Below, one piece after another: positions 1 to 64,000 of a stretch of 64,000 nucleotides of DNA. Numbering within the stretch: the first letter of the stretch is position 1; each line of letters begins with the position of its first letter. Source of the DNA: Bdellovibrionota bacterium. Lineage in GTDB: Bacteria; Bdellovibrionota_C; UBA2361; JAAYZI01. The translations under genes and the position numbers were made by a program. The notes beneath the pieces were generated by a model. It was not told the DNA's origin, did not search any database, and worked only from the letters and a program-made list of their open reading frames with translations. The stretch spans positions 384,001-448,000 of the forward strand of contig JBMNIF010000001.1 of the NCBI GenBank assembly GCA_050950765.1, read 5' to 3'.

Positions 1-1
1 A

Positions 2-145
2 TCTTCAATTATCTGGATTAAGCGTAACAGGCGGAATGATGATCCATATTTAGAAGAGCGCCTTTTGCAGAAGAAGATTAATTCAGTGCCGATTATGAGC
101 GACGATTTGCCGATTACAATTCCGGGGACTGAGGGGACTGAGTAG
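2..145 (+). CDS. 3' end of a gene entering from the left (…SSIIWIKR…IPGTEGTE*), function unknown
   Basis: Frame 2 open from window start to TAG at 143-145. Confidence 0.6.
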   Translation, partial: SSIIWIKRNRRNDDPYLEERLLQKKINSVPIMSDDLPITIPGTEGTE

Positions 146-506
146 AGAAGAACCGAAAGGGGTGTGTAAGGTGTTTAAGTGTTTTTTTGTACTGGTCAAT
201 CTGTTTTGTTTAACGTCGTTGGCGTTAGCTGATGCTAAAGATCGTGATGTGTCATTAGTTGTTAGAATGATTAAAGCCAGTGGGGTTATGGAGAAAAAAT
301 CAGTGTCGTTCATGAGTGGATATTTACCGATTGCGATTCTGGGGACTGAGTAGAGAAGAACCGAAAGGGGTGTGTAAGGTGTTTAAGTGTTTTTTTGTAC
401 TGGTCAATCTGTTTTGTTTAACGTCGTTGGCGTTAGCTGATGCTGAAGATCGTGATGTGTCATTAGTTGTTAGAATGATTAAAGCCAGTGGGGTTATGGA
501 GAAAAA
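83..506 (+). repeat. Tandem duplication, period ~208 bp (end of upstream gene plus start of next gene)
   Basis: 133-298 nearly identical to 341-506; 83-132 is a diverged match to 300-350. Confidence 0.9.
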
Positions 507-846
507 TAGAGATCACCACTCTGCTCCTGAGATAGATGCACGCCTTGATGATATAAAGATAAATTTGGAGCAGTTGCCGTACAGGAAGTTCTCTTTTATT
601 TCTACAATTGAGGTTCCTGTGGCTATGCGAAAACGAAAAACGATTCGTTTACTAGGGGCTAATGTTTTGGATGTTAGGCTTCTTTATATTGATAAAGATA
701 AAACGGGGATGTGGGTGCAGTGGTCAGATAAGGAAGGATCTGAAGTGCTGGATTCGAGGCTGCATTTTTATAGCGGGGAGTCCGTAGTAGTCGGAACCGA
801 TGCCACAGATGACGCTGCTTACATTTTGGCATTAGGAATAAAATAA
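370..846 (+). CDS. Hypothetical exported protein
   Basis: ORF 316..846; likely GTG start at 370 followed by signal-peptide-like segment. Confidence 0.7.
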   Translation: MCKVFKCFFVLVNLFCLTSLALADAEDRDVSLVVRMIKASGVMEKNRDHHSAPEIDARLDDIKINLEQLPYRKFSFISTIEVPVAMRKRKTIRLLGANVLDVRLLYIDKDKTGMWVQWSDKEGSEVLDSRLHFYSGESVVVGTDATDDAAYILALGIK

Positions 847-969
847 AAGTTTGTCCTTGGTCGTTAAAGACCTAGCTGATCCTCTCTGCAATTCAGCCCG
901 CTCAATTGTCCCTGAAGGGCTGGTAGCTTAATTGTAAGAAGATAAAAATGATTTTTTTGCTAAAAACCC

Positions 970-996
970 TAAAGCAATTCTCTAAAATGCCGTTAG
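970..996 (+). promoter_or_regulatory. Sigma28 (FliA)-type promoter
   Basis: TAAA-N15-GCCGTTAG versus consensus TAAA-N15-GCCGATAA. Confidence 0.6.
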
Positions 997-1004
997 CTAT
1001 ATTT

Positions 1005-1296
1005 AGAAGGGGGATTTCTCCCTTACCGGGAAAGGGCGTTTACAACGCTCAGGCAAGGCGGTCGTGCGGTCTTTAGTACGGGCGTGCTTCTTTAGTCTGA
1101 CGGTCTTCCGTTAAGAGTTAATGATGCAACGAGTTTGTATCAGGAGCTATTCGATAGTCTCTCCGGTAGGTTGAGCGTTGAAGGCGGGAGTAAAACGGTG
1201 CACGGGCTTTATTGTAATGCATTAAGTTGGGTGCAACGTGTTAGGCGGAGAAAGGGGCATTGCATGTTGAGAACGTACGGTCGCCTGCTTTTTTTG
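1005..1296 (+). ncRNA. Candidate structured non-coding RNA, family unknown
   Basis: GC-rich island without long ORF, several hairpins, long-range pairing 1057-1068/1274-1285, ends in T7 run. Confidence 0.45.
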
Positions 1297-1494
1297 TAGC
1301 TAAATCTTCGAAATGCTTGAATAATAAATTTTTACCGACGATTTTTTATGTTACTTAATTTATAAAGTAACATTCCAGTAAGAGTCTCCAATTAAAAAAT
1401 TAATAATTAAATTTCTGTCACCTTAATTATTATCGGATGGGTCTAGTTTTTCGTTGTCAACAAGGGTCAATAAAAATAAAAATAGTTTGAGAGG

Positions 1495-2160
1495 AATTGG
1501 TGCCACCCTTCAGTGGCTGGGATGGTGTTAGAAAAAGAAAAGAAGGGTGGCACCAGTTTTTTAACCTCCATAGAGACCTAACCGATCCCGCTTTTTACTT
1601 GCAGCCCGTCCTAGTGTCCCTGAAGGGTGGCACCAGTGAGCAGGGCTAAAGGTGGGTGTCCTAATTGGGGTTTAAAGGCTACAAGAAGGGTGGCACCAGA
1701 TCTAGCTAGCCGAATTTTGGTTTTTTGTTTGAATTTAGCATGTTAGAAGTTAAGTTGTTGAAATATAAGGGGAGGCTCTAAGACTGACGAGAATGTAATG
1801 AAGGGTGGCACCAGATTTTTAACCCCCGTACGAATCTAGCTGATCCCGCTTTTTAGTTGCAGCCCGTCCTAGTGTCCCTGAAGGGTGGCACCAGTGACAA
1901 GCCAGTGGACAGGGCTAAAGATGGGTGTCCTAATTGGGGTTATGAAGGGTGGCACCAGATCCGGTCACCAGATTCAGCTAGCCGAGTTTTGGTGTTTTTA
2001 AAGTTAAGGTATTGAAATATAAGGGGAAGTTTTAAGACAGATGAGAATGTAATAAAGGGTGGCACCAGTTTTTTAACCCCCGTAGAGACCTAACCAATTC
2101 GTTTTGCAGTTGCAGCCCGTCCGATCGTCCCTGAAGGGTGGGGGTAGTGACAGGGTTAAA
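1495..2160. repeat. Mosaic REP/BIME-like cluster 1
   Basis: ~8 GAAGGGTGGCACCA cores (first two inverted), 2 GGGTGTCC cores, re-used modules. Confidence 0.9.
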
Positions 2161-2220
2161 TTTGTACAGCGGCGGAACTGATTAGTTGTGTACCGGAACT
2201 TTTGTTGGCAAACGGCATTA

Positions 2221-2236
2221 TGGCACGGTGTTTGCT
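2221..2236 (+). promoter_or_regulatory. Sigma54 promoter upstream of Flp pilins
   Basis: TGGCACG-N4-TTGCT, exact -24/-12 consensus. Confidence 0.7.
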
Positions 2237-2740
2237 ACAACAGTAAATTGTAATTTGCTGGTGGTTGATGCTTTTAGCGGAAGCTACTTGGCAAAAGAGG
2301 CAAATATCTTTGTAAGAGAAGAAAGATGCCTTTTTAGAGATGGTGTTTTATTGAGTGGGTGACTTCTTATAATTATTAGCGAAGTGTCAATAAAAATGAG
2401 TCGTTTGCTCTTTAAATTTCATCTTTATAACGCACGGGCGGCTCCTAAATATTCATCTGAATATATGTAGGGGGTTTTTAGCTGCTTACTTACGGTTGTT
2501 TGTGTTGTGATGCTTCTCTGTTTTTAGGAAGATTTTTATTAAGTTCTTAATAAAAATATCCGTTGTACAGAGGTGCTGATGATGCTAAACAACTTAGCAA
2601 AGTTAAAGATTTTTCTACTTATGAAGTTTTGTTGTGTCGCAGATGATTGTTTTTTTAGATTGGTTTTCACTCTTAAAAAACAATATTTTGGTGTTTCGTT
2701 TGTGTTTTATCCTAAAAATTAATTTTTTGGAGGTTTAGTT

Positions 2741-2959
2741 ATGTCTGAGAATAAAATGATTGAAGAGCTTCTGGAAGTTCAGGAAGAGAAAAGAGAGAAG
2801 GGTGCTACTATGGTTGAGTATGCAATTATGGTTATCGTTATCTTCGTAATTGTGTATGGTGGAATGAAATTTTTTGGAACGAGTATGAGTGCAACGTATT
2901 CTCAAGCTGGTACAACCCTTGAAACAGGTAAAAATCAAATCGCGAGTGTTACATTTTAA
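2741..2959 (+). CDS. flp: Flp family type IVb pilin
   Basis: KG|ATMVEYA cleavage/Flp motif, hydrophobic helix, GGAGG SD. Confidence 0.9.
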   Translation: MSENKMIEELLEVQEEKREKGATMVEYAIMVIVIFVIVYGGMKFFGTSMSATYSQAGTTLETGKNQIASVTF

Positions 2960-3118
2960 ATTTTATAGCAAGGCTGCTTTCTTAATGAAAGCAGTCAATT
3001 TTTTATGCAGAGGGGATATCTATTATCCTCTTTGCTATCTCTAGTGATAATGCTTTTGTGTTAATAGTAGCGCTCTACTCTGGTTGCTTTTATTTTGATT
3101 TATATTGAGGGAAGCTAG

Positions 3119-3322
3119 ATGCTTGAAGAAGATAAGGTTAAAGATTTGGAAAGTTGCAAAAAAACACGCGGCGCGACTATGGTCGAGTACGCTGTAATGG
3201 TGATTATAATTTTTGTAGTTGTCTTTGCTGGTGTTAAGTTTTTTGGACAGAACTTAAGTGGACTCTTTAGTGCTTACGGACAAAAATTGGGAGAAGCAAA
3301 AGATGCTGTTAGTAAAACGTGA
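3119..3322 (+). CDS. flp: Flp family type IVb pilin (paralog)
   Basis: RG|ATMVEYA motif. Confidence 0.9.
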   Translation: MLEEDKVKDLESCKKTRGATMVEYAVMVIIIFVVVFAGVKFFGQNLSGLFSAYGQKLGEAKDAVSKT

Positions 3323-3661
3323 TTGTGTTAAAATGTTATAATCAAGTCTTGAACTATCGCTTAGTAAGGGGGTGTGTCTCTTTTACTAAGCTTTGCTCTG
3401 TGCTTTAAAAACTCGTGTAACCCTTAAAAAAACAGTACTACAGAAGGTAGAGTGTTTTATCTGTAATGTTTTCTGTTCCCTTGCTTAATTTATTTATTGT
3501 CTCATGCTTAAATTCTTAAGCGTTTTTATAACCCGAGCAGCTTTTTTAAATTGCTAGAAACTGTTTGCTAAGTTCACTCTATAAGTGATTAGTTTTTATG
3601 AATAAAAAAATCTTAAAAGTGTTAAAGATACAGCTTGACAGTATTTTTATCAAAGGTAACC

Positions 3662-5192
<1,531 letters not shown>

Positions 5193-5760
5193 GAAGATAA
5201 ATTTTAGGGTGGAGAATAATAAATTTCTCGTTGTCGTGTTGTTGTTTTACAAAAAATCTTAATGGACTTATTTTCGCTTTAGCTGGTTTTAGCAGCTGTT
5301 TTTTTAGCCTAAACTTTCCCCCTCTACGTATGTTAAGAGGTGATATTATTAATAAGACGCAACTTATTCCTTTCTCTAGATATTTTGCTGCATAATCAGG
5401 GGTAGTTTGTGTTCTTTCTCATACCTAAAAATACGTATATCAAGGCAGTAAAAAAGTTAGCCCTTTTTTTGTTAATTTTAAAAAAAATTCTATCGGTTAT
5501 AACAATATTGCTACTTTATAATTATGCAAATCACAGAAAAGTTTGGGTTTTAGAGGTTTAAAAAAATGTCCGCTCCTAAATCGGCTCAGGGCGTGGCGGG
5601 GATAGGTAGGCATAGTTATTCAAGTGCTCTTTTTTCTTCTTCAAAAAGAGGGATTTTTTGGAAAAAAGAGGATATTTTATAGTTATTGTGCTTGGTTTAT
5701 TGACCTTTTTTAGGGGATTTGATACTAAGTGCCATCCATTACTATTAGAGTTGATGGTAT

Positions 5761-5837
<77 letters not shown>

Positions 5838-5955
5838 GTTTTGACAGCCGTTTATCTTTATAGGCGTTTATGTTTATGGGAGTTGCCTCATTTGCATAGG
5901 GTGCGCGAGGTGATATATATCGGCTTGTAGATTTATTTATTTATTAAGGTGTAAA

Positions 5956-6156
5956 ATGCCTAAAATTAAAACAAATCGCCTTGCTCATAAGAAGTATAGG
6001 GTGAATCCAAACGGATTTGTAAAAAGAAAACAGGCCAATAAGAGTCATAACACGGCGAAGAAGACACCAAAGAGAAAAAGGAATCTTCGTGGTTGGGTCG
6101 CAGTTCAGAAGGCTGATAAAGGTGCCGTAAAGAGACTTTTGCCGTACGCTTGGTAG
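5956..6156 (+). CDS. rpmI: 50S ribosomal protein L35
   Basis: MPKIKTN…KRLLPY, precedes rplT. Confidence 0.95.
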   Translation: MPKIKTNRLAHKKYRVNPNGFVKRKQANKSHNTAKKTPKRKRNLRGWVAVQKADKGAVKRLLPYAW

Positions 6157-6192
6157 TCGTTCGGTCGTAAATTTTAACGGGAGATATTACAG

Positions 6193-6546
6193 ATGAGAGT
6201 TAAAGGTGGTGTTGTAACAAGAAGGCGGCATAATAAAGCTCGTCGTTTAGCGCGCGGTTTTTTGGGACGTCGTAAAAATTGTTATACGTTTGTTAAGCAA
6301 GCTGTCGAAAAATCAATGCAGGATGCTTTTGTCGGACGTCGTCAAAAGAAACGCGACTTTCGTCAGTTGTGGATCGTGCGTATCGGTGCTGCTGCACGTT
6401 TGACTGGCTTGAGTTATAGCAAGTTTATGTGTGGCTTGAGGCGTGCGGAGATCTCTTTGGATCGCAAGAGCTTAGCCGATCTCGCTTTAAGAGATCCTGC
6501 TGCTTTTGCTAAGATTGCAGAGAAAGCTAAGGCTGCTTTAGAGTAG
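6193..6546 (+). CDS. rplT: 50S ribosomal protein L20
   Basis: [29 protein letters not shown]. Confidence 0.97.
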
Positions 6547-6572
6547 GCTATCAATGTATAAGTATAACTGAT

Positions 6573-6611
6573 AATATCCGTAGTCGGTTTTGATATCGGC
6601 TGCGGATATTT
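6573..6611 (+). terminator. Hairpin after rplT
   Basis: AATATCCGTAGTCG…CGGCTGCGGATATT. Confidence 0.6.
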
Positions 6612-6735
6612 AGTATCTAGAGGTGCTTGATGTGTTTAGCTTATTGAAGCTACCAATAAATACCTCCCCATTCGATTCTAAAGTCAGTTAAGCTAAAGTC
6701 AGGTAAAAGACAGTTTCACTTTTTTATTCTACTCA

Positions 6736-7242
6736 ATGGTGCCGCTTATGGCTGAAGCGTTGCTTTCCATATCTTTTTTGGATCTTAATGCTGCCGATAG
6801 GATGCAAGAGATAGAGGCAGCTTCTGGTGCTCCGAGCCCTTGGAGTAAACAACTTTTTTTAAATGAGTTTTTAAATACCACATCAAAGATCTATGGTGCT
6901 GCACTAGAAGGTGTTGGAGTTGTTGGGTTTTTAATCGTACATCTTGTTTTAGATGAGGCAGATATCTCTAATTTTGCGGTGTTATCACAATTTCAGGGGC
7001 GTGGTATCGGACGCGCTTTGTTGCAAAAAATGATAGATGACGTTCGTGAGGGTGGTGCTAAGGTTGTTACTTTGGAAGTTCGTGAAAATAATATAAGTGC
7101 AAGGCATCTTTATGAGAGTCTTGGATTTGAGGTCGTTTCAGTCAGAAAAGGGTATTACACAGATACAGGCGAAGCAGCTATCTTAATGAATCTTACCTTA
7201 TCAGAGAGTTTTTACATTCACAAAAAAGACACCCACTTTTAG
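6736..7242 (+). CDS. rimI: Ribosomal-protein-alanine N-acetyltransferase
   Basis: GNAT: QGRGIGRALL, LEVRENN, RKGYY. Confidence 0.92.
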   Translation: MVPLMAEALLSISFLDLNAADRMQEIEAASGAPSPWSKQLFLNEFLNTTSKIYGAALEGVGVVGFLIVHLVLDEADISNFAVLSQFQGRGIGRALLQKMIDDVREGGAKVVTLEVRENNISARHLYESLGFEVVSVRKGYYTDTGEAAILMNLTLSESFYIHKKDTHF

Positions 7243-8035
7243 TCGGTTTTAGTGCCACCCACCAGTAAGACGTGATCTGGCGGAAAACTGGTGCCACCCT
7301 TCAGGGACGATCGGACGGGCTGCGACGGCAAAACGAGTCAGCTGGGTCTGTACGGAGGGAATTTACTACCACTCACTAGGGACGATTGAGCGGGCTGATA
7401 TTAAAAAGAAAGTTAGTTAGGTTTTCACGGAGGTCAAAAATTTGGTGCCACCCTTCAGTGCAGATTTTAGCTTAAAGGGATGAAGTCTTTAAAATCAATA
7501 TGTTAGCATTTAACTGAAAGTGGCTAGTTTTGGTGCCACCCACTAGGGACAGCACTCCTTCAGGGACAGCTGAACGGGCTGAAGCTGCAAAGCGGATCGG
7601 CTAGATCTTTACGGGGGTAAAAAGTGGGTGTCCTAATTGGCAGCAGGGCTTTGGAGTTGGTGCCACCCTTCAGTGCAGATTTTAGCTTAAAGGGATGAAG
7701 TCTTTAAAATCAATATGTTAGCATTTAACTGAAAGTGGCTGGTTTTGGTGCCACCCACCAGTAAGACGCGGAGGGAATTTACTACCACCCACTAGGGACG
7801 ATTGAGCGGGCTGATATTAAAAAGAAAGTTAGTTAGGTTTTCACGGGGGTCAAAAATTTGGTGCCACCCTTCAGTGCAGATTTTAGTTTAAAAGGATGAA
7901 GTCTTTAAAATCAATATGTTAGCATTTAACTGAAAGTGGCTAGTTTTGGTGCCACCCTTCAGGGACGGCTCTTCAAGGACGGTTGGACGGGCTGCAACTG
8001 CAGACGAGTCGATTAGGTCTGTACGGAGGAAGGGG
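7221..8035. repeat. Mosaic REP/BIME-like cluster 2
   Basis: ~8 GGTGCCACCC cores, three near-identical ~88 bp modules containing AATCAATATGTTA. Confidence 0.9.
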
Positions 8036-8331
8036 CTCCGTCAGGTATGGGTGAAGTTAGCTATATTTAATGAATCTTGCCTTATCACCATAGGTTGACT
8101 ATGCTACCCCGCCTTCGTGTCGTTTGCCCAAAATAGTTCAATTTGCTATACTCCCTTCAGCTGAAGGGAGCGTTGAAGTGATTCTTTTATGTATTTCAAC
8201 GGGGAGATTCCCATCAACGGTGCTAGTCTAAATTTTCTCCTTGTCCAGTTAGTCAATGATAGATGTGCTTACCGCAAGGCGAACATCTTATTGTTACTTT
8301 ATCTCGGATTTGGAATATCAGCAGGAGCAGA

Positions 8332-9012
8332 ATGAGTACAAAATCCTCTATAAAGCCGCAAACAAAAAGTGCGTTAACTGCCTCCGTGAGAAATATCATC
8401 ACGAAAGCCAATAGTAAAAAAAGAAATGGGATCGCTGCCAAGAAGGTTGCAGCTAAGGCAACCAAAACTAACGGCACCGTCGTCCCGATGTGTAGACCTA
8501 TTGTGCAACAAACGGCGGTCGATTTTAAAGCCGGTGATATGGTTGTTTATCCTGGTCATGGTGTCGGAAAGATAACTTCTTTAGCTGTTTCAAAGATAGG
8601 CGGCACAGAGCATAAATTTTTTGAGATCTCTTTTGGTGAAGATTCCAGTAGCAAGGGGATGATTATTAAAGTTCCTGTGGCGCAAGCGCAGACCGTCGGG
8701 TTGAGACGTATTGCCGATAAAAAGGCGATAGACCAAGTTTATAATATACTGAAAGACCGTAAGTGTAAGGTCGATACTCAAACGTGGAATAGAAGGTTCC
8801 GTGAGTATTCACAAAAAATTAAAACAGGATCTGTGTTTGAGATTGCAGAAGTTTTGAGAGACCTTTCGGTGTTGAGTAGTGATAAAGAGCTTTCTTTCGG
8901 TGAAAAGAGGATGCTTGATACGGCGCAAAATCTCCTTGTAACGGAGATATCTGTTGCTAAATCAAAAACTCAAGAGAAGGTTATCGGCGAAATTCAGGCT
9001 CTCTTTGCTTGA
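8332..9012 (+). CDS. carD: CarD/CdnL family RNA polymerase-binding regulator
   Basis: GDMVVYPGHGVG, TWNRRFREY, GSVFEIAEVLRDL, LSFGEKRML; AGGAG SD before ATG 8332. Confidence 0.93.
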   Translation: MSTKSSIKPQTKSALTASVRNIITKANSKKRNGIAAKKVAAKATKTNGTVVPMCRPIVQQTAVDFKAGDMVVYPGHGVGKITSLAVSKIGGTEHKFFEISFGEDSSSKGMIIKVPVAQAQTVGLRRIADKKAIDQVYNILKDRKCKVDTQTWNRRFREYSQKIKTGSVFEIAEVLRDLSVLSSDKELSFGEKRMLDTAQNLLVTEISVAKSKTQEKVIGEIQALFA

Positions 9013-9055
9013 GTTATATAGAAAAAAGGCTCTAATCAAATTTAAAAGATTATCT

Positions 9056-9097
9056 AAAAAAGTGATGGCTGCTAAGGGTGTGGTCATCACTTTTTTT
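9056..9097 (+). terminator. Intrinsic terminator after carD
   Basis: AGTGATGGC…GTCATCACT plus T run. Confidence 0.75.
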
Positions 9098-9132
9098 GTG
9101 TAATAATTAAACCTTTTTTAAGTAATATTTGA

Positions 9133-9822
9133 ATGATTCCTGTGCATGTGATTATACCAGCTGCAGGGAGCGGCTCCAGAATTGGTGCTGATCTTCCTAA
9201 ACTGCTACTGCCGTTAGCAGGGGTGCCTATCATCGTCAGGACGGTTAGATCTGTTTTGCAGTGCGCAGATGTTACAGATGTAATTGTTACGGCTCCAGCT
9301 GGCTACGAAGGTCATTATCGGAATTTATTACAAAAAGAAAAGGTGCAGGTCGTTACGGGCGGAGCTTCACGCACGGAGTCAGTTTTTATAGCGTTACAAC
9401 ACCTTGCTAAAAATATTAAAGACCCTGAAAAAGAGTTGGTGATGGTGCACGATGGGGCGAGGTGTTTTATCTCGTTGGATATTATAGAGAGGTCTCTCGC
9501 GGCAGCTTCTGAAAAAAAAGCCGTAACCGTAGCCGTTCCTGTGATAGATAGTATAAAAAAGGTCATAGATACTGCTCAAGTTGTAGAATCGTTAGATCGT
9601 TCAACTTTAGTAGCGGTACAAACGCCGCAAGTTTTCACCTTTAATCTTTTAATGCGTGCACACCTTAAACAACAAGAGTCAGGTTCACCCGCAACTGATG
9701 ATGCTTCTCTTGTAGAGTCAATACATCCAGTTTTTACAGTCGAAGGAGATAGAAAAAATTTCAAGGTCACAACTCCTTTTGATCTGCAGATAGCAGAGTT
9801 TTTAGCTGCTCCCAATAAATAA
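9133..9822 (+). CDS. ispD: 2-C-methyl-D-erythritol 4-phosphate cytidylyltransferase
   Basis: PAAGSGSR, VHDGAR, VQTPQ, TDDAS, KVTT. Confidence 0.95.
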   Translation: MIPVHVIIPAAGSGSRIGADLPKLLLPLAGVPIIVRTVRSVLQCADVTDVIVTAPAGYEGHYRNLLQKEKVQVVTGGASRTESVFIALQHLAKNIKDPEKELVMVHDGARCFISLDIIERSLAAASEKKAVTVAVPVIDSIKKVIDTAQVVESLDRSTLVAVQTPQVFTFNLLMRAHLKQQESGSPATDDASLVESIHPVFTVEGDRKNFKVTTPFDLQIAEFLAAPNK

Positions 9823-9980
9823 TCACTATCTGCTAAAGATAAAGGAGGCAATAAAAGGGGCACTCTGCCCTTAAATTCATGATATTATCTTACTTTTTTA
9901 ATTCATTTATCGGTATTATTTAACATAAGGTAAGATCTAAGAGAGAGTAATAAGAGGTGTAGTGTCATTTTTTATTAAAA

Positions 9981-10143
9981 GTGGTAAAAAGAATGTTTTT
10001 TACCTACGACCTTAAGCGTAAACGAGTTGAAACTGTTTGCACTACTATTGTGTGGTGTGGGTGGTAAAAAGAATGTTTTTTACCTACGACTTTAAGCGGT
10101 AAACGTCTTGAGACTGTTTGCACTACTATTGCGTAGTGTGGGT
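9981..10143 (+). repeat. Tandem ~80 bp duplication upstream of glycosylation operon
   Basis: GTGGTAAAAAGAATGTTTTTTACCTACGAC… at 9981 and 10061. Confidence 0.9.
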
Positions 10144-10195
10144 GAGATAGAAAAAATATTTTTACTTAAAGCTTAGAAGTGAGAGGCGAGATTTC

Positions 10196-11584
10196 ATGAC
10201 TACAAACGAGATACCGGATATCGCAGCAGTGATGGCAGAGATCAGGCAACGTGTCAGATCAGATGTTGCAGCGAACAGAGATACCCAAAAGCCGTTTCAA
10301 GGGACTGCTGCTGATTTTCACGCCACACGCAAAGCCGGAGAAATTTTACACTCTGAAGAATTACGTTATCTTAATACTAATTACGCTTATGGACCGCGCT
10401 TAAATCTTGACGCTATTACCTCCCATCGTCCTGGCTTGATCGGTAAGGTCATCGTAAAATGCAAACGAAAGCTGCTCTCAATGATCTGGGATCTGTTAAA
10501 AGACTATTTTACAGCAGAACGAGATTTTCAAGCTAATCTGGTACGTTTGCTTAACGATTTTACTAAATACGTTGATGCACGAGATGCGGCTAACTTTTGG
10601 GAGCTGATACGAAAGTTGGATTATGATATCGCAAAGGTTTCAGATCGCGTTGAAAGAATAGGAGATGAGCAGGTAGCATCTCTGAGATCTTCCGAAAGAG
10701 ATCTTTGTGATGCTTTTAATGCTCAACTAGGAGAGCAACAACAAAAGCTTGAACGCTTAACGGGTGGATATAGTGCTAAGATCGCAACTTTAGAAAATGT
10801 CACTAGCGGCATCGAAAGTATCTTAGCGCGTTGTGGTAAAAAACAACCTGCTATAATTACACCTCCTGAATCTGAAGAAGGTACCGAAAGAACAGATTTA
10901 TCATATCTTCTGCTTGAAAATCGCTCTCGTGGAAGCGAAGACGAAATCTCGGAACGCTTGAAAATTTATCCGCCACTTTTTTCTAAAGCTACATCCGAAG
11001 TGCTCGATATCGGTTCAGGTAGAGGGGAGCTCTTGGATCTCTTCAAGCAAAATAACATCCCCGCTTATGGTGTTGATCTAGATCCCGCTATGGTAGAAAC
11101 TTGCGCAGCTAAAGGGCACAAAGTTTTTTGCGGTGATGCTATTAAGCATTTACGAGCTTTAAAAGATGCCTCACTCTCCGGTGTTATCGCAATTCAAGTT
11201 GTGGAGCACTTAACTCGTGAACAGTTGGAAGAGCTCTTTACGTTATGCGCTAAAAAAGTACAGAAAGGTGGTAAAGTCGTCTTTGAAACTATTAACCCGT
11301 GCTCTTTAGTGGCGCTTTCCTCTAATTTCTATCGTGATTTAACACACGTTTGGCCACTACATCCTGATACACTTAGTTATGCTATGCAGATGTCCGGCTT
11401 AAAAAATGCTGAGATCCGTTATCTGTCGCCAGTGCCTGAGGAGGCGCAGCTACATCACATCCCCGTAGAAAGTTATATGACGCCACACTTTGCGCATACC
11501 GTTAACCTCTTTAATGACAATATCTCACGGATCAACGCCCTCTTATTCGGGCATCAAGATTATTGCGTTATTGCAGAAGCGTAG
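10196..11584 (+). CDS. Class I SAM-dependent methyltransferase with N-terminal coiled coil (polysaccharide-associated)
   Basis: LDIGSGRGE, QVVEHL, ETINP, DLTH. Confidence 0.85.
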   Translation: MTTNEIPDIAAVMAEIRQRVRSDVAANRDTQKPFQGTAADFHATRKAGEILHSEELRYLNTNYAYGPRLNLDAITSHRPGLIGKVIVKCKRKLLSMIWDLLKDYFTAERDFQANLVRLLNDFTKYVDARDAANFWELIRKLDYDIAKVSDRVERIGDEQVASLRSSERDLCDAFNAQLGEQQQKLERLTGGYSAKIATLENVTSGIESILARCGKKQPAIITPPESEEGTERTDLSYLLLENRSRGSEDEISERLKIYPPLFSKATSEVLDIGSGRGELLDLFKQNNIPAYGVDLDPAMVETCAAKGHKVFCGDAIKHLRALKDASLSGVIAIQVVEHLTREQLEELFTLCAKKVQKGGKVVFETINPCSLVALSSNFYRDLTHVWPLHPDTLSYAMQMSGLKNAEIRYLSPVPEEAQLHHIPVESYMTPHFAHTVNLFNDNISRINALLFGHQDYCVIAEA

Positions 11585-11596
11585 GAGGGAAGGTAA

Positions 11597-12667
11597 ATGG
11601 CTAGAATACTGATCGCCGGAGTTAAGGTTCCTTTTGTACGTGGGGGGCAGGACGTACTCGTTAAAACGTTGTGCGATGAATTAAAGGCGCGCTCTCATGA
11701 AGTTGATACGGTGGAGCTTCCTTTGAGTATGTTGCCGAAAGAATCGATTATAAATCAGATTGCGATGTGGCGGTTACTTAATTTGAATACCTTCTGCGGT
11801 AAGGATGTGGATCTCGTTATCGCTACAAAATTTCCGACGTATTATCTGCAACATCCACGCAAAAGTTTGTGGTTGGTACATCAACATCGTGCCATTTATG
11901 ATCTATACGGCGGACGTTATTCCGATATCTCTGATGATCCTAGGGATGAAGAGCTACGTAAAATGTTAGTTGAAGGTGATAAAAAGGTTATCGGAGAATG
12001 TGTTTATAGAGGAGCTATCTCTAAAAATGTAGCGGAACGACTTAAACAATATAATGATCTTGAGGCGGAGGTGCTTTATCCGCCGCTGAAACTTGCTGGA
12101 AAATACTATAATGCGACGGCAGAAAATTATATCCTCTCAGTCGGTCGAATCTGTTCCATTAAACGCGTTGATCTGATGGTTAAAGCCTTAACTTTTATTA
12201 GCCCCGATATAAAATTAAAGATAGTTGGTAAGGCTGATGAACCTGAGGTGTTACAATATATCAATAATGAAATAGATAAACATCATCTTTGGGAGCGAGT
12301 AGAGTTCTTAGGTGGTGTTGATGACGACGGTCTACTTAGTTTATACGCGCGTTCTTTAGCTGTTTATTATGCTCCCTTTGATGAAGATTACGGTTATGTC
12401 ACGTTAGAGGCTATGGCTTCTGGAAAACCTGTTATCACAGCAAAAGATAGTGGGGGTGTTTTGGAGTTTATAAGAGATGGAGAAACGGGAGTGGTGCAGG
12501 ATCCGACACCTGAAAGTATCGGTTGCGGTGCTATGCGTCTGATTGAAGATCGGACGTTAGCTGCGGAGATGGGTAAGCGCGCTAGATCTGAAATTGAAAG
12601 GATCGGTTTAGCCACAGGTGGTTGGGATAGTGTGATAAATGGTTTGCTATCACCGTTACGGAAATAG
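11597..12667 (+). CDS. Glycosyltransferase family 4
   Basis: EDYGYVTLEAMASGKPVI. Confidence 0.92.
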   Translation: MARILIAGVKVPFVRGGQDVLVKTLCDELKARSHEVDTVELPLSMLPKESIINQIAMWRLLNLNTFCGKDVDLVIATKFPTYYLQHPRKSLWLVHQHRAIYDLYGGRYSDISDDPRDEELRKMLVEGDKKVIGECVYRGAISKNVAERLKQYNDLEAEVLYPPLKLAGKYYNATAENYILSVGRICSIKRVDLMVKALTFISPDIKLKIVGKADEPEVLQYINNEIDKHHLWERVEFLGGVDDDGLLSLYARSLAVYYAPFDEDYGYVTLEAMASGKPVITAKDSGGVLEFIRDGETGVVQDPTPESIGCGAMRLIEDRTLAAEMGKRARSEIERIGLATGGWDSVINGLLSPLRK

Positions 12668-13999
12668 ATGATGGATGCAAAACGGCTGCGCATAGCTTGG
12701 TTTTCTGTATTAAATACTGAAAGATCGTCTGCGGGCGAGTCTCTTTCGGCGTATTTTACCGATTGTGTGCTTCCTTTTTTGCAAGAACGGTTTGAAATAG
12801 AGGTATTTCATAATTCTTTTGAAAAATATAAAGGTCTCGCGACTTTTCATTACTTGCAAGCGGCTCCAAGGCATGCAGCCTACTCGTATGATATCTTCTT
12901 CTATCAGGTGGAAGATAAAAAAGAGAACGATTTTATCCGTACTCACTTAGGGCTTATCCCCGGTGTTGTGCTCTTTCACGATTTTGTACTTAGTACTGAC
13001 GGGCCTGAACCGATCTTAAATAGTCCTTGGCAGGCAACACTTAAAAAGTTTCAGAACCTTGATCTAACTTGGACAGATAGGGGCGCACAGTTTTTAAAAG
13101 AGGGGCAGATTGCTTTTAGAGAAGCGGGCTATGCTCTTGTACCGCTCTTTTCTAATTCGGCAAATTGCGAGCAATATAAAAGTTTAATACGGCAGAGGTT
13201 GGCAGGCGATGAAACGCCGAGCCCTGCCTATATTCCGATCCCTGTTACTTATTTTAAAGAGTCGCTCTCTTCAATGAATACTTTACAGATCGCATATTGC
13301 GGAACGCCGTTTATCAAACACCGCGCGCATAAACTCTTTCCTGCTATTGCAAAATTAGATAAACCTAAAAAGCTGCATTGGTTGATTGCGGAAGATGAAG
13401 TTAAGAGAGCGGAGGATCTTTTGAATGAGTTTTTCGGTTCAGCGTGGCAAGATTTTGCGACGTTGCATCTCGGCAGGTCTCCACAGAGATGGCAGGACAT
13501 TATTAAAAATTGTAATGTAGCAGCGCATCCGTTATTTAGCGTGCACGGACACCCTTGCCCATATCTGGAGCTTAGTTTGGCGCATAATCTGCCGTGTCTT
13601 GTGACACGTTTTGCTTATGCGGATACGTTACCTGATGCGCTGGTGTATAAGATTGAAGCGGGAGTGACGGAAGAACGACAGTTCTTTGAAGCGCTTAAAC
13701 ATCTGGAAGAAACTCTTGGCTGTAAGCGTGACCTTAGCACTTCGGCAAGGGAGCTTTTTAGTGCAAGTGCTGTTGCACAAGACCTCGCTTTTGTGTTTGA
13801 GAAGAACGCAGCATATCTCAAAAATATTTCACAACGGTGGATAGCTTTGCAAAAAAACGCCAGAAGAGCTCTACTTGAAGAGGTGCGGCAGAGTGTTTGT
13901 ATAGGTGTGAAAAGTTGTGATTTAACGGGGCTATCTAATTCGTTGTCGGCGTGGGATACGGTTTTTAGTCCTGTAATGCACGAGCTCGGTTGGAAGTAA
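12668..13999 (+). CDS. Divergent GT-B fold glycosyltransferase-like protein
   Basis: RIAWFS, PGVVLFHD; operon context. Confidence 0.7.
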   Translation: MMDAKRLRIAWFSVLNTERSSAGESLSAYFTDCVLPFLQERFEIEVFHNSFEKYKGLATFHYLQAAPRHAAYSYDIFFYQVEDKKENDFIRTHLGLIPGVVLFHDFVLSTDGPEPILNSPWQATLKKFQNLDLTWTDRGAQFLKEGQIAFREAGYALVPLFSNSANCEQYKSLIRQRLAGDETPSPAYIPIPVTYFKESLSSMNTLQIAYCGTPFIKHRAHKLFPAIAKLDKPKKLHWLIAEDEVKRAEDLLNEFFGSAWQDFATLHLGRSPQRWQDIIKNCNVAAHPLFSVHGHPCPYLELSLAHNLPCLVTRFAYADTLPDALVYKIEAGVTEERQFFEALKHLEETLGCKRDLSTSARELFSASAVAQDLAFVFEKNAAYLKNISQRWIALQKNARRALLEEVRQSVCIGVKSCDLTGLSNSLSAWDTVFSPVMHELGWK

Positions 14000-14015
14000 A
14001 TTAAGAGGGAAGAAC

Positions 14016-15272
14016 ATGGCGATTGATACAGCATCTTCTGATAGACGACAACGCAGATATGCCTTTGTGTGTCCGCGCTTTGGAGAAGGTGTGATCGGTG
14101 GTGAGGTAACATTGATTAGTCAACTTGCTTCGCAACTTGTGAAACGTGGGAACCCCGTAGAAGTACTTACCACTTGCGCTAAAGATAATCGTACTTGGGA
14201 AAATGAATATGCGGAAGGGCAGGACCTCGCTTTCGGTGTGCCTGTTTCTCGATTTAAAGTTGATGAGCGAGATTTAGAAGTTTGGATTCCAAGACAGATT
14301 AGTATTAGCGAAGGGATGAATCTGAGTTTAGAAGACCAGCTGCTCTGGATGCAGCACAGTGTAAATTCCAGCGCTCTGTATCGTTATATCTTGCAGGTGG
14401 CGGATAGCTTTGATGCGATCTTTTTTATACCGTATCTTTTTGGCACTACTTTTTGGGGCTCGTTGCTTAGACCTGATAAATCATATTTAATTCCGTGTTT
14501 GCACGATGAGTCTTATGCTTATACTGATGTTGTTGCGAGTATGTTTAGGCAAGTTTGCGGAGCTATCTTTAATGCTGCACCTGAACAGGAGTTGGCAAAT
14601 CGTTTGTATGGGACAATTCGTGGCGGCGCTGTTGGAATGGGGTTCGTGCCACCTTCAGAGGAAGAGGTGGCGGCGTTAACGCCGTACTTTGAAGAACACT
14701 TTCCTTATATCGTTTACGTCGGACGTAAAGAGACAGGGAAGAATGCGCATCTGTTGATAGATTATTTTATGGAATCAAAAGATACTGCAACGCTACCATC
14801 TAATCTAAAACTTGTTATTGCTGGCGGCGGGTCTTTCTCTGATTTAAATCGTCCTGCTGCTTTAGAAAGAGATGATATCTTAGATGTTGGGCATCTTTCT
14901 GAAGTTGATAAAAAACGGGTGATCAAGTATGCGCACGCTTTATGTCAACCCTCTTTGAATGAATCATTTTCAATTGTACTGATGGAGGCGTGGCTTTTAG
15001 GAACTCCTATTATCGTACACGCTGATTGTGAAGTAACTCGTTATCAGGCTACTAGATCTGGAGGAGGACTCTATTTTAGTTCTGCTAAGGAATTCGGCGG
15101 TGTTGCAAGTAAGATCTGTCAAGATCAAGATCTACGTGAAAAAATGGCTGCTGCTGGGGAAAAATATGTTTTGACGGAGTATAATTGGGACTCTGTAATA
15201 GAGAGGTTTGATAATGTTATGGATAGTTTTCTTTTGCCCGTAGAGTCCGAAAAAACGGAGAGTTTAGAATAG
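14016..15272 (+). CDS. Glycosyltransferase family 4
   Basis: QPSLNESFSIVLMEAW. Confidence 0.92.
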   Translation: MAIDTASSDRRQRRYAFVCPRFGEGVIGGEVTLISQLASQLVKRGNPVEVLTTCAKDNRTWENEYAEGQDLAFGVPVSRFKVDERDLEVWIPRQISISEGMNLSLEDQLLWMQHSVNSSALYRYILQVADSFDAIFFIPYLFGTTFWGSLLRPDKSYLIPCLHDESYAYTDVVASMFRQVCGAIFNAAPEQELANRLYGTIRGGAVGMGFVPPSEEEVAALTPYFEEHFPYIVYVGRKETGKNAHLLIDYFMESKDTATLPSNLKLVIAGGGSFSDLNRPAALERDDILDVGHLSEVDKKRVIKYAHALCQPSLNESFSIVLMEAWLLGTPIIVHADCEVTRYQATRSGGGLYFSSAKEFGGVASKICQDQDLREKMAAAGEKYVLTEYNWDSVIERFDNVMDSFLLPVESEKTESLE

Positions 15273-15372
15273 TTCTACCGTTATCCTCTTTATTATTTTA
15301 AACTGCATGAAGTGCTGAAGAAGTGCTAAAGAGATAGGGTGCTTCTAGGGAAACTGGGAAACTTGAAATTAA

Positions 15373-17403
<2,031 letters not shown>

Positions 17404-17441
17404 ATCTGAGTATTAAAATGATAGAAGAGGTCGCTTAAAAA

Positions 17442-18572
17442 ATGGGATCTGAAACAAAACAACGAATTGTAGTAAAGATAGGTAGCAGTTTATTAACTGA
17501 TGAAGATGGACGACTTTCTTTAGAAAAATTAAGAGGTCATGTGGCGGCTATCTCAAGGGCTAAAGAAGCGGGGCACGCTGTGCTTTTAGTAACTTCTGCT
17601 GCTATTGCGGCAGGGTTTGAGAAATTGGGATTTTCTAAACGTCCTAAGACGGTTGTGCAGAAGCAGGCTTGTGCTGCTGTTGGGCAGGGGCTTTTAATGC
17701 AAGCTTATGCGGAAGCTTTTTCAGAAAAAAATATAGTGGTAGCGCAAGTTTTATTGACAAAACGTGATATGGCGATTCGTGAGTCGTATAACAATGCCAT
17801 GAATACTTTGGAGTTTCTTTTGGATCGAGGCGTGGTGCCGATTATTAATCAAAATGATACTACGGCAATTGAGGAGATCTCTTTTGGTGATAATGATTCT
17901 TTAGCTGCTAGGGTGGCAGCGCTCCTGCACGCCGATCTCTGTATGATTTTTACGGATACTGCAGGTTTGTATGATTCCGATCCTACTCAAAATAGTGATG
18001 CGCGGAAGATTCCTTATGTTGAAAAGATAACGCCGGAAATTTTAGCTTTAGCGTCTTCTTCAAAATCAGGTGTCGGAACGGGGGGGATGAGATCGAAAAT
18101 TTTAGCGGCTGAAGTTGCTATCTCAATGGGCACGAATGTTTTTGTCGGTGATGGTAGAGATATAGAAGATGACATGAAAATTTTAAAGATTTTAGAACGT
18201 AACGGTGCTGGAACTTATTTTGGAGCGCCGCAGCATGGGCAGATGCAACGTAAAAAACAGTGGATCGCTTTACACTCTGATGTGCAAGGTACGCTTGTAA
18301 TTGATGATGGTGCTGTTGAAGCTCTTACAAAAAGTGGGCACAGCCTTTTAGTGGTTGGGGTTGTGGATGTTTTTGGAGATTTTGAAGAGGGAGCTGTGTT
18401 GGAGGTTAGGGATCTTAAAGGACGTTTAGTTGGTAAAGGGGTTGTTAATTATGCTGCTGATTTATTAAGAAAGATCGTTAGAAAAGAAGATGCCGCAGCT
18501 ATCTCGCAGGGGGAGACTTTAACCGAAGTGATCCATCGGGATGATTGGGTGCAAAATGAAAATGAAGCGTAG
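17442..18572 (+). CDS. proB: Glutamate 5-kinase
   Basis: VVKIGSS, FGDND, GTGGM, PUA domain. Confidence 0.96.
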   Translation: MGSETKQRIVVKIGSSLLTDEDGRLSLEKLRGHVAAISRAKEAGHAVLLVTSAAIAAGFEKLGFSKRPKTVVQKQACAAVGQGLLMQAYAEAFSEKNIVVAQVLLTKRDMAIRESYNNAMNTLEFLLDRGVVPIINQNDTTAIEEISFGDNDSLAARVAALLHADLCMIFTDTAGLYDSDPTQNSDARKIPYVEKITPEILALASSSKSGVGTGGMRSKILAAEVAISMGTNVFVGDGRDIEDDMKILKILERNGAGTYFGAPQHGQMQRKKQWIALHSDVQGTLVIDDGAVEALTKSGHSLLVVGVVDVFGDFEEGAVLEVRDLKGRLVGKGVVNYAADLLRKIVRKEDAAAISQGETLTEVIHRDDWVQNENEA

Positions 18573-18594
18573 TAGATGTTTTGCCTGTTTACTT

Positions 18595-18817
18595 AAAAGG
18601 GCACCTTTTTGGTGCCACCCTTCGGGGACGACAGAACGGGCTCAAACAGAAGAGTGAATCGGCTAGATCTTTGACGGGGGTTAAAAAACAGGTGCCACCC
18701 TTCTTTATTATAACCTTGCCAAGCAAAGTGTTTAAACCATAAAATGGTAATAAACTAATAATATCGATATGTTAGCTAAGTTTTAAAATTTAACTAAAAG
18801 TGGGTGTCCTAATTGGC
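18595..18817. repeat. Mosaic repeat cluster 3
   Basis: Two GGTGCCACCC cores and one AAAGTGGGTGTCC. Confidence 0.88.
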
Positions 18818-18897
18818 AGTAGTCAGGAAATGAAGCGTATTAGTTATTTAATTAAGGATGATTGCATTTTATCTGTTTATATAGTGATCTGTCAGAT

Positions 18898-19566
18898 ATG
18901 AAAAAGTTAGTCTATTTTATTTTGGTGCTGATGGTGTATCCCGTTTCTGTCATGGCTCAGTTTGAAGATAATAATGGTGACGGGGAACTCGCCGTTTTAG
19001 CGTTTGGCGATAGTATTACTTATGGTGTAGGAGCCGAGCCTAATCAAAGTTATCCCGCTTATCTTTCCGTATTGACGGGGGTGAATGTTGTAAATAAAGG
19101 TGTCCCAGGAGAGCGCTTAGTGTTAAGCGGTAACAGGAGGATTCTGCCACTTTTAAAAAGTGGAAACTTTGATGTTGCTCTGATCATGGAAGGTGCAAAT
19201 GATGCTGTGATGCAGATCATGCCCAGTGAATTAAATGCTGCTTTGCAAAAGATTATTAATATTGCACTCCTTAATCGTGTTGAACCAGTACTTTTTTCTC
19301 TGCCATTGCCTGTTGGGGATCATGCTAATTTACAACCTTGGGTGATCGCTTATAACCAAGAAATTTTTCAATTGGCTTTTATTAATGATGTAAGGTTGAT
19401 TGATCTGGAGTGGGCATGGAGCGAAAGCGTTTGTAATAATGATGTCTGCGAGCTGTATAATATGCCGGATGGGCTGCACCCCAGTGCATTAGGGAATCAA
19501 CTAATAGCGGAAAAAATTTATGAATCATTTTATGGTAAAACGCCTGCTGCTACGGAGGAAAAGTAG
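18898..19566 (+). CDS. SGNH/GDSL hydrolase, exported
   Basis: FGDSIT, GAND, DGLHP. Confidence 0.9.
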   Translation: MKKLVYFILVLMVYPVSVMAQFEDNNGDGELAVLAFGDSITYGVGAEPNQSYPAYLSVLTGVNVVNKGVPGERLVLSGNRRILPLLKSGNFDVALIMEGANDAVMQIMPSELNAALQKIINIALLNRVEPVLFSLPLPVGDHANLQPWVIAYNQEIFQLAFINDVRLIDLEWAWSESVCNNDVCELYNMPDGLHPSALGNQLIAEKIYESFYGKTPAATEEK

Positions 19567-20246
19567 TGAAAAAAGAACTTTTTATTTCATTCTTACTTAT
19601 GGCACTTACCTCTTGCGGTGGTGGTGGCGGTGATGATGCTGCACAAAACTCTTCAATGTTTAATATAGATGGAGTAGGGCGTGATCGTGTCGCAGCAGGG
19701 GTGAGGGTTGTACACGGTGTTATTGATGGTTATCCGTTACAGATTTCAGATGAAACAGGGGTGCTGTATGCACCGTTAAGGTATTCATTTACAAATTATT
19801 TAGAACTTTCTAAGAAAGTGCAGAATATTAATTTAGAAAAATACAAAACAAATGAGCCTGTTGCATTCTTTTCTCTTGATCTTTCAAAACAGGCAAGATC
19901 GAGTGTGCTTTTTTGTGGAAGTAGAGAAAATAGAACATTAAAAACTAATTTTGTTACACATCAAAGTGCAGCTGTTGATATAGTGTCTTTTAGAGTGCTG
20001 CATCTTCTGTATGGCGCCGGATTTTTAAAAACCGTTGTAAATGGTGTTGAGATGAATGCTGATTTTTGTAACGCTTCTCAATATCTCTCTTTTTCGGATT
20101 CTGTTTTAAACGTTACGATATCTCGACTTTCGGATGGTCGTTTGATAATGCAGGACACTATTAATGTACAATTCGGAAAATCTTATAGTTTGATCGTTAG
20201 CGGCGACTTGGAGCAAGATTTTAAAGTTAAGTTAGCTGAAGATTAA
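19566..20246 (+). CDS. Lipoprotein, DUF4397-like
   Basis: LTSC lipobox; VRVVH/FRVLH repeats. Confidence 0.65.
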   Translation: MKKELFISFLLMALTSCGGGGGDDAAQNSSMFNIDGVGRDRVAAGVRVVHGVIDGYPLQISDETGVLYAPLRYSFTNYLELSKKVQNINLEKYKTNEPVAFFSLDLSKQARSSVLFCGSRENRTLKTNFVTHQSAAVDIVSFRVLHLLYGAGFLKTVVNGVEMNADFCNASQYLSFSDSVLNVTISRLSDGRLIMQDTINVQFGKSYSLIVSGDLEQDFKVKLAED

Positions 20247-20292
20247 GACTAGCCTTACCATCTTCAGCCAAGCCCATTGTCTCTGGTTATCC

Positions 20293-20757
20293 AAAAAGGA
20301 CACCCACCTTTACTGGTGCCACCCTTCTTTATTAGAAGGTTAGTAAGCAAAGTGCCTAAATCTTAAAATGCAAACAATCTAATAATATCGATATGTTAGC
20401 TAAATCTTGAAATTTAACTAAAAGTGGGTGTCCTAATTAGCTAGCAGCAGATGGCTCTTGTGTCGCCCACCTAAAAAGGACACCCACCCTAAGCTGAAGG
20501 GCGGCACCAAATTTTTGACCCTCATCCAGATCTAGCCAATTTATTTTGCAGTCGCAGCCCGTCCAGTCGTCACTGAAGGGTGGCACCAAATTTTCTCCCC
20601 AGCCTTCCAAAAAGGACACCCACTTTTACTGGTGCCACCCTTCTTTAGTAGAAGCTTGGTAAAGAAGATATTTTAATCTTCAAATGGCAACAATCTAATA
20701 ATATCGATATATTAGCTAAGCCTTAGAATTTAACTAAAAGTGGGTGTCCTAATTAGA
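20293..20757. repeat. Mosaic repeat cluster 4
   Basis: Both cores in both orientations; two copies of ~125 bp unit. Confidence 0.9.
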
Positions 20758-20800
20758 GCTGGGGGAGCGGCGGCTCCTGTTGTCCAAAGGGTATTTTTTT

Positions 20801-21847
20801 CTATTTTAAAAGTGGAGAGAAGTTGTTGCTCCAAACTGTCGTTCCATCCTCTCTGATAAAATAGGCGGCGTAGTCGGGGTGTTGTGCTAACCAAGCTAGA
20901 CCGCCCTTTGAGCCCATGATTAGGAGAACGGTGCTGAGGGCGTCGGCTTTTATGGCAGAATCAGCATAGACTGTAACTGATACGGTATCAGATGCGGCGG
21001 GATACCCTGTTCTTGGATCGATAATATGATGGCGTTTTTTTTCTCCGCTACCTTTGAATCTCCTGTAAGATCCGGAAGTGGCAAGAGCGCCGCTACTTAA
21101 TTTAATAGTAGCGCTTAAATCTTCTGCGGTGTGCGGAGCGTTTGTTGGATTTTCAATACCTATCTCCCAAGGTTTGTTATCAGGGTTCTTGCCGTTTATA
21201 CGCATCTCGCCACCGATATTTATTAGGTAGTTTTTTACCTGATAATGTTCAAGGATTAAAGCGGTTTGATCTGCAGCGTAACCAGGGATGATGGCGGAAA
21301 AATCTATTTTGAGGTTACCTTTATTTTTTTTAATGCGTAGATCTTCAATTCCAATATGTTTAAATCCGATCGTTCGTAAGGTATCTGAAATTTCAGTAGG
21401 TGTGGGCTCTGTCGTATTTTCTGAAGGACCAAAACCCCAAAGTTGTAATAAAGGTAATATTGTTGGATCGAAAATGTTTGCGCTTTCTATATAGAATTTT
21501 AACCCTGCTTGCATAATATAAGACATGTCTTCAGAGATCGGAATCCAGTGTTGTGGAGGGGCAGCATTTATTTTTGATAGCTCCGAAGATGCGTCCCAGA
21601 GAGAGAATGTATGCTCTATCTTTGAAAGTCTTGTTGTGATGAGTTGTTTTAATTTTACGGGAGTAATATTGTGAGGAGTGTCATTAATCGTAATAGCATA
21701 CACACTTCCCATAGCAGTGCCATTTATGGCTATAACCTCTTTAGGAGGAGCTTGTTCTTTTTTTGATTGATTAACAAATAGCACTATTCCCGATAGCACT
21801 ATCACACCAAAAATTAAGATAAGAACAGGCTTTTTATAAAACGGCAT
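20801..21847 (-). CDS. apbE: FAD:protein FMN transferase
   Basis: AMGS, NIGGE, ATSGSY, HHIIDPRTG, ADALST. Confidence 0.94.
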   Translation of the reverse strand: MPFYKKPVLILIFGVIVLSGIVLFVNQSKKEQAPPKEVIAINGTAMGSVYAITINDTPHNITPVKLKQLITTRLSKIEHTFSLWDASSELSKINAAPPQHWIPISEDMSYIMQAGLKFYIESANIFDPTILPLLQLWGFGPSENTTEPTPTEISDTLRTIGFKHIGIEDLRIKKNKGNLKIDFSAIIPGYAADQTALILEHYQVKNYLINIGGEMRINGKNPDNKPWEIGIENPTNAPHTAEDLSATIKLSSGALATSGSYRRFKGSGEKKRHHIIDPRTGYPAASDTVSVTVYADSAIKADALSTVLLIMGSKGGLAWLAQHPDYAAYFIREDGTTVWSNNFSPLLK

Positions 21848-21864
21848 GAGACAGCCTCTCGGCG

Positions 21865-22755
21865 TTAGGCATTGTCAGTTAGTACCTTGATTAGATACTG
21901 ACCATAAGTGTTCTTTTGCATGCGACGTGCTGCTTCTGCTAAAACACCCGCTGAGATCCAGCCTTGCATAAAAGCGATCTCTTCTAAGCAAGCGATCATT
22001 AAACCTTGTCTTTCCTCTATGGATTGCACAAAAACAGAAGCTTGTAAAAAAGAAGCATACGTTCCTGTATCAAACCATGCGATACCGCGCCCCATCTTTT
22101 CAACGTGAAGGTTTTTACGTCTTAAGTATTCTACATTAACATCGGTAATCTCAAGCTCTCCGCGTTGAGATGGCTTAAGACCTTCTGCTATCGCAACTAC
22201 ATCGTTATCGTAAAAGTAACACCCTGTTACTGCCCAACGAGAACGAGGGGTTTTAGGTTTTTCTTCTATGCTGATGGCAAGACCTTGAGAGTCAAACTCA
22301 ACAACACCGTATCGTGTTGGGTCTTTCACCTCATAACCGAAAACAGTGGCTCCGCTTTCGCGATTAACAGCGGCTCTAAAGATCTGTGTTAAGCCGTGCC
22401 CAAAGAAAATATTGTCGCCTAAGGCTAAAGCAACGCGATCTTTACCGATAAAGTCTTTACCAATTAAAAACGATTGTGCTAGCCCATCTGGGCTCGGTTG
22501 GACGGCGTATGAGATATTTAATCCGAATTGACTGCCATCTTTTAATAATCGTTGGAAAGAATGTTGATCTTCGGGGGTTGTAATGATTAATAGATCTTGA
22601 ATACCGGCTGTCATTAAAGACGCAATCGGATAATAGATCATCGGTTTATCATAAATAGGCAAAAGTTGTTTACTAACTGCTTGTGTGATTGGGTGTAACC
22701 TTGAGCCTGAACCTCCTGCCAAGATGATTCCCTTCATTTTACGTTTGTTTGTCAT
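21865..22755 (-). CDS. rfbA: Glucose-1-phosphate thymidylyltransferase
   Basis: [31 protein letters not shown]. Confidence 0.97.
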
Positions 22756-22812
22756 GTTATGACCTCAATTTTATGACCAAAGGTGTTATTTTAAATATAA
22801 AATTTTAAAAAA

Positions 22813-23313
22813 CTATTTTTTAAAAAGGGTGCGATGACCTGCTGCTTGAGAAAGATCTTCAACGTAACACCTGTCTCCTGTGCGCCATTCACGACAATAC
22901 TCTTGGGGAATATTGATAGACTTGCAATTGAGAGGACAGGCTCCTGATGTGATTAAGCCACGTGTTGCAGTTTTTGAAGCATCAATCTCTTGTGAACGAT
23001 CTTGAAAAGACGGCAGCGAATCTACTTCGTTTGCGTCTACGGATGGAGCTTTGACAATGGGCACTCTTGTACGAAAAACGGTTCTGTGTCCTGGAGGCTG
23101 CCTAAGATCTTCAACGTCACAGATATCTCCACGTCTTGATTCTCTGCAATCAGACTCTGGAACGGCGGCATCTTTACAGGTAAAAGGGCATCTTGAGCTT
23201 GTGATAAAGCCGCGTCGAGATTCGACCTGCGCTAGTGCCGATCTGTTTGTCAGTATTAAAGAAAAGGAGAGAGCTACAAACGAACCGATAAACGTTGTAA
23301 GTCTTAATTGCAT
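22813..23313 (-). CDS. Secreted hypothetical protein with two Cys-rich repeats
   Basis: Signal peptide; duplicated ~48 aa 4-Cys domain. Confidence 0.75.
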   Translation of the reverse strand: MQLRLTTFIGSFVALSFSLILTNRSALAQVESRRGFITSSRCPFTCKDAAVPESDCRESRRGDICDVEDLRQPPGHRTVFRTRVPIVKAPSVDANEVDSLPSFQDRSQEIDASKTATRGLITSGACPLNCKSINIPQEYCREWRTGDRCYVEDLSQAAGHRTLFKK

Positions 23314-23395
23314 ATCTTAAGTCCTAAAAAAAGATGATTAAGCGAAAACGGAGCTTGACGCTTTTAATCGTTCTCGCTCAATCATACTTGCGGGT

Positions 23396-24631
23396 CTATT
23401 TTTTCTGCCAGTCCAAGATCGATCTAAAGAGATAATCTTCCGGATTTGGGATTATCTTTCTGGCTGCTTCAACGTCTGAAGTAGTCAAAAAGTGCAAAAT
23501 ATTGTTTATCGTCTGTTTTACGACATCATTTTCGATGTTAAGTAAACGAGTACGAACCTTGCCTGTTTCCGGATTTTGAATATCCTTCAGATGAAGCGGA
23601 ACGATCTTATCGTCTTTATCAACGGTGACCATACAACCTGTATGCCCTTCAGAAAAGAGCTTATAAACACCTGCGCCTAAAGCTGTGCAGTATTGTAGGT
23701 CTGAAGCGATCGGTCTGACACAACGCAGTTCATAACCGATATCATTCGGACGACTCTTAATTTTAACACCTAGCTCTTTTAATCTGCGTTGCAATAAGGT
23801 GTTAAAGATCTGACCTTTTGAGAGAATGCCAAGCTCGGGATGTCCGTGGTCGTCATAAGTGAATTGAATGCCAGAATCCTTTAATTCTGATTCAGGAATC
23901 GAATGGAATACACCTTCACTAACTATGATGATACCGTAATCAAGCCCTAACAGTTGTCGTTTGATGATGGTCGAAACCATTAAGCGAGTGATCCTCTCTA
24001 AGGTGCACTCAACTTTATTAAACATCTCGGGAACTATGATCATAGCGGCGTTACAAGCTTCACCTATTGCAAAAGCTAAGTGACCTGCTTCACGTCCCAT
24101 AGCAGCCATCACAAACCAATTACCAGTTGTGCGAGCATCTTCGTTAATTGTCAACGCAATACGTGTGCCTTCTTCTGTCGCAGTTTTGAAGCCGAAAGTT
24201 GGTATGCCTTCTGGTAACGGGAGGTCGTTATCGATCGTTTTTGGAACATGAATATTAGTAACTTGTACATCGTGTTCTTTAAGATACTTGGCTATTCTAG
24301 TTGCAGTTGAGGCGGTGTCGTCTCCACCGACAGTAACCAATAACTTTATGTTGTGACGTACGAAAAAAGTTGTATTGAACTCATCATCTTTTGGTTTGTA
24401 ACGACTCATCCTAAGAGCGGATCCACCACGAGAATGGATACGATCGGCCATTTTGATATCTATGTTGAGGACGTGATCAGTGCCCATATCGTTGAACAAG
24501 GCTTGATATCCACCGTGCAAACCTAAAACTCGATATCCTCTAGCAAGGAATGTTTTTGCGACTGCTGATATAACGGCATTCATGCCGGGAGCCGGTCCAC
24601 CGGCACATAAAATAACGACTGATTCTTGCAT
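23396..24631 (-). CDS. pfk: 6-phosphofructokinase, probably PPi-dependent
   Basis: GGPAPG, GGDDT, PKTIDND, MGR, GYELRC. Confidence 0.92.
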   Translation of the reverse strand: MQESVVILCAGGPAPGMNAVISAVAKTFLARGYRVLGLHGGYQALFNDMGTDHVLNIDIKMADRIHSRGGSALRMSRYKPKDDEFNTTFFVRHNIKLLVTVGGDDTASTATRIAKYLKEHDVQVTNIHVPKTIDNDLPLPEGIPTFGFKTATEEGTRIALTINEDARTTGNWFVMAAMGREAGHLAFAIGEACNAAMIIVPEMFNKVECTLERITRLMVSTIIKRQLLGLDYGIIIVSEGVFHSIPESELKDSGIQFTYDDHGHPELGILSKGQIFNTLLQRRLKELGVKIKSRPNDIGYELRCVRPIASDLQYCTALGAGVYKLFSEGHTGCMVTVDKDDKIVPLHLKDIQNPETGKVRTRLLNIENDVVKQTINNILHFLTTSDVEAARKIIPNPEDYLFRSILDWQKK

Positions 24632-24897
24632 TTTGTTGTACCTTCAAAAAAATATGAAAGAGATACCACCTTTGGAGTTATTAATATTTTGGTATCCTTC
24701 CTACGTTCTAACACTGCAATGTAACCTAGCGCATTTTAATTGAAAATAACACCCGCAATAAACAGATAAGTCAAAAAATAACTATTTTTATTATAATAAA
24801 ATCAACGCATTAGTTGACTGTGGGGGGAATCTTTAATTATTTAAGGATAAAAAATCTTTTAAACGTCAATATTTGCCAAGTTTTTATGCAATCGCCT

Positions 24898-25425
24898 TTA
24901 AAAAGGACACCCACTTTTATAGCGCAGTTCTTAAGGATAGTAACCTAGATGATTGGGTGTCCTATTTATGTTGTGGTGTAAGAAGCTCGGTAGGCTAAGG
25001 TTGGAATCTCCCCCTCCCTAAAAAGGACACCCACTTTTAGGTGATTTTTAAGTTTTGGCTAACATTCTGATAGTACTAACTTATTGCAATTTTAAGCTTT
25101 GGGTGTCTTGTTTACAAAGCGCGCAACAGATGAGGGTGGCACCTGTTTTACCGTATTCTATTGTTAGTACTGTTAGTGCAAAGTTGGTCTCTTTGTAAAT
25201 TTGGGTGTCCTATTTGCAGGTCGCAGTTCTTAAGGATAGTAACCTAGATGATTGGGTGTCCTATTTATGTTGTGGTGTAAGAAGCTCGGCAGGCTAAGGT
25301 TGGAATCCCCCTTACTTACTTACTTACTTAAAAAGGACACCCACTTTTAGGTGAATTTTAAGTTTTGCCTAACATTCTGATAGTACTAACTTATTGCAAT
25401 TTTAAGCTTTGGGTGTCCTATTTAT
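24898..25425. repeat. Mosaic repeat cluster 5 with internal direct duplication
   Basis: GGACACCC/GGGTGTCC pairs; ~24923-25108 repeated at ~25222-25418. Confidence 0.9.
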
Positions 25426-25434
25426 AGATCCTAA

Positions 25435-27714
25435 TTATTCATATTCGTATTTGTTGTAATCGGGTAGGGGCTCTTCTTTTTCTTCTTCCTCTTCAACAAT
25501 ATTAACTCCACGCACCAGTTTTGAATTTAAAGGTGGCAATAGGTTGGTTGGACGTGACCAAGTCACGATGCAGAGGTTCTCTTCAGCGCGAGTCATAGCG
25601 GTGTAAAGTAAATTACGCCCGCGTTGGTCTGAGGGGTAACCTCTCGAAGTTGGGTTCCACAACAACACATTAACGAATTCAAGCCCTTTGGAATGCAAAA
25701 CATCGGTTACAATAATACCCTCTTCGAAAGAGAAAGAGTGCTCATCTCCCAGTCTCACCAACTGCCCGAAGCTCGGTTCAAGGAGGCTGGCTGTGACTTT
25801 TGCCTCTTGTAGAGTCGCTGTAATAACTGCGGTTAAGGCAGTAGGATAACGTTGAACGGCTTTGTTTAACCACTCGACTACTTCAAAAAAACCTTTTTCT
25901 TCAGTGTAACACTTAAACCAGATCGGTGTGCGACCAGGTCGTCCCTGTGTAACGAGATCTCGTCCTTGGACATATTCTGCTAAACGCATGATCTGCAAAG
26001 TTGATCTGTGACTGACAGTTAATGTGACATATTTTGAGAGGGACTCTTTAAACTTCCAGTGTCGCATTAATTTATCCCAGCCTGGAAAATCAACTCCGGC
26101 ATAGATATTTTGAGAGGTATCGCCGACTAATGTCAGCTGTTTTTTGTCTTTTACGCCTTCAATGAAAATAGCCAAATCCATCGGACTAAAATCTTGTGCT
26201 TCATCTACAACGATATGATCCAAAAGCCCTTGACTGCCATCGGGAAGGGTTAAAAGACCGCCACGCAAACGGTGTAAACGAATAAAAATGGCATCTAAAG
26301 CATAGTCAAGAACGTGTGCATTTTTTAACGCTTCAACGAAAGTTTTTGTTTCTGCAACAACATCTTTATCGATTAGTTTTGTCTCGTCATAAGAGATGAT
26401 CATTTCAGAGTTTGAAAGGATCTGAATAAGGGAGTCAAAAAAGGATGGTGTTACGATCTTTGTTAAACGACTATGCAGATCAAAGATACCGACATGCATT
26501 GGATGTTGCGGATTAAAAGTTTGTAAGCCACGAATTGAAGCGTTTAATAAGTTTTGTAAGATCTCTGAAGGGTGTTTTTTTGCTTCTTGATTAGAATGGA
26601 AAGCTTTTATTATTCCACTTGGAATTTTATTCCAGTCTGTTTTTGTTGTGATATCTTGCAACGCTTTTGAAAGTCTGTCCGTTTCCCATTCTTCAAGAGC
26701 TGTCAAAAGTGCCATTGAACGCAAAGTGCGTTGCACACCTAGTGGCGCAGGTGTGGACGGTCTTTTGATATCGCCGTCCGCATCAATCAAGTCAGGGCAT
26801 ATCTTTGTAATAGTTTTCTTTGTCCAGTCGTGATACGTCAAAACATTTACCCCTGGGACTCCGATAGATGGTAAAAAATTCTCAACGTAGGCCTTCAAAA
26901 TTTTACTGAGAACGACCACAACACATCGCTCCGCTTTTAAATCAGAATTATCTTCATGTAAAAGCCAAGCCAAACGGTGCAGGGCGACTGTGGTTTTACC
27001 AGAACCCGCAATGCCTTGAATTAGAATTGCAGTTTCTGAATCCTCTGTAATAGTTTGAAACTGCTCTTTAGTTATTAACGAAAGGACATCCGGTAACGTT
27101 CCACGGGAGCCTGAGTGTCGAGGGTGTCGTGCCTGAGAGCCTTGCCAAGTATCATTCTTGTCTCGAAAGAAATTGCCGTATCGACAAGATAACTTCATAA
27201 GTTGTTGATCTTCTATTTCAACAGAATTGCGTAATTTTACGAATCCATAACGTTCGTTACCTTGAATTTCTTCGCAGTACTCGTCACCCTCTCTATAATC
27301 ATAGTATAGCTTTGAGATAGGGGCTTTGCGCCAATCGATGATACGGGCATCCGGATTTGCAGAAAAACCTAGTTTGTATTCATATTGTTTGGTTTGTCCG
27401 TTAGAGTCTTCTTCTAGAACGAAACGGGCAAAATACGGTTTGTCGATCTGCTTTTGAAGGATTTCAATATCAGCTGCTTTTTTGTGACTTATGGCGTGCG
27501 CCACAGCTTCGTCAGAGGCCAGTAAAGCTTTTTCTTCCTCTCTAAATGTGGCAACTATTTCAGAAGTAAGCTCTCTCGCTTTTCTACTTTCACTTTGCAG
27601 CTTTGTTGAAGAGTGGCTTAATTGTGCGTGTAGGGAATCTAGTACATTGCTAAGACATTGCTCTTCTTCATTTATTGCTGCTAATGCTTCTTGAGATAAT
27701 TCTTTTGTACTCAT
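25435..27714 (-). CDS. SF1 helicase-like protein, HelD-like
   Basis: PYFAR, IDWRKAP, GIAGSGKTT, DEAQD, KGLEF, YTAMTRA. Confidence 0.85.
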   Translation of the reverse strand: MSTKELSQEALAAINEEEQCLSNVLDSLHAQLSHSSTKLQSESRKARELTSEIVATFREEEKALLASDEAVAHAISHKKAADIEILQKQIDKPYFARFVLEEDSNGQTKQYEYKLGFSANPDARIIDWRKAPISKLYYDYREGDEYCEEIQGNERYGFVKLRNSVEIEDQQLMKLSCRYGNFFRDKNDTWQGSQARHPRHSGSRGTLPDVLSLITKEQFQTITEDSETAILIQGIAGSGKTTVALHRLAWLLHEDNSDLKAERCVVVVLSKILKAYVENFLPSIGVPGVNVLTYHDWTKKTITKICPDLIDADGDIKRPSTPAPLGVQRTLRSMALLTALEEWETDRLSKALQDITTKTDWNKIPSGIIKAFHSNQEAKKHPSEILQNLLNASIRGLQTFNPQHPMHVGIFDLHSRLTKIVTPSFFDSLIQILSNSEMIISYDETKLIDKDVVAETKTFVEALKNAHVLDYALDAIFIRLHRLRGGLLTLPDGSQGLLDHIVVDEAQDFSPMDLAIFIEGVKDKKQLTLVGDTSQNIYAGVDFPGWDKLMRHWKFKESLSKYVTLTVSHRSTLQIMRLAEYVQGRDLVTQGRPGRTPIWFKCYTEEKGFFEVVEWLNKAVQRYPTALTAVITATLQEAKVTASLLEPSFGQLVRLGDEHSFSFEEGIIVTDVLHSKGLEFVNVLLWNPTSRGYPSDQRGRNLLYTAMTRAEENLCIVTWSRPTNLLPPLNSKLVRGVNIVEEEEEKEEPLPDYNKYEYE

Positions 27715-27837
27715 AACTAAAAAATATAGAAATTATGAAATATCGAAAAGTTTGAAAATACGGCAATATAAAAAGAGTAGCAAGAGGGGAAGTATTGTAG
27801 TAAGTCCAAAGAGTAAGTTTTTACGGGATTTTAAGGG

Positions 27838-28947
27838 ATGTTTTTAATTTTACTTTTTTTGTCATTGATAGTGTCTGTGACCACGCCGAGCGTCGGAATG
27901 TGCGTTGCTGTTATAGGTGCTTTACTGGCAATGTATTTAGAAAAGAAAAAACACGGTTTAGGGATCTTTTTTTCTGGTGTGGTGACGCCGCTTTTTTCTC
28001 TCTTTGGTTCTGGGACGTTGCTTTTGTTCTTTTTAATCTTTCTTGCTTTTCGCAAGGAACGCGTGCATTTTTGGAAACTAGGTCGTGCTTGGTTTTATCT
28101 CGCTTTAATCGCTTTCTGGGTAGTGGCAGAGCTTATTTGTGGAATATTTTATTTTAGAGATTGGCTCGATCATATCACCACAACGCCACCGCACGTTATT
28201 TTTTCTTTTGTTGAAGCTATCAGATTTTTCTTGTTTATTGGGTTATGTCATTTATTTTCTGAGAGTGAATATAAAAGAGAGCAATTTTTTAGAGGATTAG
28301 TAAGGGGCTTAACAATAAGTGCATTTATTGTGTTGGTGCAGTTGTGTTTGCCGCAAATTCGGCACCTTTTTATAAATCAGAATACTTTTTGGAGTTCTAT
28401 CGGAAGATATCCTGGAACGTTTAGTGATCCAAATGCTTTTGGAGTCTTTGTAGGATTGGCGTTTGCGCCGTTACTTTGTTTTGCCCAGCGCAATAGGTTT
28501 GCACGTTTTTTAATGTTGTTGTGGATTGTATTAGGGGTGTTTTCAGGATCTTGCAGCTTTTTTATCGCGCTCTTTTTATATGTTGCTGCTTGGCTATTCT
28601 TTTATAGTAAGAAGTTCTTCTGCGCTTCGCTCTGTTGTCTGTTGTTATTTTGTGGGGGTGTTAAATATTTTGCAAGTTCAGATCCAGATAGATTTTTAAG
28701 AGTGGTAGATACTCTTCCCAGCGGACTTAGTCGGATCGCTAAAATATTTTCTTCAGATGGAGTAAGTGAAGCTTTAAATTCTAGGATAGTATTTTGGAAA
28801 ATTGATTGGAAGATGTTGACGGAATCGCCATTTGGAGGTTTCGGGATTTTGTCAGGGATAGGGTTTAATCAGTTTGAAAGATTTTTACCTTATTACGGTG
28901 CAAAAGAATCTCAAAAAGGACACCCACTTTTAGGGTGGCTGCTTTAG
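27838..28947 (+). pseudogene. O-antigen ligase (Wzy_C) family membrane protein, probably 3'-truncated
   Basis: GTFSDPNAFG, SRIVFW, GIGFNQF; last codons come from a repeat core. Confidence 0.65.
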
Positions 28948-29625
28948 AGTTTGGTTGATCTTGTTGCCACTGCTCTGATTTAGGACACCCACCAAAGCCA
29001 CCAAGTTCATCCGATCTATTTAGGACACCCATTCTAGTTAACGCCCCAACTTTTGTTAACGTTTTGATATTATTAAATTGGCTTCAAAAAGGACACCCAC
29101 TTTTGGTAGTGGCTGCTTTAGAGTTTGGCGGTCTACTGCCACTCGCCTTGTTAGAGATGGTATTAAATTGGGTGTCCTAATTGGAATTCCCTAATTGGAA
29201 TTGTGTCAGTGAATTTGGGGTGTCCTTTTTGGTGCAGCACCAACCTGCTGAGGGGAAGGGGATTTTGGGTGTCTTAATTAGAGTCGTAGGGAGGCTGCTT
29301 TAGAGTTTGGTTGATCTTATTGCCACTGCTGATTTAGGACACCCATTCTAGTTAACGCCTCAACTTTTGTTAACGTTTTGATATTATTAAACTGACTTCA
29401 AAAAGGACACCCACTTTTGGTAGTGGTTGTTTTAGAGTTTGGCGTTCTACTACCACTCGCCTTGTTAGAGATGGGATCAAATTGGGTGTCCTAATTGGAA
29501 TTGATGATGAATTTTGGGTGTCCTTTTTGGTGTAGCACTAGTTTGCTGAGGGAGGAGATTTTGGGTGTCCTTTTTGGTGCAGCACTAGTTTGCTGAGGAA
29601 GGGGATTTTGGGTGTCCTAATTGGG
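28912..29625. repeat. Mosaic repeat cluster 6 with ~310 bp internal duplication
   Basis: >10 GGACACCC/GGGTGTCC cores. Confidence 0.9.
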
Positions 29626-29632
29626 AGTCGTC

Positions 29633-30337
29633 CTACGCAACGATTAGTTCTTTCACGGAGCCCTCAAAGATTTTTGCACATTCTTTTAAAAACTTGTCAC
29701 TTGTACGCGGGATATTTTTGAATTCTTCATCAAGAACCGTTTCTCGAGGGACAAAAGGTTGCAGGACATAACACATAGCATCTTGCACAAGGTCTTTAAT
29801 GGCGATCAACTTGTCTTTTGTATGATATCCTTCGATAATAGTGGTACGAAATTCATAAGGCACAGAACCGTTTTTCAGGATCTTAATGGTTCTTTTTAAG
29901 GATTCTGTATCTTTAAATCCTGTTAGATACGGATAATCTTCCAGCGGACACTTCACATCGACGGCGATATAATCCACTAACGGTAGTAATTCCTCCATAA
30001 TTTGAGGATTAGAACCGTTCGTATCAAGTTTTATCTTTAAATCACGATCTTTGAAAAACGTAATTAAAGCTTTTAAATCTGGACTGAGGGTTGGCTCTCC
30101 GCCTGTAATTACAACTCCATCAATCCAATTATCTTTAAAAGTTTGGCAAAATGTATCTAAATCCTTCCAAGTAATGTTTTGATCTGCATTAGGGAGCAAC
30201 GTTTTATTATGGCAGAAGCGGCACCTGAAATTACACCCACTGAGAAAAAAAACTATAGACAGGTGCCCTCTAAAATCCAACATCGAAGGTTGTGGTAAAT
30301 AACCAAAAACGGGTGATGGTAATGCTTCCTCTATCAT
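29633..30337 (-). CDS. nrdG: Anaerobic ribonucleotide reductase activating radical SAM protein
   Basis: CNFRCRFC, TGGEP, LDTNG. Confidence 0.93.
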   Translation of the reverse strand: MIEEALPSPVFGYLPQPSMLDFRGHLSIVFFLSGCNFRCRFCHNKTLLPNADQNITWKDLDTFCQTFKDNWIDGVVITGGEPTLSPDLKALITFFKDRDLKIKLDTNGSNPQIMEELLPLVDYIAVDVKCPLEDYPYLTGFKDTESLKRTIKILKNGSVPYEFRTTIIEGYHTKDKLIAIKDLVQDAMCYVLQPFVPRETVLDEEFKNIPRTSDKFLKECAKIFEGSVKELIVA

Positions 30338-30513
30338 TTTTAATTGTCCTTATAGCTAGCGCATGAAGAACTTGCGAAAAATCAAATCTTTCGCAATACC
30401 TGTAATCAATCCTGTTCTCAGAAGGTAACAGAAAACAAAAAAGCAGCCAAAATAGCTAAAGAAGACAGGGGAAAATAGAAATATTTTCTCCCCTGCCTTA
30501 TAGTAAACAAGAG

Positions 30514-30903
30514 CTAGGCAGCTTCACGAGCTTGTTTTAAAATTTCTATTACTGCTGCCGGTGGAATTATACCTTTCCCCGCTTCAGAATAGTCAGTTTG
30601 AATCCCGATAAAACGGAGCGGTCTCAATCCTGTGGTTGTGTGAGAGTGCTCCGGATTGTGTATCGCCTCAAAGGTATCTGATCCCGCCACCTTTTTTTCT
30701 ACAATAAACGACGGAATTCGTTGAGGATTGAGGCATTCACGTTGTGCAAACGCCACTAAGCCATCCTCAGTAGAGATATCGTTGTAGCGAACTTCAAAAT
30801 CCTGCCAATCTGTCGAAATTAGTTTATCTAATCTCGCTTTAAGCTGCGCACACTTGCTGCAACCCTTCTTCCCGTATAGATCTATTCGATATTTCTTTTC
30901 CAT
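30514..30903 (-). CDS. Small thioredoxin/glutaredoxin-like protein
   Basis: YGKKGCSKC, RIPSF; between nrdD and nrdG. Confidence 0.8.
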   Translation of the reverse strand: MEKKYRIDLYGKKGCSKCAQLKARLDKLISTDWQDFEVRYNDISTEDGLVAFAQRECLNPQRIPSFIVEKKVAGSDTFEAIHNPEHSHTTTGLRPLRFIGIQTDYSEAGKGIIPPAAVIEILKQAREAA

Positions 30904-33643
30904 TTCCAGATACTCCAGTTACTGTTTTCTCAATCTTACTAACTAATCCAACCTTGGCAGCGTTTACCATCAGATCCGCTGGACACTCCACAGAGTATTG
31001 TCCACGATGACGATCTAACAATTCTCCGTAGCGTTTCGATTTGTTCCAGTTTGTAATCTTACTGAAATATCCGACAACGCGAGTTTCTCCGACGACATCT
31101 TCAGAACCACAAGCGCGGCACTGAGTCTGCAAGCCACGACTAACGTGATAGCAGGAGTTGCAGTGCGTAAATTCAGGAGAGATTGTCAACTGTGCAGATT
31201 GTGTTTCAAAGAACGTCTCTGTTACCAATCTTGCTATGGAAGCAGCTGAAGGTTTTTCCTCTCCGATAAAGGCGTGTATCATAGCGCCTGATTCAATCAT
31301 GCTATGAAACTTGCTTTGCGCGCGCACACGTTCAACCAATGAAACGGGGGCTTCAGGTGCAATGTGAACTGAGTTTGTGTAATACGCCACGTCTTCGCTC
31401 TCTCCTTTGACGATGTTTTGAGCTTCATCTTGAAAGTAGATCAGGTCGGTGCGTGCTAAACGGCGTGCTGCACTTTCTGCAGGCGATTCTTCAAGAGAAA
31501 ATTTAATTCCGTGTTCCTCCGTAAGATCGCGTATTTTTGTAAACATTTTTGCTGTTAAGCGAAGAGCCATATCCATAGCTTCTGCATCTTCGTGGAGCTC
31601 TTTTCCGCAAAGAAATTTCACAGCATCGTTTACGCCAATTAAGCCGATAATATAAGTACATTTATCTAATTCGACGTAAGGACGTCCGTCACAAGCAGTG
31701 CGTCCAATCTGATAAAGTGGACGACCAGGCTCACTCATCATTTCAGCGATCTTTTGCTTCTTCTCCAGATGTGCTTTAGCAGCAAGATCCATCGTAGCAT
31801 TAACTTCTTCCCAAAGTCCTTCCAAAGTCTTGTTGCCTTTGCGTGAAGCACGATAAGCAGCTTGCGGAATATTAACTGTTACATTTTGGAAACCGCAAAA
31901 ACGCATTGATTCCGGATGGGTTAACATTCTGTTGTCATTTATAGTTGTGCGAAGCCTGCAACAGGCAGAGAGTGTTACAGCATCTCTATCAAAGATGAAG
32001 TAAGTTGAACCGTTTCTGCTTGATAATTCACAAGCTTGTTGAAAGACTTTAAACTGCTCTGGGTCTTTAAAAGTCTCTTCACTGATGTGGAAGTCGCATT
32101 TCGGGAACTCAAAAACACGTCCGTGACGGTCGCCTTCTGCAAAAACTTCAAGTAAGGCTGAAGCAAAAAGTCTAGCTTCTTCTTCATATTCACCGTAAGT
32201 AACGATAGCTTCGCCACGTTGTTTAAGGTCTTCCTCAACCGCTTTGTCGTAAATAAAGCCGTGCGTTTTATCGAAGCACTCTCTTAAAACAACACGTGAA
32301 GAGCCGTCTTTATCGACGTAAGTTAGCTGCATCAGCTTATTACCGGAGGTATCTGTCTCATCTAATAACTCTTCTGTGACGGGAACTTTGGTACCATCCG
32401 AGAGTTTTAACATATAAGAACCACCAGGACCAATAGCAGGGACTTTTTTAAGATAATCTGGAATTCCAGTATGAATGTTAAAATCCAAGAAGAGTGTTTG
32501 TCCGCCACGAGAAAACGCATTTTGAGAGCCGTTAAAAATCAACTCCTGCGCAACCTGTTTTTTCTCTTTTGCGGTTAGACCTTCTAAGAGTGGCGCATAA
32601 AAGATGTTGATGTACGCAATGCCGAGAGCACCTGCATAGTTAGCTTGCATAGAAGCTAAGAAGGTATTGAGGTGACCTGTTAAAACGGAGGCACTGCGCG
32701 CCGGATTTGACTCGGTATTTAAGTTTAACAAACCACGCAATCCGTATTTTTTCACGTACTCGATAGAGTGCGAAGAGCAATAAACACGATGCGGATAGCC
32801 TAAGTCGTGCAAGTGGATACTGCCTGTGTCATGAGCACGCTTAACTTCCGGAGAAAAGATCGTATCAAGTGCCCACTGCTTCAAAATTAGCTCAGCCAAT
32901 CCTAAATTAACAGCCTCTGGATTGTTATTAACGATGTTACTATTCTCTGTGGACTTAGTGAACATCAATTGTTCAATAAAATTTTTGGGCACTGCATAAA
33001 GGGAGAGGTCGCGTAGTTGATCGTGACAACCGCGACCAGAAAGCTCGTTGTTGACCAATTCGCGAATTAAGGTAGTGCTTACAGTTGTAAAATTACCTGC
33101 AATAACGTGATTTTCAACAGCTTTGGCGACCGAGTTTGCAACTTCAAGTGAAAGAGAGGTCTCGTCCATTAGTTGTGCAACAATACGTTGTCGATCCCAA
33201 GGTCGTGTAATGTCTTTTGTGGCAGATTCTACTAAAAGGAGGCTGGCATCTGTAACGTCGACATTTCCTCCTGCTGTATCTGTGACACGAATTCTATTTC
33301 TGGCTAATTCACGTTGCTTGCGATAGCGCTTATAGGCGGCTACCTCTTGTGGGTGCCCAGATTCGGCTAAAACGACTTCAACTAGATCTTGAACATCTTC
33401 AATTTTTGGTATCCGTTTGCCTGTTTTGTCTTTAACGACGTAATAGTCGCATTCAGGATTGTTTAATTCTGATACGACAGTTTTTGCGATCTGAGACGCC
33501 AGTCCTGTTTGGACCTCTGTATTATTTTTATGAGAGACGCTATCTAAAACCTTACTTACCGCACGTTCAATCTTTTGCGATTGAAAAGGCACGATAGAAC
33601 CGTTCCGTTTTTGAAATCCATGAAAACCGTGATTTGCATCCAT
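30839..33643 (-). CDS. nrdD: Class III anaerobic ribonucleoside-triphosphate reductase with two ATP-cone-like domains
   Basis: HLHDLG, YC, CCRL, PAES, YYTNS, CxxC…CxxC, RVVGY glycyl radical motif. Confidence 0.96.
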   Translation of the reverse strand: MDANHGFHGFQKRNGSIVPFQSQKIERAVSKVLDSVSHKNNTEVQTGLASQIAKTVVSELNNPECDYYVVKDKTGKRIPKIEDVQDLVEVVLAESGHPQEVAAYKRYRKQRELARNRIRVTDTAGGNVDVTDASLLLVESATKDITRPWDRQRIVAQLMDETSLSLEVANSVAKAVENHVIAGNFTTVSTTLIRELVNNELSGRGCHDQLRDLSLYAVPKNFIEQLMFTKSTENSNIVNNNPEAVNLGLAELILKQWALDTIFSPEVKRAHDTGSIHLHDLGYPHRVYCSSHSIEYVKKYGLRGLLNLNTESNPARSASVLTGHLNTFLASMQANYAGALGIAYINIFYAPLLEGLTAKEKKQVAQELIFNGSQNAFSRGGQTLFLDFNIHTGIPDYLKKVPAIGPGGSYMLKLSDGTKVPVTEELLDETDTSGNKLMQLTYVDKDGSSRVVLRECFDKTHGFIYDKAVEEDLKQRGEAIVTYGEYEEEARLFASALLEVFAEGDRHGRVFEFPKCDFHISEETFKDPEQFKVFQQACELSSRNGSTYFIFDRDAVTLSACCRLRTTINDNRMLTHPESMRFCGFQNVTVNIPQAAYRASRKGNKTLEGLWEEVNATMDLAAKAHLEKKQKIAEMMSEPGRPLYQIGRTACDGRPYVELDKCTYIIGLIGVNDAVKFLCGKELHEDAEAMDMALRLTAKMFTKIRDLTEEHGIKFSLEESPAESAARRLARTDLIYFQDEAQNIVKGESEDVAYYTNSVHIAPEAPVSLVERVRAQSKFHSMIESGAMIHAFIGEEKPSAASIARLVTETFFETQSAQLTISPEFTHCNSCYHVSRGLQTQCRACGSEDVVGETRVVGYFSKITNWNKSKRYGELLDRHRGQYSVECPADLMVNAAKVGLVSKIEKTVTGVSGNGKEISNRSIREEGLQQVCAA

Positions 33644-33815
33644 TAAATCCCCCCACTAATTATTTATTAGAGTATTTTGATAATTATCTGAAAATTGGTG
33701 TTACAAACCTTAATCATGCAGATACAGACAGGATATTTGCAAAAAAACGAACCAGCAAAACGCGTCTGTAACATAGTGATAGTCAATTTCAGATGACTTT
33801 CCTGTTTAACGAGAT

Positions 33816-33863
33816 ACACAATATGTAGTGGTGTGGCGTTCTGTCAACCACTAGATTTAGTGG
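33816..33863 (-). promoter_or_regulatory. Tandem NrdR boxes flanking a TTGACA -35 (minus strand)
   Basis: ACACAATATGTAGTGG and CCACTAGATTTAGTGG, 32 bp apart, upstream of nrdD. Confidence 0.85.
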
Positions 33864-34021
33864 TTTTGAGATTTTTTAGGTGGATGGGTCTAGGGACAGA
33901 ACCGGAAATATAACAGTCTCAAATGGTTAGCGAAAGAAGAACATTGTAGGAACTAAAAAAAAAGTGGATTTCTATTTAAGACAGCGGTTGATTGTGAAAC
34001 AAATCAGGTTTTAGCCTCATT

Positions 34022-34172
34022 CTAAAAAGGACACCCAAACTAATCTTGAATCTTAATGGGACACCCAATAATTGCAAAGAGAGGAGCCAATTCAAAAGTG
34101 GGTGTCCTAATTATTTTAAGCAAAGATTGGGTGTCCTAGTTGTTTTTAAGATTGGGTGTCCTAGTTGTTTTT
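34022..34172. repeat. REP-like cores left of RAYT
   Basis: 2x GGACACCC then 3x GGGTGTCC. Confidence 0.85.
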
Positions 34173-34238
34173 TAGGAAACTTTTAAATTTTTTAAGCGAC
34201 ATGACCTTCTGAAACTTTTAAATACAAGGAGGTTATTA

Positions 34239-35291
34239 ATGACCACAGCAAGAAAAGATATTATTATAGATGGTGTTGATGCAATTTATCATTGTACAAG
34301 TCGTTGTGTACGAAGAGCTTATCTGTGTGGTAAGGATTTTTTGACCAATGTCAGTTATGAACATAGAAAAGACTGGGTACGTGATAGGTTGATCTTTTTA
34401 TCCTCAATCTTCAGCATAGATATCCTTAATTATTCCATTATGGATAATCACCTGCATGTTCTCATTAAGACTAATTTCAGTAAGTTAAAAACGTTATCAG
34501 ATAGAGAGTTGGCTTACAGATGGAGAAAGCTTTATCCGAAAACTTTTAAGGGAAAGGATAAGCCTGCTACTCCGAGTGAAGAGGAGGTGACGTTGCTGGT
34601 TAATGATACTGTTATGATGCCCAAGATACGAGAACGTCTAGGGAGTGTTAGTTGGTTGATGAAGTCTTTAAGTGAGGATATTGCTAGAAAAGCAAATAAA
34701 GAAGATGAATGTACAGGACGTTTCTGGGAAGGTAGGTTTGGTTGTAAAAGGGTTTTAGATATCGGAGCTGTGTTAAAATGCGCTGTCTATGTAGATCTAA
34801 ATCCTATTCGTGCTGGGAAAGCGAAGACGCCTGAAGATAGCGAATTTACCAGTGTTCATGACAGAATAGAAAGTTCACTTGCTACAGAAAAATTAAAAAC
34901 AATAGGAATTAAGAGTAGGTTAACTAAAAGAGAGTTTAAAGTTCTAGAAGAAAAGGCAAATAAGAGTAGTTGGCTTGCCCCTATATTTAGTACTCCAGAT
35001 AAAAAAGGTTTATTACCTGTGGATTTTGATGACTATTTACAGATTTTGGAATGGACTGGAAAGCAGTTAGTTGAAGGGAAAAGGGGCTTTATTCCGTTAG
35101 ATTTAGTGCCCGTTTTAGAGAGATTAAAGTTAAATTTAGAGAATTGGACTGAAAGTGTAACAACTTTTGGGAAGGATTTTCACTTGGTAATAGGAAGTGA
35201 AAGCTCAATTAGAGCAATATCAGCAGAAAAGAATAAGAAGAAGTGTTTCCACGGCATAGCAGCGGCAAGAAAAACATTCTTTAATGGTTAA
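34239..35291 (+). mobile_element. REP-associated tyrosine (HUH/Y1) transposase, RAYT-like
   Basis: YHCTSRCVRR, MDNHLH (HUH), FWEGRF, YVDLNPIRAG; GGAGG SD. Confidence 0.92.
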
Positions 35292-35454
35292 AATAAGGGA
35301 CATTAAGTAAAAAACACGCTCAAGCTTTCCTGCTAGACAGGAAAGATCTATCAAAAAGGTGATTTTTAGCGGCAAAAATCATTAATAAGAGAAAATTCTA
35401 GAAAAAATCGAGCAAAATTAATTGCTATAAAGCTAGATTTTAGCCTCTTCGCAG

Positions 35455-35535
35455 TAAGTTGGACACCCACCTTTAAGAGGGGCTGATAGGACGCTAAAAG
35501 TGGGTGTCCAACTTACGAAGGTGGGTGTCCTATTT
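35455..35535. repeat. REPIN-like inverted doublet right of RAYT
   Basis: GTAAGTTGGACACCCAC…GTGGGTGTCCAACTTAC plus a third core. Confidence 0.88.
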
Positions 35536-35840
35536 GCTATTCTGGAGCAAAAAGCTAGAATTCGCTGAATCGAGGAGGGGGACTCTCTCCTTTGATCTTT
35601 TATAATTTATAGTGGGTATCAGTTAATTTAAGGATTTAACTAGGGTTAATATCTATACCAAAACGCTACCTATTTTATGAGTTGTCTTCTGTTTGTATGC
35701 AAAGTTCTATTACAAAAAGTACAGAGGCAACTGTTGATTAGCTAGTTTTTTTAACTAATCAATAGTTGTCTCCGTGGCTAAGAAATGGTCTTTGCTACTG
35801 ATAGAGATGACATTCATATTTCCTATAGAAGGAGAAAATC

Positions 35841-37157
35841 ATGAAAAAAATCTGTTGGGCGACTGTGGTCGTCCTTTTTGCAACCATCTGCATCCTTTTC
35901 GGGCAATCCTTTTCCGAAAAGAACCAACCTCTCCCCAAAAATCTTGAGGGAGAAACGGCGTCGGTTTCTAACGACGATGGTGACGTGGTTAAAAATGATC
36001 CTACTGCTATCCCTTACGAGGAATCTTCCTCCGAAAGGGGGCAACCTTCCTTCGAAAAAGTGTTGGTCTCGACTAGCGCCGCTTCCAGTGACGAGATCTG
36101 TGGTCCTCCTAGTGATGAAATCATTAGGGGGAGTTGGCAAGCTTTTGCAGCCAAGCTCAAAAGCAATAGTCAAGGGAACTGTGCACTCGATCTGCCGTCA
36201 TTTTGGCGGATGTTCGGATTTTTAGCACAGACAGCAGAAGGTGAGACCCGAGAAAGTTTTACTAACTTTTTGGGATTCGAGTGGACTCCAGCACACTCTG
36301 CTATTGTTCGTGAAATGGGCGGAAAGTCGAATGCACTGGTCGTCTCAAAATACGCCTTGTTGCCTCTTGCTAAAGAAGCTTGTAAAGGTCTTGGAATCGA
36401 GACGGAAGAAGGGAGACCCTTAACCTTTTCTGATATTTCGGCGTTAAATGCCGAACTCGAAGAGGAGACTGGGTTCCCTAGCGTTTTACAGTTGAAAGGA
36501 GACGAAACCGTCACAGGTTTTGCTACCAGCATAGTAGACGCCCCGTGGACAGAAAAGTTTAAGGCGGATCTCGACCGAGAATTTGAGACATCTTCGGGGA
36601 AAACGGCAAAACTTCCGTTCATCTTCGGATCTGTTGCGGCTAAGGAGACGATCTTTCCTGTTCATGGTTGGTTAGTTTTAATGAAGGAGGATTATTCTCT
36701 CTTCTTGTTTGAAACTACCAATCCTGCCGATGACGTCCTTTCTCTCAAAGATACTTTCCAATTTAAAGGGGAGTGGAAAAATGTCTGGCTTCATGTGCCG
36801 GAGATTTTGTTTGAGGACGAGACGGATTTTTTAAGTTTCGTCGATCTTTCGAAAGCTGCGGAGTTTGGTATGACATTGGAAGATGTCACGATGGGAGAGC
36901 TCGGGCAGAAGATAAAGGTGGTCCTTAACAGGACTGGATTCTATTCGGTAGCCGTGACTACGTTAAGGGCTATTTCGATAATTACTAGTCTTCTGCCAGA
37001 GGCCGAAGAGGATGTCTTTATTGACTCCTCCTTCATCGCTATTCTCTTCCATAAGAATCAACCCGTTGTTATCATCTTCGTTGATGATCCGACGTTGACA
37101 CAAAGCGGGGTGAAAAGTGGAGCACAAGATGTTCCAGTTCGAACCTCTGCGATTTAA
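35841..37157 (+). CDS. Exported, divergent serpin-fold protein
   Basis: Ordered serpin-like motifs: AEGET, W-x2-KF, F-x4-G, VPE, QKIKVVLNRTG, C-terminal FVDDP. Confidence 0.65.
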   Translation: MKKICWATVVVLFATICILFGQSFSEKNQPLPKNLEGETASVSNDDGDVVKNDPTAIPYEESSSERGQPSFEKVLVSTSAASSDEICGPPSDEIIRGSWQAFAAKLKSNSQGNCALDLPSFWRMFGFLAQTAEGETRESFTNFLGFEWTPAHSAIVREMGGKSNALVVSKYALLPLAKEACKGLGIETEEGRPLTFSDISALNAELEEETGFPSVLQLKGDETVTGFATSIVDAPWTEKFKADLDREFETSSGKTAKLPFIFGSVAAKETIFPVHGWLVLMKEDYSLFLFETTNPADDVLSLKDTFQFKGEWKNVWLHVPEILFEDETDFLSFVDLSKAAEFGMTLEDVTMGELGQKIKVVLNRTGFYSVAVTTLRAISIITSLLPEAEEDVFIDSSFIAILFHKNQPVVIIFVDDPTLTQSGVKSGAQDVPVRTSAI

Positions 37158-37194
37158 GTTGATACGTCGACGAAATGAGATGAAATAGGCAAAA

Positions 37195-37266
37195 CTAGCT
37201 GCATCTCTAATCGTTTAAGCGGTTGAGGTGTGGCTCTAACCGTTTAAGTGGTTGAGGTGTAGCTAG
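37195..37266 (+). terminator. Duplicated hairpin after the serpin-like gene
   Basis: CTCTAAYCGTTTAAGYGGTTGAGGTGT twice within CTAGCT…AGCTAG. Confidence 0.5.
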
Positions 37267-37387
37267 TGGGGTAGATATCTTTGTTTCTTAGGTTTTTTCG
37301 ATTGTCAAGAACTGATACCTACCTCCATTTTTCTTATTTTACGATAGTTTTCTTGCAAATCTGTTTATTTTTAAAAAGAAAATTACT

Positions 37388-37756
37388 TTAAAAAGTACAT
37401 TTTTCAGTCGAGATATGTTTACTAAATGTTTTTGCTTTGACAGTTCCTATGCCATGAACGATCTTTAAGGCTTCATATTTTTTAGCTTGTGGTAGGGTCT
37501 TCTCGTATTGAGCAATCTCTTGTTTCTTTTCCAATAAACGTTCTGCTAATTCATATGAGATGCCTGTAATAAGTTGCAATTCATATAAATCCGTTGAACA
37601 AAGATCTAACTTTTCTCCTTTAGCAAGGAGGGCTTCTCCGTTTTGTGGCGGATCTTTTTGAGCCACCTCCTTTTTTATAAAATAGTGGAACGGAATCTCT
37701 TTAACTAGCAAAAAAAATAGAATGAATACAGCAAAGCAGAGGTAACGGTGTGACAT
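37388..37756 (-). CDS. Membrane-anchored helix-hairpin-helix (ComEA-like) protein
   Basis: LQLITGIS and VHGIG HhH motifs, N-terminal TM. Confidence 0.7.
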   Translation of the reverse strand: MSHRYLCFAVFILFFLLVKEIPFHYFIKKEVAQKDPPQNGEALLAKGEKLDLCSTDLYELQLITGISYELAERLLEKKQEIAQYEKTLPQAKKYEALKIVHGIGTVKAKTFSKHISTEKCTF

Positions 37757-37876
37757 CTGACAAAATCCTTAATAACTAAAATATCCATACGAAGAATTGC
37801 TATCTATATTATATATCGGATTTTACCGTTAAGTCGTTGCGTGAAGAAAATGATTTTAATCAAAGGAAGTTGAAGG

Positions 37877-38046
37877 AAGTTGGACACCCACCTTTTGGGG
37901 AGGTGTGAATAGAACGCTAAAGGTGGGTGTCCGAATTGCAGCTAGGTATCTGAATTATTGTTAAAAGTGGGTGTCCAAATTACGGTTCTGGCAAGAGTGG
38001 GCGTCATAATGGGAGGATAAATTGTGGTTAAAGTGGGTGTCCTAGT
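37877..38046. repeat. REPIN-like doublet and extra GGGTGTCC cores
   Basis: Resembles 35455-35516 including its spacer. Confidence 0.85.
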
Positions 38047-38053
38047 TAGTGCT

Positions 38054-38353
38054 TTAAGCCACTACGTTAAGTGTTTTTGTGTTGCCGCCCTCTTTATTCT
38101 CAGCCTCACTGTCAGGTACCTCTTTTTGCGAAGCAAAAGAGCCTTCAGATCTAGCCTGTTCCCTTTTAATAGTGCGTTTTTCATCAGAAACAGAGACTTT
38201 CGATGAACGTTCTGCTGCGACCGTGCTAATTTGTGCTAATACGTGTCCTGAAACCTCTCCTTGAGAAAGACCATTTGCGGCGTGAGGTTGTTGCACCTGC
38301 TGATTTACCTGAGAGGCTGCAATGGAGATAGATGCTGAAATAGGAGAAGTCAT
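38054..38353 (-). CDS. Hypothetical protein, probably in sigma28 regulon
   Basis: GGAGG SD; upstream sigma28 promoter. Confidence 0.7.
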   Translation of the reverse strand: MTSPISASISIAASQVNQQVQQPHAANGLSQGEVSGHVLAQISTVAAERSSKVSVSDEKRTIKREQARSEGSFASQKEVPDSEAENKEGGNTKTLNVVA

Positions 38354-38447
38354 TTTGTATACACCTCCATGTTTTTTAGTTGTCTATAAGTGCTATAGAA
38401 CGGTAAATATCTCGAAATATCTCAACTTTTTTACTTATTAATTGATC

Positions 38448-38474
38448 GTATCGGTAATATGCGTGAAAACTTTA
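38448..38474 (-). promoter_or_regulatory. Sigma28 promoter
   Basis: TAAAGTTT-N11-ACCGATAC on the minus strand. Confidence 0.7.
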
Positions 38475-38826
38475 GCTTTTTCTTGCTATAAAATTATGAA
38501 ACCGTTTGCGCTTACAAAAAAGTAACATATTGTAAATATTGAGAGTATCTATTTATAGACTATAAGCAAACGTATTACGAGCAGAGTATAAACGTACTCA
38601 AAGAAGAAAATAGGCTGCTAAAGGAGGAGAGGTGGTAGTTAAGATTCGATCTGATTTCTGAATTTTTTACCTTGAAATCGGCTATCAATGAACTTAACGT
38701 TTTGAAATGTAAGGGAAAGTTTTAAAAAGATCATTAGAAAAAGTAGCTACGGCATAAATTGGAATTAAACTTTATCAACATTCTTATATAGTTATAGTAA
38801 ATGAGGAGCTTATCTCTGATGCCGTC

Positions 38827-38980
38827 GAAGTTTAAAATTTGACTAAAAGTGGGTGTCCTTTTTGAGATCGTGTTGAGAGTTTTGCAATTAAGGAGTTTGA
38901 ACCTTCACAAATACAATAATTTAATAATATCAAAGCATTGGCAGAAGTACAAAATTTAGCTAAAAGTGGGTGTCCTAAAT
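38827..38980 (+). repeat. IHF-site module ending in AAAGTGGGTGTCC, twice
   Basis: Matches 39975-40060. Confidence 0.8.
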
Positions 38981-39024
38981 AGGTATTTTAAAAATATTGT
39001 TTATTTATATGGAGAAAAAACAGA

Positions 39025-39339
39025 ATGATCATAACTAATATTGAAAAGCTTTCGAATATGGAGATCATTGAACACTACGGAATAGTCTCAGGAAGCACAG
39101 TTCGTTCTAAAAATTTTCTTAAAGATTTCTTCGCAGGTATTAAAAATTTGTTTGGAGGAGAACTTAAGACATATACACACCTCCTTAACGAAAGCAGGAG
39201 GGAAGCTACTCTCAGAATGATAAAGCAGGCTGAGCAGTTGGGCGCAAATGCCGTTATAAATGTGAGGTTTGCAACTTCCTCGATCACTTCCGGAGCTTCT
39301 GAAATCTATGTTTATGGTACAGCTGTTAAGGTTCGATAA
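39025..39339 (+). CDS. YbjQ (UPF0145) family protein
   Basis: GGELKTY, GANAVINVRF, YGTAV. Confidence 0.92.
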   Translation: MIITNIEKLSNMEIIEHYGIVSGSTVRSKNFLKDFFAGIKNLFGGELKTYTHLLNESRREATLRMIKQAEQLGANAVINVRFATSSITSGASEIYVYGTAVKVR

Positions 39340-39365
39340 AAATAAAATAATTAAAAGGAGTTTAA

Positions 39366-39818
39366 ATGGATTTTTACCTTCTTCTCTGTATCTGTCTGTT
39401 CATAGCGCTTGTTGTTGGAACCTTAATTGAAAAGTGGGATTATAGAAAAATTAGGAAAAGAGAAAAAGCGTTATTACCTCTTCCTGCTGTCACTTTCGAA
39501 GAAGATGTGCTGGAGGTGAGACCTATAAAAGATGCCAAACTTGTTACGGGCATCTCTGTTGTGGCAAGTGATTTTTTTAAAGTTTTTGTAGGTTTTCTCC
39601 TTTCAATATTAGGTGGAAGGCTCTCTACCTATGAGTCAATACTTGATCGAGCCAGAAGGAAGGCTTTGATAAAGATGAAAGAGCAGGCTGGCGATGCTGA
39701 TATTATCATTAACACTAGGCTTGAATCTGTGATGTTGTTTAATACTAAAGGTCGCAAAAGACCCATACCAAAAGTATCTGTCTTGGCTTATGGCACAGCC
39801 ATTACTTATGAAAAATAA
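39366..39818 (+). CDS. YbjQ-like membrane-anchored protein
   Basis: GGRLSTYESILDRARR, AYGTA. Confidence 0.85.
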   Translation: MDFYLLLCICLFIALVVGTLIEKWDYRKIRKREKALLPLPAVTFEEDVLEVRPIKDAKLVTGISVVASDFFKVFVGFLLSILGGRLSTYESILDRARRKALIKMKEQAGDADIIINTRLESVMLFNTKGRKRPIPKVSVLAYGTAITYEK

Positions 39819-39911
39819 AAAGGTTTTCCCCCTGACTTTTTAGTTTTTTTGTCTAAATTTGCCTATCAACAAAGTTAATATGTTAAAATATAAGGTCGAA
39901 TGGATTGAGAT

Positions 39912-40062
39912 CCCCCTTCAGCTGCGGGCTTGAAAATTGGTGTCACTCATCTTTTAAGCGCTTTACGATCAAGGGACTTAAACTTTAAAACTGAAACAAT
40001 TTAATAATATCAAGGCATTAGCAGAAGTTTAAAATTTGACTAAAAGTGGGTGTCCTAATTGA
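39912..40062 (+). repeat. Degenerate ~125 bp repeat unit
   Basis: TTGGTGTCACTC…TATCAAGGCATTA…AAAGTGGGTGTCC. Confidence 0.75.
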
Positions 40063-40316
40063 GGTCGCAGCGGAAGTAGGTGAACTGGTGCTAAAATGAA
40101 GAAAGAAAAAGTATTTGGGTTTCTGTCTGTGGCTTGCGAAAAAGGGGTAATTATGACCTAATCTTCGTTAGTTTTTATCCTTATGGTCGTTTTTCAGAAT
40201 TATATTATTGCAATGGATGAAAGTTGGCGATCATTTTTCTCTATTTTGATGCGATAAAATAAGCTTTTTATTAAAATTCAACAGAAACTACTTATAGAAA
40301 ATAAAGGGGCTCTTTT

Positions 40317-41132
40317 GTGAAGTATGCTAATTTAGATAAACAGCAGCAGCTGCTGGAGAGTAATATAAATGTAAGTAAAGACGGAGACCTTAAGGTTTTT
40401 TTAAGGGCATGCTTAAAGATAACGTTTGGCATAGTCTGTTTCGTCCTTATTGCAGATCTCGCAGCACAATACTTTATTTTAAACATGTCAGTATCTACAC
40501 AACAAAAAATTGAGGATGCCATTGCGAGCTTAATGCCCATTCCCTCAAAAAGTGAAGAGGACTTCCCTCTACTTGAAACAGCTAATAAAATAAAAGAACG
40601 TATTGTCTCTGATTTTGATAAAGATCTCCCGTCTGATCGTTTTAACTTCCGTGTTGTTAATTCTAAAGAAGCTGGAGCTAATGCCTTTGTCGCTCCTGAT
40701 GGGAGGATCTATTTTACCAAAGAGCTACTGGATCTAATAGGATCTGATGAAGAGATCTTGGCGTTTGTTGTGGCGCATGAGGTAGGGCATTATAAAAATC
40801 GTGATCACTTAAGAAAGGTAGGGCGCGGATTTATTATTCTCGGTGGTTCCTTGCTTCTTTCTGATGCAGGTTCTGCCACCTACTTTAGCGACTTTTTGTT
40901 TGACCTTTTGACTATGGGGTATTCAAGAGACGCAGAAAAAAAAGCAGATCGCTATGCTTCTGACTTTATGATGAAGGTTTATAATTCCAATCGAGGTGCG
41001 ATTGATTTTTTTACTAAAAGCGGGGATCCCGATTCTCAGTCAAAGGTCAATGATTATTTTTCATCTCATCCGTCAGATAAAACGAGAGTAAAGTACCTCC
41101 TAAAATGGGGGAAGGAGAACAAAGAAAAATAG
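40317..41132 (+). CDS. M48 family zinc metallopeptidase
   Basis: NAF, HEVGH, YSRDAEKKAD, SSHP. Confidence 0.92.
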   Translation: MKYANLDKQQQLLESNINVSKDGDLKVFLRACLKITFGIVCFVLIADLAAQYFILNMSVSTQQKIEDAIASLMPIPSKSEEDFPLLETANKIKERIVSDFDKDLPSDRFNFRVVNSKEAGANAFVAPDGRIYFTKELLDLIGSDEEILAFVVAHEVGHYKNRDHLRKVGRGFIILGGSLLLSDAGSATYFSDFLFDLLTMGYSRDAEKKADRYASDFMMKVYNSNRGAIDFFTKSGDPDSQSKVNDYFSSHPSDKTRVKYLLKWGKENKEK

Positions 41133-41195
41133 CTTTCCCCTTAAACTTAAGTTGTAAAGTGCCTAATACCTTTTCTAATTTCTGACAGCGCCCCT

Positions 41196-42005
41196 ATTGG
41201 TGCCACCCATCAGGGACAACAGAACGGGGTGCAACTGAAAAGCGGGATCGGCTAGGTCTGTACGAAGGTTAAAAAAATTGGTGCCACCCACCAGTAAAAA
41301 GTGGGTGTCCCAATTAGCATCTAATATTGTAAATAGGACATCCAAAATCTAAAATTATAACATCTAGTAATATCAAGACATTAGCAAAGCTTAGAATTTG
41401 GCAGTTCTGGTGCCACCCTTCAGCGTCGCAGACGTTCTGCACTGCAAATAGGACATCCAAAATCTAAAATCACAACATCTAATATTATCAATATGTTAGC
41501 AAAAATTAGTGTTCGGCAGTTTTGGTCCCACCCTTTAGGGACGGTTGAACCCACTAGGGACAGCCGAACGGGGTGCAACTAAAAAACAAATTGGCTAGGT
41601 CTCTACGGAGGTAAAAAGTGGGTGTCCTAATTGGCTTGGACGGCTAGATGCTGGTGCCACCCACCAGTGGCGGTACCCTTCGGTGACAATTGGACGGGCT
41701 GAAACTAAAAAGCAAGTCAGCTAGATTTCCACGGGGGTTAAAAATTTGGTGCCACCCTTCAGGGACGACAGAACGGGCTCAAACAGAAGAGTGGATCGGC
41801 TAGGTCTGTACGGAGGTTAAAAATTGGTGCCACCCACCAGTGGCGGTACCCTTCGGTGACAATTGGACGGGCTGATACCAAAAAATGAGTCAGCTAGATT
41901 TCTACGGGGGTAAAAGGTGGGTGTCCTATTTACGAGATGACGATTGAGCGGGTTGCAACTGCAGAGCAAGTCAGCTTGCGGGGGTAAAAAGTGGGTGTCC
42001 TTTTT
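41196..42005. repeat. Mosaic repeat cluster 7
   Basis: ~7 GGTGCCACCC and ~6 B-type cores with re-used modules. Confidence 0.9.
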
Positions 42006-42166
42006 ATATTCTCCTAGTAAGGTATAAAAATCAAAGTGTTATAGTGGCGGCAGGGGTATTTCAAAACTCAAATGGGTTGCATGGAGCAGCTATTACGGTT
42101 ATAAACACGGCTGCTAGGCGGGGTCTTAAAATTTGTTTTTTATCTGTTTTTTTAGGAGGTAGATTC

Positions 42167-43102
42167 TTGATTACTGCTAAAGGTCTTACCAGAAAGTACG
42201 GTGAGTTTACTGCTGTTAATGATGTCTCTTTTACTATTCCGAACGGTCAAGTTGTTGGTTTGTTAGGGCATAATGGTGCTGGAAAAACCACTATTATGAA
42301 GATGTTGACAGGTTTTATTGAGCCGACTTCAGGAACTGCTACGATTGATGGATTGGATGTTGTAGTGGATCGTTTGGCTGTGCAGGAAAAAGTTGGCTAT
42401 CTTCCAGAAGTCTCTCCGTTATATCCAGAGCTGACTGTCGCTGAGTATTTGGAGTATGTGGCAGCCTTGCGTGGGATCCCTTCTCAGGAAGTTGTAGGGT
42501 TGATAAAAGAGGCTGTCGAACGAACCTCTCTCGCAACGAAACTTACTGCGCAGATTTCAACTCTTTCAAAAGGGTATAAGCAACGTTTGGGCGTAGCACA
42601 AGCTATTATGCATAATCCGGATATTCTGGTGCTTGATGAACCGACCAGCGGACTAGATCCTTCGCAAATAAATGAAATGCGTTCTTTGTTACGTTCCCTA
42701 AGTAGTACCAGTACTGTCATTATCTCTACGCATATTTTGCAAGAAGTAGAGGCGATGTGCGACCGCGTAATCATCATTTATAACGGCGAAGTGGCGGCAG
42801 ATGCTAATCTTGAAGAGCTAAGATCAATGAATTGCGTTATCGCAGAAATTGACAAAAATAATGATGAGGTTCAACGAGTTTATCGTAGTGTGGAAGGGGT
42901 ACTTGATGTGCGCTTCCTTGATTGGACAGATGGGCGGCATCGTTATGAGATAAAGACTCGTGATAATCCCCTCTCTATTATTCCACGCTTGTCGTATACA
43001 GCAATTTCTAGCGGCTGGCAGCTTTTTCAGATCGGACAGGAACGTAGAACATTGGAAGCTGTTTTCCGTGAAATAAATATCTCTGCTGAAGAAACACGAT
43101 AG
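42167..43102 (+). CDS. ABC transporter ATP-binding protein (GldA-like)
   Basis: [28 protein letters not shown] before TTG 42167. Confidence 0.93.
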
Positions 43103-43166
43103 TGCGTTCATTGAAGATACTTAAGAGTTTATTGAAGTAACAAACCAATATCAATTTGAGGTTTTT

Positions 43167-46076
43167 ATGTGTGATAAAATTAACGCAGTAGCAAAAAAAG
43201 AGTTGGGGATTTATTTTACATCCCCCGTTGCTCTGATCTTTTTAGGGGTCTTTCTACTTATCTCCATGTTTACCTTCTTCTGGGTCGAAGGATTTTTTGC
43301 CAGAAACGTTGTCGACATTCGACCTCTCTTTGATTGGATGCCGCTACTATTAATCTTTCTAGTCTCGGCTTTAACTATGCGTAGCTGGAGCGAAGAACGT
43401 CGTTCGGGAACGATAGAGCTACTTTTAACAACACCCGTTAAACCGCTACACCTTGTTTTGGGGAAGTTTGTGGCATGCCTTACATTGGTTTGTATTGCAT
43501 TGGCTTTAACGGTTGTTATCCCTATCGCCGTTTCGAATATGGGTAATCTTGATTGGGGCCCCGTTATCGGAGGGTATATTGCGGCAGTGCTACTTGCTTC
43601 CGCTTATATTTCAATCGGTCTTTTCGTCAGCTCTAGGACTGATAACCAAGTTGTTAGTTTAATTATTTCGATAGCGATCTGTTATGGTCTATATCTTTTC
43701 GGATCAGCTACGATTGCACCCCTTTTAGGGAATCGTCTCTCTGAGGTCTTTAGATTAATTGGTAGCGGTTCTCGTTTTGATTCAGTCGGACGTGGAGTGA
43801 TCGATTTTAGAGATCTCTATTATTATCTTAGTCTGGTTGCTGTGTTTTTGACTTTAAATGTTCTCTCACTCGAGACAGGAAGATGGACGAAAAATGCTAA
43901 AACTTCTCGTCATTTTGAGGTTAAACTTTTTGCCTGTTTGTTAATTTTAAATTTCATAACGGCGAACTTTTGGCTAAACAGTGTGACGTGGGCACGCATA
44001 GATCTGACTGATGGTAATATTTATACGATATCACCTGCAACGGAGTCAGTTTTGAAACAGGTTCGAGAACCTCTCCTTATTCGTGGATATTTTAGTGAAA
44101 AAACACACCCCTTACTCGCTCCATTAGTTCCGCAGATTCGAGATATGTTGAAAGAATATCAGATTGCGGGTAAAGGCAAGGTACGATCTGAGTTTATAGA
44201 TCCGCGCGATAATCCAGATTTAGAAGGGGAAGCCTCTGAAAAATACGCCATCAAGCCTGTTCCATTTCGCATTGATGGCAAAAATGAGACCTCGTTGGTT
44301 AATACATATTTTCACGTCCTTATAAAATATGGAGATAAAAATGAAGTTCTTTCATTTGGAGACCTGATAGAGGTTAAGCCTGGTTCTCGTGGTGAAGATC
44401 TCGATGTTAAACTAAAAAATCTTGAATACGATCTCACGCGCAGTATTAAAAAGGTGCTTTATGGTTTTCAAGGAACAGACGCTTTGTTTGCAGCGATGAA
44501 TCACCCTGTTGAGTTCGTCGGTTATATTTCAAACAAGAATATTTTACCCGAAAAATTAGCAAAGTTCAGTGATGAGATCCGTACGATAGCCGACGAATTT
44601 AAAAATCAATCAGATGGAAAATTCAATGTTTCATTTGTTGAGCCTGAAGCAGATAACGGAAAAGTTGCTAGAGAGATTAATGAGATCTATCAGTTTAAGC
44701 CGATGATATCGAGCCTCTTTGATCCGCAACCGTATTACTTTTATATGGTTGTACGTGATGCCGATAAGGCGGTGCAAGTGCCGCTTCCTGGTGACTTATC
44801 GCCTGAGATGGCTAAAAAAACGATTGAAGCAGCTTTAAAACGTTTCGGTAAGGGGTTTTTAAAGACAATAGGCATTTATACACCGCCGCTACCTGCACCG
44901 CAGCAAAATCCGTATCTGCACCGTTTTATGCAGTCTCAAGGCAGACATTTTTCAGCGCTTTCTGCAAAGCTTTCTCAGAACTACTCCTTGGAAAGCTTAG
45001 ATCTGAAGAAAGGGATAGTTCCGGAAAATGTGGATATTATGTTGTTAGTTGCACCGGAACAATTCAATGAAAAAGAGCTTTTTGCGCTTGATCAATTTTT
45101 GATGCGTGGCGGAACTGTTATATTGGCTACTTCGCCGTATGTGGTTGATGCGCCATCAGAGATGAATCCGAGCAGTGGCTTCACCGTTAAAGATAAGGTC
45201 AGTGGTCTCGAAGCGTGGTTGGAAAATTATGGCATCTCCATTCCTAAAAAATTTGTTTTAGATCCGCAGTGTGATCGTTTTATCGTTGCGGTGCAAAATC
45301 AAAATCAGAGGATTAGGGGTGTAAATTATGAATTAAAAGAGTATCCGTATTTCGTTTCCGTGCGTGGTGCAGGACTGAATGAAGATAGCCAGATACTTGG
45401 TGGCTTGTCACAAATTTCAATGGGGTGGTCTTCTCCTATTGTTGTGGATAGCGTTAAGAATGCAGATAGAAAGACAACAAATATCTTAATGTCGAGTCCA
45501 GAATCTTGGCTCTCTTCTTCTAAAAATATTATGCCTGATTATGATATTTCGCCCCGTTTCGGAGTTGTTCCCGAAGGACTTAGAGGAAAATATGTTTTAG
45601 GAGTTGCTGTTAAGGGTGTCTTTGATTCTTATTTTAAGGATAAAGAATCTCCACTTGTTGTTAAAGAGCAAAAGAGTGATGCAGAAGGTGAAGAGTCGAA
45701 AGAAGTTGATGATCAGGTTTTTAGTGGTCAGATCGATCGTTCGGCAGAGTCAGCGCAGATTGTGGTGTACTCTTCTGCTGAATTCTTAACGGATGAGACG
45801 TTACAGATCTTTGCTTCTATCAATAGCAATGCCTACATCAATGCACTGCAGTTAGTTGAGAACACTGTGGACTGGGCTCTGGAAGATCCAGTTTTATTGA
45901 GCATTCGTGCACGTGAAAGGTTTGCTCGTACACTTTTGCCGATGTCTAATACAACCAAGATGTTTTGGGAGTTTGTTTTCTGTTACGGCGGTTCTTTAGT
46001 AGGTCTTTTAATTGTGTTCTTGTTGTACAAATGGCGTCGATCTTTACGTGCTTCAAAATGGGCGCGCTATGCTTGA
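43167..46076 (+). CDS. Fused GldF/GldG-type ABC permease plus auxiliary domain
   Basis: EERRSGTIELL, RIDLT, EYDLT, LDQFLMRGG. Confidence 0.88.
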   Translation: MCDKINAVAKKELGIYFTSPVALIFLGVFLLISMFTFFWVEGFFARNVVDIRPLFDWMPLLLIFLVSALTMRSWSEERRSGTIELLLTTPVKPLHLVLGKFVACLTLVCIALALTVVIPIAVSNMGNLDWGPVIGGYIAAVLLASAYISIGLFVSSRTDNQVVSLIISIAICYGLYLFGSATIAPLLGNRLSEVFRLIGSGSRFDSVGRGVIDFRDLYYYLSLVAVFLTLNVLSLETGRWTKNAKTSRHFEVKLFACLLILNFITANFWLNSVTWARIDLTDGNIYTISPATESVLKQVREPLLIRGYFSEKTHPLLAPLVPQIRDMLKEYQIAGKGKVRSEFIDPRDNPDLEGEASEKYAIKPVPFRIDGKNETSLVNTYFHVLIKYGDKNEVLSFGDLIEVKPGSRGEDLDVKLKNLEYDLTRSIKKVLYGFQGTDALFAAMNHPVEFVGYISNKNILPEKLAKFSDEIRTIADEFKNQSDGKFNVSFVEPEADNGKVAREINEIYQFKPMISSLFDPQPYYFYMVVRDADKAVQVPLPGDLSPEMAKKTIEAALKRFGKGFLKTIGIYTPPLPAPQQNPYLHRFMQSQGRHFSALSAKLSQNYSLESLDLKKGIVPENVDIMLLVAPEQFNEKELFALDQFLMRGGTVILATSPYVVDAPSEMNPSSGFTVKDKVSGLEAWLENYGISIPKKFVLDPQCDRFIVAVQNQNQRIRGVNYELKEYPYFVSVRGAGLNEDSQILGGLSQISMGWSSPIVVDSVKNADRKTTNILMSSPESWLSSSKNIMPDYDISPRFGVVPEGLRGKYVLGVAVKGVFDSYFKDKESPLVVKEQKSDAEGEESKEVDDQVFSGQIDRSAESAQIVVYSSAEFLTDETLQIFASINSNAYINALQLVENTVDWALEDPVLLSIRARERFARTLLPMSNTTKMFWEFVFCYGGSLVGLLIVFLLYKWRRSLRASKWARYA

Positions 46077-46141
46077 GAAAGGTGACACACAAAAAAGCAT
46101 GGTGAATGTCAATTAAAGATATTTATAGCAGGAGATAAGTT

Positions 46142-47209
46142 ATGTCACGGAATGTAGTTTTGGCGATTCTTTTAGTTGCTCAATTAGCTTTAGTTACCCT
46201 TATTTGTTGTCGTTCCGGAGATAAGATGTCCGCTTTTGTTTCGGATGAAAAGCTGATGAATTTTGAAGTATCTGCGATTGATGAAATAGATATCAAGGTA
46301 CCTGATCAGGAGTTGCTTACGTTTAAAAAAACAGCCGGAGCTTGGGAGATCGCTACAGGTGATGGGTTCCCTGTTGCTCAAAAAAAAGTTGAACACCTTT
46401 TAAAACAACTTTCAGACTTAACGAAAGGTTGGCCTGTTGGTGTTACTGAAGTAGCGGCGAAAGAGTTTAAAACAGATGCCGTTGGTTTTGCTAAAAAATT
46501 AACATTAAAATCAGACGGTGCAATTAAGTCGGAATTGTATTTAGGAACCTCTCCAGCGCTACGGGCAGTTCATGCACGAGTTGATGGAGACGATAACACA
46601 TATTCTATACCACTTAATGCTTATGAGCTTTCAGAAAAAAATGAAGATTGGCAAGATCGTGAGGTACTGCGTGTTGAAAAAGAGAAGATAAAAACGATCT
46701 CACTAAATGGCTTTTCACTTAAAAAAGATGAAAAAGCTGAAGGAGGTTTTGTTTTAAGCGATCTGACAACTCTTGAAAAAATGAAAAAAAGTGCAGTGGT
46801 GTCGCTTCTTGATAAGATAACAGGGCTCCGTTTTTTTAAGGTTCTTGGAAAAGAAAATAAAGCTGAATACAAACAGGACACACCGATCTTTACTTTTTCT
46901 GTCACTACACTTGATGATAAAAAGATAGATTATATCGTTTCTCCTTCTATTGATGACAAGTTGTATATCATAAAAAGTTCTGCGGTGCCTTTTTATTTTG
47001 CTTCAGCAGTACCACCATTGGATGCTCTTAAAAATTTAAAACGTGCTGATTTACTGGATGTAAAAAAACCTGAAGAAGCTCTTCCAACACCTACGTCGAC
47101 GATCGCTCCAGTGCCGACAGAGGTTGTGACATCGCAGGAAGTTGAGGTGGCTGATACTTCGACGGAGAGTCCGTCAGCATCGGCAACAGCAGAAGAGGTG
47201 GCGAGATAA
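46142..47209 (+). CDS. DUF4340-like periplasmic protein
   Basis: N-terminal TM; usual partner of Gld-type ABC genes. Confidence 0.75.
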   Translation: MSRNVVLAILLVAQLALVTLICCRSGDKMSAFVSDEKLMNFEVSAIDEIDIKVPDQELLTFKKTAGAWEIATGDGFPVAQKKVEHLLKQLSDLTKGWPVGVTEVAAKEFKTDAVGFAKKLTLKSDGAIKSELYLGTSPALRAVHARVDGDDNTYSIPLNAYELSEKNEDWQDREVLRVEKEKIKTISLNGFSLKKDEKAEGGFVLSDLTTLEKMKKSAVVSLLDKITGLRFFKVLGKENKAEYKQDTPIFTFSVTTLDDKKIDYIVSPSIDDKLYIIKSSAVPFYFASAVPPLDALKNLKRADLLDVKKPEEALPTPTSTIAPVPTEVVTSQEVEVADTSTESPSASATAEEVAR

Positions 47210-47432
47210 AGTTTAATGCAGATCTAGAATTTTTATCGCTTAAGATCTGTGTGACTTTTTTATAAAAAGAAAGTTTTTGTCACCTCTAAATTTGTTCAAT
47301 GGAACGGTAGAGGTTTACCCATTATTTTAGATAAGACAAAGCAGCTTGAGCAAATTGCATTGTATCTTTCGTGTTAAGAAGTAGCCGTGATATAAAATCT
47401 GGTGCTGGCTTTCTTTATTGTGAGATAGAGGT

Positions 47433-48572
47433 ATGAAATATTGCAAAAGATGCTTACAGCCTGATACGCGACCCAAAGTGCTTTTTGATGAAAATCAGAT
47501 CTGTTACGCCTGTAAATTTGAAGATGAAAAAAAGAAAATTGATTGGAAGGCACGTGAAGAATCTTTAAGATCTATTGCGGTAGAAGCGCAGGAAAAAGCA
47601 AAAAAAGAAGGTGCCCCGTATGACTGCGTGATCGGAGTTTCGGGGGGGAAAGATTCAACTTTTCAGGCGTTGTATGCTAAAGAAAAATTAGCTTTAAGAC
47701 CGCTATTGGTAAATTTTGTGCCAAATAGAAGGACAGAACTCGGTAGAAAAAACTTACAAAATCTTTGTGCTAAAGGCTTTGATATGATTTCGCTTGTAGC
47801 AGATCCTATTATTGCACAGAAGCTTGCTAGAAGATCTTTCTATGAAAAGGGTAACGCCGCAAATGCTTCTGAATATGCGTTATGGGCGAGTGCTTGGATT
47901 ATTGCGGATAAATTTAACATTCCGTTGATTATACAAGGTGAAAATGCTGCCTTAACATTAGGAGTTGCTCAAGGAAGTGTCTGCGATGGTGATGCTTTTG
48001 GAGTGGTGACGTTAGATACTTTACAAGGGTGTTCTGCTAAAGATCTAGTGAACGCTGAGATTACTTTAAGAGATCTATATTTTTATGATTTCCCTGATTT
48101 AAAAAAAATGATTGAAAAGGGGATTAAAGCTATTTGGTTGCAATATTATGTAAAGGAGTGGTCTCAGGTTTTTAACGCTGACTTTGCTGTGGCTAGAGGG
48201 TTGCAAGGGCGGCAGGATGATCTGCATGATATCGGACGCTATCGACGTTACACAGCATTAGATTCTGATCGTGTGATCGTTAATCAGATGTTGAAATATC
48301 TTAAATTCGGGTTTGGCTTTGCTACTGATGAAGCGTGTTATGATATTAGAGAAGGTCGCTTAAGTAGGGAGGATGCTATCCTGCTGGTTAAAGAGTATGA
48401 TGGTAAGTGTTCTCAAAAGTATATTGATATCTTTTGTGATTCACTAGGGATCACTGAATCGGAGTTTTGGAGAGTTGTCGACACCTTTGTTAATAAAAAG
48501 CTATTTAAAAAAGATAAGAACGGTAAGTGGCAGCCAAAATTTGAAGTTGGCGTTGACTTTGTGGAAGATTAA
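47433..48572 (+). CDS. N-acetyl sugar amidotransferase
   Basis: CKRC…CYAC, SGGKDS PP-loop, KFGFG. Confidence 0.92.
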   Translation: MKYCKRCLQPDTRPKVLFDENQICYACKFEDEKKKIDWKAREESLRSIAVEAQEKAKKEGAPYDCVIGVSGGKDSTFQALYAKEKLALRPLLVNFVPNRRTELGRKNLQNLCAKGFDMISLVADPIIAQKLARRSFYEKGNAANASEYALWASAWIIADKFNIPLIIQGENAALTLGVAQGSVCDGDAFGVVTLDTLQGCSAKDLVNAEITLRDLYFYDFPDLKKMIEKGIKAIWLQYYVKEWSQVFNADFAVARGLQGRQDDLHDIGRYRRYTALDSDRVIVNQMLKYLKFGFGFATDEACYDIREGRLSREDAILLVKEYDGKCSQKYIDIFCDSLGITESEFWRVVDTFVNKKLFKKDKNGKWQPKFEVGVDFVED

Positions 48573-48801
48573 CCATTCATTGATTGGGCATTTGTAAATC
48601 AACTTTTTGCGTGAATTAAGGGTGTCGAAACGTTTTATTGGATGAAAATAAAACGGAAAATAAATATTATCATTCTCCAGCGTTCACTCGGTTTCTCTTT
48701 AAATTGGACATCATATCGGTTTTATTGGTAATATTAGGGGATCATTGGGGTAAGATTTTTTTAAAAAAGTATAAAAAAACACAAAAAGTTAGAAATACCA
48801 C

Positions 48802-48829
48802 TGGACATTTAAGTCTAGATGTATATTAT
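48802..48829 (+). promoter_or_regulatory. Probable rRNA operon sigma70 promoter
   Basis: TGGACA-N16-TATTAT with A-rich upstream element. Confidence 0.5.
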
Positions 48830-49164
48830 ACACCAACCTTAATTGAGACGAGCTTAAGGAGCTTATTAGAGGGAGTTTAGGAACCTGAGGGCGTAAGCCT
48901 TGAGGGTTTTTGCGCTCTGCGACTGGTTTTTTGAGTAGTTTTGAGTTAGGGTTTTAAGACAATACGGATATGGGTAGAAGCTGTAATGATTACTGTTTAG
49001 GAAAAACGGTAGTGTACAATGAGTAGATCAAAGAGATTTCTTTGAGTAGCGCTTTGTGGGTAAAGCTAGTTGGTATGAAAGTACTAACTGATAAGAGCGA
49101 CGAATTGAATTTAGGGTTAAGAGTTTACGAATTGGTGTACGACCAAGAGTAGCAGATTTTTAAT

Positions 49165-50685
<1,521 letters not shown>

Positions 50686-51372
50686 TAAGGAGAGATGCGA
50701 AGATGTATTGACGAGAGTCGATGTATTTTTGCACGCCCTAAGATATGCAAGAGGTTCAATTTGTGAATGACGATGGAGTCAATTTACTCTGAAGTGTGAA
50801 TGAAGAGATCTCTTTGATCACCTGCTACGCGAGTTGGCACGAGAGTTTTTGTTTAGATGGTGAGAGTTACAGTTTCTATCGATATCCGTTAGGGGGTATA
50901 ACAATTAGGTAAGAGTAGAAGTGGTGATACTGCGTGTTGACCTTGTGGGAGTCGATGAGTCGGCTTTAGCGAGAGTTAACAACGAGGGCGAAAACACTAT
51001 CAAGGTATTTTTTCGACCTGATTCGGAATTTTTTCGAATAGTGCTTTAAGAAAAAAGTGCTTTAGGAAAAGTACATGATTTGGAGCTGTAAAAAGTTTTT
51101 CCAAGTCGGTATTTTTTCGACGGGTGCATAAGGAAAAAAGTACATAAGGAAAAAAATATCTGATAGAGTTTTTAAGAAATGTAAAAAAGTTAAATGTAAA
51201 CTAAATAATTGAAAGCCTGTTTATATGTTTTTTTAGAACGTATGAACGGAGAAAGATTTCATTGAACCAATAGTAGAGTTTTTGCCGTTAATTATTTAGC
51301 GGTGAAGATTATGAATTTTCTCGAGCGCGACGAGTTCAGAGTAATCTGGAATCGGAGCTCATAAGATATCTT

Positions 51373-54492
<3,120 letters not shown>

Positions 54493-54900
54493 TTTTTCTT
54501 TTCTTTTTTTAATTTAATTTAAAGAGGGAAGAATGAGTAAGATAATATAATGAGCGAAGATTGGTATTATGACTGATGATACCGTGCTGTGTTAATGTTT
54601 CACCTTTTAGAGGTTGGAACGAGAGTAGCAAACGCAGTCACGTTATCAGCAGACATGTACTGCTAATCGCGTTCGAGAAAGTTTATAATGTAATGATGCT
54701 ATTGGTAATGTTATTACGAGATAGTTTATGAAAGATAGTTTATGAAATATTTTATAGGATAATTTATTTATAAGATAATTATAAGGTACGTTTCTTAAGA
54801 GAGAGTTTTTGTTTTTGTTAGCAGTATCACAACTTTTACCTTGTTGTTTATTATTAGGTTATTTAAGGGGCTAGTTAGTTAGAGGCTAATTAAGCTAGGT

Positions 54901-55030
54901 AGAAAGTCACTGCGAAAGTAAGTGCACAAACTAGATACATAGAGGTGTATTTACTTTCTTGGTGACTATAGTGGAGAGGCGTTCCCATCCCGCAGGTTGT
55001 CTGCTATGTCAACTTGGCAGAGCCAAGATT
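54901..55030 (+). pseudogene. Partial duplicate of 5S rRNA and its leader
   Basis: Matches 55084-55183 with 7 nt deletion, then diverges. Confidence 0.8.
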
Positions 55031-55140
55031 GACATGACGCGTAGGTGTTCGGGATGAGGTTTTGGTAGTTGGCAGGTTAGTTAAGAAAGTCACTGCGAAA
55101 GTAAGTGCACAGGATTTAATATGTAGGTGTGTGTTTACTT

Positions 55141-55251
55141 TCTTGGTGACTATAGTGGAGAGGTTCCACCCGTTCCCATCCCGAACACGGTCGTTAAGCT
55201 CTCCTACGCCGATGATACTGGAACTACCGGGAAAGTAGGAAATTGCCAAGA
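55141..55251 (+). rRNA. rrf: 5S rRNA
   Basis: CCCATCCCGAACAC, GCCGATGATACT, terminal helix TCTTGG/CCAAGA. Confidence 0.96.
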
Positions 55252-55256
55252 TTTAT

Positions 55257-55292
55257 GGGTTTCTAAGCAGAGATGTTTAGAAACCCTTTTTT
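55257..55292 (+). terminator. rRNA operon terminator
   Basis: GGGTTTCTAAGCA…TGTTTAGAAACCC plus T run. Confidence 0.85.
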
Positions 55293-55401
55293 TATCTCCG
55301 TTCTTCAGGAGCCTTATCATTAGGAGGCTGTGCTTTAAAAATATAAAAATATTGGTGTATTATATATTACGTATTGCGTAATACGTTAGGAGATATATAT
55401 C

Positions 55402-56838
55402 ATGACATATCCAGATTGGGTTTTGAAAGAAAAAAAGAAAGGCACTGAAGTAGTTCACAGGAACGGCAAATATTATTTGTATAAAATAAGTTCTGTGTGG
55501 AATAAGGAAAAGGGGCGTGCTCAGAAGGTTACCTTAGAATACCTTGGCAGGATAACTGAAGATAAGGGTCTTATTCCCCCTAAACGTAGGGGTTCTTACA
55601 AAGATGGAGAAGTTTCTGCAAAGGAGTATGGAGCTAGCAAAACACTTTGTGAGTTAGGAAAAGACATATTAAATCGCTTAGAAGATAGGTTTCCGAATGA
55701 TTATCAAAAGATTTTTTCTATTGCTGCTTTAAGAGTAATTGAGCGTTGTCCGTTTAAGGGGATTGATTTTTTGTATGAGAAATCTTTTTTATCTGAACGC
55801 TTCGGAAAGCTTGCTCTATCTTCCTCTAGCATATCAAGGTTTTTAAGGGAGCTAGGTAGCCAGAGACCAAAGTTAGTTGGTTTTATGAAAGAGTATGTTT
55901 GCGATGTTGATTATCTTTTTTTTGATTTAACAAATATAATAAGCAAATCGGAAAATGTTGAAATAAATAGAGTTGGCTATAACAGTCATCATGATTTTGA
56001 TCCTCAAATTGGCTTAATGTATGCTTTTTCAGCGGATGACAGTTCTCCCACTTATTACAGGGTTATCCCTGGGAATATAAGAGATGTGAGGGCATTTAAG
56101 GGGAGTATAGAAGAGGCTGGTATAAAGGATGCTGTAATAGTTGCAGATAAAGGGTTTGGCTCACAAGAGAATTTTAAGTTATTAAAAGAAGCTAATTTAA
56201 AATATATTGTTCCATTAAGGCGCAATAATTCAAACATAAACAGAGAGATTTTAAGATGTGGAGACAAGTCTAAGTTTGAAAATTTTTTCTTTCATAATGC
56301 TCGTCCTATATGGCCTTACTCATATAAAATAAACGAAGATCGTCTTATTGTTTGTCTTGATGAATCGCTTAAGGCTAGAGAAGAGGCTGATTATCTGCGT
56401 AGAGTTCAAGAGAATATAGAAGGCTACACAAAAGAAGGTTTTATCGATAAACAATACCAATTCGGAACGATTACTTTTCAAACAAATCTCGATTTACCAT
56501 GCGACAAGGTATTTTGTTTATATAAGGCAAGAAATGAAATAGAGATGACATTCGATTTTTTAAAAAACCTATTAGAGCAAGATCGTGTATACTTGCAAGA
56601 TAAATATGCGATTGAAGCTTGGGCGTTCATAAACCATATTTCACTTATGCTTGTTTATTTGATATATCATAAACTTAAAGAAAGTGAACTTATTTCTAAA
56701 TATTCCATTCAAGAATTTATTACACATCTTAAATATATAAGTTATTTAAAAATCGGAGACTCGTGGGTAGTAAGTGAGATTTCAGGTAAAACACAAAAAA
56801 TTTTAGAAAAATTAAAAATTCATATTACGCAAACGTGA
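55402..56838 (+). mobile_element. DDE transposase, IS1634-like
   Basis: FDLT, GYN, ADKGF, Y-x2-R-x2-IE-x2-F; ends not confidently defined. Confidence 0.85.
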
Positions 56839-57022
56839 AGAGTTAGGGATTGAGGATGCTGGTGCCACCCATCTTGTGGTGGTAGGGGGAATCTGGCAAA
56901 AGGGTGAATCTTGAGTGTTCTATAAAAGTTCGGAAGTTGGACGATCTTTTTATTTGCTAAAAGTAACTGCTACGCCTATCCTTTCCTTTCTCTCACCTGT
57001 AACGCTTACTTGAGTTTTGTTT

Positions 57023-57706
57023 ATGTCGAGGAAGGTTGATTATAATAAATTGATGGAGGAAGAGCTTGCCGTTGTTGATGATGCTACTTCACGCGCACCC
57101 ATTCACTCAAAACCGAATCTTCTTCTACATGTTTGTTGTGCACCGTGCTCTAGTGCGTGTCTTGAACGTCTTGTAAATCACTTTGAAGTGACGGTTTTCT
57201 TCTATAATCCGAACATTCAGCCGGAAGTAGAGTATCAAAAACGGCTTGAAGAGGTACAAAGATTTATTCAGTTGTACTCTGAAAATTTAAAGACAGAGAT
57301 AAAACTTATTGTTGGAACTTACGATAGAGGAGATTTTTTCACTGCTACAAAAGTTAAAGAAGATTTAGAAATGCAGCTTGCTCCTGAGCGCGGAGAAAGG
57401 TGTAGACGGTGTTATCAATTTAGAATGGAAAAAACCTTTGCTTACGCTAGGGATAACCGTTACGACTATGTAGCAACCACTTTAACACTTAGCCCCTATA
57501 AAGATGCGGAAAAGGTAAATCAGATAGGAGAGAAGATAGCTAAAGATAGTTTTTCAATATACTCTCTTTTCCCTACAAAGTACCTTTTTTCAGATTTTAA
57601 AAAGAAAAATGGCTTTTTACGCTCTAAACAACTCTCAAAAGAATACAATATATACCAACAAAATTACTGTGGTTGTGAGTATGGAGGCATATTAAGCGCC
57701 AAGTAG
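57023..57706 (+). CDS. queH: Epoxyqueuosine reductase QueH (DUF208)
   Basis: HVCCAPCS, YNPNI, RCRRC, YCGC. Confidence 0.94.
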   Translation: MSRKVDYNKLMEEELAVVDDATSRAPIHSKPNLLLHVCCAPCSSACLERLVNHFEVTVFFYNPNIQPEVEYQKRLEEVQRFIQLYSENLKTEIKLIVGTYDRGDFFTATKVKEDLEMQLAPERGERCRRCYQFRMEKTFAYARDNRYDYVATTLTLSPYKDAEKVNQIGEKIAKDSFSIYSLFPTKYLFSDFKKKNGFLRSKQLSKEYNIYQQNYCGCEYGGILSAK

Positions 57707-57764
57707 ATCCCCAGTTCCGCTCTCTTTTTTCTTTACTTCCTAGCCTAGCCATTTTTTAAAAGCT

Positions 57765-59635
57765 TTTAGCTGAAGGGTGATAGTAGAATCTAGCAATAGT
57801 TTGGGTGTCCTTTTTGGAGGGCAGGGGTATTTGCAAATTTTTAACCTCCGTTCAGAGAGCTAGCCGATTCACTCTTCTGTTTGAGCCCGTTCAAGCGTCC
57901 CTGAAGGGTGAAGTGATGGAAAAATGAAGGGTGGCACCAAATTTTTAACCCTCTAACCAACGTAAACTTTTGCTAATGTCTTGATATTATTAGCTAGTGC
58001 GGTTTTTAAAGTTTGGGTGTCCTTTTTGGGGTGATGGAAAAATGAAGGGTGGCACCAGTAAAAGTGGCGTTATTGAAGGGTGCACCAGTTTTTTGACCCT
58101 CGCTGCTTCTTACTGAAGGGCTGCTTCTTACTGGTGGGTGGCACCAATTTCTAACCACCCGTCCAAGCGTCATAGAAGGGTGGCACCAAATTCGTCAAAT
58201 TCTAGGCTTTGACTAACATCTTGATATTATTAGCTACTGCGGTTTTTAGAGTTTGGGTGTCCTTTTCTTTTTGGGTTGAAAGTGGCGTCCCTGAAGGGTG
58301 GCACCAAATTAGTCAAATTCTAGGTTTTGACTAACATCTTGATATTATTAGCTAGTGCGGTTTTTTAAGTTTGGGTGTCCTAGTTGTAGCCGTCTTGGGT
58401 GGCACCAGTAAAAGAGGGTGCCCTAATTGCAAACCGTTGAAGGGTGGCACCAAATTTTTAGCGATAGTTTAGGTGCCCTAATTGAGGTTTGCCTCTGAAG
58501 TGATGGAAAAATGAAGGGTGGCACCAAATTTTTAACCCTCTAACCAACGTAAACTTTTGCTAATGTCTTGATATTATTAGCTAGTGCGGTTTTTAGAGTT
58601 TGGGTGTCCTATTTGCAAAGCCTTTTATAACTAGTGGGTGGCACCAGTAAAAGTGGGTGTCCTAATTGAGGTTTATCCTTCGAAGTGATGGAAAAATGAA
58701 GGGTGGCACCAAATTTTTAACCCCCGTCCAGATCCAGCTGATCCCGTTTTTTAGTTGCAGCCAGTCTTTCAACCGGTGGGCAACCGTCCCTGAAGGGAAC
58801 CGTCCTTGAAGGGTGGCACCAAATTCTAACCCTCAACCGGTGGGCAACCGTCCCAATACCTCGCAGCTCTCGTGATTGGGAGCTCCAAATTCTAACCCTC
58901 AACCGGTGGGCAACCGTCCCTGAAGGGAACCGTCCTTGAAGGGTGGCACCAAATTCTAACCCTATTTGCAAATTTTTAATTTCCGTTCAGACCTAGCCGA
59001 TTCACTCTTATGTTTGAGCCCATCCAAGCGTCCCTGAAGGGTGGCACCAAATTAGTCAAATTCTAGGTTTTGACTAACATCTTGATATTATTAGCTAGTG
59101 CGGTTTTTTAAGTTTGGGTGTCCTAGTTGTAGCCGTCTTGGGTGGCACCAAATTTTTAACCTCCGTCCAAGTGTCCCTGAAGGGTGAAGTGATGGGAAAG
59201 TGAAGGGTGGCACCAAATTAGTCAAATTCTAGGTTTTGACTAACATCTTGATATTATTAGCTAGTGCGGTTTTTTAAGTTTGGGTGTCCTAGTTGTAGCC
59301 GTCTTGGGTGGCACCAGATTTTTAACCCCCGTCCAAGCGTCCCCGAAGGGTGAAGTGATGGGAAAGTGAAGGGTGGCACCAAATTCGTCAAATTCTAGGC
59401 TTTGACTAACATCTTGATATTATTAGCTACTGCGGTTTTTAAAGTTTGGGTGTCCTATTTGCAAAGCCTTTAAGGGTGGCACCAGATTTTTAACCCCAGT
59501 GAAAACTGTCCTGCTGAAGGGTGGCACCAGTAAAGGTGGGTGTCCTTTTTGGGGTGCCAGTAAAGGTGGGTGTCCTTTTTGGGGTGATGGAAAAATGAAG
59601 GGTGGCACCAGTAAAAGTGGGTGTCCTAATTGGGG
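57765..59635. repeat. Mosaic repeat cluster 8 (largest, ~1.9 kb)
   Basis: ~20 co-oriented GGGTGGCACC and >10 GGGTGTCC cores. Confidence 0.95.
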
Positions 59636-59637
59636 TT

Positions 59638-59697
59638 TGGCATGAGCATTGCTTGTATCTTAAGTGAGGGAAAAGGATCGGCAATTTTTGCCGAGTT
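59638..59697 (+). promoter_or_regulatory. Sigma54 promoter (59638-59653) and weaker sigma28-like site (59671-59697) before flgK
   Basis: TGGCAT-N5-TTGCT; AAAA-N15-GCCGAGTT. Confidence 0.6.
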
Positions 59698-59725
59698 CTG
59701 TTTTTCCCCCTTGTTTTGAGGAGAT

Positions 59726-61360
59726 ATGAGCGGATACGTATCACGAATTTTAGGAACGGCAGTTAGTGGACTTAATGCACAACAGGCTAAGATCGCTGCG
59801 GCTGCCAATAATATCTCTAACGTTAATACGGAAGGTTATGTCCGACGTGATGTAGAACTCACCGTTAGAGAAGGTTTTAGCATCGCCGGAGGTGTTAATG
59901 TCGGTTGCGGAGTAGATGTCTCTTCTCTAATAAGACAAACAAATGAATATCTTGAAAAGTTATTAAGAGAGGCTAATGGTGATTTCCAATCTTCAAATAT
60001 TCAAGATGAATATCTTGATAGAGTCGAAAGCCTTTTTGCCTTAACAGATAAAAGCACACTCACTATCGGTTCAGCCTTAACAGATTTTTTCTCCGCCGCA
60101 GGAGATCTGGCTGTTAACCCAATGAATACGGAGTTGCGTGCTAACTTTATCGCTAAAACAGAGAACCTCTGTTTTGCTTTGCAAAATACCTACAATACTC
60201 TAGCTTCATTACAAACCGAAGCTGATGAACGAATTGTTACTGAAATAGAGACAGTTAATTCAATAAATGCTCAGATTGCAGATTTAAACGCCAAAATTGT
60301 GGGTATTGAAGCTGCGGGAGGTGTGGCAGCAGATGCTAGAGATCAACGTTCCGCACTCTTAGAAAAACTTTCCGAAAAAATGAGCTTCAATGTTGTTGAA
60401 AGAGGGGATGGCTCAATCAATATCACGTTAAGTAACGGATTCTCTATCGTCGCCGGTGATGACTTCTATAAACTAACAACAGTAACAGATGTTGGTCCTG
60501 GTCAAGAGCCGAGATCGTTGAACGGCGGTTCTTTAAATTACATAGTTTATGATTACAGTAACGGCGCAGGAACAGAAGTTGTTAATCTGACTGATATCAT
60601 ATCAAGAGGCACTGGCTCTTTGGGCGGATTGCTACGGGTTAGAGGTAGTTATGCTATTGAAGATAATAGTGTTGATTCTGCTTTTAACGGCAAAGGTTTA
60701 TTAGTCGATTACGCCTCACGAGTAGAGGCAATTACCCGTAGTTTGTTAATAGATATAAATAATAAGTATAGAGCTCTAAATGGTGTCGGTGTTTCAACGG
60801 CGGGAGATTTAGATGGTAATTCACCTGATGTGTTCGGACTCTTTACCTTTAAAAACGCTTTTGATGACGGTAATGGCGTTGTAACTGAAGGTGATTTAGA
60901 AGATTCAATGACCGCCGCTAACTATACTAATCTATCATCAATCATTAGCATCGCTTTTTCTGATCCATCTCGGGTAGCAGCTGCTCTTGCAGATGATCCT
61001 AACGCAGCTGTTATGACATTTTCGAAAGGAAATGGTGCAAATATGGAATCTTTGGTGAAAGAACAACTAACAGTTAGAAACTTTACACTGGGGAATTTTG
61101 TTTTAAGTAATGCAACTTATGGCGCTTCATATGATGAGCTAGTGAGTAAGGTTGGGAATGCTAAGAGCACTTCGTTGATTAATACTTCAGTAGCAAGAGG
61201 CAATTTAACAGCAGCACAATCACAACGTGATCAACAATCGGCTGTAAGTCTAGATGAAGAGTTTGTAAGTCTTATTAAATATCAACGTGCTTATCAGGCT
61301 TCTGCACGATTATTAACTATTTCTGATGAGCTATTACAGGAGGTCTTAAGGACGATATGA
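59726..61360 (+). CDS. flgK: Flagellar hook-associated protein 1
   Basis: NNISNVNTEGYVR, VSLDEE, YQRAYQASAR. Confidence 0.96.
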   Translation: MSGYVSRILGTAVSGLNAQQAKIAAAANNISNVNTEGYVRRDVELTVREGFSIAGGVNVGCGVDVSSLIRQTNEYLEKLLREANGDFQSSNIQDEYLDRVESLFALTDKSTLTIGSALTDFFSAAGDLAVNPMNTELRANFIAKTENLCFALQNTYNTLASLQTEADERIVTEIETVNSINAQIADLNAKIVGIEAAGGVAADARDQRSALLEKLSEKMSFNVVERGDGSINITLSNGFSIVAGDDFYKLTTVTDVGPGQEPRSLNGGSLNYIVYDYSNGAGTEVVNLTDIISRGTGSLGGLLRVRGSYAIEDNSVDSAFNGKGLLVDYASRVEAITRSLLIDINNKYRALNGVGVSTAGDLDGNSPDVFGLFTFKNAFDDGNGVVTEGDLEDSMTAANYTNLSSIISIAFSDPSRVAAALADDPNAAVMTFSKGNGANMESLVKEQLTVRNFTLGNFVLSNATYGASYDELVSKVGNAKSTSLINTSVARGNLTAAQSQRDQQSAVSLDEEFVSLIKYQRAYQASARLLTISDELLQEVLRTI

Positions 61361-62352
61361 CACGTATAACTGAAAGCCAACTCGTTGGTGGAATGATCAA
61401 CTCAATACAAAACAATCGCGCTGATGTAGCAAAATACGGCGGACAGGCTTCCAGCGGTTTAAAAGTTGCGGAAGCTGGTGACTCAACCTTTTCTGGAACT
61501 ATCTCTGAACTGCGCACTATTACAGAACGCTTAGACACCTACACTAATAGAATAAATCAGATTGAAGGATATTTTCATACTCAGGAGAGTCTGCTCAGCA
61601 CTAGTATGGATTTAATGATACGTGCTAAAGAGATCGCCACCCAAGCTGCAAATGAAACCAATAGTGAGACAGAAAGGTTTGCGCTTGCTGAAGAGATGAT
61701 TCAATTAAGAGATGAACTTGTCAGCTTGGCAAATACTAAGTATCAAGGACAATATATATATTCAGGAACCGCTAGTGACGAACCAGCTTATGCGGAGTCG
61801 ACCGTTGATTATACAGAGGGCGGAAAGGGAACCACTAAGCATTATATCTATAAGGGGAATGCGCAAGAACGTTCGGCTCAAATCACCGATACTCTTTCAA
61901 TCACTATGAATAGTAGTGGAGAAGAGGTCTTTGACAATGCTATTAAGGCATTAGAAAAATTGTCCCGAGCCTTACAAGGGTATCAGACAAATATTGATGC
62001 CGTTACAGGAGAAATTACACCCGATGATCCTGCTAATATAGGGTATACGTTTCCTGATGATTATGAAACTCAAACGCAAGATATCTTAGATTGTATAGAT
62101 TTAATTGATAATGCTAGAGAGAGAGATTTAAGCCCTGAACGGGTCAATGTGGCAGGACGCTTAAATCGCATTAGCACCGCAAACTCTTTAATCAAATTAG
62201 ATAAAATTAGCACAGATGAGGCTCTATCAAAGTTGCAAGATGCTGACTTGGTAGAAGTTGCCAGTAAGTACTCGTTAGCAGAACAGGCTTTGTCGGCTTC
62301 GATGACGGTTACAATGAGAATGTTGAAAATCTCTATTTTGGATTATATTTAA
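61357..62352 (+). CDS. flgL: Flagellar hook-associated protein 3
   Basis: MTRIT, LANTKYQGQYIYSG, SILDYI. Confidence 0.94.
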   Translation: MTRITESQLVGGMINSIQNNRADVAKYGGQASSGLKVAEAGDSTFSGTISELRTITERLDTYTNRINQIEGYFHTQESLLSTSMDLMIRAKEIATQAANETNSETERFALAEEMIQLRDELVSLANTKYQGQYIYSGTASDEPAYAESTVDYTEGGKGTTKHYIYKGNAQERSAQITDTLSITMNSSGEEVFDNAIKALEKLSRALQGYQTNIDAVTGEITPDDPANIGYTFPDDYETQTQDILDCIDLIDNARERDLSPERVNVAGRLNRISTANSLIKLDKISTDEALSKLQDADLVEVASKYSLAEQALSASMTVTMRMLKISILDYI

Positions 62353-62583
62353 CTCTGATATCCTACAAATATCACCTGTTTTTGTGTTTTAAAAAGCAGG
62401 TACTTTTCTTGAATCTATTATATATCTTGCCAGCATCGTACATTTAAGGCAATTTATGTAGGCAGGGTTCCTCTTTGGTTTTTTTAGATTATGAAAAAAT
62501 CATTAGGAAGGATTCTGTATAAGATAAGTTGTTTTCTTATCGTAAAAGTATAGGTTTTTTGTTGCCAAGGAAGGCTTAGATTA

Positions 62584-62955
62584 ATGTTGATTTTAACTAG
62601 AAAGCCGGGTGAAAGTCTGTATATCGGGGATGATATTAAGATAACTATCGTCGAGATAAAAGGACATCAAATTCGGATAGGAATAGAGGCACCAAAAGAC
62701 TGCCGAATATATCGAGAAGAGATATATTTAGCTATTTTGGAGGAGAACAGGAGCGCAGCAGCCTGCAATCCAATAGAGGTAACTTCACAAAAGGTTGCTA
62801 CGGTGGATGTGCATCCGGTTTCTTTGAGGCCGAGATCTCGTAAGGTTGAAGCGTCAAAGAATAATTCAGAAGATACCAAGGAAGTGTCTACTCCTGTGGT
62901 TAAAGATTCTGATCTTGTTGTAAGACGAAAACGGTCTAGGAAAACTGATGAGTAA
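62584..62955 (+). CDS. csrA: Carbon storage regulator with long C-terminal tail
   Basis: [23 protein letters not shown]. Confidence 0.96.
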
Positions 62956-63448
62956 CGAGGCAGTAGTAGATTCAAAAAATATAACGTTCCAAAGCTCTCG
63001 TTTTGGTGAGGTCGTTGTGCCGGAAGATAGTGTCTTGGAGTTCCCAGTTGGAATTATAGGATTTCCAAATCAACATCAATACGTAATGTTAGAACATAAG
63101 CCACCCTTTGCATGGCTTCATGCTGTGGATGAACCAAACTTAGCCTTCGTTGTTATTGATGCTTTAGAGCTGGGCGAGGGGTATAGTGTACAACCTCCGA
63201 TAGGTGATAAGGATATCGACCTGAAGGAAGATGATGAGTATGCTGTTCTGATCATTGTAACTATCAGACCTGATCCAAGTATGACAACGGCTAATTTGAA
63301 AGCTCCGCTCTTTGTTAATCTTCGAAACAGAAAAGGGGTACAGGTGATTTTTGATGATGCCAGATTGTCAACTAGGCACCTCTTGTGGAAAGTTAATGAT
63401 AAGGGTGAGCAGATAGTAGCTGAACCTGATATAAAACAGGATAAATAG
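62948..63448 (+). CDS. fliW: Flagellar assembly factor
   Basis: SRFG, GIIGF, TANLKAP. Confidence 0.95.
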
Positions 63449-63464
63449 CCGGAAAAATCAGGAC

Positions 63465-64000
63465 GTGGAACAGGATAAAAAACAGATAAAAGATGAGTTC
63501 GATCCTGCTCAAAACGTTTCATTGGAGGTCTTTGCAAAAGATCTAAAAAACCTCTTCCAGATGAATGTTTTGAAAGAGAAGGTGCGTATCACTCCGCAAG
63601 GTCTTTTTGTTGAACTCTCTCTAAAACGTTCCCTTCTTGATAAGTATCAGGAGTGGCTACAGGAAAAAACACAAGGCGTTGCTGGTAAAAGTGAAAGAAA
63701 GTGCTTTAAACGTTTATTTAGTACTGAAAACCCTCCTCAATATTATCTTGTCGAAGGAAAAGTTAGCTTTTTAGGTTGCCTTGTGCCATTCCCTGTGCAG
63801 GCACCTCAAAACTTCGGCATCCCGTATTATTTAGGATCGTTAATTCCTGCTGACAATTATTTACATCCAAAGGATGAACGTTTAGATAATTTACCTAACG
63901 TTGAAGTTGTTCCCACTGCTGAGGGTGTTGAAGCACACCTCCGTGTTAAGAAATGGCGCTATAAAGTCTCACAAGCCTCCTTGCTAAGTTTTCGTGCTGT
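63465..64000 (+). CDS. Hypothetical protein, runs off the window
   Basis: Frame open from GTG 63465 to the end. Confidence 0.65.
   Translation, partial: MEQDKKQIKDEFDPAQNVSLEVFAKDLKNLFQMNVLKEKVRITPQGLFVELSLKRSLLDKYQEWLQEKTQGVAGKSERKCFKRLFSTENPPQYYLVEGKVSFLGCLVPFPVQAPQNFGIPYYLGSLIPADNYLHPKDERLDNLPNVEVVPTAEGVEAHLRVKKWRYKVSQASLLSFRA

Follow-up and report, generated by a model that had tools for sequence, protein, structure and literature searches.

The region described here is a window of 64,000 nucleotides from the genome of a Bdellovibrionota bacterium (C1:384001-448000 of an assembly of 2.64 Mb in 5 contigs). It contains a gene that, with a probability of roughly two in three, encodes a resident, single-copy HUH nuclease of subclass 2.3 with GGACACCCA as its cognate site, a site that would have spread locally and entered the arrays of a second repeat system as a passenger. 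The association of GGACACCCA with the gene is observed, and from the sequence patterns we infer that the enzyme binds and cuts this word. The gene appears to work in the manner of RAYT and TIRYT genes, residing in the genome as an HUH gene and multiplying a short repeat cognate to it. New here are the mapping of duplication junctions, the assignment of the arrays to two enzymes, the gradient around the gene and the promoter motif. The features of the window are given below; cores are copies of GGACACCC unless named otherwise.

1500..2066, no strand: second-system array with 2 passenger cores
7252..7958, no strand: second-system array with 1 passenger core
18612..18811, no strand: mixed array, 1 core
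20298..20751, no strand: mixed array, 5 cores and 3 second-system cores
24905..25420, no strand: array of 7 cores and one second-system core, 208 bp shorter in one other strain
28918..29619, no strand: largest pure-core array, 12 cores, strain-variable
34022..34172, no strand: upstream core array; cores 34029 and 34059 point toward the gene, 34100, 34129 and 34154 away from it
34178..34199, + strand: putative ECF-sigma-type promoter, AAC-N16-CGA then C, from a motif match
34239..35291, + strand: HUH/Y1 transposase gene, predicted TnpA-Y1 subclass 2.3, from ORF, motifs and fold
35454..35530, no strand: downstream inward doublet (35461+, 35502-) plus a third core at 35523
37863..38044, no strand: pure-core array; 37863-37882 is a perfect 10-bp outer-flank duplication ending 1 base into the core
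38851..38977, - strand: two-core array; the first-core segment is replaced in two other runs
39904..40063, - strand: 154-bp segment flanked by 6-bp direct repeats, its end just outside core 40048
41200..42002, no strand: mixed array, 4 cores among second-system cores
57803..59628, no strand: mixed array, second core predominant

The transposase gene and its neighbourhood

The transposase gene is present as a single copy in the assembly, and its ORF (34239-35291, +) encodes a product of 350 aa. An earlier note on the window had described an intact HUH/Y1 protein, and this is borne out by the ORF and by an alignment of 24 homologs, in which H71-L-H73 and Y184 are invariant and W163-E164 and T204-S205 likewise. 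The motifs of the protein are NHLH (70-73), FWEGRF (162-167), YVDLNP (184-189) and TS (204-205), the HuH-Tyr distance counted from H71 is 113 aa, and the conserved C-terminal tail extends to about residue 347. The matches to Pfam Y1_Tnp (18.8 vs 23 bits) and to the NCBIfam RAYT entry NF047646 (31.9 vs 80 bits) are below the respective cut-offs. A PDB sequence search with the protein gave no meaningful match. The whole-protein model (pLDDT 87.7) exhibited E. coli TnpA-REP 4ER8 as the top match in both fold searches (Foldseek E 0.002; Z 12.8, rmsd 3.0, 158 aligned). A TIRYT-type helix-turn-helix was sought in the C-terminal tail (model pLDDT 85) with no clear match, and a fold search with the C-terminal 107 aa provided a best Z of 3.5 and no Foldseek match, which implies neither a known nor a new fold.

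The survey that defines subclass 2.3 (Quentin, Siguier, Chandler, Fichant 2018; PMC6006769) gives as its criteria the motifs NHYH, WE, YVDLNP and TS, a HuH-Tyr distance of about 110 aa (55-aa insertion), a length of about 325 aa and a C-terminal domain. Because its motifs, TS pair, length and HuH-Tyr distance match these criteria, the protein is predicted to be a TnpA-Y1 subclass 2.3 HUH member outside the canonical RAYT groups. It resembles the surveyed proteins in length (350 aa against a median of 325), in HuH-Tyr distance (113 against a median of 110), in its HuH, WE, YVDLNP and TS motifs and long C-terminal tail, and in occurrence in Alteromonadales and relatives; its NHLH differs from NHYH by another hydrophobic residue (PMC6006769). 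The RAYT-type label of the earlier note holds for an HUH/Y1 enzyme tied to a non-canonical core, and has to be given up in favour of subclass 2.3 where class membership is concerned, given the NF047646 score.

The protein family is large, with 6,400 matches among the 8,000 scored. One homolog of 592 aa (P0002), perhaps a tandem or fused form, scores far over the other matches at only 36% identity. In a quick tree of 102 sequences, built of the homologs of the query only, the protein groups with genes of the host order (5 rows with 95% and 10 rows with 96% SH-aLRT), and the 24 rows of this order need 3 changes. Viral contigs provided one weak, partial match, and 13 records of a plasmid collection, mainly large replicons, contain homologs.

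ECF promoters have a spacing of 16 bases between their two boxes. The marks of an ECF-sigma promoter are AAC at -35 and CGAC or CGT at -10 (PMC5758882). The motif AAC-N16-CG[AT] precedes the gene in 19 of 30 homologs from the host order, against 1.7 in shuffled sequences, and in only 1/74 and 2/70 of the distant homologs, where sigma-70-like boxes are common instead (30/74 and 23/70). The putative ECF-type promoter appears to be conserved within the host order.

The neighbours that adjoin the element at 29633-33643 (-) are ordinary, namely an anaerobic ribonucleotide reductase (NrdD, ATP cone) and its likely activating enzyme. In two runs, 67 other bases stand in place of the 137 bp upstream of a 438-aa gene (window 35687-35825). 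This gene is itself variable at many positions among strains, and a faint match to serpins is the only one it has.

Inverted core ends and duplication junctions

The window contains 60 exact copies of GGACACCC against 0.57 expected, with a maximum of 3 in 100 shuffles. They fall in 14 clusters, one of which (13547) is a single match within an ORF; the earlier note had given about a dozen intergenic loci. Eight cores surround the gene (34029+, 34059+, 34100-, 34129-, 34154-, 35461+, 35502- and 35523-), and both sides of the gene hold one inward pair (34059+/34100- and 35461+/35502-); the earlier note had described inward-facing cores on both sides. The cores nearest the gene face away from it, contrary to the family norm. 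The upstream array contains its inward doublet at 34059-34107 and a perfect 25-bp tandem duplication with a core at 34123-34172, and the inverted match of the downstream doublet reaches 7 bases into the outer flanks. The cores had also been described as differing from GTAG-footed hairpins, and rightly so: three single cores tested exhibit no folding (z -0.9, -0.3 and +0.6), and the listed core contexts contain no GT[AG]G foot. Three inward pairs are predicted to form long hairpins (z -7.8, -3.1 and -6.1). Helical phasing of the GGACACCC core spacing is absent (147 spacings, R 0.05).

Homologs across phyla share the word RGACA[CGT][CG]CA as inverted ends of the gene. The top words found de novo around 80 GTDB loci were GACACCCA upstream and TGGGTGTC downstream. 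The family pattern RGACA[CGT][CG]C[AT] was drawn from this GTDB set and then tried on an independent metagenome set, in which an inward core was identified at 38 of 58 upstream ends (1 outward) and 39 of 66 downstream ends (1 outward). Over both sets of distant homologs, with flanks under 250 bases and truncated genes omitted, extraction of the flanking motifs as proposed in the earlier note recovered an inward core at 86/128 upstream and 84/141 downstream ends; the opposite orientation occurred at 6 upstream and 7 downstream ends, and far-window controls gave 5/102 and 7/104. The core as defined is missing from 42/128 upstream and 57/141 downstream ends, and addition of a related variant raises the ends with a core to 102/128 and 98/141. 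Among relatives of the host, the core is present at 33/34 upstream and 22/29 downstream ends. The median core position is -86 from the start and +193 from the stop, and the left and right variants agree within a locus in 40 of 77 cases, against 18.7 when shuffled. The main exception is a Planctomycetota clade, with the family core at 3/18 upstream ends and mostly G[TG]GCCA[CGT][CG]CA instead (10/18 upstream ends).

In the Planctomycetota subclass 2.3 homologs L068, L086, L093, L112 and L120, the end word is that of the second repeat system of the host genome (GGTGCCACCCA-type). Planctomycetota cores of this type show duplications that end at the first position of the second system.

In most homologs the core constitutes simple inverted ends and not REP doublets. 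Sequence identity between sister copies in one genome starts at the first core base, and the outer bases common to sister copies number 0, 0, 0, 0, 2 and 3 in six independent pairs (8 rows with two repeats removed). No hairpin was detected around the single core family-wide (median z -0.07, 225 ends). In a search for target-site duplications, repeats of at least 6 bp were found at just 2/76 loci, the same as for shuffled pairs. An empty site was sought at base resolution in Pseudoalteromonas, where records that lack the element exist, and at about 80% identity the junction is not placeable. A Pseudoalteromonas element in L273 has an imperfect direct repeat of about 107 bp on either side (L273:1166-1273 and 2686-2795), and a related record that lacks the element has this repeat once.

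Direct repeats of the outer flank, the second copy of which ends at or in the core, occur at 86/225 ends against 12/497 control windows, with maxima of the end positions at 1 base (30) and 3 bases (21) inside the core. Perfect tandem units able to end at +1 or +3 were identified at 32/221 ends against 2/783 controls, and 20 of these 32 units are 10-12 nt long. When 384 cores were considered, 67 had a perfect unit ending between -1 and +8, and the unambiguous unit ends were 15 at +1, 12 at +3, 1 at +2 and 2 at -1. The junctions in L082, L092 and L115 come from complete or chromosome-level records, so short-read artefacts alone do not explain the pattern. Another class of units takes in the complete core and has two variable ends, as in the window at 34123-34172. 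In this genome a +1/+3 duplication is present in just 1 of 206 distinct core contexts (37863-37882, +1), and the nick-site signature rests on the homologs, not on this genome.

The enzyme most likely nicks within the core, 1 or 3 bases from its outer edge, and a fixed end in a conserved word combined with a free far end suggests that a site-specific nick is extended by a short stretch of synthesis and then resealed. The enzyme would nick the TGGGTGTC strand at +1/+3 and stay bound to the flank through Tyr184, host polymerase would lengthen the free 3' end outward over roughly one turn of the helix, and the 3' end so formed would resolve the tyrosine link to leave a one-sided tandem duplication. 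Nicks a few bases further in would copy the core itself, in direct or inverted orientation. Taken alone, this route on the TGGGTGTC strand falls a little short of even odds. A rather unlikely alternative retains the same enzyme and site with other chemistry, in which a nick on the GGACACCCA strand at +1/+3 would be joined to a second, unspecific nick about 10-12 nt outside, made on the sister copy at a replication fork, or in which the enzyme would cut both strands with a 2-base stagger. Such chemistry, the joining of sister strands included, would yield identical junctions, and the junctions are blind to which strand is cut. The two fixed positions 2 bases apart also resemble a stagger, and both kinds are seen together in two end arrays (L193 and L209). 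However, the far end of the duplication units has no fixed base, though a characterised TnpA-REP cuts at selected sequences (PMC8266576), and inner-side duplications are not enriched (7/225).

The junctions also bear on the far-fetched possibility that the core is a binding site, either an autoregulatory operator or a site for a host protein, and not a cut site. The left core is indeed located at a fixed distance just ahead of the promoter-like boxes, but an inverted core copy lies 3' of the gene as well, element copies start at the core, and duplications end within it.

Local and genome-wide arrays

Most repeat arrays of this genome belong to a second, six-copy transposase. The commonest repeat of the genome is GGGTGGCACC, with 967 copies and 48 in the window, and the second core written as the 9-mer GGTGCCACCC has 1,025 copies genome-wide. 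The second core flanks another HUH gene, which is present in six near-identical copies and encodes a protein of about 322 aa; along some 74 residues this protein has 28% identity to that of the window gene. The 191 clusters of the genome consist of 99 with the second core only, 60 with both cores and 32 with GGACACCC only, and 165 of the 221 GGACACCC cores are inside mixed clusters. Within the window, 25 of the 60 cores are in arrays where the second core is also present or predominates, which is incompatible with the earlier view that one core organises all dispersed clusters. The estimate that the system had colonised a tenth of the window fails for the same reason, as 6,302 bp (9.8%) is the figure for all window arrays together and the arrays purely or nearly purely of GGACACCC, summed from the cluster list, make up about 1,725 bp (2.7%). 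Judging from the cluster make-up, the window gene would account for about 1.7 kb of arrays nearby, and most of the 6,302 bp would be those of the second system.

The second core has one-sided duplications too, with a sharp end between GG and TGCC (weight 18.8 of 35). One 30-bp duplication in the window (59527-59586) ends at this junction point of the second system and carries a GGACACCC core. This duplication, together with the 165/221 cores in mixed arrays, is the basis for regarding GGACACCC as a passenger there: one core-containing module would have entered the arrays of the six-copy HUH element (GGTGCCACCC) and spread genome-wide with them.

The model of the earlier note, in which the window enzyme built all arrays of the window with both cores as its substrates, is highly improbable. 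Both cores are interleaved in 60 clusters, and the Planctomycetota members of the subclass with GGTGCCACCCA-type ends (10/18 upstream) carry the word of the second core. However, the second core is absent within 5 kb of the gene, flanks the six near-identical copies of the other HUH gene and is the only core in 99 clusters, and the closest homologs of the window enzyme have GGACA-type ends.

Further characteristics of the arrays are the following. Spacings between GGTGCCACCC cores of the same orientation follow a period of about 11 bp (631 distinct segments, R 0.45, the related copies being non-independent). The 3' end and right flank of the six-copy HUH gene are tandemly repeated (L001:2601-3025 and L002:1-850), and these tandem repeats have a variable start and an end fixed at the second core. 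Exact matches to the IHF consensus WATCAANNNNTTR are common in arrays of both cores, for example at window 38921-38945 and 40003-40025. Exact matches in the inner flanks number 31/196 for GGACACCC against 1.0 shuffled and 124/898 for the second core against 3.7, again with non-independent copies, and their distances step by about 11 bp. Three genes of the HU/IHF family are present in the genome, and the IHF matches in the arrays are reminiscent of E. coli BIME-1. As a feature of the family the IHF consensus was dropped, with 0/115 and 1/102 homolog ends matching.

The GGACACCC cores are concentrated around the gene, with 14 GGACACCC and 0 second-system cores within 5 kb and 38 and 7, respectively, within 10 kb; on the other contigs the density of GGACACCC is 0.51 per 10 kb. 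Of the seven pure clusters with two or more cores, five are located no more than about 6 kb from the gene; the other two, at a distance (C2:1243412 and C3:4800), were judged by eye to be chance matches in repeated coding sequence and were rejected. Core contexts near the gene are varied, with 43 kinds among 56 cores, and those far from it are more uniform, with 46 kinds among 140. The activity of the enzyme would fill intergenic gaps within about 10 kb of its gene, as if mostly in cis, and would leave the gene between two inward doublets in a REPtron-like arrangement.

Strains of the same organism differ in these arrays. The gene is in place in contigs of four other runs (4 of the 24 listed), with one contig spanning 31330-35687, and it is missing from none of these four. 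The differences in the arrays beside the gene include a 208-bp skip, a 314-bp return and a replaced segment, and the 154-bp segment ending just outside core 40048 is skipped in contigs of two other runs. Some differences are flanked by long direct repeats (16 and 31 shared letters), and some need only repeat recombination and no transposase. Part of the region is matched in RNA runs, a match that alone says nothing on expression.

Recombination of this kind belongs to an improbable alternative in which the gene is an idle relic and the copies of its end word arose solely through slippage, recombination and the second transposase. The single-copy gene found in place in another strain (contig 31330-35687), the location of 165/221 cores in mixed arrays and the strain differences between direct repeats would all be in keeping with such a relic. 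However, the ORF, the catalytic residues and the promoter-like motif are intact, the pure arrays cluster at the gene with 43 contexts among 56 cores, one pure array has a +1 junction (37863-37882), and the inverted copies are beyond what slippage produces.

An extended core pattern has 150 copies in this genome, 3 to 29 in 13 of the 14 relatives with the gene and 1 in the other. The earlier note had suggested counting in relatives with and without the gene, and the pattern is indeed rare where the gene was not found, occurring at most twice in each of 26 relatives; this comparison is partly circular, since the pattern was written after viewing these flanks, the counts include the genes' own ends and the kin are non-independent. 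With the stricter GGGTGTCCTA no relative exceeds 14 copies against 156 here, which marks the expansion in this genome as exceptional. Stand-alone inward doublets away from the gene are found in the relatives G018, G030 and G037. The doublets of G018 are spread over many contigs, so the cis bias would not be general, and their interiors are unique, which indicates that a site of roughly 20 bp, and not a whole miniature element, recurs there. The proposal that the doublets are copies of one miniature element was rejected on the G018 interiors, whose likeness to one another at the median does not exceed that of shuffles (18 vs 16.5), and for the one G018 interior tested no second copy was found.

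Relation to known HUH systems

According to the defining survey, neither automatic nor manual search found REP-like sequences for subclass 2.3, whereas the present analysis identifies a conserved inverted 9-mer, stand-alone doublets, arrays and probable nick sites (PMC6006769). The literature search found no paper linking the core, the junctions or the local spread to subclass 2.3, and figure 9 or additional file 5 of PMC3733652 may contain related repeats.

The TIRYT/TIRtron system (Di Nocera, De Gregorio, Rocco 2013; PMC3733652), with the repeat consensus GGGGWSAS, is similar in that inverted repeats of a non-GTAG kind enclose a tyrosine transposase gene and also occur elsewhere as dimers and clusters. 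Just the last six letters of this consensus fit at the eight cores of the gene, and seven fit at one; the homolog L063 has the full word. As GGACAC fits these last six letters, the words look like one series. However, 20 of 26 TIRYTs were placed in subclass 2.1 and none in 2.3 (Quentin, PMC6006769), and the sections of PMC3733652 compared describe no cut site or one-sided duplication.

The RAYT/TnpA-REP proteins of groups 2 and 3 share the HUH/Tyr fold and a single resident gene between inverted doublets, with non-autonomous repeats in intergenic DNA that are abundant away from the gene (PMC5581495, PMC8266576). Unlike in canonical RAYT systems, the repeats here have no GTAG foot and no single-repeat hairpin, and the protein is twice as long and below the NCBIfam cut-off. 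Canonical RAYTs are also characterised by single-strand cleavage at CT that depends on the repeat. The G018 doublets also differ from REPINs and BIMEs, since their interiors are unique and not copies of one element.

IS200/IS605 elements are not known to leave target-site duplications, and none were identified here for the family of the window gene. The TnpA of these elements (subclass 1.1) shares the HUH/Y1 core, but two different subterminal hairpins take the place of the inverted equivalent ends found here, YxxxQ that of YxxxNP, and about 150 aa that of 350 aa (PMC6006769, PMC8266576).

A wider proposal is tentative, and the odds lean somewhat against it: enzymes of subclass 2.3, and those of the TIRYT type, may be HUH nucleases that need no hairpin. 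They would recognise a word of 9 bp, nick inside it at either of two positions separated by two bases, and close the nick once the host has synthesised roughly one helical turn of DNA. In this way they would write tandem and inverted repeats locally, free of excision or target-site duplication and distinct from REP/RAYT, and here they would do so in cis, under a stress-type (ECF) promoter kept across the order.

The mechanism by which RAYT-like repeats are disseminated has been called unresolved (PMC8266576), and the survey that defined subclass 2.3 knew of no DNA substrate for it (PMC6006769). The junctions supply a candidate substrate, two candidate nick positions and a product in the form of a one-sided 10-12-nt duplication. 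In this genome two HUH repeat systems occur together, one of them local and the other spread genome-wide, and the word of the former is carried along in the arrays of the latter. An HUH nick-and-join enzyme that is specific for 9 bp and needs no hairpin would also be a possible tool.
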